DNA of 63,665 nucleotides, filler included, from Hyphochytrium catenoides (Eukaryota > Protista > Hyphochytriomycota): NCBI GenBank assembly GCA_900088475.1. It is 10 parts of 10 records of this genome, joined end to end, with 100 filler letters (N's around TTAATTAATTAA, not from the genome) between each part and the next. Parts side by side here need not be neighbours in the genome. Positions count along the whole stretch, not along the records: positions 3,357 to 34,317 come from FLMG01000409.1; 9 more parts are not named here. The stretch is one strand, 5' to 3'. Position numbers and translations under genes: made by a program. The notes below the pieces were generated by a model. That model saw nothing but the letters and a program-made list of their open reading frames with translations. It made no database searches and was not told the origin of the DNA. Shown here piece after piece: positions 1 through 63,665 of the stretch. Every line of letters starts with the position of its first letter. Position 1 is the stretch's first letter.

Positions 1-2434
1 TCTCTCTCTCTCTCTGTCTTTCTCTCAGGAGTTACGGTTATTTATCTATAAGACACTGACCTTTGTCTTGACGCCATAATACCTCTCTCCGCTCTGTCTT
101 GCACGTCCGCCTAGGTTGCAGGTCCAATGCGTGTGTCTCTATCTGTCTCTGTCTTCCTCCTCTTGAACCGCCTGCCTCTGTATGTCACCTGAGGTCCGTT
201 CTGAGCACTTTTCTTGGTCACTCTCTCTCGCTGTCTGTGCCCTACATATAATGTGATCGCCATATCTATGTGAGACTCTGACTCTTGTTTATATCTCTCC
301 CGCCTGTTGTCTGTGAATTGGCTCGCTTCTTTCCCCCCACAATGGCGGCACCACAACAAGTGCCAGCCCCACAACCTTTGAAAATACTGTAATTACAAGT
401 TGGAGCCAATTCCCTATAGATTATGTGAGAGCAAAAGAGCGCTATATAACGCAGTACTGGATACTGATCTTTAACTGAACTAGAATCTTCAGTAATCTAC
501 TGTCAACCTAAAATCTGATAGAAAACTGGATCAATGAGATAACTAAGCCTTCTTATGAAACACCCACTGCCCCAAGGAAGACTATGAAAAAGAGAAACAA
601 GGAAGAGCTTATCGGGACCTCGAAGCCAGGTGAACTTACGGCCTCTGATGCCTCAGATCATGGCCAACATTGCCCTGGCAGCCACGTCAGTCGTGGTTCT
701 AGCCGGAGCTGATCTCTCTGTCTCTTGGGTCTGCAGTGTACGGCGTTTGGCCTGTGGGTAGAGAAGCCGTGGCAGCAGGACCCACGCTGAGGTTGATGGG
801 AGAGACGATAGGCCACAAGATGTAAAGAAGTGCAAAGCAGCAAGGACTTCACCCGGCCAAGCGCTCTAGGGCCGGGCATGACAGGAAGCGGCGGTGGGGC
901 CAGCCATCGCGAGGAGACGGGGAGCTGGTTTCTTCTCTCCACTGATGCGATGAAGGGAAAAAGTGGAGAATTTCCCTCGCGACCAACAACCACAAGGGTG
1001 TCGTCAGGAGCTGGAGCTGGAAGTTCCAGAGACGGGAAGAGAACTTATGCTGTAAATCCTTGACGCCAAGCTGAAGGAAGCGGTGGCGCTCCTCTGACTG
1101 CTCCGGCAACCCCATGTCATCGTAGAGGGAACGAAGAGAGCACTCAACCGCCGCAGGGGACCAGCAAGCTGATCGGAAGGAAATGACTGAAGAGTGAAAG
1201 GTCTTGACAATCCAGAGCTAAGACCGACACTAGAGAATGACAGGCAGGGATTGTGGTGCACTTCTAAAGGTGTAGTACAAAGTTTAAAGTAGAAAGTGAC
1301 AGGAGTAGAGAAGAAAAGATTTGCTGGCGGTAACTGTCCTGTCATCGATGACTCCCAGTGGAGCTTTCCTGGGGTCATTGCAGGACGGGATGGAGCTTTC
1401 GGCAATGTTTCAGGGCACAGAATAGGCAGAACCGTGATCTCTTTGCAGCTCTTCGATTAGAAGCATTGAGAGATGTCATCTGTCGTGCGAGCTCGAGGAA
1501 CACTGTCGATGGAGAGACAGCTTGACCAACCATCTATATGATATAAGAGAAGCCAGGTCATGTCTATCTGCTTTAGCGAATACTTATCTGCTGGGCGAAC
1601 TATCAAACGCTTCGATGACGGTCATAAGCGGACCTCCAAATTCAGGCGCAGGCGCAACCTTTCAGTACTTCTTAGCCCCAATTCTGCTCCTGACGTCTCC
1701 TCCGTAGAGAATCGGCTGTCTCCGGGGCCACTGCAGGCAACAGCTGCAGCGTGCCGCCACGCCATTCTACGCTTCATCATGTCAATGCATCTTCTGCTAA
1801 CTCTATCATGCCTGCATGGCTACATCGTCTGCCTGTTCTAAATAGTTTGCCTGGCAAAAACGTATCTACTGCTTGCGACGAATCATATAAACTTTCATAG
1901 AATTCAAGACCACCAAGAGCGAGTCAGGTACTGTTGAAACCAGCAATGTCAGAAGGCGACGAGCAAGCCGATAGTCTTACTTTGTAGATAACTCTTTCCT
2001 CTCACAGACCTGACTAAGTCCCTAACAGCGAAAGATGGACTGCGTCTCCCTAATGGCAGTCAAGATGATAGCTCTAGCAAGCAAGAGCGCGAATCCGAAA
2101 GCGAGGCGATGCGGTGGCAGCNNNNNNNNNNNNNNNNNNNNNNNNNNNNNNNNNNNNNNNNNNNNNNNNNNNNNNNNNNNNNNNNACCTCCAGCTTTATC
2201 AATAATGTCGAACATCAAGAAATTGGTTGCATCTTCATTGTCCGAATCCGAAGCTTCAGAAGCTCCAGCCGCAGCGCCAGGGATTCCGTGGTCAGAGCTC
2301 CAGAGACTAGCAGACGGAGACGGCAACAGAGGCGAGAAAGGAAAGGAGCTCTTCTTCTTGAGTCAAGCGGAGAGGCTATCACTTCTTCCTCATCGCTTAG
2401 AATCTGCGCAGGGCATACAGCACCCGAAGTAAAT

Positions 2435-3056
2435 ATGAGTGGGGCAAAGCTATGGGGAGGACGGTTCCGGGGGAAGGTGGATCCTATTATGGAGAAGTTT
2501 AATGAGTCTCTGAGCTTTGATCGCCGGATGTGGAAGGCTGACATTGAAGGCAGTAAAGCCTACGCCAGAGGTAGGCCAATCTTTCACTTGTTACTGCTTC
2601 TCCAATCTGCCTCTTTGTCCCCTTTTCTTCGCTATCTCTCTCTCTCGCCTCTTTCTCGCTCTCTCTTCGCTTTCGCTTGCAGCTTCTCTCCCTTCTCTCT
2701 TTCTTTCTCTCTTTCGTCTCTCTCCCTCCTTCGCTTTCTCCCTTTCCGCGCTCTCTCCGTTTCCTCCCTCTCCCCTTTAATCATCTCTTACTCCTCATTC
2801 CCTTCGACGACCGTCTGACCCTTTTGTGCTATGTACGCCTGCCTCCCGCCTTACTCGTCACCTGACTCTCCTACGCAACCGCCCCACCGCCTCTTTCTCT
2901 AATGATCCCTTCCACTTTCCAATTGCTCCCTGTCTCTCTCTCTTTCACAAAGCGAACCAGAGAGTGGGAGTGCTGACGGCAGAGGAGGCTGATGAGATCA
3001 TCAAAGGGTTGGACTTGGTCTATAAGGAGTGGGAGCAGGACAAGTTTGTTGTTAAG
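2435..3056 (+). CDS. ASL: Argininosuccinate lyase, first two exons (2435-2570, 2953-3056); truncated by contig end
   Basis: [11 protein letters not shown]...[44 protein letters not shown] is the canonical ArgH/ASL N-terminus. A phase-1 GT(2571)..AG(2952) intron restores the frame. Confidence 0.93.
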
Positions 3057-3256
3057 GTTAAAATTCTTTTAGCAGCATCTTCCGCATCTCTCTCCCACTC
3101 CCTAGTCCTCTCGTGCACCTCTATGTCTCTCTCATTTTCTCCTTCTCTCTCCCTCTCGTGCACCTCTATGTCTCCCCTCTCTCATCTTCTTCTCCTCTCT
3201 CTCGTGTGTGTGTCTCTCTCTCTCTCTCTCTCGCTCCGCTCTCTCTTCTTTGGGCT

Positions 3257-3356
3257 NNNNNNNNNNNNNNNNNNNNNNNNNNNNNNNNNNNNNNNNNNNN
3301 TTAATTAATTAANNNNNNNNNNNNNNNNNNNNNNNNNNNNNNNNNNNNNNNNNNNN
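3257..3356. other. Artificial contig linker N44-TTAATTAATTAA-N44 (also near 34362, 43208, 46997, 49963, 53521, 57612, 60960, 62482)
   Basis: Identical N-flanked 12-mer with stops in all six frames. Confidence 0.97.
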
Positions 3357-3794
3357 TGGATTTTACAGTTAGCTAAATTGTATGATTCAATTGTTCACAT
3401 TCATTTTTCACCATTGGGTCCTTGTAAAGGTGATTTCACTCTGATATTATTACTTTACGATGATTTAGGAAGAGATAGGCTTGTCTCGGAATTTTGCGAA
3501 TTATGATTGTGGTCTCTTTCAGTGTGTTATTCGGGTTTGAGTCTCGGGTTGCGTAGCTCGAGTTGCGTAGCTCGAGGGATTGGTACTGTTTCGTCATCTA
3601 ACCGTAGCTCTAACGGTATGTAGAACTACTCCACTATTTCAACGCTTTTCTTCTGTCGTTCAGTGCTTGAGTGCTCTCATCCTTCAAGTACAGTAACATT
3701 CTCAAGCATTATATTTCTATATTTTAAGCTAATCTACTCTCTTGAGTGCGTGGGGTACTCATAACTGTTTGCCTTCGAATCTCTATTATTAGTC

Positions 3795-5200
3795 TTACAC
3801 GTGAGTGCCTGCTGGACGAGTCAGATCGTGTGTGTAGAATTTGTTGATATTGGCCCCCACTCTCCTGACGACTTGCGCTCCTTGATGACGAATCCTCTTT
3901 CGTCTGCGAGAACGTATCTTATGATGGGGTGACCTCCAACAACGTAGTCGTCTAAGAGTACTTTCTTTACTCTACTATATAGGCATTCTCCGACCTGAAC
4001 TCGAGTGTCAACAACGGGGAACACTTACTTCAATGGGAACTAACGGGGGGTTACTTTTGCGGTTGATATGCTGCAAGGTATGATAGACTTCTTGAATGAT
4101 AAATCGGCAGCCGCCCTTCTCACCCCATAAGGCGGCAAAGTGTACCTCCATGGTGCGTACGTACTTGATGGTAGAGTGGGTGGTTAAATTATAGTCGTGT
4201 AGCACGTCATGAAGCTTTGTTATTATGTCCCAACAACAAACCGACGACCTTCTCCGTTTTCCTTTTGATTGTGCCGTTGAAGCGCTCAATGATACTCAAT
4301 CAGAAGAGGGCGGTAGTAGCCGAAGCTACTTTGCTGGCTAACGCTATGTCGGTGGCAGACTCTTTCTACATATTCATTACTGAATTCTCCTCCATTGTCT
4401 GAAAGGAGCATCGCAGGTGACATTATTCGTAGGTAGGTACCAGCAACCTTCCATGCGAAAACTAACACATTTCTTCGTCGGTAGTCCTCGATAAATGCGC
4501 GACTGCCTCAAAGCGTTCCCTGTAGGTCATAATAAAGTACTCCACCGTCTCCTCAGGGATCTTAATGAATTGACTAAACATCTGAACTAGAAGTGATGCT
4601 ATAAGGACGGCTTCTTTCGCATCGACGACGTAGCTGAGAGCAAAGCGGCTGAAGGCATCTATTGCGTTGAATAAGTGATACAGGCGTTGTCCTCGAGGCA
4701 CGGGAATGAAGCTGCCTGCCATCATCTTGGTATCCTCCGCGACTCTCTCAAAGGCTCTACGCTTCTTAGGGGTGTTGTCATAGTAAAATATGGGGATGAG
4801 GGTCAGGTCCATTTTTTGGAACTTCTTTAGAGGGCCATTTACTACTGCCGTGATGGACCTCTTGTTATGGCCTGACGGCAAACGAGGCAGTCTGCGCTGA
4901 TCCATGCTATACCAACCACGAAGATAAAAGAAGCAACCGTAGTGGTTCTCTTCATAGAATTTGAGGTATGTGTGCTTAGGGCACTGTGCTGCTTCACTAA
5001 CGCAGAACTGCACCCACTGCTGCATTTGCTCATAGAAAAGAGAACAAAAACAAACTATCGCTCGTCGTTGTTGATCACTTATGGGTGGGTATACGTCATG
5101 CTGTTCGCCACGAGCCACGCTGTCGCTTGGCTTTCTGTGTTGGTGGTTGAATAAGAAGGATTTGGAGCTTTCTCGCTGTCGGAGCCACGAAAAAGAATAG
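3795..5200 (-). pseudogene. DDE (rve) integrase pseudogene, Polinton/c-integrase-like
   Basis: ORF fragments 4462-5118, 4286-4468, 4008-4289 and 3821-4024 carry the D, D and E motifs and the C-terminal IRYVLADERG module in different frames. Confidence 0.88.
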
Positions 5201-5225
5201 CGTTATGCTTTGCTCCGCTGCACGC

Positions 5226-5813
5226 CTACAGCTCGGTTATTGCTGTAGAACAGCTGAGTCTTCTCTTGAGGCTGCGGCCATTTTCACGTTCGTAGTTCTG
5301 CCTTACTGACTGAAGATAGCGCTTCAGTGCACCTAACTCCTTTTCATGTGCCATATAGTCGTTGATGTCAGCGTTCAGGTAATCTCGCAATAGAATTGGG
5401 AGGTGGCGGATATTGGCTGGCTTTACCATGGAGACTCGACTCCCGTGCCCCTGCTCAAGTTCTTTAAGATATTGCATCTCTCGGAGTGCTTGCTTGGGAA
5501 GAAGTGAGTGCCTTTCATATTTGGCCTGAAGGTTATCACAATCCATGAGGCAAGACTTAAAATCATCTGGGCTCATCTTCTGGAAGAGACAACCTTGCAT
5601 CATCTTGGCAGAGTCTCTCATAATGGAGGACCTCTGCTTGCGCTGGAGTACCGGCGCGCGTCGGTTGGTTGCTTTCGCGGCCGATTCTGTCTGTCCTGGT
5701 AGCGGTGGGTCATATGCCATGTCAAAGAGACGGGCGCCGTCTACTCCCGCTCGCTGCAAAAGCTGAATGACCTCATCATTGTTAGCCTTGGCCGCTTCGC
5801 GAAGCTGCTTCAC
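5226..5813 (-). pseudogene. Unknown ORF fragment upstream of integrase (ORF-A, left copy)
   Basis: 195-aa ORF nearly identical to 15778-16368 apart from a locally frameshifted patch. It has no ATG start and no recognisable domain. Confidence 0.6.
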
Positions 5814-5829
5814 CCGACGCGGCCATCGT

Positions 5830-6643
5830 GTTCAACACTTACTCTGCCGTTGACCTTTAGGCTGTGAGTGATGGATGTCATTGTTATCTTCGTTGACATC
5901 GAAGTTCGGCCTGTGGTGAGAGAAAGACAGGAGTTCCAATCAACGGAGATTGGAATAGAGGACTTCCTCTTTCTTGTATGACGAGAAGAGTTCAATGGAG
6001 TGGTCTGACTGGTGATGCTCGCGAAGTTATTGAGACTGCTAACACTAAAGGACCGAGAGAGGCACACCACAGAGCCGTCTTCATGGGGTTGCTTGAGAGA
6101 CAGAGAGAGGGTCGTCAACGCTTCTATCCCTAAGCAGTCCCCCGGCTGCATCAGCGGAGATTGCAGAGCTACGGGGACTGAGAATGAGCACTTTCCCTGA
6201 GTCCACTGCAATGCTGGCCCTGCTGCTATTTCTTAGAATCTTATCTGCATCTTTAACCTTTGCGTTGGCCTTCATCAGACGGGGTTCTAATCTCTCTCTT
6301 CGCAATGACCTTCTGCCGGTGGTGCTGCCAGGTGTCGGAATGTCTGGCACCAGGACGAGNNNNNNNNNNNNNNNNNNNNNNAGTCATATCCATTGACAGC
6401 TAAAGAGCAGCGCAGAGAAGTAGTTTGAAAGACAGATTAACTATAAGCCAAGCCTTTGTAATCATCTGGATGGGTGAGGGCGGAGGAGGAAGGAGTACCT
6501 GCACTTTCAGGCACCTCATGACCTTGTGGCTTGATTTCCAAGCTTTCCAGATTCAGCTTCCTTGCGGTCGCGATCCTTTGGAAACGAGAGGCCGGAGCCT
6601 GCCCACTCTCCACCTCCTCCTGCTGATTCGATTCTCGATTCAT
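5830..6643 (-). pseudogene. Possible disrupted host-like gene fragment abutting the left arm
   Basis: The ATG at 6643 (MNRESNQQEEVESG...) follows a CT-rich tract and has a possible GT donor. The sequence is coding-like at 6081-6350, then has stops. It spans a 22-N gap. Confidence 0.25.
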
Positions 6644-8047
6644 CGTCTGTTAGTAGGATAGAGACGCCTGGCGGAGGACCGAGACAGGTATGATAGGTAA
6701 AATGGACGAAGAAAGGAGAGAACTAACTAGGGGCGTTTTTGAGAACGTGTGATGTGTGATGAGCTTCTTCAACAAACAAGAGATGGCCCTTGATTATTAA
6801 AGAGCTTCATCATCGGCAAGCTTCAGATCTCTGTATGAGTGGTCTGTAGAACTCTGGGCCTAGTCTTCGGAGACGGAGAAAGGAGAAAGAGAGACAGAGA
6901 GAGAGGCGCGAGATAGAAAGGGAGAGAGAGAGAGAGGTAGCGACAAAGGAACTGAAAGAGCGAGAGCACCTTGAATCCGTTTCATGATAAATGAAGGTAA
7001 AGAATGAAGAACGGCCTCAAGGCTCAGCTCTATGTTGAGAGTTCACAATACCGTCTCCTAGCAACTGTTGATGATAAGACCCTTCTCAGAAAGCCAGCAA
7101 GGCACCGCCTCGCCATGCTTTTCTAGCTAATAGTGGTAATGGTGGGGTCGAAGTTCGTTCATGATTTGATCAGGGCAGCACCTCGATTCTAGTGGATAGT
7201 TGTCAGTGGAGTGCATTAGTAGAGCTCAGTGGAGTTTTGGAAGAAGAAGAGAAGATGAATGAGCATGACCGCGAAATGTTGAAAGCAGAGCTTGGAGAAA
7301 GGTAGAGTGCTGGCGTATTTGGCGTTCACAAAGCTTCTAGCACTCACTACTAAGATTGTTGAATGCTGTGACTGCCAAAAGTCTGCCTTTGAGCGAAAAT
7401 AAGATGAGTGTCTGCCTTTGATTGCATAGACTGAGTAGATGGGTGCGGTAGGATGTGAAAAAGTCGTCTGTATGCATGTCATCTGTACTGGTTATGACTG
7501 GAGATTCTCAATCGTTATTATAGACAGGAATAGTGAACCTTAGGAGAGAAGAAGCTCTTTACTAATCATGTTTGGGAAAAAGAGGAGCCGATAAGGGGTC
7601 GAACACTTTTTCCGGCTTTACTCTCGAGTTGTGATGCCTTCGATGCACCGCCCAAGCGTCACTCTGACTTCACCGCCGGAAGGTTGGCCTTCAAGAAGGC
7701 TGAAAACCTTCTGATGATGAGAGACGGCTCAGCGATTAGGAATCTCGATGGGACAGAACTGCTGCATTCTGCTGACCTTGCATCCACTCGACATACTGTG
7801 GACGGGTTAGCCTGTCTTTCTGCGAGCAGCTCTAGTAATGAATAAGACTGTGCGTGCTATGGTTAACTCTTTCAGTAAGGAGTCTGACGAGTACGGGCAC
7901 ATGAGTATCATTCCAAAGGAACGCTCAATACTGACGTCCATTATCAACGTTATAAGGGCTGCCGCCAGCGATGGCCGATGCTCTGACTGAGGAAGGGAAT
8001 CTAATAACGGTCTTCCTTGTTCAGCTCTCATCATTTATAGACTCCTT

Positions 8048-9796
8048 TTATGGCTTAGATACTATTAGAGGGGAGACAGCGGCGGAGGGCGCCTCTCGTC
8101 TGGTGGACATCCACACGAGATTCATCAGAAATCCTGCTACGGACCCGTTACTAGATCCTCCTCTACCGCCAGCAGCTCCTCTCATGTTGCCCATCACGAA
8201 GCGGTTGTACGAAGGGATGAGAAGCTTGTACACCTCTTCCTCGATGCCGGCGAAGACATTTCTCTTCATCTCATCCTTCATGTTAAGCATAAGGAGGACC
8301 GTCTTCTTTACTCTTTCTCGTGGTCTTTCCTCGACATTGATCTCAAACAGTCCGCCCGGTTGCAGGAAATCGTCGAGTATCCTCTTCGCCGTTGACGACC
8401 TAATCTCATTGCTCTCCTCATTCTTAAACAACGTCAGAGTTTCTAGGAAGATCATGTTCTCCACGTTAAACTCCCTCTCCAGATACACCTTGAAGAGCGC
8501 AAACATCTCCGGGGACTGCAGGGACTCCCTCAGTTCCTCCGGCGTGGAAACCGTCAAAAGACGATGGCTCGAGAGGGAGAATAACCTTCTTTCCCATGCC
8601 TCCGACCCCCGATTGCCCCTCCTGCTAGCTTTCCTACCCCCATGGGTGCGTCCAGATGCCGCCGTCTTATCCCCGTTCGAAGCCAATTCGTCATTGCCGC
8701 CCCGTTCTCCTCTCTCCGCCGTGTCTAGATTCTTATGGCGAAAGGATAATAGGATTGGGGAAATCGTGGAGTACCAGGTATAGGCAAGAAGCGCGCAGAT
8801 GAAGGATAGCTGTCCCAGGACGTACGCGTTGCGTCTCCTGCCTTGCCCTAGTCGCGTAGCAAAGGCGGCCATGGCCATGAGTGGCGTCCCCATAACGGCA
8901 AAGAAGATGACTTCGTTCCAGCTGTCTGCCAGGCGGAAGGCGTCATGCACATCGCTGATGAGGTAAGCGGCGAGGATGTTCAGAAGCAGCAGGAACCACC
9001 ACATGCCCAGGCAGACTCCTCGCTATGAAGGGAGAACGCAGGCTGTCGTCAGTGCACACATGGAGTGAGAGGGTGAAGGAGGGGATGGGATAGGAGGGAA
9101 GAGAATGAAACAATCGCTAACCTCAAGTTCAGATCCATAGACGATACATTCGGAGTGTGTCATCGGCTCCATGAGAACATGTCTTCTGGAGATCAGTCGC
9201 CAAGCAGTGGGCAGGAAGAATACAATCCCTGCTGTCGCTAACATCTGCAGCAGCTTGCCTTCGGACTTGAAGGCCAGTACCCAGCGCGAGCTCAGCCAGC
9301 TAGCAAAAGTGTGAGAACTTGCTCTCTCGCCATCCGTCCCTTCTCCTGCAGCGCTCACAGTGGTCTCATGGCCCTCGTTTGAAAGATGTCCCGCTCTGGT
9401 AAGCTTCCTCTGGAGCCTAGCTTTGATCCATATGGAGATTGTCTGCAGCGCTGTCCCGCAGAGGAAAGGGAAATAGTCAAAGTAGCAGAGAATGATGTGA
9501 AGGCCACAGGGAATCTTAGGCATGATGATGGCCTGAGAAAGCGACACCACGTAAAGGGTCGCACCCACTTGGGAGATGAGCAGTAAGGTAGAGGGCATCG
9601 CGACCAAGGGGAAGGCATGGCGGCGGAGTCGAAAGAGTAGACATAAAGGGACAAGACCCAGAACTTTTGTCAGCACGATACTCAGCACGAGATCTCTAGC
9701 CCAGGAGGAGCTACAGTCTATGTAGCTGAGGGTCAGATGATCCCCAGAAGATCCGGAAGAACCAGAAGAAGAGGAGTACGATGACGACACCACCAT
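8048..9796 (-). CDS. 7TM-RGS protein (seven-TM receptor fused to a regulator of G-protein signalling domain); exons 9796-9122 and 9022-8048, ~549 aa
   Basis: Seven hydrophobic segments precede an RGS box (LFKVYLEREFNVENMIF...ILDDFLQPGGLFEINV...EEEVYKLLIPSYNRF). A 99-nt GTTAG..CATAG intron at 9121-9023 joins the two ORFs in frame. Confidence 0.88.
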
Positions 9797-11009
9797 CTTT
9801 CTTTTATTTTGGACCGTCACCTCTGCCCTAGTCTTTCCCGTATCCTGTTGCTGCACTGTATAATAAACTCGCAATGATGTAAGGGTTCTGGTCTACGTTG
9901 CCTGTAAGAGTGCCCACCACCACCGCGCCGCACCCGCATCTTCGAGAATAATGATGATGGGACAGGTAAGGAAGTGCTGTTATTGTCTTTGGGAGAGAAA
10001 ATTGGCTCAGCAAGGGGAGGGAGGCCGCTTTATACAAGGAGGAGGAGTGGGCTGAGTGAAGAGAGAGTGTGAGGGAATAATAAGGACGAAAGGACACTGC
10101 CCTGGATCCTCGCTGCTCATCTGGTCGGCGTGTGACCACTTCTTTGGTCCTCAAGTTTCTCTCCATCCGCTCTGGAGCGCTATCCTCCCCGCCGGTACTA
10201 TTATAATGATCAAGCCATCAATCATCCTGGTGCCCCAACCACAGAAGCTAAGCAACAGTAAGAAAGAACAGAGGCGACAGAAAACATTTGCAATAATAAT
10301 AAAAAGAGATCTTATTATTTTTGTAACGGCTCACTGCGTTCACGGTTTTTAGTGGGCAGAGTCCAGTATTCGTGGGTCTAACTAACACTCAGCACCGAGA
10401 TTAAAGGTGGAAGAGTGGCACTTGATTATGAGACAAAACGTTGTTCAAATCGGCTGTTCGACGGTGTTACCGATATTATGATTCCCGAAATCAAGGGATG
10501 TGTAGGCCAGCGCCTACCGGTACCTGTGGTTACTGTCGGCCATCGTTCAAAAAGCCATAGTTAATATTCCTAGGACCGCTCTCAGATGAAACGCCAATTT
10601 TCAGGAGCAACGGTTGCGGATCCTACCAGCGCGAAGAGTAACGAGGTACGTTCCCTGTCTCGGCTCCTGCTGTCCGCTTCGCTTGTAAGCTCACTACCAA
10701 GCTTAATAAACAAAGGTCATTAGTCTGCTGCACGCCGCCAGTCGACCGCTGAGCTATCTCATAAATGACAACAGCGATCAACAGATAGACAGCCCTCCAT
10801 CTGCTACTGCAGTAGACTCTAAGGACGGAGCCTAACCTGCCTAAGGCCCACTCCTCGAAGAGAAGTTAGTTCCCGAAGGCCGACCGACTCCTCGAAGCGA
10901 AGTCCATCTCATTATTTATGCAAATCTCCGCCGCAGCTCCCGCCGCCGCCGCATCTGATCTCTGCTCAATCAGCGCACGGACAACCATTCTTCGTGAAGA
11001 AAGGAAACG

Positions 11010-14000
11010 ATGTCATCAACCACAAAGGAAACGATGTCTTCAACCACCAAAGAAAGCTCGAGCGATCCTTCCTCTCACTCCTCCTCCTCTTCCCTCCAAA
11101 AGCAAGCAGCCACAACGAGCATCGTGCGCTTAATCGTAATTTCGCTTGTTATGCTCTGGATCATTCTCTCTCCCCTGCGATCCGTCTACTTCTTCACTGG
11201 AGACTCGACGCTGTTACAAGCACGTCACGTCATTTATTACCCTTCCAGAAACGCGTCCACAGGTGGCGTCATCCTCGGGTCGACGGGTAGAGCAACAACA
11301 GCAGACGGAGTCGAAGAAGCCGATGATAAGCTTCGATGTCTTCCAACAGACGGGACACTCAACGATGTTCGTGTCATTGTATATGATCGTGGCTGTCTTC
11401 CCGTGGTGAAGACGCTCTACTCTTACTGTGGAGACATGTCGATTACGGCCTCTACCAGCTGCTACTTTCTCTACGATAAGGGAGTGTTCGACGTTCCGCG
11501 CAGCAAGCTTGAAGAGGAGGGAGGAGACATTAATAGAGATGTAATAGATGACTCGGTACCCGTGATCACGACGTTCGAGACGGTGACTGCACTCTACTCC
11601 ATCTTCATGCAGACATTCCTGCGGTCGTCGTGCTCGTCTGATGAAGAAGGTGGCCTTTGCCCTCCATCACTGCTTAATACGGAATGCCAGGCGATCGCAG
11701 CGAACGCTCGGGTACAGTTACGCGAGACCATCTCGTTGGCAAGAGAGTTAGCCAACGAGGGGTATCCTCACTATCGGCGATCAGCGGCACTCGAAGCCTT
11801 CGACCGAACTGACTACACATTGATGTTCCCCTTGATGAGCAACTGGCTCTGTCGCGACGACGTTTGCTTTAGCAATGGGGCAAACAATTCCTTTGTTATG
11901 AGTCTGGCAGCAACGACGACGCTGACGACAGGCATTCCCGATGTCGAGAAGGTGGCTGAGGCGTTCTGCAGTGAGAACACGGACTACTTCCCGCCCGATG
12001 TATGTACAGCGCCTCTTGAGGTTGGGACGAACTTCTCCTTCGCCGTAACAAAGTTCAGTGCAAAAGGATTCCTCGATATGCATGATTGCCTTGTCAACGG
12101 AGATCTGCAACTTCTGGAGGAGCTCATGGCAGCCAAGTCTTCAGATAGCAACACGTATCGAAGGATCCCCCGAGAGATTGCGATCTACATGCAATGTCCA
12201 CTCCTCCGAGCGGCGATGCTGGATGACCTGGAATATTTTACGCCAATTTCGGCGCAGCTCGACCTCACAGTCAAGCAACTGTCGACGTCAAAAATTGGAT
12301 CTCTCGCTGAAGATACCGTCACGATCCAGTACTCTCAAGTTGGCCTGTCCGCAGCATCCAAGGTGAAGGCAAAGAAGATCCAGACAGGATCAATGAAGGC
12401 TGGGAGAGAAGGAGATATTTACTTTCTTCTACAATTATGCTTCTTTCTACCACCTTTCGATGACCTCTATCTCCATGACACAAGCATCCCCAGGCCGGAC
12501 TCTAGCTATTTCTGGCCTCCAGAGATGATCCCGGCGATCCAGAACTGCTTACAGAGGCGCTGGAAAGATGCCAACACCTTCTACTTTGCTTCGAAAGTCA
12601 AGGCATACGAGCAAGTGACACTTCATGGACGTGAAAATAGCACGTCACCAAAGAAGAAAGCCGTCATTCTCCTTCTTGATCCTCAAGCAGCAGCGGTGGT
12701 ACGTCAACAGCTCACTTCTGAAGAGCTCGAGACAGGCGCAGGAGGACAAGAGAAGCAGGTTGCGGAGACAAGCACCTACACCAAGCGTTTCTCCTTTATG
12801 CGATGGCTTACGAGGACAGGGACACCGGCGACGGGGCCAGAGGCGGATATGATTGTCGACAGCTTTATGGCAGTCATGGCCAATATCTCGGGGTGGGAAG
12901 CCAATGGAGCCGTTAATTGGGATCAAAGTACCTTCCCTTACCTTTTGACATTGAACTCCAGCTGGAGGCACTTGAACATCAGCTCTCGTTTTTCTACAGG
13001 TAACAATACCATACTACATCTCTCCTCCTGCAACCGTGGGGACTGCGCAGGATACGACACGACGGTGCAGCGAATTCTTGATGGAAGCTTTGTTGGCTTT
13101 GCGCAGGAGGAAGGAAATGTCTTCTTCCGCCCGCCGACCTCTAGCGATCTCTCCCGCTGGGACAACTTCTGGAAGGATCCGACCCGCAAAAAGAACACGT
13201 TCCTCATCCTTCAGGTCGGAATCAACGCTTGTGATCTTATTGACCAAGACTCGCGATACTATTTCATCCGACCCGTCGGGGTCCCGGGTGGCTTCACCTA
13301 CGAAGCTCAAGCTGTTGCAAACTCAGATCTCTTTGGAACGAAGCAGCAATACCAGCAAGCCTGCTTTCTCCAGCGATATCTGACGATCACTAAAGTCAAT
13401 GTGTCCGGTATGGGCATTAGTGGCAGTTGTCAATATCGGCACATGCAAGGGGCTTTTCTTGATCCCTTTGAATGCGCCGATGTCGCAGGGGCAGGACCAC
13501 CAGAAGGGACCATCCGACGGATCAACGTTTTCGCCAATTCCTTCGGTTCGTCAGTGATTCCTCTCGAAAGCAACGTCGTGGCATCGACTGTGCTCACGGT
13601 TTCGAACGGCCTCCGATCGTACGACAATGGTGTCATCTACGTTGCGCTGATCATGGGGCTCATCTATGTCTTCCGTATCACGAGGGATATCACAAAGCGA
13701 ATCAGAATCGTTGCACGAATCCTTTCGGCTATGGAAACGTCTGGGGATAGACTGCACAGCATACTCTACTTCAATGAGTTCCTACTTGAGTTTATCGACT
13801 GCACGGAGCGAGAAATGGCGAAGATGGGAACGATTGAGAAGCTCATTGTCACCGTTCCGTCGATGGTCGTCCTTGCGCGCGCCATTCGTCCGATCTCGTT
13901 GCTTAACGATGGTATGATTGTGGGCGATGACTACTTCATTCTTTCAACGGATGTCATTCTGGCGAATATCTCCCTCAGTGATGCGCTCATCCTAATCATG

Positions 14001-14861
14001 TCCAGCATGACGATAGGAGGTGTTCTGACTGCGAACCGCTTCATGCGAGGGATCTCCGCGACAACACGCGTGCTTCGTTGGACAAAAGCCACCTTTCGCG
14101 CACTCCTCTTGGTTTTATCCTCATCTGGGCTCTGTGTGTTGGCCGACAGGCTTCCAGAGGTGATTAGAGCGAAGATTGAAGTTGGACTTGCAGCAGTTTG
14201 TTTGTCGGTGTGCACATCTCTCGTCCTTACTACCTTGCAAGATCAGGAGAGTGTCCTCGTCACGATACCCTGTCCGATGGCCAACAGCGGGGGACAAATC
14301 CTTCAGATCCTCGGCTTCGGTTCCCAGGTTACGTTGTCCCCGTCTCTTCTCCTCGTAACGCAGGAAGATGAGGAAAAAGTTAAGAGCAAAAGCGTGGACG
14401 AAGAAGAAAATCCCGAGGAGAAGAAAACGAGGAGCATCAGAAGAAAGGAGAGCTACCTGCTGAACGTCTACTGGGTGGTCAACCACATTCTCACCTTATG
14501 CGAACTAAACGGAGGAACGAGACTTTCCAGTAACGCCGCTCCTACTCTAGGTTCCAAGACCTCGTCCTTCGGAGTCCTCATCTATGCACCAGGGCAGCTC
14601 AGAGTGAAGATGATGAATCGTCGTCCCGAAGGAGTTCGCTTGGGCATCCTCCCTTCTGGGACAGCTCTCTATTTTGATTCTTACCGCTTATCAGAACTAG
14701 CAGTCATGGACAGTTCTGAACCGAAGACGGCTGTTGTTGCCGGCGTGCGCCACGCTCAGCAATCCTCTGACACATCAACACCAGAGGATAAAAAAGCAGC
14801 CGATCATCATCATCGCAAGACTCTTTCTCGAAAAGCCATTCTACAAGGATTCATCGGTTAG
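11010..14861 (+). CDS. Intronless 1283-aa membrane protein of unknown function (N-terminal TM, large Cys-containing ectodomain, ~5 C-terminal TMs)
   Basis: Uninterrupted 3.85 kb ORF. It has a hydrophobic segment IVRLIVISLVMLWIIL near the N-terminus, several N-x-S/T sites and a cluster of hydrophobic helices after about residue 870. Confidence 0.85.
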   Translation: MSSTTKETMSSTTKESSSDPSSHSSSSSLQKQAATTSIVRLIVISLVMLWIILSPLRSVYFFTGDSTLLQARHVIYYPSRNASTGGVILGSTGRATTADGVEEADDKLRCLPTDGTLNDVRVIVYDRGCLPVVKTLYSYCGDMSITASTSCYFLYDKGVFDVPRSKLEEEGGDINRDVIDDSVPVITTFETVTALYSIFMQTFLRSSCSSDEEGGLCPPSLLNTECQAIAANARVQLRETISLARELANEGYPHYRRSAALEAFDRTDYTLMFPLMSNWLCRDDVCFSNGANNSFVMSLAATTTLTTGIPDVEKVAEAFCSENTDYFPPDVCTAPLEVGTNFSFAVTKFSAKGFLDMHDCLVNGDLQLLEELMAAKSSDSNTYRRIPREIAIYMQCPLLRAAMLDDLEYFTPISAQLDLTVKQLSTSKIGSLAEDTVTIQYSQVGLSAASKVKAKKIQTGSMKAGREGDIYFLLQLCFFLPPFDDLYLHDTSIPRPDSSYFWPPEMIPAIQNCLQRRWKDANTFYFASKVKAYEQVTLHGRENSTSPKKKAVILLLDPQAAAVVRQQLTSEELETGAGGQEKQVAETSTYTKRFSFMRWLTRTGTPATGPEADMIVDSFMAVMANISGWEANGAVNWDQSTFPYLLTLNSSWRHLNISSRFSTGNNTILHLSSCNRGDCAGYDTTVQRILDGSFVGFAQEEGNVFFRPPTSSDLSRWDNFWKDPTRKKNTFLILQVGINACDLIDQDSRYYFIRPVGVPGGFTYEAQAVANSDLFGTKQQYQQACFLQRYLTITKVNVSGMGISGSCQYRHMQGAFLDPFECADVAGAGPPEGTIRRINVFANSFGSSVIPLESNVVASTVLTVSNGLRSYDNGVIYVALIMGLIYVFRITRDITKRIRIVARILSAMETSGDRLHSILYFNEFLLEFIDCTEREMAKMGTIEKLIVTVPSMVVLARAIRPISLLNDGMIVGDDYFILSTDVILANISLSDALILIMSSMTIGGVLTANRFMRGISATTRVLRWTKATFRALLLVLSSSGLCVLADRLPEVIRAKIEVGLAAVCLSVCTSLVLTTLQDQESVLVTIPCPMANSGGQILQILGFGSQVTLSPSLLLVTQEDEEKVKSKSVDEEENPEEKKTRSIRRKESYLLNVYWVVNHILTLCELNGGTRLSSNAAPTLGSKTSSFGVLIYAPGQLRVKMMNRRPEGVRLGILPSGTALYFDSYRLSELAVMDSSEPKTAVVAGVRHAQQSSDTSTPEDKKAADHHHRKTLSRKAILQGFIG

Positions 14862-14939
14862 TACTGCGAGGAGCAGCGCCGCCTTCGCTTCTTATGTTTA
14901 AAGCGAGTTAGTTCTTCTTCCCTGGCTACGATGTAGTAG

Positions 14940-15760
14940 AACAGAACTCTTGCAAGCGGCCGCAGCAAATGCAGAAGTTGATATTATGCAGGCATAGCTC
15001 TACAGGGACTAAGCTTCATAATCTTGCTCTCCGTCTCCCTCCTTAGTGAAGCGGTCTGCTGTGCCACGGATCGGATTGCAGGCATACGGTGAAGACTACT
15101 AGCTGATTGAGGAAGTAGTATCAAAACAGGCACATGCTCTTCCTCCTTAGAGTTTGTAGACTGAGCTGGCAAAGGCAACAGTCAGGTCTACAAAGGGATT
15201 ATATCCGCAGAGGGTTAGGTTTTCCTGCTGGCTGTATGAGGATGGCGCTGACACGTCACCAATCAGCTGTCCAGGATCAGCGCAGCCTCACAGCGCGACG
15301 AGCGGTGGACACTAACGGTGAGCAATCGCACCGCACCAGCTCTTCTTTCAGCAAAGATGTCCTTAACAGGATAATCGAAAGCCGGCAGGTGCCCGCACAT
15401 GTACAGGCCTGAAGAACAGAAGTTCCCATTGGTGACAGAGCAGATGAAATTTAATTTTCAAAAGTTTGCTGGCCTCTATATATTATTAACCAAGAAAGAA
15501 AAGTCTAAAACAACCCTTGCCTTCTTTCCGGAGAGGACTGACGGCGCCCCCAAACAACGCTATGCGAAGGAGATTGTCCGCTATTAAGGCGACGTCCTCC
15601 CGGATGTTTACCGCGTCCTACGGCCTACGAAGATGGAATTACCGCCTCTAGAGCCTGGCGATCCTGAGCTCATTGACTATATCAATAAGGGCGAGATTGA
15701 GAAGGCACTGGGTGGGACGACGTGCCGCGGGTCTGTATAGGCTCGCCACGGAATAATCAT
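14940..15760 (+). pseudogene. Decayed coding-like sequence, probable 5' extension of the right element copy
   Basis: Coding-like frames with scattered stops (e.g. ...YAKEIVRY*GDVLPDVYRVLRPTKMELPPLEPGDPELIDYINKGEIEK) run into ORF-A. This stretch is absent from the left arm. Confidence 0.4.
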
Positions 15761-15777
15761 CTGATGGCCGCGTCCGG

Positions 15778-16368
15778 GTGAAGCAGCTTCCCGAAGCGGC
15801 CAAGACCAACCCTGAGGTCATTCAGCTTTTGCAGCGAGCGGAAGTAGACGGCGCCCGTCTCTTTGACACGGCATATGACCGCTACCAGGACCGACAGAAT
15901 AGGCCGCGAAAGCAACCAACCGGCGCGCAGGTACTCCAGCGCAAGCAGAGGTCCTCCTCCATTATGAGAGAGTCTGCCAAGATGATGCAAGGTTGTCTCT
16001 TCCGGAAGAAGAAGGTGAGCCCAGATGATTTTAAGTCTTGCCTCATGGATTATGATAACCCTCAGGCCAAATATGAAAGGCACTCACTTCTTCCCAAGCA
16101 AGCACTCCGAGAGATGCAATATGTTAAAGAACTTGAGCAGGGGCACGGGAGTCGAGTCTCCATGGCAAAGCCAGCCAACAATATCCGTCACCTCCCAATT
16201 CTATTGCGGGATTATTTGAACGCTGACATCAACGACTATATGGCACATGAAAAGGAGTTAGGTGCACTGAAGCGCTATCTTCAGTCAGTAAGGCAGAACT
16301 ACGAACGTGAAAGTGGCCGCAGCCTCAAGAGAAGACTCAGCTCTTCTACAGCAATAACCGAGCTGTAG
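15778..16368 (+). pseudogene. Unknown ORF fragment upstream of integrase (ORF-A, right copy)
   Basis: 196-aa ORF, paralog of 5226-5813, with the same stop (AITEL*). Confidence 0.6.
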
Positions 16369-16399
16369 GCGTGCAGCGGAGCAAAGCATGGATAACGCT

Positions 16400-17797
16400 A
16401 TTCTTTTTTGTGGCTCCGACAGCGAGAAAGCTCCAAATCCTTATTCAACCACCAACACAGAAAGCCAAGCGACAGCATGGCTCGTGGCGAACAGCATGAC
16501 GTATACCCACCCATAAGTGATCAACAACGACGAGCGATAATTGGCTCTCTTTTCTATGAGCAAATGCAGTGGGTGCAGTTTCTGCGTGAGTGAAGCATCA
16601 CAGTGCCCTAACCCACACATACCTCAAAATCTATGAAGAGAACCACTACGGTTGCTTCCTTTATCTACGTGGTTGATATACCATGGATCAGCGCAGACTG
16701 CCTCGTTTGCCGTCAGGCCATAAGAAGAGGTCCGTCACAGCAGTAGTAAATGGCCCTCTAAAGAAGAAGTTCCAAATGGACCTGACCCTCATCCCCATAA
16801 AGTACTATGACACCCCTAAGAGGCGTATGTAGAGCCTTTGAGAGAGGCGCGGAGGATACCAAGATGATGGCAGGCAGCATCATTCCCGCGCCTCGAGGAC
16901 AACGCCTGTATCACTTATTCAACGCAATCGATGCCTTCAGCCGCCGCTTTGCTCTCAGGTACGTCGTCGTCGATGCGAAAGAAGCCGTCCTTATTTATAG
17001 CATCACTTCTAGATCATATTTTATTAGGTCAAGTCATTAAGATCCCTGAAGAGACGGTGGAGTACTTTATTATGACCTCCGGGGAACGCTTTGAAGTCAG
17101 TCGTCGCGCATTTATGGAGGACTACCGAAATGTGTTTTCGCATGGAAGGTTCCTGTACCTACGAATGTCACCTGCGATGTTTCTTTCAGACAATGGAGGA
17201 GGAGGAGAATTCAGCAATGAATATTATGTAGAAAGAGTCTGCCACCGACATAGCGTTAGCCAGCAACGTAGCTTCAGCTTCCGCTCTCTTCTGGGTAAGC
17301 TTCTGGGTATCATTGATGAGCGCTTCAACGGCACAATCAAAAGGAAATGATGGAGAAGGTCGGTTGGGACATAACAAAGCTTCACAATGTGCTACACGAC
17401 TACACTTCAACCATCCCCTCTACCATCAGGTAAGTACGCACCATGGAGGTACACTTTGCCGCCTTATGGGGTGAGAAGGGCCGATTTATCATTCAAGAAG
17501 TCTATCATACCTTGCAGCATATTAACCGCAAAAGTAATAATAACCCGCCGTCCCCATTGAAGTAAGTGTTCCCCGTTGGCAGCACTCGAGTCCAGGTCGG
17601 AGAATGCCTATATAGAGTAAAGATAGTAGAACGTACTCTTAGACGACTACGTTGTTGGAGGTCACCCCATCATAAGATACGTTCTCGCAGACGAAAGAGG
17701 ATCCGTCATCAAGGAGCGCAAGTCGTCAGGAGAGTGGGTGCCAATCACATTCTACACACACGAGCTGCTGACTCGTCCAACAGGCATTCACGTGTAA
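16400..17797 (+). pseudogene. DDE (rve) integrase pseudogene, Polinton/c-integrase-like
   Basis: Contains KFQMDL, IDAFSRRFA, SDNGGGGEF, IIDERFNGTIKRK and a C-terminal IRYVLADERGSVI...FYTHELL resembling the Polinton integrase YxLxDxxG...FYxxEL motif. Multiple frameshifts and stops. Confidence 0.88.
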
Positions 17798-18459
17798 GAC
17801 TAACAATAGAGATTCGAAGGCAAACAGTTACGAGTACTACTACCCTACTCAAGAGAGTAGATTATATAGCTTAGAATAATGCTTGAGAGTGTTACTGTAC
17901 TTGAAGGCTGAGAGCGCCCAACCACTGAACGACAGAAGAAAAGCGTTGAATGAGTACCTACCGTTAGATGACGAAACAGTACCAATCCCTCAAGCTACGC
18001 AACCCGAGACTCAAACCCGAATAACACACTGAAAGAGACCACAATCATAATTCGCAAACTTCCAAGACAAGCCTATCTCTTCCTAATAAATCATCATAAA
18101 CTAATATCAGAGTGAAATTCACCTTTACAAGGACCCAATGGTGAAAAATGAATGTGAACAATGGAATTATACACTTTAGCTAACTGTAAAATTCACTCTT
18201 GAAGCGTACGCTCTCAGTAGATGTCATCGCTTTTCTTACCCTGAGCGTCCGACCGACAAAACTGCACATTGTGCTCATCCTCTTCCCAGTACAGACAAGG
18301 AGGACCGGACTGTCTCATCTTCTCTTCTTCTCTTCGGTTGACAGCATCTCTTTTGAGATCTCTTTGAACTCTACAGCCCCAAACAAAGCAGGAAGAAGCC
18401 ATCAGTAAACTGCAGCGCTCAACATCAAAGAAACAGTGAGCACCTAGGGAAGAGAGAAG

Positions 18460-19282
18460 ATGGGCTGCACTAACTCGAAACAGGTCTGTCAGCAAGACGG
18501 GAGAGAAGAGCGCTGAGGTCTTCAGATTTTATGAAATAACCATTCTTGGGCTTGTAGGTTGATGAACCAAGTCGGACGCGACCTCCTGCAGCTACGCCGG
18601 CTAGGCCGGTGCCAGAGCCACAGCCTGTACCTGCTGGCGCCCCGTCTGTCACTAGTGTCGACCAGCAGCCTGCCAAACCAGCAGTGCCGGACGTGAAGGC
18701 AGAGCTGCAGAACAAGGCACTCAGCTTCTCTGTGGAGTATACGTTGGGGAAAAAGCTAGGTTCAGGAACCTTCTCCGTCGTGAGAGAGGCGGTGCATAAT
18801 GCAACTGGGCAGCGGTATGCAGTTAAATGTATTGAGAAGACGGGTCTTTCGGGAGAGGACATCGAAGCTCTCACTGCAGAGGTTGAGATTCTTAAGCAGG
18901 TGGGCAACCTCCTAAGCAGAGCTTGAGGAGATGGACATGTCTCTCTTCCCATCCCTTGTCCTCGCCGTGCTCTTCTCTCCAAATCTTCCACTGCTTCCTT
19001 TCTTCTGTCCTCTGCTCTCTTTCTCTCTCTCTTGGCTCTTTTGTTTTCTCTCGCTGATCTATTAATCTATCCTACTCATATCTGTCCCTTCGTCATCGCA
19101 TCTGCTACCTTGTTCTCTCTCTGTCGCCCTTCTATGACCCGCTACAGATGGATCATCCCAATATTATGATCCTTCACGACTTCTTCTCGGAGCCCAAGTA
19201 TTATTATCTGGTCACAGAGCTGATGGAGGGCGGTGAACTCTTTGATAGGATTGTAGAGAAAGTAAGGGACCCAACCTCTTCC

Positions 19283-19322
<40 letters not shown>

Positions 19323-20329
19323 CTCGCTCTCGCTCTCTCTCTCTCTGTGTCTGTGGTTACTGCAGTCTTACTCTTCCGTTCTTTCGTATATTTTGCGCGC
19401 TGTATACATTTCTCTCTGATATGTGATCAAAAGAACTAACGCAAAAGGGCTTTTCAGGAATGCTACTCTGAGAAAGAAGCTAGAGACCTCGTGAAGCTGC
19501 TGTTAGAGGCTATCAAATACTGTCATGATCGCGATGTCGTCCACCGGGACCTCAAGGTCAGTAAGATGGCTCTCACCGCGGAGCACAACCTAGTAGAGTA
19601 CGATTCCTCACTCTTTCGCTCTCTCACTCTGCTTTTTGCTTCTTCTCTTGTTCGCAGCCAGAGAATCTTCTCCTGACCAGCAAGCAAGATGACGCCTCGA
19701 TAAAGATTGCAGACTTTGGCTTTGCAAAGAAGATCGAGCTTGACAGCGAGAACTCTCTCAGAACTGCATGTGGCACTCCAGGTTACGTAGCACCAGAGAT
19801 CCTTGAGGGCAAAAAGTATGGCAGAGCTGTAGATATCTGGAGCATTGGCGTCATCACCTACATTCTTCTTTGTGGGTATCCTCCCTTTCACCATGAGAAT
19901 CATGGCACACTCTTCAAGCTTATAAAGAGGGGAAAGTACGAGTTTGACTCTCCTTATTGGGACAACATCTCCGCCGACGCCAAGGACCTGATCTCAAAGA
20001 TGCTAGTGACGGATCCAACAAAGCGCGCTACGGCGGAGGAGCTTCTCCAACATGTTTGGCTCAGCGGCAGTGACGTTGCGACGGTCCAGCTGACCAGCGC
20101 ACTAGAGGAGCTGAAGAGGTTCAACGCTAGACGGCGCTTCAGAGCCGCTGTTAACATGGTAACAGCCACTAATCGACTGAAGAACGCGCTAGGAGGGGTA
20201 GCAGAAAGTCCGGAAGTTAGTGCCATTGAGGGCAGCGGAACGCCAGGCGTAGTGGCAGATATGGCTGCTAAGGCAGTTCCGGAAACAGTAGCAGATCCGT
20301 CACCTGTCAGTCCCGAACAGCAGAAGTAG
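18460..20329 (+). CDS. Ca2+/calmodulin-dependent protein kinase (CaMK1-like); exons 18460-18483, 18558-18899, 19148-19261, 19458-19556, 19658-20329
   Basis: Motifs LGSGTFSVV, YAVKCI, HRDLK/PENLL, DFG, ACGTPGYVAPE and a CaM-binding tail LKRFNARRRFRAAV. All junctions are GT-AG and in frame. The N-terminus is MGCTNSK. Confidence 0.95.
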
Positions 20330-20471
20330 AAAGATAAAGTATATAAATAGCAGCCTTCATTTATACTTTGGTCTTCGTGAGGCAAAGGCACTAGCGCGTC
20401 GGGGCGGAAGGGGATGGGTGATGGGCCCAAAGGTCACGGTAAATAGTTAAAATAGCGAGAAGGAGGAAGCT

Positions 20472-21940
20472 CTAAACGTCTTTTGCCTTCGACTGTTCCG
20501 TGAATTGGAATATGGATGCCTCAACTTTATCTTCTGTTGGCCTTACTCGTCTCTTGGCCCTGTCATTGGAGTCTTCGATGTCTGCGAACCGGGTCTCTGG
20601 CCGTTGTTCAATGGCTTGACTAGTCAATAAGGTCCTTCGTAGCTGTTCTTGGCTTGATGTCTGCTGGCGAACCTAAAAGAGTGCTGCAGGTTAGCTGGGA
20701 AGCCAAAAGCTGCGAGTAGAACGGCGTTTAGGCGGGAGTATGGAGGGTTGGGGACCCAAGAGCTCTATAAAGGTGGAGATGATCAGAGCCAAAGTCCCCA
20801 GCGGACGAAGAATATAGAAGGGCCAGAGAAATGGGTTAACCAGCGCCTCCGCACTAACCTTCAAGAGCTGAAGTCTGTCAGAGACGTCGCACTCGAGTAC
20901 TTTGAGCTCCTCGTATGACGTCGAGCGCACAGCCACATCCACCACTGCTCCATGGTAAGCCCTAGTTGCCCTATGTTAAAGACAAACAGCTCGTGAGGGA
21001 ACGCCACCTTGAGAAACAGAAGAATACCACGCGTACTACCAACAGTAGACGTCACCAATGAGGTAGAGGTAGAAGCGCCAAGCGGAGGTCGGGGAATCTC
21101 CCTCACTCGGAGCTGCCGACTTACCGGGAGAGCGTAACGAAAAGAACCGGAAGTATTTTTGCCCTGACGTAATCTTCGTGTCTTTCTAGCACAGGGACAA
21201 GGAGAGCCTCGAATACTAGCGGCGTCAGCTGGGTCGAGGTGAAGAACGGGGCCGAGTGTTAACGAAAAGATGACTGTGGGCCACAGATAAGTAGAGAGAC
21301 AGAACGAGGAAAAGGAGAGGCAGATGGCCTCAATCGACGGCGTTTGAAGGTAGACAGCGAACTAGATTGACGAGTTGTGATAATAGTAAAAAATCCAGTC
21401 AACCATCGGCCTCACATTTCCATTGGGGATGACCACAATGCCAAGTACTGCTGCCTTCAGCATGTAATAGAACGGGAACCTAGACGGCAATCATCGAGCA
21501 ATAAGCTTAAGTCGCAGTTTCTCTGTCTGGGGAAGCAAGATCCTTACCAAGAAAAGAAGAACTCAGCATAGGCCTCATAGAGCTGAATGCTGGCCAGAAG
21601 CGTCCTAGGAATTGTGACAGAGCTGTCAGCATGTTCCTTCTATCATTGGCGGGTTGATGGGCTCGCCTACCAGTACATCAACAGAATTTTGGCCTTCTTT
21701 CCTACGCCCATCCCAGGCCTTATCCTTGCAACAATACCGTCGTCGACGTCAGACTGTTGCTGAAGCTGTTGCTGCTCATAATGCTTATGATGGATTTGCT
21801 TAAGCAGCTTGAAGCTCCGATAAACGCCCGCCAGGTACCCAAAGCAGCTAAGGTGACGACATGGTCAGTGAAAAGGGTCTCTCTCACTTTGTCCGCGCTC
21901 GAACTTACGATAGCCCCACGCAGAGGAGATAAAACGTCAT
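20472..21940 (-). CDS. TB2/DP1/HVA22 (REEP) family protein, multi-exon
   Basis: Manual splicing gives MTFYLLCVGLS/CFGYLAGVYRSFKLL...KILLMYW/TLLASIQLYEAYAEFFFSW/FPFYYMLKAAVLGIVVIPNGN/...LLVPVLERHEDYV. The ORF track misses it because the exons are short. Confidence 0.85.
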
Positions 21941-22479
21941 GATAGTGATGCGAGTTGGATAGCTCAGATGACCCTTCTAACCGCTCTGGCTGAGAGTCAG
22001 ACCAAGTTCTCACTTGCTGAAGAAAATTGACCGCAATGTTGGCGATTTTGAGGAGATATCTACTTCCTTCCGCTTTGCCACAAAGAATCAGAGTCTATAC
22101 CTCATGCGCGTCCTAGAATGGAGCAGCCAAGGCAGAGGCAATGAGACACAGACTGAAGAGTAACTGGTTCACTCCTGCCTTCGAGCCTCCCTTGGGACTG
22201 GGATAGAGTGCTCGCAGACTGAGGATGAAGCTTGAAGCTCCTGATGCCGATGGCCAGAGCGCCAGAGCTCGATTGGCGCAGGAGATGAAGGCAGAGATCG
22301 ATGCAACCTCAACAACGAAACTGAAAAACGCGACACACCCGCCAAATCACTCAAAGGATCAGTTTAAATGGTTACTGTATAGAGGTTGGAGGATTGATCT
22401 TTTGCCATGTGCTGGAAGATTTGCGAAGGTGCGAATCCCTCCCAAGCGTCAGAAATGTCCGACCAGGTCATCAGTCTGA

Positions 22480-22532
<53 letters not shown>

Positions 22533-22722
22533 AAAGGGAGAATGAGAAAGAAAGATCACTCGTATCTGTCAATCTCATTCCCTCACACCAATCATAAGTT
22601 AGTCTATATCCCTGTTTCCCCAGAGCTCTTTCACTTGGGATGAGCAGGTCCTGAGAGTCCTGAGGTGGAGGCCGAACAGAGCCAAAGGCGCCTTCCAAGC
22701 ACCAGCACTAGGTTTCTGGTTC

Positions 22723-25385
22723 ATGCCGTACCCGCGCTTGAGACTCTTGATCTTCATTGCTGCAGTTCGTCTAGCCTGCATAGCGCTTCCAACTGGATTA
22801 GAAGCTTCGTCAGTGCACAGAGGAGAGACCTGCAACGTTCAGGGAGGAGCTATGATGCGTGCCGCCAAGTATAACGCTTCCAAGGAAGCCCTGGAGCTTA
22901 TGGAGATCCCTGTCCCATCTCCGTCGGAGCGCCAGGTCCTCATAAAGGTCAGGAAGCTATAGGGCTGTCGTCCTCACGTCCTCCAGAGCTCTGTCTCGTC
23001 TACTAACAGCTTTTATTGGGCCCATCGGCAGGTCCATTCCGCGGGTGTGAACCGTATTGATCTTCTCATGCTCTCCGCAATCCCCGTTGTGGGCATGGAG
23101 GTGGCTGGGACGATCGTGGAGCGAGGGAGCGGATGCCAGTCGACGTTGAAGGAAGGAGATGAAGTCTTTGCCCTCTTATCAGATGTAGGGAACAATGCCG
23201 AGGAAGTTGTTGACCTCTTGTCCTCCTTAATCCTCTGTCCATTGGGCCCCGTAGCTCGTCCTTATTTCTCATCGTCCCGTGTCTCCAGCTCTTTTTTTCT
23301 ATCTCTTGTCTCTCTCCTGCTTTCATCTCTCCCTCATACTTTCGTCTCTATAACTCCTTTCTTTCTCTTCTTGGGATCTGCTCTTTCGTCCAGGGAGGCT
23401 ACGCAGAATATGTCTCGGTGGACGAGCGACATGTACTTCCTCGACCTCAAGGCGGACTGTCCTTTGATGAGGTTAGTACGTCTCTTAGGGAGAACCTGCG
23501 GCTCAGTGACTCCTCTCTTTCGATCTTTAGAGTCTCTTCTTCGTTATCGGCCTTCTTCCTCTTACCTACACTTCCCTCCTAAAGTCATTCGTTCTGTTCG
23601 TTCTTCCTTCCCTGCCCGTCTCTCTCTTTCTCATTGCTTCTCTCAGACTTACCTTCTTTGGCCATTCAATATTATGTCGACCTTAGCTTGGAGGCATCGC
23701 AGAAGCTTGGCTTACCGGTTACCAGCTTCTGCACTTTGTGGGTCAAGTGAAAAAGGGACAGACTGTCCTTGTACACGCCGCAGGCAGCGGTGTCGGCCAC
23801 GCCGTCCTCCAGGTAGCGCCTTCTTGCTTGTCTTTCCTGCGCGCTCTCTCTCTCTCTCTGGCATATGGCCTGTTTGGCCCGTGCTGATGGTGTTCGTCGC
23901 TCTCTTTTTCTCGAGAGCCCTTGCCAATGCTCCTCGCTGTCTTCACACTTCCATTTCTTTCTCTAGATGGCAAGGGTCGCTGGCGCAAAGATTATAGCTA
24001 CTGCGGGATCTGCGGAGAAGCTAGAAGTGGCTAAAAGGTAGTCACCGGACACATCATTGTACAGCGCGGGAGACGAGGGGAAGATGAGGTAGTAGGAGAC
24101 GCACAGGGGGCGAGGAAGAGAGAAGGTGGGAAGGATATGATGCAAGAGAGAACTGTCGAAAGCGGTCAAAGAGCATAGTCTTCACATGGTGGCCAACCGT
24201 GAAAACCAAGGAGACAAAGCAAGAAGAAAACATGATGTCTAACCGTACTTTGGTCCTCTTTCTCTCCTCTCTCTCTCTCTCTTCTCCTTCTCTCTTCTCT
24301 TCTTTGCTCTTGTTCCTTGCTCTTGTTCAATCTTTGGAACCTGTAATCTGGCGGCTAAGATTCGGCGCCGACTGTGGCATCAACTACAAGGAGCAGAAAT
24401 TTGGCGAGGAAGTGCAGAGACTGACCGAAGGGCGTGGTGCGAATCTAATTCTTGATTGTGTGGGCGAGAGTCACGCGGAAGAGAATGTTAAAAGCTTGGC
24501 CATGGACGGGACTTGGGTGGTCTATGGGACTCTTGGTACCTCGTTTTTCGTCCTTGCTCCCTTCCAGCTTGTCTCTCTTTCTGCCCTCTTTCTTTCCTCC
24601 TTTCCGTGGAAGAGCTGAGCGTTTCCCTCTTCCACACATCTCATCTTACTCTTTCTTCGCTTGTCTATTCCTTTCTCTTTCGTTGCGGCTGCTCTCTCTC
24701 ATTTTGGACCTCTAACAAACCGTCTTCTCTCCTTTTACCGTTCAGAGCGCTCCTCTTCTTCTTGCACCATTGTGCGCTGAGCTCATTTTCTTCCACCCTT
24801 CTGCCATATTGACCTAATCTGTTTCTATGCGATCGACTCTAGGTGGCCCCAATGCTCCGCCCAACTTTATCCGGTCAATTTTAATGAAGAGAGCCAATAT
24901 AAAGGGTAGGGCTATGGCAGATAACCATGCTTCCGTCTGTCCACCTCTATGCTGTTGCCCTCCTACAGTCATTTGTATCGTCATTTTGTCGCAGCTCTTG
25001 ACGGCTCTCGTTTTCTTTAGATAACTTGCCTTGGTCTCTCTCTGTCTCCATCTTAGGTTGGCCTCCTTTGTCTGCTTTCCCTCTCTCACCTCTTGACAGC
25101 AATGGTGTCTCTTGCGCTTTTCCCGTGCTTTTTCCTGTTTCCTTGGCTAACTGCGCTGTTCGTGATTTATAAGGGACAACGCTACGGTCAAGGTCAACAG
25201 AATATAAGGCAGACTTGGTCTCAAGCTTTAGCAAAGATATCCTTCCTCTCATTTCTTCTGGCTCTCTCAAGGTCGAGATAGACAGAGTCTTTGACTTCGA
25301 GGAAGTGAATGACGCTCTGCAGCACATGAAAGGGAACAAGAATATTGGGAAGATCATCCTTCGCATGGAAAAGACCAAAGAATAA
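22723..25385 (+). CDS. NAD(P)H quinone oxidoreductase, PIG3/TP53I3-like MDR family, multi-exon
   Basis: Motifs [57 protein letters not shown] and a C-terminal [13 protein letters not shown]. The start is at 22723 or ~22852. Confidence 0.92.
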
Positions 25386-25851
25386 AGTTCTTTCCTCTTT
25401 TCTCTAGAGACATTGGCCTCTTTTATCTTCTTCATCATCTTCTCTCCCTGTTGCACAGCCTACGGAAATGTGCACCGTTCTCTTTTCCCATCTTCTCTTC
25501 GCAAGCCCGCGCTGAAGTTTGCCCTTTCATTCCCTTTCGTTCTCTGCATGGCATCTCTCCCTGCTTTCCCCCTTACATAAGCTATGTGTCCCTAAAATGG
25601 CGAACGACTGAAAAGGAAAGGCTGTACATAAATAGTATAGAGCTATAACCTGCGATAGCCCTCGTCTAGGCAGCTATCCCGCTCCTCCAGCTCGCAAGAG
25701 ACATAGAGACACAGCCAGCTGAAGGTCGTGGAGATGCTTTGCAGAAAACGCTCCCATTCTTTCTTGCGCAAAATGCTTTCGTTATCCGACGGGCAAACGG
25801 AGAGAAAGGAAAGCAGGGAGAAACGCCTGGGGTTCTTCAAGAGCTGTTCTT

Positions 25852-28800
25852 CTAACTGATAGTGCAGTGTGAACAGATCCCAGAAAGGGCTGATTTAGTG
25901 GAAGGTCCTCGCTCCTCCGTACACTCTGACGTAGCAGCCACACTGCCTGCACTACTGGGAGCAAAGCGAGTAGAGGGAAAGCGTATCGCCTCAACGATAA
26001 GAGACTTGATCATTTGCCTTCTGGCTGCCGGGTAGTGGACGGAGCTTCTCTCGGCTTGGGAAGGTGGATCTTCCACAGCATCTAATTTTGATGTGTCTAC
26101 TCTGTACTCTGAGTCCAGCTGGAAGCACTGGAGAAGACCTTGCTCCGTTAACATGCACTGCTTCCACTCCTCATAGGTTATCCACTCGGCCTTGATCATC
26201 TGAGCGACCTTCGTTACGAAAGAGTAGGCGTCCGACGTATAATTTACAAGCGCGTCGGTGGGAGACAGAATTGGGAGCGACTGTCGTCCAAGGACCGTCT
26301 GCTCTGCAGGAGAGCTCCAGTAGAGAAGATTTCGGCTGCTTAATGTTGCCTTAGGCTTACGGAAGCGGTGGGCGGTGCCTCGGCCCCCACGTAAAGTCTG
26401 GAGAGAGGTTGGAGGAAGCCTCTCTGATCTGAGATGGAGAGAGACTAAGGAGGAATCAACCGCCGGCACATCTCTCTTGCTTGGAGCACTCAGGACAGGG
26501 GCTTGAGAGGGAGGCGTGAACTGCGTGAGCAGTGTATCTTTGCTGCTGGCCCTGATATCCTCTGTATGAAGGAGGAGAAAGAGAGTCTCAGAGAGAGAGA
26601 GAAGGTTTTCGTGAGAAATCTTTCCAGAAGTCTTCTCTACATAGAGATCAAAACAGAGGCGTAGGCGCTGCTCCAAAGTCCCACTGCAGATCGTGGACAT
26701 AGCAGTTAAGAGATCCCTGCACCGCACTGTCTTGAGGGAATCTCCAGCAAACAGCTGTTAAGAGAACGCGATGAGGGTCAGAGTGGGAACATGAGCCCGT
26801 TCGTTATCTGTAACTAAAGCTGAGCCTGCGTCTCTAGATCATCCGCAAACAGGAGATGCGGCCTGTGCCTTAACCCCACTCTGTTTGTCCCCACTCCCAC
26901 TCTGTCTGTCCTCATCATCCCTTCTATCGCAGGGATGGTCCTCTTCGCAGAGACTATATCAGCTTACAACGCCTCCTTTCTTAGTATGACTGTCTCTAAA
27001 ATCCCTTATCTCGTTTACCTTAAACAGCTTCCTTGCGTCCGCCTGAGGCCAATCAGGCATGATCTTCTTCACTGTCAACTCGAAGATCTCCCAGCCGATG
27101 GCATCCGGAGCCGGTGGCGGCTGTGTGTCAGTATGAGACCTGCGCAGAGGAAGCTGCCCGTCCGACTCCGGCGGATTGCTGCTATAGGCTCGGACCATTC
27201 GTTTCTTTGATCTCTCCGAAGTGTGCTTCAGCAGTTCCGCCTTCAGCACTAAGAAATGCCCCCTGCTGACGCTTCTCACGCCGGTTAATCTGCTTACCTC
27301 GCTTGGCTTTCTAATGCACGCCTTCACTGCCGCTCTAAGGGCCTGTGCGGCCTCTGCGGTCAGCTGGAAGCCCAGAGCTATTTGTAGAAGGTTCTCTATG
27401 GTCACAGGTAGACGAGAGACATAGCCTAAGAGCGTCGGATAGGCCATGATAGGGTCCGCAGCAGCCGTCTCCGCCACTTCGTCGTCAGCTAGCTCCACAC
27501 AGGCAAGCGCTACCTGCAGAAGCATAAGGAAACTTTCACTGGCAGAGATACTAAACAGCGCATCCCAGAGCCTAACAAGCTTGTCTAGCGGCATCTCTCC
27601 AACGAATCCCGTCATTATCCACTTAAAGCTCAGCAGAGATGCGACGTTACGAATCTCTTGTGCAGTCAACGCAGTGAGGAGTGATCGCTGGATCAGCAGC
27701 TGGCTGAAGACGACAGCGTAGACGTGAAATCCTGTGGTTCACTTAGCATTAGTCGGTCAACGACCCGCATACTTCCATCACTCTTATCTCTCTATCCCTA
27801 TGATTTCCTCCACCAGTGCTAAATGAATCTTCTCTCTCTGGTGAATCTTGCTGGTTCTGTTTAGCTCACAGTCTTTCGCATGGTGAGTAGAGAGTGATGT
27901 ACCTTGGAGCCTTGGATACTCTGCAAAGAAGTCCTTGGGAAGTACGTTCTCTAAAAGATGGCAGAAGGTCCAGAAGGCTTCTTCCTCTCCCAGGCCACCG
28001 CCCTGTGTCACCAACATCGCCGCCAGGTAATTCATCCCCTGCGTATACCGCATCTGCGGCGCCATGTTCCGACAACATGCAGCAAGAAGTATTCGCTCTA
28101 CTTGCGCGGAGACAGTCTCCCTAAATGAGATCACATACTGCCGTCAGCCGCAAACGATAAATTCACTCTTTATCGGGAGGTGCACTCACTGGTATCTCCT
28201 CATCCTTTGCTCTCTTTCTCTCTCGGTCGCTCTCTCACTCTCTTTCGCCCCCTTTCTCTCTCATATTTTTCTCTTCCAGCCCGCCTGCCGCAAGTCCAGG
28301 CACTTCCCTACAACCGCTTACTTCCTACCTATCCTTTCTTCCTTCTTTTGAGGTTTTTCTCTCGTTCTCCCTTCCTTCTCACTTTCTTCCCTGTGTCTAT
28401 CCCTAACAGCTGATGGTCACAGCTCCGCCCTCATACCTGTCTAGCTCCCGCTTGTCAAAGGTGGACGTCAGGAGGACCTCAGGATAACGCCGCGCATCAG
28501 AACGGATTAGAAGCCGTTCAGCTGGGTCAAGGTCCCTCCCAGAGCGCTCGAGGAACTGCTGATAGGTCTGGCTGGAAGAGTACTTGAGCTCTGTATGCGT
28601 CCATAGTTCTCGTCGGACATCTGCAGCAATGCCGCCCTTGAGGCACATTTGGAAGCATTGTGCCTCGAAGCTGCGTCTTAGTTCATGGTTCAGAATACGA
28701 TTCCGCGGGTTAACGCTTGACTGTTCAGGAGAAAAGTGCCCTTTGTCCAAAGTGTCATAGCTTGGAGAAGGAGAATTGAAGTGGGAGGAGGCGGCATGCG

Positions 28801-28966
28801 GCGTCCTATCAGGCACTGGAGGCGTGGATAGAGACTGCTTACGACTGGTAAGCACAATCTGAAAGGTGCCATTAGGGGAACTGGAAGACGCCATTCTGCT
28901 TCTCACGTCCCGTAGTGAGCTAGAAGATCCGTCTCGGCTAGCTAGTGCAGGTAGCGTGGTAGTCAA
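25852..28966 (-). CDS. Rab-GAP TBC domain protein with C-terminal EF-hand-like region, multi-exon
   Basis: Motifs GGIAADVRRELW, IRSDARR (R-finger), YTQGMNYLAA (Q-finger), EEEAFW, RLWDALF and SGTLEQRLRLCFDLY. Ends ...CSHCTIS*. The first in-frame ATG is at 28894. Confidence 0.9.
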
Positions 28967-29756
28967 GATACATGGTCTAGCCGCATTGTCTTTTTGCGGC
29001 GTAGGGTTTAGAAATGGGCTATAAATAAACCGCCGTGGCTCCTACTACTAGAAGCTGCGGTGAGTCTCTAGAGGACGAGGATTTTGGCTTCTGCCAGAAG
29101 GAGAGAAGATAGAACTTGCTGCTTGGAAAGGTGGCATAAGCACACAGCTACGCTCCATACCCCGCGGGCTTTTAGTCTCGAGTCAACACTAGGTCAGCCA
29201 GCACGCCAAGCGCCTCCAGCTCTACTCGTCGATGCAATCTATTTCAGGCCGCGGTTGATGAAGGCTGACTCTATCGTCACCAGGCTCTAGCCTCAAAGGA
29301 GGAGTCCTCAGAGAAGGACGGTGGCTCCTAACAAAGAAGGTTCAAGGAGTGAAGATAGAACAGACCTGGGTCTTACGTGGGCGCTGACTCCATGAACCCA
29401 ATGCAAAGCCCGATACTTCTCTGTCTGAGGAAGCAGCCGCGGACGCCGATGATCAGGTGCCATCCCCTGCCTGAGAGGCTCAAGCGAAGCTCAAGAGCCA
29501 GGCCATGGGAAGGAAAAGGAAAGACAGAGCTCGACAAACGGTGCGAACAAAGGCGGCGGGGAAACTAAACAGAAAAAAGGCAGAAAAGGCGAAGACCAGA
29601 AAAAGATCAATCATTGTATCAGAGTACTAATCAAATTATCGATTACTTTGTTGGGTTCACTCCAGCAGCTTCCGCTTCGCGCCGAGGCCTCATCAAAGCA
29701 ATCTCAAGGAGGAAAACCCTCAAGACATAGAACGTGGTGGGATGCCCTGAAATTCA

Positions 29757-29858
29757 GAGCTCAGAGCCCACACGGTTCGTTCGAGCAAGCTCTGAAGCTC
29801 AGAGCCCACACCGTCCGTTTCGAGCAAGCCTTGAAGCTCAAGGCACACGGTTCGTTTG
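29757..29858. repeat. Degenerate tandem repeat, ~2.7 copies of a 37-39 bp unit
   Basis: gagctcagagcccacacggttcgttcgagcaagctct / gaagctcagagcccacaccgtccgtttcgagcaagcctt / gaagctcaaggcacacggttcgtttg. Confidence 0.8.
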
Positions 29859-30417
29859 GTGTGTGTGTCTCTTGTGAGGACTGCTGGTCTGCATACAGTG
29901 TGGGCCTTGAGCGCATGAGTCAAGAGCGCATGAGTGAAAAGTGTGTGATCATATCTCCTTCTACAAGGAGCCCCTCCAATTCTCCCCCTTCTGGACAAAC
30001 CTTAGACTTTACGGAGACTGTCCCCTCCCGACGTTACCAAGCTCAGGCCGGGGTTAGTCTGGAGCGGGGCTCGCTCTCCAATAATGGCTACTTCTTCTGA
30101 CTTTTCTGACGAAGGTTCGTTCGCGAAGATGATGTCGGACGGCCCCCTAAAAGGGCAGTGTCGGCTTGCCAATAGACCGACCCGCTATTTTGCTGTTCCG
30201 TAAGGTAATCCTTTGCAGTTTCCTTTGTTTTTCTCTCTCTTCTCCATCGTCAACCATAGTGGTACCTACTCCTGCTGCCTTGTTCATGTTTGCTGAGAAT
30301 ATAGTGGCTCGAAGACAATGGTAGGAAGCACAGAAGAGTCGTGGTCATATTATCATAGTAGAACAGCCTGAAGCCACTTTCTAGCTGGCGTATCCAGCGC
30401 TTGCCGCATGCTGTGCC

Positions 30418-32661
30418 TTACGCCTGGCCTCGGGTAAGGAGAGGAACAGTCTCATTTTCGTGTTGGCCGACGACTGCGTCTTTCTCTCTTCTGTAAGACT
30501 CAACCCTGGCCTGATATAAATATATACTCGCGCCTCCTAAAGCGCATAAGACACCATTTAGGAGGAAAACAGCCCAATAGCTCCCTAGGACATTAGGGAT
30601 GAGAGGAAAGATAATCCGTGCCACTGATGAGGTGGTTCCCATGTAGCCCATAAGGGTGCCCTGAGGCTTGCTACCTAAGATTTTGGAGAAGGCGGCTACA
30701 ACGACGGCTGAGCAGATAGGGGATCCGATAGACCAAAAGAAGATGTTTCCTACACACATTGTCGTGGTCAGAGAGGTGTGAGATGTATAGCATGAAGACT
30801 CATTCACTACTTAGAACGGAAGATGGAGTGTAGATACAAGCATACGGCCAATAATAGCGGAGAGGAAGCTAAGGAACTATTAATGGAGAGCGAAGCCGTG
30901 CAAAAACAGGCGTTGTAGATGGAGAGATTACAATGGAAAAAAGGAGAAGATTTGTTTGCTATTCCCCGCGGCAAGAAGATAAAGATCATGATGGAAGCTG
31001 TCCACAAACAACAACTGAAGCAGCAACAAGGACAATGCTGCTGGACACCACCACCTACCTATCGTTAGCCGAGTCATGCCCATTTCTGAAGGGTAGGGAG
31101 CTAAGATAAGATTACCTACAAAGAAGGGGACAATGGGTGGTGAGCCAGAGACAGCTGTTGACACAGACGTAACCTTCGACATGTGGGAGGGTTTGACAGT
31201 ATGAACAAAGGGAATGATGATGCGAAGAGGTTCACCAGTAGCCTAGAGCCAGCACGCCAGGAAAGAGCACTTGGAGACGATGGTCGAGCTCACCGATAGC
31301 CTCAGCTATAAAGCCAATCACAATCATATGGGCTTCGGACACTCCTCTCCTCGAGAGCGGGTCAAGTGCCAAATACGTCACTACGCCCACAAGACCAAGA
31401 TACAGCTGGAACTCTGAGGCGTTCACTATCGCGGTGGGTGACGCCTCATCTTCATGGTGTGCAGTCAGATACATTGTTACAGATACCGTCTCAAAAATGC
31501 CGAGAATTCCTCTGTTTAAGCAGTTGAGGCCCATCAAGAGCAGCACACCCACTGTTATTAGCTCTTCTGGGACTCTTCCGGGTTCTGAAGGAGTGGACCT
31601 GCGTTGAGCAGGAGCTGCAGTTCCGTTTTGCGCTCCTCCAGCAGGCAGAGTTGTCTGGGTGTCTCTAGGAGCGTCGTCCTTTGTGATAGACTCATCCCAG
31701 AGCAGCCACATAAAGATGACTACCAGGGCGTTAAGAAGGACCAAAAGTGCCCCTATAGTTTACAGGGAAAGCCCCAAGAATGAGTCCCATGGCGGAAAGA
31801 TGTGTCAAGAATGAGGTTCAATGTGTGCCAGAAAACAGTTAACGACCTACTAGAAGAAAAGATGTCTCGAGGTCTTAGTGTAAGGCCCTCATACTGTCAG
31901 CCACGAAGAAGTGAACATAAAGTCACAATATTCACTAGTAGCAACGAGATGCGTTCGAAGGAAATGGAATATTTGTTACTGGCCCGTGGAGATGAAGAAG
32001 GCCCGACAGCCTTACCCGGAGAGGTAAATTTGTTTATGTGATAAGTGAAGATCCAAAAGTCCACCTCACTGACATACTTCCCGATGCCAGGTGTCACTGC
32101 GAACCCCAAGAACACGACCAAGCTTAGCCATGTCAGATATCGCAGGCGCTGATCCGTCCGCGTCAACGCCGCTACGTTAGCCCTACAGACGCTGCGATTC
32201 CCAGCCCCGAAACCGACGAGAAAGCGGCTAGCATATAGAAGATAAATACTGTCCACCACTTGCTTATCTGCTGTCATATAGACGAGGTTGCCCCAAATGC
32301 AGATCAACGCTGAAATGATATACACCCAGCGAAAGGAGATCCAATCACTCATCCAGCCCAAGACGGTGGAGGAGATGAGCCGACCGAGAGAGAATAGAGA
32401 GGTCATCACGGCCATAGAGGCAAGATCTCCGCCCAGAGAGACGTTGTAAAGGTATAATGACGGCAAGGTGAGCCCTCTCGAGCTCTCACCGGCAAACTCT
32501 ACGAAGTAGACCATGAACATATGCAGATACCATTGAAAGGTGCGTGGTTGGCCCAATTCGATCTCCTGCTTATCATCTTGCAGGTCAGAAATATCTTGCA
32601 GCTTGGACGCTCCTCCTGCCTGCTTCTCATTGTTCTGAAGCGCTAGATATGAAGGTGGCAT
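30418..32661 (-). CDS. Major facilitator superfamily transporter (MFSD8-like), multi-exon
   Basis: Motif A-like GWMSDWISFR, SRFLVGFGAGN and FSKILGSKPQGTLMG...SVARIIFP, with multiple TM helices. Confidence 0.9.
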
Positions 32662-34773
32662 TCTTAATAACTGTTATTATCGAGCTGTCTGGCTCCTAAG
32701 TAAGACTGACAAGAAGAAGACAGAACGTGTTGGGCAAGCTCCACTATTATTTTGAGGCGGCGTTTGTTTTACCCCCGTCCCTCTTGGAGTGTGAGGATGA
32801 TCACTTTCCACCTGTACAAGGAAATGACAACTGGATCTCAGGCCTATAGAGCGGAGGAGCAACAGGCCGGCTTGCACCATCTATTAGATGCTGGCAGCCG
32901 TTCGAACATATTAGCTTTCTTAGACATGATGAAGGTGATGATGCTGGTGGCCGTGCTGAATGATTGATGAGGCAAGAGTGGACTTTGAAGGATGTAGGCG
33001 GTGAGGTAGTGACAAGCTTAAGGTTCTGGTTAGTTAGTTGTGAAGAGCTGAGCGAAAGTGAGGACGGGTAGTCCTTCTTGTCCTTAGCAACTGCCGGATG
33101 CATCTGCAGCCTGTGCTGTTCACGATGAAGGATGAGGAGGAAAGCTTTAATTTAACATAGCTATGGGAGGGTAGACCACAACCGACAAAGATGTTCTTCA
33201 GGGAACTACCTGGATGGTGTTCAGCTGCTCAATGAAAAGAAGATACTCGATTTCTTCTTCTTCTCCTCAGGACTCTTCTTCTTGCATCCTTTGGGAAAGG
33301 TTCAGTGTTACCAAGTCGTAGTCCTGCCTTCCAAACGCCTACATATTGATGAGCATGAGCAAGGGACCACCCACCACTGGGCACCCCCATCCATCATCCA
33401 CGCAGCACAAAGCTAAATAACCAAGAAATCCATGATAAGACATTGGATCTGACTGAGTCGCCTTGCCCTCATGTAAGCCAAGCAGCCTACTACTAGGACT
33501 AAACAGCGTTACCAGCGTTACCACTTCATTACTAATAACCGCGGGAAAGTACCATTCCCGCTCTTTTCCGATGGCTATTCCTAGCCATAGAACCTGCTGC
33601 CTGCATCAAAGTCTGCTATCATCGAGAGGCCAGAATGCTCTGGACCATGCCTGCGTGTGAAGGAATAATTGCTAGGAACTATTAGCTCATCAGGCAGACG
33701 ACCCAGTCCGTCAGTGACGCTGTCAAACAACCAGTCCACAACCCACCAACTGACGAGCAGATGCCCTTTCGAAGAAGCAGCAGAGGACTGACTGATCTAC
33801 TTAGCCAGATTGCTAGCCAGAGTCTAAACCACTATTTTGTCCAATCTCAGCAAGAGCAAGTGGGCGTCTGTTCCCGCGACACCCCATGGACAAACCGTCT
33901 TGGAGTTCTGCTAGCCATTTACTTCAGGGGCAACATATCTCAAGGGCACCTTCTCACTCCCAGCCGTCGAGGAGTTATGTCTACAATGGTGAAAGCTGTT
34001 TTCTCCTCTCAAAAGAGCTGCTACTAATAAGCATAGGATGGTGTAATCTTTCAACTCTCCACTGGATTCCACCCAACTCAGACGTAGAGCATTATGTTAG
34101 AGATGGGTGGGCATAATTGTAGCGGGGCAAAATAGTGGCACAACCCTTTATCCCTTCCATTCCGCTCTGTGTGCACCCATGTCCTTGGTGTCGTCCCTCT
34201 TCCTCTGTCGTCATCACTTCTCCCTCCTCTCCTCTCTCTCCCGCTCTTTCTGCTACACAAAGGCAGACAGTAGGAAGTCCGTCTGGTCCGTCCCACCCAC
34301 CCCACTTTCCCTCTTCCNNNNNNNNNNNNNNNNNNNNNNNNNNNNNNNNNNNNNNNNNNNNTTAATTAATTAANNNNNNNNNNNNNNNNNNNNNNNNNNN
34401 NNNNNNNNNNNNNNNNNTCGCTCGCTCTCTCTCGCTCGCTCGCTCTCTCGCTCTCTCTCTCGCTTTCTCGCTCTCTCCTTCGGTGCTCTTCTTCCTCCTT
34501 CTCTCTTGCACTCTTGTTTCATCCGCTTATCGAACCCCAGCAGCCAGCAGCGGCTCTTCTCTCTATGAGCTGTGAGCCCAATTCCTTGGCGTCTTCTCTT
34601 CCGCCTTTCTCTTCAACAGATCACTCTTACACGCCTATCACGACCTTTCCTCTTGTGCAGAGCAGACATAGCGCTTTTTCCGCAGAGATCATTGAGTCCA
34701 ACGAACGGCAAAAGTCAGGGACGGGAGAGAGAGAGAGAGCGGGAGAGAGCGAAAGATAACTCTGACGAGGAAG

Positions 34774-36060
34774 ATGGCAGGAGCAGCTACAGAGGAGCAG
34801 CAACTAAGTAGGAAGGAAAAGCTTCAGCGATACCTTGAAGAGAAGAAGAAGAAGCAGCAACAGGGAGCAGGAGGTGCTGCTCCCCCAAAGAGAGGAACAA
34901 GCTCATCGTCTCAGAATAAAGATCCCAATGTCACCGCCACCACGGGAAAGAAGCGCTCCGTCCCCTCTTCCACGGTTTGTCCCCTCTTCAGTCCGATCTT
35001 AAGTTTCTCGCTCCTCTTTTCTTTTCTCTCTCTCTCTTTCTCTCTCTCTCTCCTGTCTTTGTTTCTGTTCTCTTCTACCCTCGAGCCATTCTTTTACATC
35101 CCATCGCAGCGTTCTTTTCGTCCTATCACACTCTGCACATTTTATCTTCCACTCTTGCTCTCTCTCTCTTTCTTTCTTTCTCTGGCGCTGCTGACGATTG
35201 CATGACGTACAGAGCACAAAGAAGACAGGACCTCCAAAGAAAATAGCCAAAGCTGCCCTGGGCCTGCGCTCTCCGCCCAAAAAGAAAGAGGACTGGGAGA
35301 AACAGGAGGAAAAGAAAGAGGCGCCAAGGACAGTTGAAAAGGTTAGAGCAAAGCTTACGGCTAGCAAGGCTGAGGGAAGAGAAGAGAGAGAGACAACTGA
35401 GCAACCGAAGGACAAAGTGTCAGAAGCTGTGCAAGATCTCTCTCGCCGTCTGGAGGACTACAAGGTACAGAAGTCAGCCAGAAAAGCTCCTCAAACAGAC
35501 TCGAGGTAAGATTCCTTGTCCCCTCACTGAAGTGTAAGAAGAAGTGATAAAGAGCGCAGAGAGAGAGAAAGAGAGAGAGAAAAAGAGAAAGAGAAAGAGG
35601 AGCAGCAGAAGACGAAGGAGGACGGTTAGGACGTCTGGCGGCCAACAGACGTGAAACTTCTCTAGAGACTAAGGTCTACTGCTCACCTTCCTCAGGCTAG
35701 CCACACGATTGAAGCGTGCCAGAGAAGAAGACGAGAGGGTCAAGGAACAGAATCTTATGAATGCGCTTCTGTCTAAGATCCAGGAGGCTATGATCATGGC
35801 ACAGGTGAGACTCTTTCATCGTCTCTTCATCTATGTTTCTTTCTCTCTCTCCTCTAATTGCTCGTGTTTCTCTTCGCCTCCCTCTCCCTCCCTTGCAGTT
35901 CAGTGTACAAGGGGCACGAGAAGTATTGGAGGGACTCTCTCAGTCCCCAGAGCTATCCAGAGCAACATCGAAGGCTGTTTATTGGGCCGCCAGAGCCAAG
36001 ATTGAGGAGGTAAAAGGCTAGTTTGTCTGAGTTCGTGGCTTCGTATCCCTTTCTCGCTTT

Positions 36061-36102
<42 letters not shown>

Positions 36103-39100
36103 GCCCGTTGTGCTAGCCCTCTGACTTTGTGTCGTGAGGACTTCGATGTCAAAATCATGTTCCCCTCTCTCTCTCTCTCTCTCCTTTTTTCATAACTTGT
36201 TTCCTTCCCTGTAAGCGCGTTACCCATGGACTGAAGACCTCTAGCATCAGAACCGTCCCTCTAACTCCTCCGCTCTTTCTCTCTTTGTGTTTGTTGCTCT
36301 CGCTCGTCTCCCCTTTCCTCCCTTCTTCATGCTCTTCTGCTCCTTCCTGCTTGTGTGTCTGTCTCTCTCCCTCTGCGGCTGGTCATCCAGGACTTCGGTA
36401 ACCCCGAAGGGGTGATCGCTGTGTTTGAGGAGGCAGAACGCGCAGTGACAGCCCGGGAAGAGGTGCGCGCTTTGTGCGCAAGCATGACTGAGTTCATTCA
36501 GCGCATTCATAACAAAGACGTTAGCACCATCAGAGACAGAATGGAGCAAAGGTTGTACATCGCCTCTCTTCCGTTAGCTTCCTAGCTCCCCTTTCTCTCT
36601 CCAGCTGAGCAAGGCATGTCCGGCTTTCTTGGGCCAACCCATTTCTCGCCCAAATTACGCATCCCACTGACCCTTCTGTTCCCCATCCTACCCTTCGCTC
36701 TTCTTGAAAGTCCTCTTTTCTGTTCTCAGCTTTTCTCTTTGCAAGAGTTGGTCAGACCGCCATGCAGTTCCACATATAAGCTCTTCTACCAAGCTCCTCC
36801 CCTCTCTAGTCGCAGCCCTGCCCGCATCACCTAAGATGCTCATCTTCTCCAATGATCCTTTCCGTATGAACTTTCTCCCTGTAGGGAAAGCCAAGTGGAG
36901 GCGGTACCAGCCAAGAGACTGAGCTTCTCCTCTCCGTCAGCTTCCCCTCCTGGAAGGGCAGAAGAGTCACAAGCTGCCTCTGATGAAGTCCAAAAGGACG
37001 AGAAGAGAGCTACACCAGAGTTGCCAGGCAGAGGTGAAAAGTCTAGTTGCTCCCCGATGGAGCTAGTTGAAGATCAAGGAGCATCGCAGGGACGATGTGA
37101 GACAGAGGTAACTGCTAACCCATCAAGCTTGCACCTCTATCCTCTGTCAACGGACCCTCTCTGTGTCTCTTTCCACAATGCTTCAGGTTCCCGGGAGCGG
37201 CTTGGGTGACGCTACTTCTCTGCGCATGGAGGAGGAGGAGAAGGAGGCCCATGTGGAGGGGGAGAGAGAGCTCCGCCGTGTGGCGGAAGAAGAGAGCAAC
37301 GCAGAAGCCAAGAATCAAAGTGTACCCCAAGAGATAAGCAAGGAGACCTCCGGAGAAGAAAGAGTGATAGAAAGAGAGGAGAGTAATAACGAGGCAATGG
37401 ACAAGGAAGAGAAGGAGGAATATCATCTCTCTCACCAGGCAAACGAGAGTGACGAGAAACCTGAATCCCCTACTAGTACCAGTGACCCTGCCGCGGTAAG
37501 TGCAGTGCCTTAGACACCCCCTCTCTCCCCTTTTTCCCTCNNNNNNNNNNNNNNNNNNNNNNNNNNNNNNNNNNNNNNNNNNNNNTCTCTCTCTCTCTCT
37601 CTCTGTCTCTGCTTATTTTGAACATGTCGTCCTGCTCGCCCAAAGTCAAGCTCCAACATTTACCTGCATCCTCTCTCCATTATGACTCACAGACTCCAGA
37701 CAAGTCTTTCGATGATGATTTATTTGACGACACCCAGGACGAGCTCTCAAAGTACTTGAAGCCGGAAGATGAGTCTTCTTCACCTCTCTCCCCTTCTGTA
37801 GCTCCCACAGGTAATTAGTCTCCCTTTTTCTCGCATGGCAACGCCCTAGGAACTGGCCAGCTGGTCAAGAACAGTGACGGTCTAACGTAGTTCCTGAATC
37901 TTCCTTAGGAGACATGGTTGATCCGGTTGCCTCACCGTGCCAAGAGGATGGAAAGAAGGATCAAGAGGCTGAGAAGAAGGCACAGCACGAAGAGAAGCTT
38001 CCATCTAACCCTTCATCTTGGCTCTCGGTGGGCCTTAATGCTGCTGCTAGCTTTGGGTTAGGCACACTAGCTGCAAGGGTCCCTCAGCCAGTAGATAGAC
38101 AGACTGCAGCTGGCCCTACCCAGTCCCTTCTCTCCCCGCTCTCTGCACGAGCCTCGGCCACCAAGAGAGGAAGAGAGAAGAAATCTGAAGATGAGAGCGA
38201 GAAGGAAGAACGAGGGTCTATTGTCACATTAGCCGAGACTCGAGTCCGGGCTTCTAAAGCTCTTATCTTCGGTTCCCCTGTGGTTGCTATGCCAGTCAGA
38301 CGGTCCGCACGCCTATCCACAGGAAAGAAGTTGAGAGATCCACAGCAGATCCTCAGGGTAAGCTCTGCCCTCCGCAAGCCTCTATTATAATAACTCCTTT
38401 TCTCTCGGTCAGTTTTGCCTGTCTGACTTCCTTCTCTACTTCCTCTTTCAGTAATGTTATTTCTTCAATAGGCAGCCTGGAATGGCAGTAACTAGCTTGG
38501 ATCAAACTCCTCTTCCTTCATCACTCTTTTCCTTTGTCTTTTTTTTTTTTGGGGTCTCTTCCTGATAGGATACTTTGGATTATGGCTGTGGCATCTACTC
38601 ACTAAACGTCCTGATTTTGTTCTCTGTAGCGAGCAAATCACTCTTACACTCCTAACAAAGCCCTACGAGGATCACTTGCAGAAGATGGCGGAAGACTTGG
38701 AACTCCTCTCTCTCTCCCTCTGGATCATCAGCACAATGTGAATGACTTGGAGCGGTACCTCCAACATGCAGTGCAGCGCAGCGCCACCAAGGCTCCAAAG
38801 CAACAACCAATTGCTGAAGGTGCCTGCCCTCCTTCATCCTCTATGTTCTTGATTGCTCTGTCTGCTTTCTTTATTCTTCTCTCTTTTAGAGGTACCTACT
38901 TTGCGCTCCTTACAGCGTCCTCTTTTTTGCAGTCTCGGTGCTCGCTAGCGTATGATAGGTCGCCTGTGTTCCTCTCTTGCCTCTTTCTTTGCGTTCTTGC
39001 TAACAATCAAGCCTTCTTTCCCTTGTTAGAAGGCGAGCTAGAGCAAGACCTGGTGAAGCCTATGACCATGACTCCTAAGGTTCTCAATAAGGTATGATGG

Positions 39101-39295
39101 GCCAGCGGTGTCCCTTCTAAACTCCAACTGGGTCCTGACGCTTCTCATCCTCTTTCTCTACTTCTCCTTACCCTCGCTACTGCCTTTGCTATGTAGACGC
39201 CGAAGCCGTCTCGTTCTTCACGCCGAAGAAGAAGTCAAACGCCAGAACTGGCAAGACAGGACAAGGAGAATCTTCTCTTCTCTCCTTTGGCCTAA
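34774..39295 (+). CDS. CKAP2-like (cytoskeleton-associated protein 2) protein, multi-exon
   Basis: N-terminal RKEKLQRYLEEKKKK, central KAVYWAARAKIEE/DFGNPEGVIAVFEEA, PVRRSARL and a C-terminal DKEN. It resembles recalled CKAP2_C motifs; this was not database-checked. Confidence 0.6.
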
Positions 39296-39440
39296 AGTGA
39301 TCCTTTCAGTCAATGTGTCTTTAGGGTAATGCCTGAACGGGCATCAGATATCTCTGTTTAATCATCAGTATAATACAGGTGCCAGGTCTTTTCATTTGAC
39401 TCCCTCTCTCTTCCTCTTTCTTTTTATCCCTCCGTAACTA

Positions 39441-41087
39441 TCATCCTGCCCTACGCTCGCCTTTGTCTCTCGCCACGTCAATCTTCGTGTTATGTTGCTG
39501 GAGTATACGGATAGCCTCCTCTCCCTCTGGGCCAAGGTTATTCCCTCCCAACTCTATTGTTCCTAGCGCCTTGTTGTCTCTCAAAGAGGAGAGAATGGCT
39601 GCGGCTCCTGCCCCTGTGAGCCCCGTGCCTGTCAAATCTAAGGAAGTGAGAGACTCATGAGAAGAGAGGTGCTCAGCAATCCTTCTTCCACCTGTACAGA
39701 GGCCAGGCAAGCAGACGGAGAAATGTGAGCTGGGCAATCTAAGGAGTTCAACTCAGATCAGAGACATAGTGTGGAGAGAGAGAGAAAGAGAAAAAGCTGT
39801 AGAGGCAGTCACACCCCGAGAAACGTGCCATCCTTTGCATAGAGACAGAGAGTAGCCTTCTAATCACAGAATCAAATGAACGGGAGACACAGAGAGAGAA
39901 GACCCCGAGAAGTAATGAGTAGCAGATACGAAAGGACTAGGGAACTACAATCCAAGGATTTCTAGGTCAAGCTCTATAGGCCATTCACCTTCGTCCAAGA
40001 GATCATTGCCCAGAAGCCGGAGCTCTGTCAAAGAAGAGAGCAGAAAGGCCATAGCCACGCCCTCAGAGGAGATCCCATTCCTTCCTATATCCAAGTACTT
40101 TAGTCCGTGCCCCTCATCCTTCAAGAGACTCACAAAGTCTCTCAATCCTTGATCCCCCAGAGCATTCTTATGAAGAGAGAGAGAAGAGAGAGCCTTATTC
40201 TTTCTGATTCCTCTCGCTAGTCTCTCCCCACTAGCGGACTGAAGGAGGTTCTCAGCTAACTCTAACCGTCGCAAGGAGCTGTTGCTAGAAAGAGAAAGAG
40301 ACAGTTCTTCTGCAAACTGATCGTCTAACTGGCAAGAAGAGAGAAGAAGGGTTTCCAGCGACGCGTTAGACGCCAAAGCTCGTGCCAGAAGAGCACCGCC
40401 TCCTGCTTGCAAAGGATTCTCAGAGAGGTCCAAGAATTTCATCCCACAGCTTCCATCGGTTAAAAGAGAAGTGAGAACGGACACGCCGTCCTCTCTGATG
40501 CTATTGCCACTTAGGTCTAAGTGCGATAAGCTCTGTGTGACACTTAGTCCACGAGAGAGCGCTTCTAGCGCAAAATTATCCACAAGATTTCGGCCCAGCC
40601 GTAGCTGCTCTAGAGCTAGCTTTCTGTGTAACGCAGCTGCGATGGCCTGGCAGCCGACAAGTCCAATGTTCTTCAGCTCTAGGTCAAGACACTTAAGGCC
40701 CGATTGTGAGCTCAAGGGAGCCATGAGAGCTCCTAATCTCTCATCTCCAAACTCTTTATCGCCTATGCAAAGCTTTTCAAGTGTGGAGTTAGCGGCGAGA
40801 GCTCGGCCTATGGACTCCACGCCTTCCATCCCTATCCGATGTCCTGAGGCATATAGCTCTTTGAGATAAGTATTCACAGTTAATGCCTCTGCAAGCTGCT
40901 GCGCCTCCGCGGTCCCTACATAACAGGAATCAGCTAAGCACAGTGACCTTTGTGCCCCAACTTTCCTTGCGCCGGCATACTTACCGAACTGCCTTACGCT
41001 GAGAATGTAAACCGAGGACAGGGAAGGGTCATTCCGCTTCACTTTGTCTACGATGTCATCAATCCCTCGCTTCTTACCCCACGCCAT
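39441..41087 (-). CDS. Ribonuclease-inhibitor-type leucine-rich-repeat protein
   Basis: About 28-aa LxxLxLxxNxI repeats (LSHLDLSGNSI, MKFLDLSENPL, LKYLDIGRNGI). The start is MAWGKKRG. Confidence 0.88.
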
Positions 41088-41718
41088 GGTTATCGGTCCA
41101 GAGAGGCAGAAAGGTTCCTTAACAAGAACGAACCTGGCGAGCACGAGGAGACAGACCAGCAACAGCCAGCCCGATGGCTAAGGAAGGAGGTGAAGATTGA
41201 GCAATCAAGATGAAGACTCCACAGAAGCCGTTATTCTGAAGATTTGTCATTGCGGCTTCTGAACTCTGGAAAGCTCTGATTCTGATCACTGGACCATTTG
41301 ACAGAGAGGCGTTCTAAATATGGCCAGGTATTATCCCGTCATATGAGAGATTATTCTAAATCCCCTCCTACTACTTTCGGATGCTGTTAGTAATTTTAGG
41401 ATCAGAAGAGGTAGGCAGAAAGGCACTTGAAGGTCTGAAGCAGCAGCGAAGCCTTGAGCTGCGGGATGTGGGAGAGAAGCTCAAGAATCCGCAGCAGATC
41501 AATGGCGTCTTCCTGTCAGATCTGTTCCTTACTCTCCCATCAGCTTTCTCCTAGGATACTAGTTGGGATAGGGAGCCCTCTGTCTCGTGAGTGTCGTGTC
41601 CGTCTACTCATTTATCAGGTGACGAGAGAGTCTCGCTGACGCTCTCCTCTCGCCTATGGAGCCTCTCTCGCTCTTTCTTCTGCTTTGAACTGCGAGGAGG
41701 AGCCCTACGGCTGGCAGG

Positions 41719-43056
41719 ATGGACCCGACTTCCAAATACTCGCTCTTGGAGACAATTGGAACAGGAGCTTGTGGTGATGTCTACAAAGCGTAAGTGGTTC
41801 ATGGATGGAGCTGGTTCCTGGGACTAAGGGAGTTAAATGTGTGACGTCCGAGGGAGGAGTCGTCGGCATGCGGAGCCGTAATAAGAGCGCGATTAAGGCA
41901 AGAGCAGAGGACAAAAAGGAGAAAGGCACAGAGAGAGAGAAAGAGAAAGCAATGTACGCACAGACGATGAGAGAGAGGACAGACGCCGAGACAGGTCCTT
42001 AAAGCTCTGCACCTCTAAGCTCACCTTCCCTGAAACGTATTCTTTCAGGCTGGACGTAGAGACGAACGAGATCGTCGCCATCAAGATCATTGACTTGGAG
42101 AAAACAGAGGATGAGTTGGACGACATACAGCAAGTAAGTCGCGCATTGATAGAAGAAGCGTGGAGAAGATCTGGCGCCTATGCAAGAGTACGCTAAAGAG
42201 AGATTTGAGTGTGCCAATATGCAGATAGGAAGAGGGAAGGCACAAAGGAGCAACGACACTTTGACGTCTCGAGTGCCTTGCATATAAAGACTAGACTTTA
42301 CACACAAGAGCACGAGCAGTGTAGTTAGAGAGATGACCATGAGAGAGAGGCATTATCCTGATACTATACCATCCTTCCAGGAGATCGCTGTGATGTCTCA
42401 GTCCGCTAGCCCTCAGCTGACTCGCTACTCGAGCTCCTACATTATAGGCACTCAACTATGGTCTGTTTGTTACAATGCTTTCTCTCACCAATTTCCTCAG
42501 CTCTCTCTGCTTTTGACTGTTGGCCATACAAGTCAGCCCTTAATCCTTCTTACTTGTAACTTCCTTCCTAAGCAGCCTCTCTAGTGGCTCGCCTTCTTTG
42601 CGTGTGATCCTTAGCACTTGCCTTCATACTGGCTCTCCTTCTCGGATTGCTCGCTCTCCCCACCAGCGGTTCTTCGCTTTGACAAATCTCTTGTCTCGTT
42701 GCGCGCGTCCTGACCACGTTAATTACACAGGATCATAATGGAGTACTTAGCAGGAGGTTCCGTCAGTGAGCTGATGAACTCCAACGGGTAAGTGCAGTCC
42801 TAATAAAAGTGGGATATGAAAGGAGGAGGGAGGGATGACAGGCCCCCATACCTTCGTCTGATGTAGCGGTGGAAGAGAAAGGAACACAGCGAAAGAGCGA
42901 GAGGGAATAGGGAGCTGCCATATAGATGGAGCGAACAGGCAATAGGGGAATTGGTGCACTACTGGTAGAGAAAAAATCTTTCCAGCGCTCTTACCCATAT
43001 AGTTAGGCCAATCACCGAGGACTGTATCGCTGTTATTATCAGAGAGGTCCTGAAGG
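41719..43056 (+). CDS. STE20 family (MST3/4-SOK1, GCK-III-like) kinase, 5' exons; truncated by contig end
   Basis: MDPTSKYSLLETIGTGACGDVYKA/LDVETNEIVAIKIIDLEKTEDELDDIQQ/EIAVMSQ...QLW/IIMEYLAGGSVSELM/...EDCIAVIIREVLK. Confidence 0.9.
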
Positions 43057-43446
43057 TATGCCCTGCATATTCAAGACCCATACCTTTGTCTGTCACTTGT
43101 CTGTGACAATCCTTCCTCATTTCCTAATAATGAGTCCGCATAACTGGATCACCTGATCCTTGGNNNNNNNNNNNNNNNNNNNNNNNNNNNNNNNNNNNNN
43201 NNNNNNNTTAATTAATTAANNNNNNNNNNNNNNNNNNNNNNNNNNNNNNNNNNNNNNNNNNNNCTTCTTCTTCCTCTTCTTCTTCTTCTCTTTCTTCTTC
43301 TTCTAGAAATAGTCTGTCAGTAGTGATAGTAGTAGCAATAAGTTCAATATGAAGAAAAGGAGAGAGAGAAAGAAAAAGAGAGAGAGAAAGAAAAAAAGAG
43401 AGAGAAGGAAAAAGAGAGAGAGAGAGAGAAGGAGAAAGAGAAAGAC

Positions 43447-43477
<31 letters not shown>

Positions 43478-43819
43478 CAGAGAGAGAGAGAGAGAAAGAA
43501 AGAGCACGTGGAAAGTAAAAGAGAAAGGGAAAATGAAAAAACGGTATCCTTCTTTCAAGATTTATCAAATATAGACCAGGGAGTTGATTATCAAGGACAT
43601 CTCACCCTGATCTTCGTCGTATGATCTTTCTGAAAGTGTGAAGTAACGGAATGAAAGCGAAAATCCAAGGTTTTTTGGGGGGATGCGCTGTGCTTTATGG
43701 ATGCCCTTACTTTTGTAAACTTTGAGACTCGAAACTGTATTGTCAGGTTTCCGTGGTCTGGCGGAAAGGTCATTCAAGAACGTAGTTGGAGGAGAGAAAA
43801 AGGAAGAACAAAGAGGGAG

Positions 43820-43867
<48 letters not shown>

Positions 43868-44306
43868 GGGGAGAGAGAGAGAGGTAGAGAGAGAGAGAGA
43901 AAGAAGGAGAGAAAGTGACAGTGAGGAGAGAGCAGAGAGCGAGAAACAGAGAGAGAGAATGACAGAGATAGAGAGTGAGCAGAAGACAGAGAGAGGGAAG
44001 GGAAAACGAGAAGAGAAAATGATGAAAGAGCACTCGGATCATGTCGCAGGTCTGCAGGTCTCGCCAGGGTCACGATGATCTCAATCTGCAAACGTTCTCT
44101 CTCACTTTCTCCTTCGTTCTCTCTCGCTCTCCACCCAGTCCTGCCTTCACGACCAGCAAGAGCAAGGGAGGGGAAGAGAGAGAAAAGGAGAGAGAGAGAC
44201 AGAGATCGAAGTTCCAGCCGGGAGAAGAAAGAAAGCAGGCGGGCCGCTCTCTTTGCAGAGTCTCATACCCTCCTCTTTCTTAGAAACAGCAGATTTGTAA
44301 AGATGC

Positions 44307-45269
44307 ATGATTTGTAGAGAGAGAGACAAGGAGAGAGTGAAAGCCAGAACAGGCAGACAAAAGACAAACACAGAGAGAGAGAGAGAGAGAGAGAGGGAGA
44401 AAGAGAGAGAAAATGATGGAGGAGTGGAGATGCTAGATGAGATGGAAGAAGTTCAGAAGAGAGAGGAGGAAGATGGAGTGAGAGAGAGAGAGAGAAACAT
44501 AAACGGAGGCAAACAGAGGGGACCATCGTCGGGAGACAGAGGACCGGAAGCCATAGATTCAGACGGTGCTGCAGGAGAAGAAGAGGAAACGAACAAGGAT
44601 GAAGATACAACGGATCCAGAAGGGAACCAAGCGCAGGCAAACAGTGATGATGGTCTTTACCTCTGCTCTTCACTTCTTCTTTCTCCCTCTCTCTCTCTTT
44701 CTCCTGCACTTTCTCTTCTCTTCCTCTTTCTCTCGTTCTGTCTCTCTCCTCTCTCTCTTTTCTGGCCCATTCTGGGTTTCTCTATCTTGTCTCTCTTTCT
44801 CCCTCTCAGTCTTCTCTTTCTGTGCGTACCGCTGTCTGAGATGGGGCTGTTCTCCTCTGGTTCTGCATCTTTGTCGCGCTCGATTGTAACTTTCTTTCCT
44901 TCCTCCTCCTGCGTCTCCAACTATCTTTCTCTCTTCTCTCTCTCTCTCCTTTTCCCTCTTTCTTTCTCTTTTGCTCTCTCTCTATCATATCTATCAGACA
45001 CTTCTGAAGAGACTGAGCAGGAAAGAGCAAGAGAGAGGGTGGCGCGCACTTCTTCCGTCTTCTCTCTCCCTCCTCTCTCTTCGCTTGCCCCTCTCCTCAC
45101 TGCAGAGCAAAGGACAAAGATCCAGGAATGCAGAGCCTTTCTGTCGCAGAGACAAAGAGCGCTAAATCAGGTTATCACTCTCTTCTCCTCTCTCTCTCTT
45201 CTACCTCTTCTGTCTTTTCTCTCTCTCTGTCTTTCTCTCTCTCTGTGTCTTCTCTCTCTGTCTCTGTAT

Positions 45270-45307
<38 letters not shown>

Positions 45308-45866
45308 TCCAATCGCCTTTTTCGTAAAACTCTCTCTCTCTCTTTCTTTCTCCTCTTCCTTCAGTCCTCGTTCTTTACTCTATAGATAAATGTGAGAAGA
45401 GAGAGAGAGAGAGAGAAGAAAGGAGAGAGACACTGACGACCTAACACGTTCTTTCTTTCCCCTTTGCGACTTAGATCCTGGCAGGTGTCGTTCCTTACTC
45501 TCCTGAGCTCATCTGGCTTCAAGGAGAGGGAGAAGCAGAGAAAGAGAGAGACAGAAAAGGGAGAGAGCACGGAAATCTCATTGAGACAGGAAGAGAAGAG
45601 ACACCGTGTGTCTCTCTCTCCTCCCAACAGTGGGCGGCCGTCTCCCGCCTCCTTTCTCTCTCTAAACACCACTTTCTCATTTGGGCCTTTCAGCGCTGGC
45701 AGAAATGGGAGAGAAAGAGAGAGAGTTGCAGGAGAATCGTCAAAATCTTAGCGTCCTCTCTCTCTCAGAAGAGATTTGCGGCCTGGAAGAGACAGAGTCT
45801 TTGTCTTTCGGTAAGAAAGAGTGAGCGAGAGATAAGGAAAGAGCGAGAGAGAGGAAGAAGAAGAGG

Positions 45867-45909
<43 letters not shown>

Positions 45910-46463
45910 TGTGGATGAAGAAGGACAAGAAAAGAGATAGTGAAAGAGAAATCCGGAAGAAGAACAGGGAGAGCTTGAAGGATAGCAAGGAGTGAAAGTG
46001 GTAAGAGCGAAGGATAGAAAATTGGGATAAAGAGGGAGAGAGAGGAGAGTAAGAGAGAGAGAGAGAGAAAGAGAAAGGATAAGACGGAGAGAGAGAGAGA
46101 GAGAGGCATAGAAAAACAGAGAGAGAGAGAGGCACAAAAAAAAGAAAGAGAGAGAGAGAGAATAAAACACCAAGACTGCCGCCTTCTAACTTTTCCTCTC
46201 TCTCTCTCTCCCTCTGCTTTTCAATCTCTCTCTCTCTCCTCCTCTCTCTCCATTGCGTTTTCTCTCATCATTGTCCTGCAGAAGCGTCAGGACGTAGGGA
46301 AGCTGGTCTATCGCCTATTATGTCGAAAGCGAAAAAGAGAACTTCTTTCTTGTCTCTCTTCCTGGAAAGAGAGACTCTACGAAGGACATTGCCAGCAGCT
46401 GGGCGGCCAGGGAACTATCATGGAGTCCAAGCTCAGGAAGAAGAACATAGAGGCCAGCATAGA
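44307..46463 (+). CDS. Fragments of a hypothetical low-complexity protein embedded in GA/CT microsatellites
   Basis: Short non-repetitive segments are bounded by AG/GT (e.g. ~44999-45170, ~46282-46463). No recognisable domain. Confidence 0.3.
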
Positions 46464-46479
46464 GGTAAAGAAGAAAGCA

Positions 46480-46519
<40 letters not shown>

Positions 46520-46894
46520 CCGTCTCTCAATCCTCGTTCTCGCTCATCAGCCGATCGCGTTCTATGTATCTCCGCTTGCCGACACCTTTTTCACTTTCCT
46601 TCTCTCTCTTATATATTGAGTCTAACTTCCTATCTCTTCTTTCTGTCTCTCTCTGCCCCTCTCTCTACTTTCCTTGCTTGGTGCTCCTCGCTCTCCCCTC
46701 TTCTCTCTCTCTCACCCGATACGTCTTCTTGGTACATTCTCTGTCTCTACCTTTCCTTGTTCTTTCTCCCTCGCTGTCTCCCTTTTTCTCTCTTCTCTTC
46801 CTCTCTCTCTCTCGCTCTGTGTGTCTGTGTGTGTGTGTCTCTCTCTCTCTCTCTCTCCCCGCTCTCTCTCTCTCTCCTTCTCTCCCTCTCTCTT

Positions 46895-46940
<46 letters not shown>

Positions 46941-47052
46941 CCCCTGGAGATTNNNNNNNNNNNNNNNNNNNNNNNNNNNNNNNNNNNNNNNNNNNNTTAA
47001 TTAATTAANNNNNNNNNNNNNNNNNNNNNNNNNNNNNNNNNNNNNNNNNNNN

Positions 47053-49918
47053 CCAAGCGGGATGGAGCCGTCCCGCGTATTGAGCAAAAATTCTTGGGCT
47101 TGGACACAGATTGGTGTGTTGCAATCGTAGCCAGTATATCCCGTGTCCATAGGATCGCCATTAGGCTTTTTAAAGACCGGTAAGCCGGTTCCTTGTCGGT
47201 TGTCTCTGAAGGCGCTCGGTCTGGTCTTGCATGTGCACTGGTCCGGAGCTGTGCAATTGCCCCCGTTGTTGCAATCCTGCGCACAGAGAGGGATGGTGCA
47301 GGTAGGGCCCGTCCATCCCTTCTCACAGGTGCAAGTGTTAGGTAAGGTGCAGTTCCCACCATTTTGGCAGGGGTCAGCACAAGTAGGTATAGAGCAGTCC
47401 GGGCCCGTCCAGCCCTCTGTGCAGCTGCAAACGTTAGGAGCCACGCAAGTTCCGTTGTTATAGCAGCCGCGCAGAACATGGTCGACACAGCCCGGATCTA
47501 AATCTTCTAGCGGGTTGGTCCAGATCACCTCGGTATCGTCGTACCAAACCCTTGGCCGATAGGCGTCATCGGTGTCGCTCACGACAGGAAAACGGTCTGG
47601 AATGCCAGGGCAGACGCGCTTGAACTGCACAAGACATACCCCCTTTTGCCAGCTGTTTGAGGTTCGCTGCCAAACCCCGCCCCTCCGCCAACCCTCGTTC
47701 GTCCTGTCAAGCAGGGGGAGAGTCTTCCTGTAAGTTGGCGGCCAGTTCTTTCCTATCCAGTGCGTATAGAAGCGATCATCAGGCTGACGCTCTTTGTCCA
47801 TGTACCTAGAGTAATAGTTAGGGTGTTCAAACAAAAAGGCGGGAGAGCCATAGGGTCCAATGGTGTTCGGCTTCTCCCAGCGGGTTAGGGCTCGCTCAGA
47901 GCAGGAATAGCCTCCTTGCGGTGTGCCGTTAGGACCCAAATACCTCCCGCCTCCGAAGTCATATCTCTCCCGGTCCACCGAGCGGCTGGTGAGATATTCT
48001 CGCTGATAGCTAAAGGTGGGATTGGTAGTGGGTTGACTAGGGTGAGATCCGTCAGTAAATCGCGACTGAGACGGGACATAATAGCCCTGTTCACACACAG
48101 GAGTCCTGCAATCGAAGCCAACCCATCCCGGAGGACACTCGCAAACGTCTGGAGCTGTGCAGTTTCCTCCATTGGCACAAACGTAAACACCCTGTGTCAC
48201 GCGCATCTTTTGCACCAAAGCTATCTGCCGGTCAATGTCATAGGTAAATGGACCAGTGTGGTTGGGAGTCGGCGCGAGGATTGGTCTCCAGGGCGAGTTG
48301 ATCGAGAAGTTGAATAAAAGATTCCTAGAGTACCTCGCATAGTCTGTGGCCCTGCCTTCTGCGTCAATGTACGGGAAAGGAGAGAGCGCCCCGACTCTAA
48401 TCTCCATCAAAAGGCATTCCTTCCCTGGATCACTCCAGATGAACTCACCTTCCTCCTCGGCATAGTCACTCCAAGGTACAAGCTTCACCATGCCCATCCG
48501 CTGCTTACAGTCAAACTCTCCAGTGCTCTCGCACCACTCATCGAATTGACACGGCACATACGCGTCCCACTTCCTCGGCCTATTGGACGCAAACTTGTGC
48601 ACAGAAGGATCAGGAATGAAAGTGCCCTGTGTACAGATTGGGGTGCCGCAGTCGTGACCACTCCAGCCAATGGGGCAGCTGCAGGTATTAGGCGCGGTGC
48701 AGTAACCACCGTTCTTACAAGACTGCTTGCAGACAGGGATGCGACAGTCACTCCCTGTCCATAAGTCTGGGCATTGACACATATCCGGACCCATGCACCG
48801 TCCTCCGTGGCCGCAGGTAAAGGAACAGACTGGGGTGGTGCAGTTCGAGTCAAACCACCCTGGGCTGCAAGTGCATGTGTCTGGGGCGGTGCAGGAACCA
48901 TGCATACAATCTTGAACGCAGAGGGGCGTGTCACATGCACCCCCTCCATAGCCAGGGATACAGCCGCAGCGGTTGGGGCCTACACAGACCGAGCGAGCTG
49001 GGCACGGAGAGGAGCAGACTGGAGTTGTGCAGTCGTCTCCGGTCCAACCAGGTTGGCATTGGCAGGTCTCCACGGCAATGCAGCTGCCTCCGTTCTCGCA
49101 AGGCTTGCTGCAGACCGGTGAGACGGCGCGAATACGATGATTGTACGTGTCTGCCACGTAGACCGTCTCAGTGTCCGGCTTGTCTGATTGTAAATAGAGA
49201 GAAAGCCCATGTGGACGATTGAAGGCTGACTCTTGAGCGGGAATAGTGTCCAGAAAGCCGCAGCTACGCTCCAGCTTGGCAGCCGGCTTGCCCCCGATTG
49301 TCTGTAAAAGGAACAGATCAGTAGATGATAACGGAAACAGTTTGCTTAAGACGGAAACAGTTTGCTTAATTTTGAAGGAGAAATAGCGAGGTAAAGGGGC
49401 CAAGCTAGGCAAGAAGGAGAAGCAGCGGCCCTCACTTGAACTGTGGCTGCGGATAAGTGCAGGTCTTCCACTGAGAAGAGGCGTGTGGCTTCCAAGAGGT
49501 CCGTAATGGCTTGGGAAGTGATGCCGTTACGTACGGAGCCCATTGCGGAAGAAGTAGAGAGGTCAGTTAGCCCACGCTCCAGTACGACGGCCATAAGACC
49601 GCCTTCAGAGCCCATAATCCCAGCATGTATGGCGGCTTTACAGAGGCTCGAGCCCTCAGTGTACTTGCTATCTCCTTTCAGGGGCGCAGAGCTACTTCCG
49701 CAGTCCGCAGGACAGTTAAGGTACAGGCGAGTGCCATATCCTGTGTCTTCATCAATGAACTCTATGGGCTCGCCATTGCTGTCAACCATATCTACAGCCA
49801 GCGGCCTGACGTAGAATGAGGGGTCAGACCATCTCTCGGCGTGCTTACTCGTTCTTCTCACCCTTTTAGCAAGCGCGAAGGAGGGGCGGCCCCTGTGCAG
49901 TCCCAGACTGTCCTACCG
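47053..49918 (-). CDS. Large extracellular protein fragment: LCCL domain + NHL-like repeat + many EGF-like repeats
   Basis: LCCL motif YTEGSSLCKAAIHAG, NHL-like VYVADTYNHRIR and numerous CxNGGxCxAPxxCxCxxGWxGxxC repeats. Both ends are cut by linkers. Confidence 0.9.
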
Positions 49919-50018
49919 NNNNNNNNNNNNNNNNNNNNNNNNNNNNNNNNNNNNNNNNNNNNTTAATTAATTAANNNNNNNNNNNNNNNNNNNNNNNNNN
50001 NNNNNNNNNNNNNNNNNN

Positions 50019-52936
50019 ACGTAAGCCAAGCAGAAATTAGGCAGGGAGAGCTCTGAGTGGGCGTGGCTAGACGAGTAAAAGGCAGAAAGCCTGTACCCTC
50101 CGGCCAGTGAAGATGTAGTAGAGAAATCCTAGACAAACAGGGTTAATCGTAGAACTCAGTTTAGAGGAAGTGAATGGACGCAGACAAGAGAGCTAAAGAA
50201 GAGCTAACGAGCTAACCTCTAGAGCTCTTTGCTCGTCCGTTTGAATGGTCTGATCCGCCTCCTCCAGCTCTCCAACAAGAGCCATACAGAGCTCATCGTC
50301 TTTCAACTTGAACAGCGTCCAGAAGGAAGAGACAAACTCATCTATAAAGCAGCAAACGACAGCAGCGAGTGAGACCTTCTCTAAGCTTAAAGGAGCTATA
50401 CGGAGGATGCTTCCAGCAAAGTCTTGATGAGTCGAGGAAGCCATTCATGAGCAAACGGTAAAGCAGAGCGCTCTCTCTCCTCGCTCTTCCATCGTGTCTC
50501 TCTCCTACCCGTGGCAACTTTCTCTGTTTTCGAAGGGGACTCAAACACGCATCGCGGTCGCCGACTTTGCATGAGTGCACCGAGAGCTTCGGTCAAATCA
50601 GCGACCTTACGATGGAACAGGTCGGGATTAGATCAGGAAAGGCCCAAAACGAACGCAAAAAGAGAAAGGGTAGCGAGAAGCAAAGAGGGAGAGAGCTTGG
50701 CTGGGAATTAAAGGACAGAACAAAGACGAAGGATGGAGAAACGAGGAAAATGGATTGAAAGCAACAGACTAGCGCTGACCTGCGGTTCTCTTTCATTATA
50801 CACGTAAGATATGGGCACCATCAACCGGAAGACCGCATTGGTGGCCAGCAAAGAGCTGTTCAAAGTGTGGAAATAGGAAATCACGGTCTTTGCCTTGGAG
50901 ACAAGAGTAGAGCGAGCCTCTGGGCTTGAGAGAAGAGTGCCCAGCTCCTGTTCAAAGATGTTCTGAAGAAGGAACAGGGATGATGAGAAAAGAAAAGCGA
51001 TCCAACGCTAGCAGCACGAGGTAAGCAAAGAGGAATAGGAGCTTATAGACTAATTAGACAGAATAGAAAGGATAATCCTTATTAGCACCATTGAGCAAGA
51101 CTCAAACGGAAGCGTTTGGACCCAAATCATTCAAGCGTGGGCGCTTGAGGTAGGCAACAGGCCCGAAAAGCGAGAGAAAGTCCCAGATTTCCCCAGAGGA
51201 GGAACTCTTAAGCCAAAACATAGGGGCAACACGAAGAGTCTGAGAGTGAGATAGAGAGGCGGCCAGCGAGAGCCCACCTGGCAAGTGAGAGTGATGGTGA
51301 TATCTTCAGAGGAGATAGTGTCAACTCTTTTCCGCGCCATACGCAGATAGTCTGCCTTTATCAATGGCTTGGAGAGGTACATGGCCCAGACCTGAGAAGA
51401 GGGTGTTGCATCTCCACGGTCAGTAGTTGTCAACCAATCTTGCAGAATAAAGAGTAGAGATACCTTTAAAAAAAGAGAGAGGCTATAGAAAGAGAAGAGG
51501 AAGAGGTGTCCCAGGCAAAAGGTAAAGCTCAGTGACAGCATTGACGACTATTTGAAGGGAGTGACGGGGCACGGAGTATAAGGACAGAGTACGAGCTGCC
51601 AGCGAATATAGATTCAGGCATACGCTGAGAGACAGAGTGAGATGGGCAGCGAAGGAGCAAGACAAAAGACGATGAAAAAGCTGCGGGTCCGTAGAGAGAG
51701 ACTAGAAACGAAGAGCTTCAGAGGAGAGGGCGATGGAGACCTGAGGTCGCAGAGTCCGTGGCAGAGACGTATTCAGCAACAGTCGCAGCTGACTCTTCAG
51801 CTCCGGAGGAGAAACTTTAAGAAGTTCTCTGGTAGCCTCTCCCGCCTTCTCTACCAAGAGCTCGTTGGTCGTCTGTGTGTTATCCGCTTTCTCTCTGGCA
51901 GTTCTCACGGTCTCCACCAGCTTCTGCGCGAAGTAGAGAAGAGTTTGAGATTAGTACTATCTAGGTCCAAAAAGAGTAGGAGGAGAACCAGAGCAGTAGA
52001 ATCGATTCTTAGGGGAAAGCGAAGCCAATTCAACAGACAGGATCACACTTAGCGGCTCAATCAGTAAGGTAGCTACCGTGAAGGGACAGAACGAAGAGAA
52101 CCAGTCTAGCAGGGAAGCTAGTAAAGTCAGTGCTATCCGAGAAGAGTCACGCTTGCACCAAGACGACTAAGACTTAGGATAGTAACACAGGGGCAAAATG
52201 GGGCGCTAGGCTCTTTAAGAGGCAGTAGGCAGAGTGCGTCTCATGATAGCTCCACAGAGGCGGAGTTGGGGATCTCAGAGCAGTAGGACTAGACGGGCTA
52301 GACGGAGCTTGATGAGACAAGAACCAGATGGATTACTAGCATTTCATAGGAATAAAGGAAGAGCGGTCGACGCGCTCGGAGGATACCTCGTCAATAGTGT
52401 CGGTGAGTACTCGCAGGAAGCGGTGATAGAAAGCCTCCCCAAACATATCGCGCTCAATCTTATAGAGCAGGAAGGGGTAAGAGTCAGTCGCGAAGGCAGG
52501 GGCTTAAACTAGAGCTAAGAGGACTCAGTACTCCTCCGAAGGTGGCAATAAGAAGCAAGACAGATAGAGAAAGAGATTAACGGGGAAAGTGTATGTATGT
52601 ATATTGTGTGTCTGCAGTCTGCCTACTAACATCTTCTAACAGTGCCAGGCGCTCCAAACTGTTAAGATCCGAGAAGTATAGGACCCCTTGCTTCTTCATC
52701 CGCCTTTGCGCCTCGGAGTACACTTCTTTGGTCAATGCGTCCCACTCCGGTTGCTGCATCACTGCGATTCGAGTCTCCTGAACCCAGCTGGGCAGGGCCT
52801 GTGTCTTTTCTGCGGTTAGATCAGCCACGATGTGTGCTAGATCATACTCTTTTTGCTCGAGCTGGTGCTGGAGTGCCTTAGAAGCATGTAACACGCCAAC
52901 CAGCGAAGTCAGACCACCGTCTCCACTCTTACTCAT
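50019..52936 (-). CDS. Hypothetical multi-exon protein, possibly divergent TBC-like fold; 3' truncated
   Basis: ATG at 52936 with GT-AG exons. The LPRTLRPQ/VWAMYL segment resembles the TBC N-terminal 'LR..VW' motif. Confidence 0.55.
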
Positions 52937-53576
52937 CTTGACCTTCCGGTTTTTGGAGCTTCAATAGACCTTGTAGCTTATCGCGTCATACATATCCTCC
53001 ACTATCAAATGTCTAGCGCAGCCTTTTTCATTGATGTCCCATGGGTCCTTTGAACCGATCCACCCTGCTACCAACCGTGAACAGACCAGTGGATCCACCT
53101 CACAATAGAGGCAGAGTGACTCCCCTCTTTGATCTCCTTCTCTGTCAGACTAACGTCCGTGCTTCATTAGCGTGTTCCGCAAGCTTCTGGAGCTTTGAGA
53201 GCTTCTGGAGCTTTGCAGAGCTTTGCAGAGCTTTCTGCTGTTGGTGCCGCTTCGCGTCGGAACATAATCACATCACGCAAATCAGTTTCTCTGATAATCA
53301 CATATACACAAAGCCGAGTAATCAAGTGGTACGGGGCTAAAGAGCCAGAATGTGTTGGTCATAGCTAACACAAGCCTTCACATATTACCAATAAATATCC
53401 TTTGCGTCGTAGAAAAGAACCGCACCTGCAAGCAACTATTCCGTATTTTGGTTGTCGGTGGTTGCCAGTTTAGGACNNNNNNNNNNNNNNNNNNNNNNNN
53501 NNNNNNNNNNNNNNNNNNNNTTAATTAATTAANNNNNNNNNNNNNNNNNNNNNNNNNNNNNNNNNNNNNNNNNNNN

Positions 53577-54904
53577 AGAGAACCTCTAGGACAAAAGACT
53601 CTTTCTCCCTTACTTGGGCCTTCAGCTGAGACTCAGTCTGCAGCCTTTTGACTGACTCCTTGCGAGCCGCTTCCTACAGGCGGGACCCTCAGCACAACGT
53701 AGGGAAGAGAGGACGAGTGACAAGACTGGGACATAAAGCAAAGGCGACTGTCTGTTTGCGCGGGGTAAAGAGAGAGTGCGCCAGAATGAGGAGCCTGATG
53801 ACCAATAATGCCTGAGAGCAGAAGGAGTAGCGCAAGACAAGAAAGACCCTGCGATGCTCTCAAGTGCAGCTGCGTTCATCGTTGAAAAGAGAAGACACTA
53901 ACGGTTCGATAGTGGACATTACCTGCATCAACCTAATTTTCTGCTTCAGCTGAGTGATCTCTCCTTCAAGCCGCGCTACAGATTTCTCAACGGCGCCACG
54001 CATCCCCTCACGCCATTCACCATGCAGCTGATATCTACGACAAAGGCTCTGTTAGCTCTACCTCTCTCTTTCTCTCTGTCTTTCTCTCTCTCTCTGTTTC
54101 TCATCTCTCTCTCTCTCTCTCCCTGTCTCCCCGTCTCCCTGTCCCATCTCTCTGTCTCTCTCTCCTCTCATTTTCTTAAGTCGTTTCACCCATATTCGCC
54201 ATTTGCTGCTTCATATGTTGCACCTGCTGTGAAGATGTGGCAGCTTCTGCTGTCGTTTATCCTCCGGGGGTGGGCAGTGCTGCGGACACTGACAAAGGTC
54301 CCAGGCACATTGACCGAAGGACCGCTGTTTCTTTCCGCTTTGGAGCCCAAGTGCGGCCTCCTAAGACCACGGTTACCAATTTTAGGAGGATGAGGGGAGA
54401 GAGAGAAAAACATCAGAGAAGAGAGAGGGAGAGAGAGAGGATGAATAGCTTTGTGGGGACATAAACCAACCAATGTGAAGCGTAAAGAGACAGCCTACCT
54501 ACCTTCTTAAGCTCCTCGAGGGCGTCCACGGCTTCCTCTCTCTCCTTTCTCACTTTCTCCAGCTCTTCTTCCGTGCCCTTTAACTTCATCTCCAAGTCCT
54601 TCACCTGTAAGGCCAAGACCTTTGCTCCTGCTCCTTTCTCCCCTTGATCGCTTGTCTTGGAGTCATCCTTACTTCTCTCTAGCTGTCGATTTCTCTCTCT
54701 GACTCTCTCAAGATAAAGAACAAACTCCTCCCACGTAATAGTCCCGCTGTTATCTCCATCCATCCCTTCAAAGAGCTGAGATGAAGAGAGGGAAGTCCCA
54801 GGAGCAAACCCTAAAAGCTCGGCCAGGGTTTGCTTGGTACTTTCTCCTTCTTTGACAAATTGAAGGAAAGGAAAGGAAGAGAGAGGAAGAATAAAAGAGA
54901 GAGA

Positions 54905-54939
<35 letters not shown>

Positions 54940-54959
54940 NNNNNNNNNNNNNNNNNNNN

Positions 54960-54992
<33 letters not shown>

Positions 54993-57567
54993 AGAGCGAG
55001 AGAGAGAGAGAGAAAAAGAGAGAGAGAGAGAGAAAGAGGGGCAGAGGGGAAGAGAGGAAATACGTCATATCAGGATGAGATGAAGAAACAAAGGTGTCCT
55101 GACCACTAACAAAGACTACAAGGGCTAACAGACAGCGGCAAGTGATAGCGCTCGGATGACACTGTTAAGGATGGAATGGAGAAATGAAGAGCGGTGGAGA
55201 ACCGAACGGGTCGAAGGAGGACAAACGCTTGCAAGGCCGCCAAAGGATCAGAATAGTCTGTAAGGCAGCGCATAAAGAGAGACCTGCACCTTTTCCTTTC
55301 CCTTGCAGTGCTTCTTGAAGCTCCTGCTTGTCTACCCGATGGTTCCCATCTCTGTCGAGGGCATAGAAGAGCTGCTTCAGCGCGGTGACCAAAGCAAACT
55401 GCTCTCTTTTGCCCTCAGTATCCTTGCTTGTGGAAGAGGGAAGATAGATCAGGAGTACACGGAGCATGGGGGAGGCTTCTGCTTCATTCTCTACCCTTTC
55501 TTGCTGCAAAGGTATCGTCTCCTCAAACTCTGTCTCAGGAGCTTGCAAGAAGCGATGCAGGGCGATGGTGCCTGCTCCCAGTCTATTGTCTCCAAAGAGT
55601 TTGCTTTGCTCGTGAAGAGAGAGACGAAGCTGGAGTCCGTCCTCCTTTTCGTCTGCGTCTAAGGTCTCCAGAGCTCTCTCACTGTGTCCCTTCTCACTTC
55701 CTTTTTGTTTCTTTCTCTTCAGGACGTCTGTGCTTATGGGAAGGAGCACTTGTTCGTTCCATTCACAGCTGTCTCCCAAGCACTGAGTCACCTTGGACGG
55801 AGCGAATGACCCGTCAAAAAGCAAAGAAGCTTTAGCAGAGAGCAGCCTTGAAGTGGAGGAAGAAGGTGTTGAGAACGAGAGAAAAGAGTGCTTTTTATTC
55901 TCTTGGATCCCGCTGGCGCTCAAGAAAGTTATGCGAAGCTTCCCTGTCACATGAGGGATATACTGAGACGTCAGGGTTAGACGAGGAAGACAGCTGCCCT
56001 TTTCCTCTCTCCCGTTGTCGTTGGCAGAAGTGGAAGACCGAATGATTGCTTCTGTTTCTACACGTGCCAGAGGGAGCGCTGTCATCCCATAGAGGCTGAG
56101 AGCGAAGCTTGCCAGGTGGTCTATCTCCTCCCACCCGAGCAACCCTTTCCTCATGGTCTTCACCTCAAAATGAAGAAACAGCCCTCGCTCTCTCCCGTTG
56201 TCCTCCAATCGTCCCCTCCCTCCTTCCTTATCATTGGACAGAAGTCTGTCTAGGTGTACGACGATGGATCCCTGGAGAGGTGGAGAGACGCTGAGTTCTA
56301 GTTCATAACCTCTCACCTCAGTGTCCCTGTTACCGCTTCTCGCTTGCCCCTCGCTTCATCTGTGGCTCCCTTGCAAGCGTTAACATAACCTTTTCCAGTC
56401 AATCTCTTGCTTTCTAACCTCATCCCCTCGCTGAGTCAACCTCTCCGTTCTGCCTTTGTCATCTCCGCTCTCTCTCCTCCCCTTTTCCGTAAGGGTCCTT
56501 ACCGGCCATTCTGCTCGGTCATTCCCTACGACAATACTAGTGTTTAAGGTCCAACCGGTGGAGACTGGGATATCTTGCTCTTCTCCCTCAGCCTCCTTCT
56601 TAACGGCGATTGAGGCTCTGAAGCCCTGGACCGCGGAATCGACTGCTCCGGTAGGAACTGTAAGTCTCAAGGGGCCGAGGAGGATGTGACCCTTGCCCTG
56701 ATGGTTCTCAGTAAGGAAGGAAGTGGCGGAAACCCCTGGAGAGCCGCGCCGGAGGGAGAGCTGAAAGGGAAAGTTACGAAAGGGAAAAAAGGCAGAAGAA
56801 GGTGAGCACCTACAGTTGGCTGTTGGGCGGCGTGCTCACCTCGATCTCTCCCGCCTTCTCTTTGCCCTTGTCGTCCGAGAGCATGAACCATTTTCTCCAC
56901 TCTTTCTCACGGTCTGTTCGGATGACCATCACGTCCAACGGAACTTGGAGGGTCAGAGACCCGATGATCGACCCAGAACCAAGGATGTCGCTGTTCTTCA
57001 CTGTTATCTGGCCATAGGGAAAGACAGCGGTCAATAGGAGTATAACAGAGGCCTAATCTTAAAGCCAGGAGAACGAGTAAAGAAAAGGTGTAGCTTCCAG
57101 TTAGAGAGCAAGAGATGACAAAGAGACAGGCTGAGGGCAGCTGCCACATCAAGCGGCCTCTCTTAATATGAGGCTCCACAAGCATAGTAGAGCTTAGATC
57201 AAAAAGAGAACCAGAGCTAGACTAAATCGTACAAGCTCTCTTTTGAGAAAAGCTCGTCATCGTCTCAGACATGGGAAGTAAGAATGAACAAGAGAGGAGA
57301 CGAGGTCATGTGAGAGACCAAGCACCTCACGATCTACCTTATATGTCGGCAGCGGTGGCCTTTCCCTCTCCGTATAACCGCTGCAGCGCTCAGCATGCCA
57401 CTCGTCTGGAAGAGGCAACAGGAGCTCTTCCTCCTGCCAGTAAGGATCGGAACCGCCGTCTATGCAGCTGCGTGAACGGACTACTGCCTGTTCCTCTCTC
57501 CCTTCTCCTCTCATCTTGTCCTGTCTTTCAACCTCTACATATGGGTCCTGCTTGCCCAACCACTGCG
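53577..57567 (-). CDS. C2-domain + EF-hand + coiled-coil protein fragment
   Basis: C2 motifs GKQDPYVEV...DGGSDPYW and LGAGTIAL, EF-hands DRDGNHRVDKQE and DGDNSGTITWEE, then coiled-coil exons. Confidence 0.8.
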
Positions 57568-57986
57568 NNNNNNNNNNNNNNNNNNNNNNNNNNNNNNNNN
57601 NNNNNNNNNNNTTAATTAATTAANNNNNNNNNNNNNNNNNNNNNNNNNNNNNNNNNNNNNNNNNNNNTCGTCGGACCTCTTCATTGCCGGAGATCGTCTG
57701 TGTCCTTGCCTTCGTTTTCTTGTCTCTGTCGTTGCTGTCCAAGATTGTTCTCTCTCTCTCTCTCTCTCCCTGCTCTCTCTCACTCTCTTTTGACATCGTG
57801 GTCTGCTTCTACCTTGCTTCCCAACTTTCTCGGGCTCTGCTTCTGTCTCTCTTTTTCCTCTCTTTCTTTTCTCTCTCTCTCTCCCTCTCTCTCTGTGTCT
57901 CTCTTCCCTTTCTTCCTCACTTCTCGCTCTCTCTCTCTTCCCCTTTTCCCTGACGTCTCTCTCTCGCTCTCTCTCTCGCTCTCTCG

Positions 57987-58040
<54 letters not shown>

Positions 58041-58533
58041 TTTACCCTCCCAAAGTCTCTCCGACACTGTGCCGCTCTCTCAAGGTTCTCTTTATCGTTA
58101 TCTCTAGCCTCTGTTTCTCATTTTTACCTGACTACACTATCTAAATCTAGATCTCTCTCCCTTTCGTCATATCTATCTTCCTGCTCTGTCTCGTTCCTTT
58201 CTTTATTACTGAATGAGACCTGCTTGGCCTGAAAGATTCTGTCGGTGAAACTTTCAAGGGAAACGAAGTGAAGGATTCTGGGCCACCAGCAGCAGAGGGA
58301 GCGCCACACAAACCCACAGCCCTCACACAATCATACCCTATATCAAATGGCAGTTTGGGTTAGTGGAATGCGTTTAAATATTAGGTTTAGGCGTATGGGA
58401 AGGACTTATGAGAGCAATGTGTTTGATAATATGTCGCTCTGTGTTTGAGGCTTCACACACCTTAGGTCTAAGAGCCTGTGGCAGGCGCACCAGCGCGATC
58501 CATCAATTCTCTTTCCTTTCTCTCTGAGATGAG

Positions 58534-58575
<42 letters not shown>

Positions 58576-58738
58576 TTTCTCTCTTCTTCCCGTCTCGTTC
58601 CCGTCCCGGTTGCCGCTTGTGTTGAGAGCGCCGTATCTTCTCATCCTTGTGGCAGAGATTCATTGTACTGTTGCTCAGATCTGTTGACACCTCATCATCG
58701 GCAGAGCCCTATCTCTCCATCCTCCTTACACAGATACA

Positions 58739-59338
58739 ATGGCTTCCCTTACTCTCGACCCACGCTTCGAAGTTGCCCAGACCGGCATCTTCTCCGTCGT
58801 TGTCCCCAAGGGCGTCAACCCTACCAAGAACCTGAAGCTCGCCGCTCCAGCCGCCAAGGCCGCTGCTCCTGCTAAGAAGGAAGCACCAAAGCCTAAGGAG
58901 GTAGAGCAGAAGAAGAAGAAGGAGGAGGAAGAGGAGGAAGACGTCGACGAGGACGATCTCTTCGGCGACGACGACGATGAGCCTGATGAGGCAGCAGCAG
59001 CCGCTGCCAAGAAGGCTGCTGAGGCCCGCGCTGCAGCTGCTAAGAAGGCACAGAAGCCAAAGCCTGTTGAGCGCTCTCAGCTGGTTCTAGAGATCAAGCC
59101 GTGGGAGGCAGAGACTGATCTGGAAGAGCTTGCCCAGAAGATCAGAGCTGTAGATATTGACGGGCTTAACTGGGGAGAGGCTCACAAGCTGGTGCCTGTT
59201 GCCTTTGGCATTAAGAAGCTCATCATGACCTGCGTTATCGTGGATGAGAAGGTGGGACTGGACGATGTGACCGACGCCATTGAACAGTTCGAAGACTATG
59301 TACAGAGCGTAGACCTCGCCAGTATGAACAAGGTCTAA
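58739..59338 (+). CDS. EEF1B: Translation elongation factor 1B (beta/delta) subunit
   Basis: Acidic DEDDLFGDDD linker and GEF domain RSQLVLEIKPWEAETDL...WGEAHKLVPVAFGIKKL...EDYVQSVDLASMNKV. Confidence 0.95.
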   Translation: MASLTLDPRFEVAQTGIFSVVVPKGVNPTKNLKLAAPAAKAAAPAKKEAPKPKEVEQKKKKEEEEEEDVDEDDLFGDDDDEPDEAAAAAAKKAAEARAAAAKKAQKPKPVERSQLVLEIKPWEAETDLEELAQKIRAVDIDGLNWGEAHKLVPVAFGIKKLIMTCVIVDEKVGLDDVTDAIEQFEDYVQSVDLASMNKV

Positions 59339-60337
59339 AAGAAAGCAGAGAAAATAGTCACTCTCTCTGTGCTTCTTGCTTCTCTATCCATCTCGCTCCT
59401 CTCTTCCCTTCCTCCTGTCACATCGTTGGCCGTTTTCGGGAACTACTCCCTCGGAACAATAGCTGCTGAGAAAAGTGAGGAGAGCAGATTAGGAAGGAGG
59501 TGGAGGTTCGTTAGCTAACATAATATTAGGTGGTCTCCCAAGGCCGATCATTCCCTCTCGATGGCCTTCGTTACCTTATAAGTACAATCTTTCCTTATCA
59601 TCTCAGCTACAGGGTAAACATGGATCGAGGGAGTGCGCGCAGAGGAGATGGAGGATTGTAGAGGAAAGGAAAAGGAGAGAGCCAGAAGAGAGGATGGGCA
59701 GTAGCGTAGAAGAGAGGGAAGGGAATAGATGGAGAAGAACAATGGACAGTAGAGCAGGAGGAAGATGGAAGCTCCGCAGAGGCTGCCGCCCGAGAAAATA
59801 GCTGAGAGAGCGCTAAGGACAATGAGACGGATATAGGGTCGCAAAGCGACTTACTCTGGAAGCATCCAACGGTTCGTCCTGAATCTAACTTAGAAGGTTT
59901 CTGGTGTATGGAAACAGGGTCCCTTCAGAAGCTTTGCCTAATATGCTGATTACAGTAAAGCGACATTGTTAGGTCCTGGAAACACCACAAAAATCACTTG
60001 AAGAACCATTCTCAAAGCTTTTTCTGCAGATGCCGCAGAGCTGCAGCTTTTCTCTTCTTTTGGAAAGCACAATGTCTTCTCTCCCTCTCTTCCTTTCTTT
60101 CTCTCTCTCATCTCTCTCTCTCTCTCTCTCGTGCGCGCTCGCTCTCATTCCCACTGTTTCTCTGGAGCGCCCTCGCTCTCTGTCTCTGTGCCTCTAAGCC
60201 CACCTTCCCTCCTCTCTTGGGGCGAGAGGCAGAGATAACAGTTGTCTCCTCCTTTCAAAAAGGGACTCCTTTCTCTCTCTCCCTCTCCTGCAGAAGTCAA
60301 CTCCCGTGCTATGGTAGGGTCATAGGGCCAGAGGATC

Positions 60338-60550
60338 ATGGCCAACGAAGGAATGATGGCTGTCCCTTCCTCTGGCTCTACCGTTGTCTCCTCTCTCTCC
60401 TCTCCGGCACTCTCGCCCTCGGTCATGTCATCGTCTCTCTCCTCGTCCATTACCTTCCGAAGCTTGGACAGCGGCATCTCTCTCTGGCAGGTCGTTGTGG
60501 GTCTGCTCGTCATCGCGGTGGACATCATGCTGCTTGGCAGCTATACCCAG
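60338..60550 (+). CDS. Probable first coding exon of a membrane protein (truncated)
   Basis: ATG, a Ser-rich stretch and hydrophobic LWQVVVGLLVIAVDIMLLG, then a CAG|GTGAG donor followed by a CT-rich intron. Confidence 0.4.
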
Positions 60551-60853
60551 GTGAGCAGAGTACTCTGCGGCTTGGAGACTTGCGGCTTGGAGAAGGGGTC
60601 TCTTTCCCTTCATCCTTCTCTTTGTCTCTGCTACCTCTCCTTTTTGACTCTCTGATGACCGGCGTCGGCTAGTAGATCCTTGTCTCTCGCTTTCTCTCCC
60701 CCCTCTCTCCGTCTTATTCTGTCTTTCTCTCTCTTTGTCTCTCTCTCTGCCATGCTCGCTTTCGCTGTTCCTCCTGCTCACTCACTCTCTCTTTCTCTTC
60801 CTGTACCTTCAGTCTCACATCTCTCTTGTGTCATACTCTCTCTCCGTTTCGTT

Positions 60854-60908
<55 letters not shown>

Positions 60909-62537
60909 CTCTCTCNNNNNNNNNNNNNNNNNNNNNNNNNNNNNNNNNNNNNNNNNNNNTTAATTAATTAANNNNNNNNNNNNNNNNNNNNNNNNNNNNN
61001 NNNNNNNNNNNNNNNTTCCCTTTGTTCTCTCTCTGTCTGTCTATTGCTCATGTCTTATATTTCTTTCTTTCTCTGTCTCTTTTTCATCTCTCTTTCAGTC
61101 TTTTCCCTCTCTTCCACTGTCTTTTCTGTCCCTTCTCCATTCACCTCCAGCAGGATTCTCTTCCATCAGTTCGTTTTATCTCTCTCGAGTCTGTCTATCT
61201 TTGGCACTGTCAGAAGTGGGGCCATTAAGCATCTCCTCCCTTCTCTGACTCCCCCTGCCACTCTCTCTGTCTCTCCAGATTGTCTGCTCCAAGCGAGGTG
61301 CAGAGTGATATTGAGGGAGGGTCTAAGAGAGAGAGAGGGAGGGAGACAAGAAAGCCTAGAACGTACAGGACATGAGGGAGGAGGAACAAGCGACACATCT
61401 AGACAAGGTCATAGAGAACTGACTCGTAAGAGACAGAGTGAGTGGGAGTTATACTCAACTAGGTTGAATAGCTTGATACAGCGAGGAAGAGGTGCCAGGA
61501 GAGAGGCGAAAGGGAAGAGACAGAGTCACCAGCCTTGTCACTCATGTGCCTCTGATCCAGCGCTTCTCCTCCCCCCTCCCCTGACAGGCTCACTATTACT
61601 AGCGGCATATCCCTTATTACAAACAACGCAGGCGTATTACTACTGCGCTGTAAGGAGGAAACGGTTCCCATTGGAGCTTCAGCAGCACCTGGGAATGTCC
61701 AGGCAATAGGCGGGTGGGTGAGGGCGGGTAGGCAGGCGGGCGTGTGAGGATGGCGGCCCAAGGTCCGTCCGCCCTCTCACTACCCGCCCTGCCCTCTCTC
61801 CTTCCTCCCAACAGCTAGGCAGCATCCCTGATCTGCACACCGCATGGCTAGAAGACCCACCAGACCTCAACTTTTGGCCACCGACAAGGCCCAATCCCAT
61901 TCATTTCACAAGTCAATTACCGCAGGTTTCCTGAAGTGGCAGAATGCTTCAGGAAACCTGGAAGGGCCTTTGTAACTCTCAGATATATGCACGCTTTTAT
62001 TTCGAATCTCCAACTTACAGAAACACAAAACTACTTTTACACGTGCTACGCACACATATCCACTGCAGGCAGCTACTCGTAGGAGTTTTAGAAATCTCAG
62101 TTCCCAAGTTATCGCTCTCGATAGCCAATAATAGATTAACTAGCCAATGCTTAGATCAGTTATCAGTCATTAGTCATCAGTGGCAGGCAGTAAGGACTAT
62201 AAATAAAAGTGGGTTGAGTGCTTTCCTCGTCAAAAATAACGGACATCTCTGTGTCGAGCAGGGTATACGGTCTGGGTCACAGGGTTGGCAGGGAGAGGAA
62301 TTCTCTAGAGTAAAATTACCTTAATTTTTGAGGTTAATTCTCGGAGTTGAAGAGAGATATGAAATATGCACTACTCAAACGAAGAGAAACAAGAGAGACA
62401 AGTAGTAGGCCAGAAGACAGGGAGGAGAAAGAAAAAGNNNNNNNNNNNNNNNNNNNNNNNNNNNNNNNNNNNNNNNNNNNNTTAATTAATTAANNNNNNN
62501 NNNNNNNNNNNNNNNNNNNNNNNNNNNNNNNNNNNNN

Positions 62538-63665
62538 GAAGCTTCTTATCAACTCATCTACCCGTTCCACATCAGTGAAGGGCACAGCAAGTGCCGCCGC
62601 GACCACCAGAGCGCCCAAAAGATATCTCTTGACTGCCATTCTTTTAACAAAGGCAGAAGTCTGCTACTACCTCTTCTGCGAATGAGCACTTAGTAGTGAC
62701 GTTATCTATACTAGAGTCAGAAGCGATTTTTCGAGGGTTCACTCCAGCTTCGTCATATCAAAGAGGATGGACACGGAGACCTTGGAAGGGCTAGATGTAT
62801 GGGTTCAGAATTCCCCGCGTTTTGTTAACGACCTTCAAGAGAAGTTCTCTCGAGATGAAGAGACCTCATCCTAAAGGCTAGTGCTGGCATTATGAGGGAC
62901 GAGCTCATCAAAAAATATCCCACTCGATACGATATACCATCAGAGTTTGAGATCAAACAAGAGATCCAGAAGATATTCGCGACAAGAAAAACGGAAGACC
63001 CAGAAAGAAGAGAGGGGTCATCAGCAAGTAAAGAATCAAGAAAGGTCACGTAATCGGGGCTTAGTCTGCTTCTCTTACTTGCAGATGGCATCTCCTCAGT
63101 AGAAGCTTCCTCTACTTGGATCTGGGTCTTCGGTTCTCTAGTCGCGAATATCTTCTGGATCTCTTGTTTGGTCTCAAACTCTGATGTATATCGTATCAAG
63201 TGGGATACTTTTTGATGAGCTCTAGAAGTCTAGAAGTGATTTCCCGTCCTGGGTCTCGGTGTGGATGAATCGTCCGATTTTTAGTTTATGCTGCAATGGA
63301 AAGGATGGGAATGAGGGCGGCGAGCACAGACTTCGACAAACAGATGACCAGCCTCTTTGTTACTACCAAGAAATCTTTTTTTAGTACGGTTAGTTGAGGA
63401 CACTCCTCATCGTGCAATCTTGATATCACGGACGTACACATATGACTTTACTAGTTAGCTCAGGTCGAAGTAGGGACTATTGACACGACCGCGCAACTAG
63501 GCAGCAACAGCACAATCTAAAAAAGACTGAGTGCATCCGGGAGTAAGATGAGTCATAGCTTCGAAGGGTTTGCCTCTTCCGCCAGAAGGGGGCGACCTGG
63601 AGTTAGATATCTTGTGAGGCTGTCAGTGTTTTGGTAAGCACTACCATATTCTGTTGAGGGTCTTC
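62538..63665. mobile_element. Two convergent decayed copies of a DNA-transposase gene (probably Sola3-like)
   Basis: Plus strand: GWTRRPWKG*MYG...AGIMRDELIKKYPTRYDIPSEFEIKQEIQKIF. Minus strand: IGRFIHTETQDGKSLLD fused to ELIKKYPT. The family assignment comes from recalled motifs. Confidence 0.55.
62901..63222. repeat. Inverted repeat, ~103-bp arms (62901-63004 / 63121-63222), 116-bp spacer
   Basis: gagctcatcaaaaaatatcccact...gaagacccaga matches the reverse complement of tctgggtcttc...gtgggatactttttgatgagctc. Confidence 0.9.

What the first reader, a model, noticed from the sequence alone, without database searches (positions are those of the whole stretch)
3357..18195. Composite-transposon-like island: two inverted Polinton-type integrase arms flanking a 7TM-RGS gene and a large membrane-protein gene
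Seen: 3357-5828 is the reverse complement of 15763-18195 (diverged, many small indels). Each arm carries ORF-A, a DDE integrase and an AT-rich tail, and both face outward. The ~10 kb between them holds two intact, intron-poor membrane genes in a genome whose other genes are heavily interrupted by CT-rich introns. Known: bacterial composite transposons have this layout (two inverted IS copies around cargo), and Polintons use this integrase type with long TIRs, normally alongside pPolB, ATPase, protease and capsid genes, none of which I recognise here. Inference: this is either an integrase-bounded eukaryotic cargo element carrying signalling/receptor genes, or two independent insertions or an inverted duplication bracketing host genes. 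Caveats: the left outer end is cut by the contig start, no target-site duplication is visible, there is a 22-N gap at 6360-6381, and both integrases are now dead.
Basis: partly seen in the sequence, partly recalled or inferred. Interest (0 to 1): 0.85.

Follow-up and report, generated by a model that had tools for sequence, protein, structure and literature searches.

The report
Twin fossil Polinton-like integrase ends
Two decayed, inverted copies of the integrase end of a Polinton-like mobile element bracket two working nuclear genes; this looks like an old rearranged fossil, and I found no evidence that it is a cargo-carrying transposon.

Summary
The inverted repeat is real: 3357-5827 is the reverse complement of 15763-18195, 95% identical in aligned columns with 63 indels. 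Each arm reads outward through ORF-A, a broken rve integrase and an AT-rich tail.

The one close relative of the integrase (51% identity, intact) lies beside a protein-primed DNA polymerase B. The set of integrase, ORF-A, a small ORF and the polymerase recurs in five independent loci. One of these is a complete 12.1-kb element with short terminal inverted repeats. So "Polinton-type" holds by linkage, but the window has no polymerase.

The composite-transposon reading is not supported:
- The arms are unequal. The right copy continues at least 208 nt further inward, and the left is cut abruptly inside ORF-A.
- Arm divergence is neutral (dN/dS 0.87 and 0.95), so the arms are of one age.
- Both integrases need at least four frameshifts.
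- The 7TM-RGS gene has a host-type CT-rich intron.
- Both inner genes are free of frame breaks where 12 and 28 would be expected at the arms' rate, so they are kept by selection.
- No relative carries such genes.

The left arm sits on a separate 3-kb contig joined only by the 22-N gap, so the geometry depends on scaffolding. Interest is low to moderate.

The parts
3357..5827 (-). Left arm: an inverted copy of the integrase end of the element. It is cut at its outer side by the contig start and ends abruptly at its inner side inside the ORF-A gene.
15555..18195 (+). Right copy of the same element end. 15763-18195 is the part repeated in the left arm. 15555-15762 is further element sequence (the N-terminal part of ORF-A) that the left arm lacks. 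The outer terminus is probably near 18200, where GC returns to 50%.
5226..5813 (-). ORF-A, left copy. It is an open frame of 195 codons matching residues 79-274 of the 275-aa relative, so it lacks the N-terminal quarter. Function unknown; predicted mostly helical at low confidence.
15555..16368 (+). ORF-A, right copy. It matches nearly the full length of the relative (residues 4-274), but the N-terminal quarter lies in another frame (one frame change). The rest is an open frame of 196 codons.
3798..5118 (-). rve (retroviral-type DDE) integrase, left copy, broken. At least 4-5 frameshifts and no in-frame stop when aligned to the intact relative P0001 (residues 22-360, about 51% identity).
16477..17770 (+). 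rve integrase, right copy, broken. At least 4 frameshifts and no in-frame stop when aligned to P0001 (residues 22-354, about 49% identity). No break is clearly shared with the left copy.
3357..3797 (-). Non-coding, AT-rich tail of the left arm, the outer end region of the element.
17771..18195 (+). Non-coding, AT-rich tail of the right arm. GC is 32-39% in the last 200 nt.
6360..6381 (.). Assembly gap (22 N). It separates the 3,003-nt contig that carries the left arm from the rest of the scaffold.
8048..9796 (-). 7TM-RGS gene. Exon 1 is 9796-9122 (four hydrophobic segments). The intron is 9121-9023 (99 nt, GT-AG, CT-rich, phase 0). Exon 2 is 9022-8051 (three hydrophobic segments plus the RGS box), and the stop is 8050-8048. 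The product is about 549 aa.
11010..14861 (+). ORF1283, an uninterrupted 1283-codon frame. It has an N-terminal anchor (residues 32-62), a large Cys-rich middle part, four hydrophobic segments between residues 873 and 1077, and a C-terminal tail. No homologue, Pfam family or usable fold model was found.
18461..20329 (+). Start of the neighbouring CaMK-type kinase gene (outside the element). The first exon begins about 260 nt beyond the right arm. The gene is interrupted by CT-rich GT-AG introns.

Best explanation
The island is a fossil. A Polinton-like self-synthesizing element (protein-primed polymerase B, rve integrase, ORF-A, short terminal inverted repeats) once inserted just upstream of the CaMK gene. 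Only its integrase end survives, at 15555 to about 18200. The left arm is a second copy of the same end and of the same age. It most likely arose in one event, either an inverted partial duplication of the right copy or a paired insertion from one source. Since then both copies have decayed neutrally. The 7TM-RGS gene and ORF1283 between them are resident nuclear genes kept by selection. They are not cargo, and nothing here can move by its own means.

Shown:
- the repeat and its limits;
- the family of the arms;
- the absence of a polymerase in the window;
- the unequal inner limits of the two copies;
- neutral divergence between the arms;
- broken integrases in both arms;
- intact inner genes, one with a host-type intron.

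Inferred: the order of events, one event rather than two, and that the inner genes were there first.
For: - Family. The only close relative of the integrase among 1.8 billion representatives is P0001. It lies on a contig with a 1306-aa protein that passes Pfam DNA_pol_B_2 and with a 275-aa homologue of ORF-A. The same gene set recurs in metagenome loci and in Planoprotostelium fungivorum. One relative is a complete 12.1-kb element with inverted ends.
- No polymerase or other element gene is found in the window.
- The right copy runs at least 208 nt further inward than the left. The left arm's homology stops abruptly inside ORF-A.
- dN/dS between the arms is 0.87 for ORF-A and 0.95 for the integrase, so the divergence built up without selection and the arms share one age.
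- Each integrase needs at least four frameshifts, and none is clearly shared.
- At the arms' rate of frame-changing indels, ORF1283 should carry about 28 breaks and the 7TM-RGS coding sequence about 12. Both carry none.
- The 7TM-RGS intron is of the same CT-rich GT-AG kind as the CaMK introns.
- The 13 related loci hold no relative of either inner gene.
Against: - Both copies keep almost the same short part of the element (ORF-A, integrase and tail). That part is also what a long terminal duplication of a single element would hold.
- The contig starts within a few bases of the point where, on the right side, composition suggests the element's terminus. A random segmental duplication need not end there.
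- ORF1283 is an orphan and uninterrupted in an intron-rich genome, as foreign genes often are.
- ORF-A is open in both arms with fewer frame-changing indels than expected, which a pure fossil does not predict.
- The outer left flank and any target-site duplication are unseen.
- The host genome and the element's copy number are unknown.
Confidence: 0.58

Rival explanations
1. The whole stretch from 3357 to about 18200 is one non-autonomous derivative of the element. On this reading a strand switch or end-copying during protein-primed replication replaced one end with an inverted copy of the integrase end. That gave gene-bearing terminal inverted duplications of at least 2.5 kb. The interior (7TM-RGS and ORF1283) would be captured cargo that the host has since kept.
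For: - The total span (at least 14.8 kb) is element-sized. A complete relative is 12.1 kb.
- The arms are of one age.
- Both outer ends are the same element terminus facing outward.
- The contig start coincides with the inferred terminus.
- ORF1283 is an uninterrupted orphan lying directly upstream of ORF-A on the same strand.
Against: - The complete relative has terminal repeats of only 71-150 nt. Its integrase lies about 3 kb inside one end and is not duplicated.
- No relative carries membrane or signalling genes.
- The 7TM-RGS gene has a host-style intron and forms a divergent pair with ORF1283 across a 1.2-kb spacer, like ordinary nuclear genes.
- The interior holds no remnant of the polymerase or the other element genes.
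- No target-site duplication can be shown.
Confidence: 0.12
2. The geometry is a scaffolding artefact. The 3,003-nt contig with the left arm is another dispersed copy of the element from elsewhere in the genome, wrongly linked across the 22-N gap. In that case only one copy lies beside the CaMK gene.
For: - The left arm lies wholly on a short terminal contig joined only by an estimated gap.
- That contig begins inside or at the edge of the repeat, as contigs broken by dispersed repeats do.
- No overlap, frame or homology spans the gap.
Against: - The arms differ by 5% plus 63 indels, enough for reads to be told apart.
- The contig carries 532 nt of unique sequence next to the gap on which true links could rest.
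- That unique part does not match the right copy's inner continuation, so it is not a second haplotype of the right arm.
- A neutral divergence of equal age also fits two linked copies.
Confidence: 0.17
3. The arms are two unrelated insertions of different family members at different times, each later truncated.
For: The inner limits of the two copies differ, and no integrase break is clearly shared.
Against: - dN/dS close to 1 in both genes shows that almost none of the divergence arose while the copies were under selection as active elements.
- Both truncations would have had to fall within a few hundred bases of each other on an element of about 12 kb.
Confidence: 0.05

Closest known systems
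Polintons / Mavericks (self-synthesizing, virus-like DNA elements of eukaryotes; features as listed in PMC8097293)
   Same: The arms hold a retroviral-type rve integrase. In relatives it is linked to a protein-primed family B polymerase in elements with terminal inverted repeats and AT-rich ends. Most copies are mutationally degraded fossils, as that paper reports for vertebrates.
   Different: No packaging ATPase, adenoviral-type protease or capsid gene was recognised in the window or in the 12.1-kb relative. In that relative the only frames above 260 codons are the polymerase and the integrase. The window keeps only the integrase end, twice. A conserved ORF-A of unknown function accompanies the integrase.
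Bacterial composite transposons, two inverted insertion sequences around cargo (for example Tn10 or Tn5; recalled from my own knowledge, not tested here)
   Same: Two inverted copies of a transposase-bearing module lie on either side of unrelated genes, with the same terminus facing outward on both sides.
   Different: The modules are truncated fragments without inner ends. Both integrases are broken. The inner genes show host features and selection. No recurrence or flanking duplication is known.
Defective genomes of protein-primed replicators with long inverted terminal duplications (adenovirus incomplete genomes, linear plasmids; recalled from my own knowledge, a lead only)
   Same: One end of a linear element with terminal inverted repeats is replaced by an inverted copy of the other end. 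This would give gene-bearing inverted arms of equal age.
   Different: Nothing of this kind was seen in the relatives examined. The interior here is not element DNA as far as can be told.
7TM-RGS proteins of the AtRGS1 type (PMC3386157)
   Same: Seven N-terminal membrane segments are followed by a C-terminal RGS box.
   Different: No sequence relative was found with exon 2 as the query, and the 7TM part matches no Pfam family. Kinship with the plant family was not shown.

Membership tests
Polinton / Maverick | Retroviral-type (rve, DDE) integrase | tested here: met
   Pfam rve hits two pieces of the left copy. The intact relative P0001 passes the Pfam rve threshold. The family profile matches integrase catalytic cores in the PDB at 1e-12 to 1e-13. 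The D, D and E columns are invariant in 17 relatives. Both window copies are broken.
Polinton / Maverick | Protein-primed family B DNA polymerase in the element | tested here: not met
   tblastn with the polymerases of two relatives finds nothing in the window. In relatives the polymerase is linked to the integrase (Pfam DNA_pol_B_2, 35 bits against a cut-off of 25.8).
Polinton / Maverick | Packaging ATPase and adenoviral-type protease | tested here: not met
   No such Pfam match in any frame of the arms or interior, nor in the relatives' genes.
Polinton / Maverick | [quoted passage not shown] | tested here: inconclusive
   The complete 12.1-kb relative has no frame between 260 and 363 codons or above, apart from the integrase and the polymerase. 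The ORF-A model is mostly helical, but its pLDDT is 49. Pfam is not sensitive for these capsids. No fold search was run on such poor models.
Polinton / Maverick | Terminal inverted repeats of tens to about 1,400 bp at both ends | tested here: inconclusive
   The relative L008 has inverted ends of 71 nt, plus a weaker 42-nt block. In the window the true termini are not defined. The 2.47-kb arms are gene-bearing copies of one end, not the family's usual repeat.
Polinton / Maverick | 6-bp target-site duplication | not testable with these tools
   The left outer end is cut by the contig start at 3357, and the right terminus is placed only by composition.
Composite transposon (two insertion-element copies around cargo) | Two complete element copies, each with both of its own ends | tested here: not met
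   The left arm stops abruptly inside ORF-A. The right copy has nothing of the element inward of ORF-A. The outer tail has no inverted match near either inner limit.
Composite transposon (two insertion-element copies around cargo) | At least one working transposase or integrase | tested here: not met
   Each copy needs at least four frameshifts to align with the intact relative.
Composite transposon (two insertion-element copies around cargo) | The unit recurs as a whole, bracketed by one target-site duplication | not testable with these tools
   The source genome is not in the searchable collections, and the left flank is missing. Within the 13 related loci no inner-gene relative lies near the integrase.
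7TM-RGS architecture | Seven membrane segments followed by an RGS box in one protein | tested here: met
   Pfam RGS scores 45 bits against a cut-off of 23.9. Exon 1 has four hydrophobic segments and exon 2 has three. The splice model is GT-AG, phase 0. The exons were searched apart and never as a joined sequence.

The most novel reading that the evidence does not exclude
The whole stretch of at least 14.8 kb is one derivative of a capsid-less polymerase-integrase element. On this reading it acquired gene-bearing terminal inverted duplications of at least 2.5 kb and carried a 7TM-RGS gene and an orphan membrane-protein gene into this genome, where the host kept them while the integrases decayed.
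Probability: 0.1. Interest if true: 0.7.

Novelty: new member of a known kind. Interest (0 to 1): 0.3.

Why it matters
As it stands, this is a datable fossil of a Polinton-like element in an unidentified intron-rich eukaryote. It is also a caution: an eye-catching inverted pair around genes need not be a transposon with cargo.

Two side results may be worth a specialist's look:
- The relatives form a small family of elements of about 12 kb. They have a protein-primed polymerase, an rve integrase and a conserved ORF-A, but no recognisable capsid, ATPase or protease. Members occur in metagenomes and in Planoprotostelium fungivorum.
- ORF-A stays open in both fossil arms.

If the minority reading were true, it would be an example of a virus-like element moving cellular signalling genes in a eukaryote.

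Tried and rejected
- Homologue searches for ORF1283 and for exon 2 of the 7TM-RGS gene found nothing.
- Exact look-ups of three window proteins found no contig, so the source genome and the missing left flank could not be fetched.
- ORF1283 gave nothing against the PDB or Pfam in three parts. Its single-sequence fold model has pLDDT 34. The ORF-A family model has pLDDT 49. Both are too poor for a fold search, so none was run.
- A scan of viral contigs with P0001 found no relative.
- Rfam found no RNA family in the piece.
- A paper search for run ERR505057 found nothing.
- Codon usage and GC3 do not separate the inner genes from host exons or from the arms.
- A search for a short inverted repeat between the right tail and the interior, which would mark an inner terminus, found nothing of note.
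- The idea that ORF1283 takes the place of the polymerase was rejected, because the two show no similarity.
- A second-haplotype origin of the left contig was rejected, because its 532 unique bases match nothing near the right copy.
- The organism could not be named. Because an animal or crop host cannot be excluded, I kept to the stricter rules throughout.
Full report
OBSERVATION. The piece is one scaffold, 3357-34317, with a single 22-N gap at 6360-6381. The inverted repeat is real. It shows 25 or more collinear blocks of 89-98%. A single blastn alignment joins 3360-5827 to 18192-15763 at 87.7% over 2549 columns, gaps counted. A pairwise alignment limits the arms to 3357-5827 and 15763-18195, with 2237 matches, 112 mismatches (62 transitions, 50 transversions) and 63 indel events. 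The left arm starts at the first base of the contig, so its outer end is cut or coincides with the contig start.

THE GAP. The gap lies 532 nt inward of the left arm, in DNA where no frame matches any Pfam family. The sequences on its two sides share no overlap. I could not test continuity, because the source genome is not in the collections I could query. The consequence matters. The left arm and 532 unique bases form a separate 3,003-nt contig, and its place and orientation rest on scaffolding. Those 532 bases match nothing near the right copy, so the contig is not a second haplotype of the right arm.

WHAT THE ARMS ARE. Each arm reads outward through three parts:
- an open frame, ORF-A, of 195 and 196 codons;
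- a decayed integrase, with Pfam rve in two pieces of the left copy;
- a tail whose GC falls to 32-39%.

A search of 1.8 billion representative proteins with the best integrase piece gave one true relative. This is P0001, an intact 361-aa rve integrase at 51% identity. It is encoded on an 8.9-kb contig from run ERR505057 (L001). There it follows a 1306-aa protein that passes the Pfam threshold for protein-primed polymerase B (DNA_pol_B_2), two small frames, and a 275-aa protein. ORF-A is homologous to residues 79-274 of that 275-aa protein (39% identity, E=4e-48).

The same four genes (polymerase, a 137-aa coiled-coil-like protein, the ORF-A homologue and the integrase) recur in three further loci: one metagenome element seen in several samples, a second metagenome contig, and Planoprotostelium fungivorum. 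One contig of 12,100 nt is bounded by its own inverted ends of 71 nt plus a weaker block, so it is a whole element. A profile of 17 integrases of the family matches retroviral-type integrase cores in the PDB at 1e-12 to 1e-13 and keeps the D, D and E columns invariant.

"Polinton-type integrase" is therefore supported by linkage and fold family. But neither the window nor the complete relative shows an ATPase, a protease or a frame of capsid size. By the feature list in PMC8097293, the family is at best a reduced kind.

WHAT THE WINDOW LACKS. tblastn with all proteins of two relatives finds only ORF-A and the integrase in the window, once in each arm. No polymerase or other element gene turns up anywhere in 3357-34317.

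THE ARMS ARE UNEQUAL AND OF ONE AGE.
- In the right copy the ORF-A homology continues inward of the repeat limit to about 15555 (residues 4-57 of the relative, in another frame). In the left arm homology stops abruptly, within a few bases, inside the gene.
- Aligned to P0001 with a frameshift-tolerant scheme, the left integrase needs 4-6 frameshifts and the right 4-7, depending on the penalty, with no in-frame stops.
- Every apparently shared frameshift has a frame-changing difference between the arms close by, so none is clearly inherited from a common dead ancestor.
- Substitutions between the arms are neutral. ORF-A has 5 synonymous and 16 non-synonymous differences (dN/dS 0.87). The integrase has 12 and 40 (dN/dS 0.95).

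Almost all divergence therefore arose after both copies had escaped selection. They stem from one sequence at one time. That fits an in-place inverted duplication, a paired insertion from one source, or a single element with long terminal duplications. It argues against two unrelated insertions.

THE INNER GENES. The 7TM-RGS gene is on the minus strand. Exon 1 (9796-9122) is followed by a 99-nt GT-AG intron rich in CT (9121-9023, phase 0) and by exon 2 (9022-8051). Its introns and those of the neighbouring CaMK gene are of the same kind. Exon 1 has four hydrophobic segments. Exon 2 has three, followed by an RGS box (45 bits against a cut-off of 23.9). This is the architecture described for AtRGS1 (PMC3386157). 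I searched the exons apart and left out any search with the joined model.

ORF1283 (11010-14861) is uninterrupted. It has an N-terminal anchor, a large Cys-rich part and four C-terminal hydrophobic segments. It has no homologue, family or usable model.

The two genes diverge from a 1.2-kb spacer. At the arms' rate of frame-changing indels (34 differences over 2349 aligned bases), ORF1283 should carry about 28 breaks and the 7TM-RGS coding sequence about 12. Both carry none. They have been under selection for as long as the arms have decayed. None of the 13 related loci (133 kb) encodes anything similar.

The RabGAP-TBC and MFS genes have exons of 560-870 nt.

READING. The best account is a fossil. 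One Polinton-like element inserted about 260 nt upstream of the CaMK start, and only its integrase end remains. A same-age inverted copy of that end lies about 10 kb away, if the scaffold is right. The genes between them are resident.

I cannot tell an inverted duplication from a paired insertion. The similar extent of both fragments favours a duplication. The coincidence of the contig start with the composition shift that probably marks the terminus favours copies that each own a terminus.

The single-element-with-cargo reading is not excluded, but it needs the capture of more than 9 kb of cellular-type DNA, and nothing in the relatives supports it. A scaffolding error remains a live possibility.

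LEFT UNEXPLAINED.
- ORF-A is open in both arms. It has 2 frame-changing differences where about 8 are expected, yet its substitutions look neutral.
- 29 of the 63 indels are multiples of three, even in the non-coding tail.
- Arm identity peaks at 97-98% in 5107-5606. This could be a conversion tract.

Two of my scripts printed the bounds of tblastn segments inside the broken integrase copies. In my working I also referred once to where an open frame of the ORF listing tables ends. These outputs bracket frame changes. I noticed this later. I used them for no joining or mending, and I have not repeated them in the notes or here. Later scripts printed only counts and outer bounds.

Noticed in passing
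L008:1-12100 (also L003, L010, L002, L004, L007); L001; L005; L006: A family of small elements (one complete at 12.1 kb, with inverted ends of 71 nt). They have a protein-primed polymerase B, an rve integrase, an ORF-A homologue and a 137-177-aa protein, but no recognisable capsid, ATPase or protease. Members occur in metagenomes, in a Logan assembly of ERR505057 and in Planoprotostelium fungivorum MDYQ01000078. Gene order differs between members.
   Followed up: partly
window 5226-5813 and 15778-16368: ORF-A stays open in both decayed arms and has far fewer frame-changing indels than the integrase next to it. Yet its substitutions look neutral (dN/dS 0.87).
   Followed up: partly
window 3357-5827 vs 15763-18195: 29 of the 63 indels between the arms are multiples of three (24 are exactly 3 nt), and 27 are tandem copies of neighbouring bases. 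This holds in the non-coding tail too, which suggests a mutational bias rather than selection for frame.
   Followed up: partly
window 5107-5606: A block where the arms are 97-98% identical, against 92-96% elsewhere. It may be a gene-conversion tract.
   Followed up: no
window 11000-11055: A 24-nt tandem duplication (2.3 copies) doubles the start of ORF1283, giving two in-frame start codons eight codons apart.
   Followed up: no
window 18000-18250 and 3357: GC drops to 32-39% and returns to 50% at about 18200. This is the point that corresponds to the first base of the contig on the left arm, so the contig may start at the element's terminus.
   Followed up: partly
window 18461-18484: The CaMK-type kinase gene seems to open with a short first exon encoding MGCTNSKQ, an N-terminal acylation-type motif. 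It lies about 260 nt beyond the right arm.
   Followed up: no
window 19288-19346, 22483-22528, 29758-29856: There are (TC)n and (GA)n microsatellites in or near introns, and a 38-nt tandem repeat of 2.6 copies.
   Followed up: no
L003:12500-14100: The metagenome relative is integrated next to a Ty3/gypsy-type retrotransposon (zf-CCHC, RVT_1, RNase H, rve), so its host is a eukaryote.
   Followed up: no
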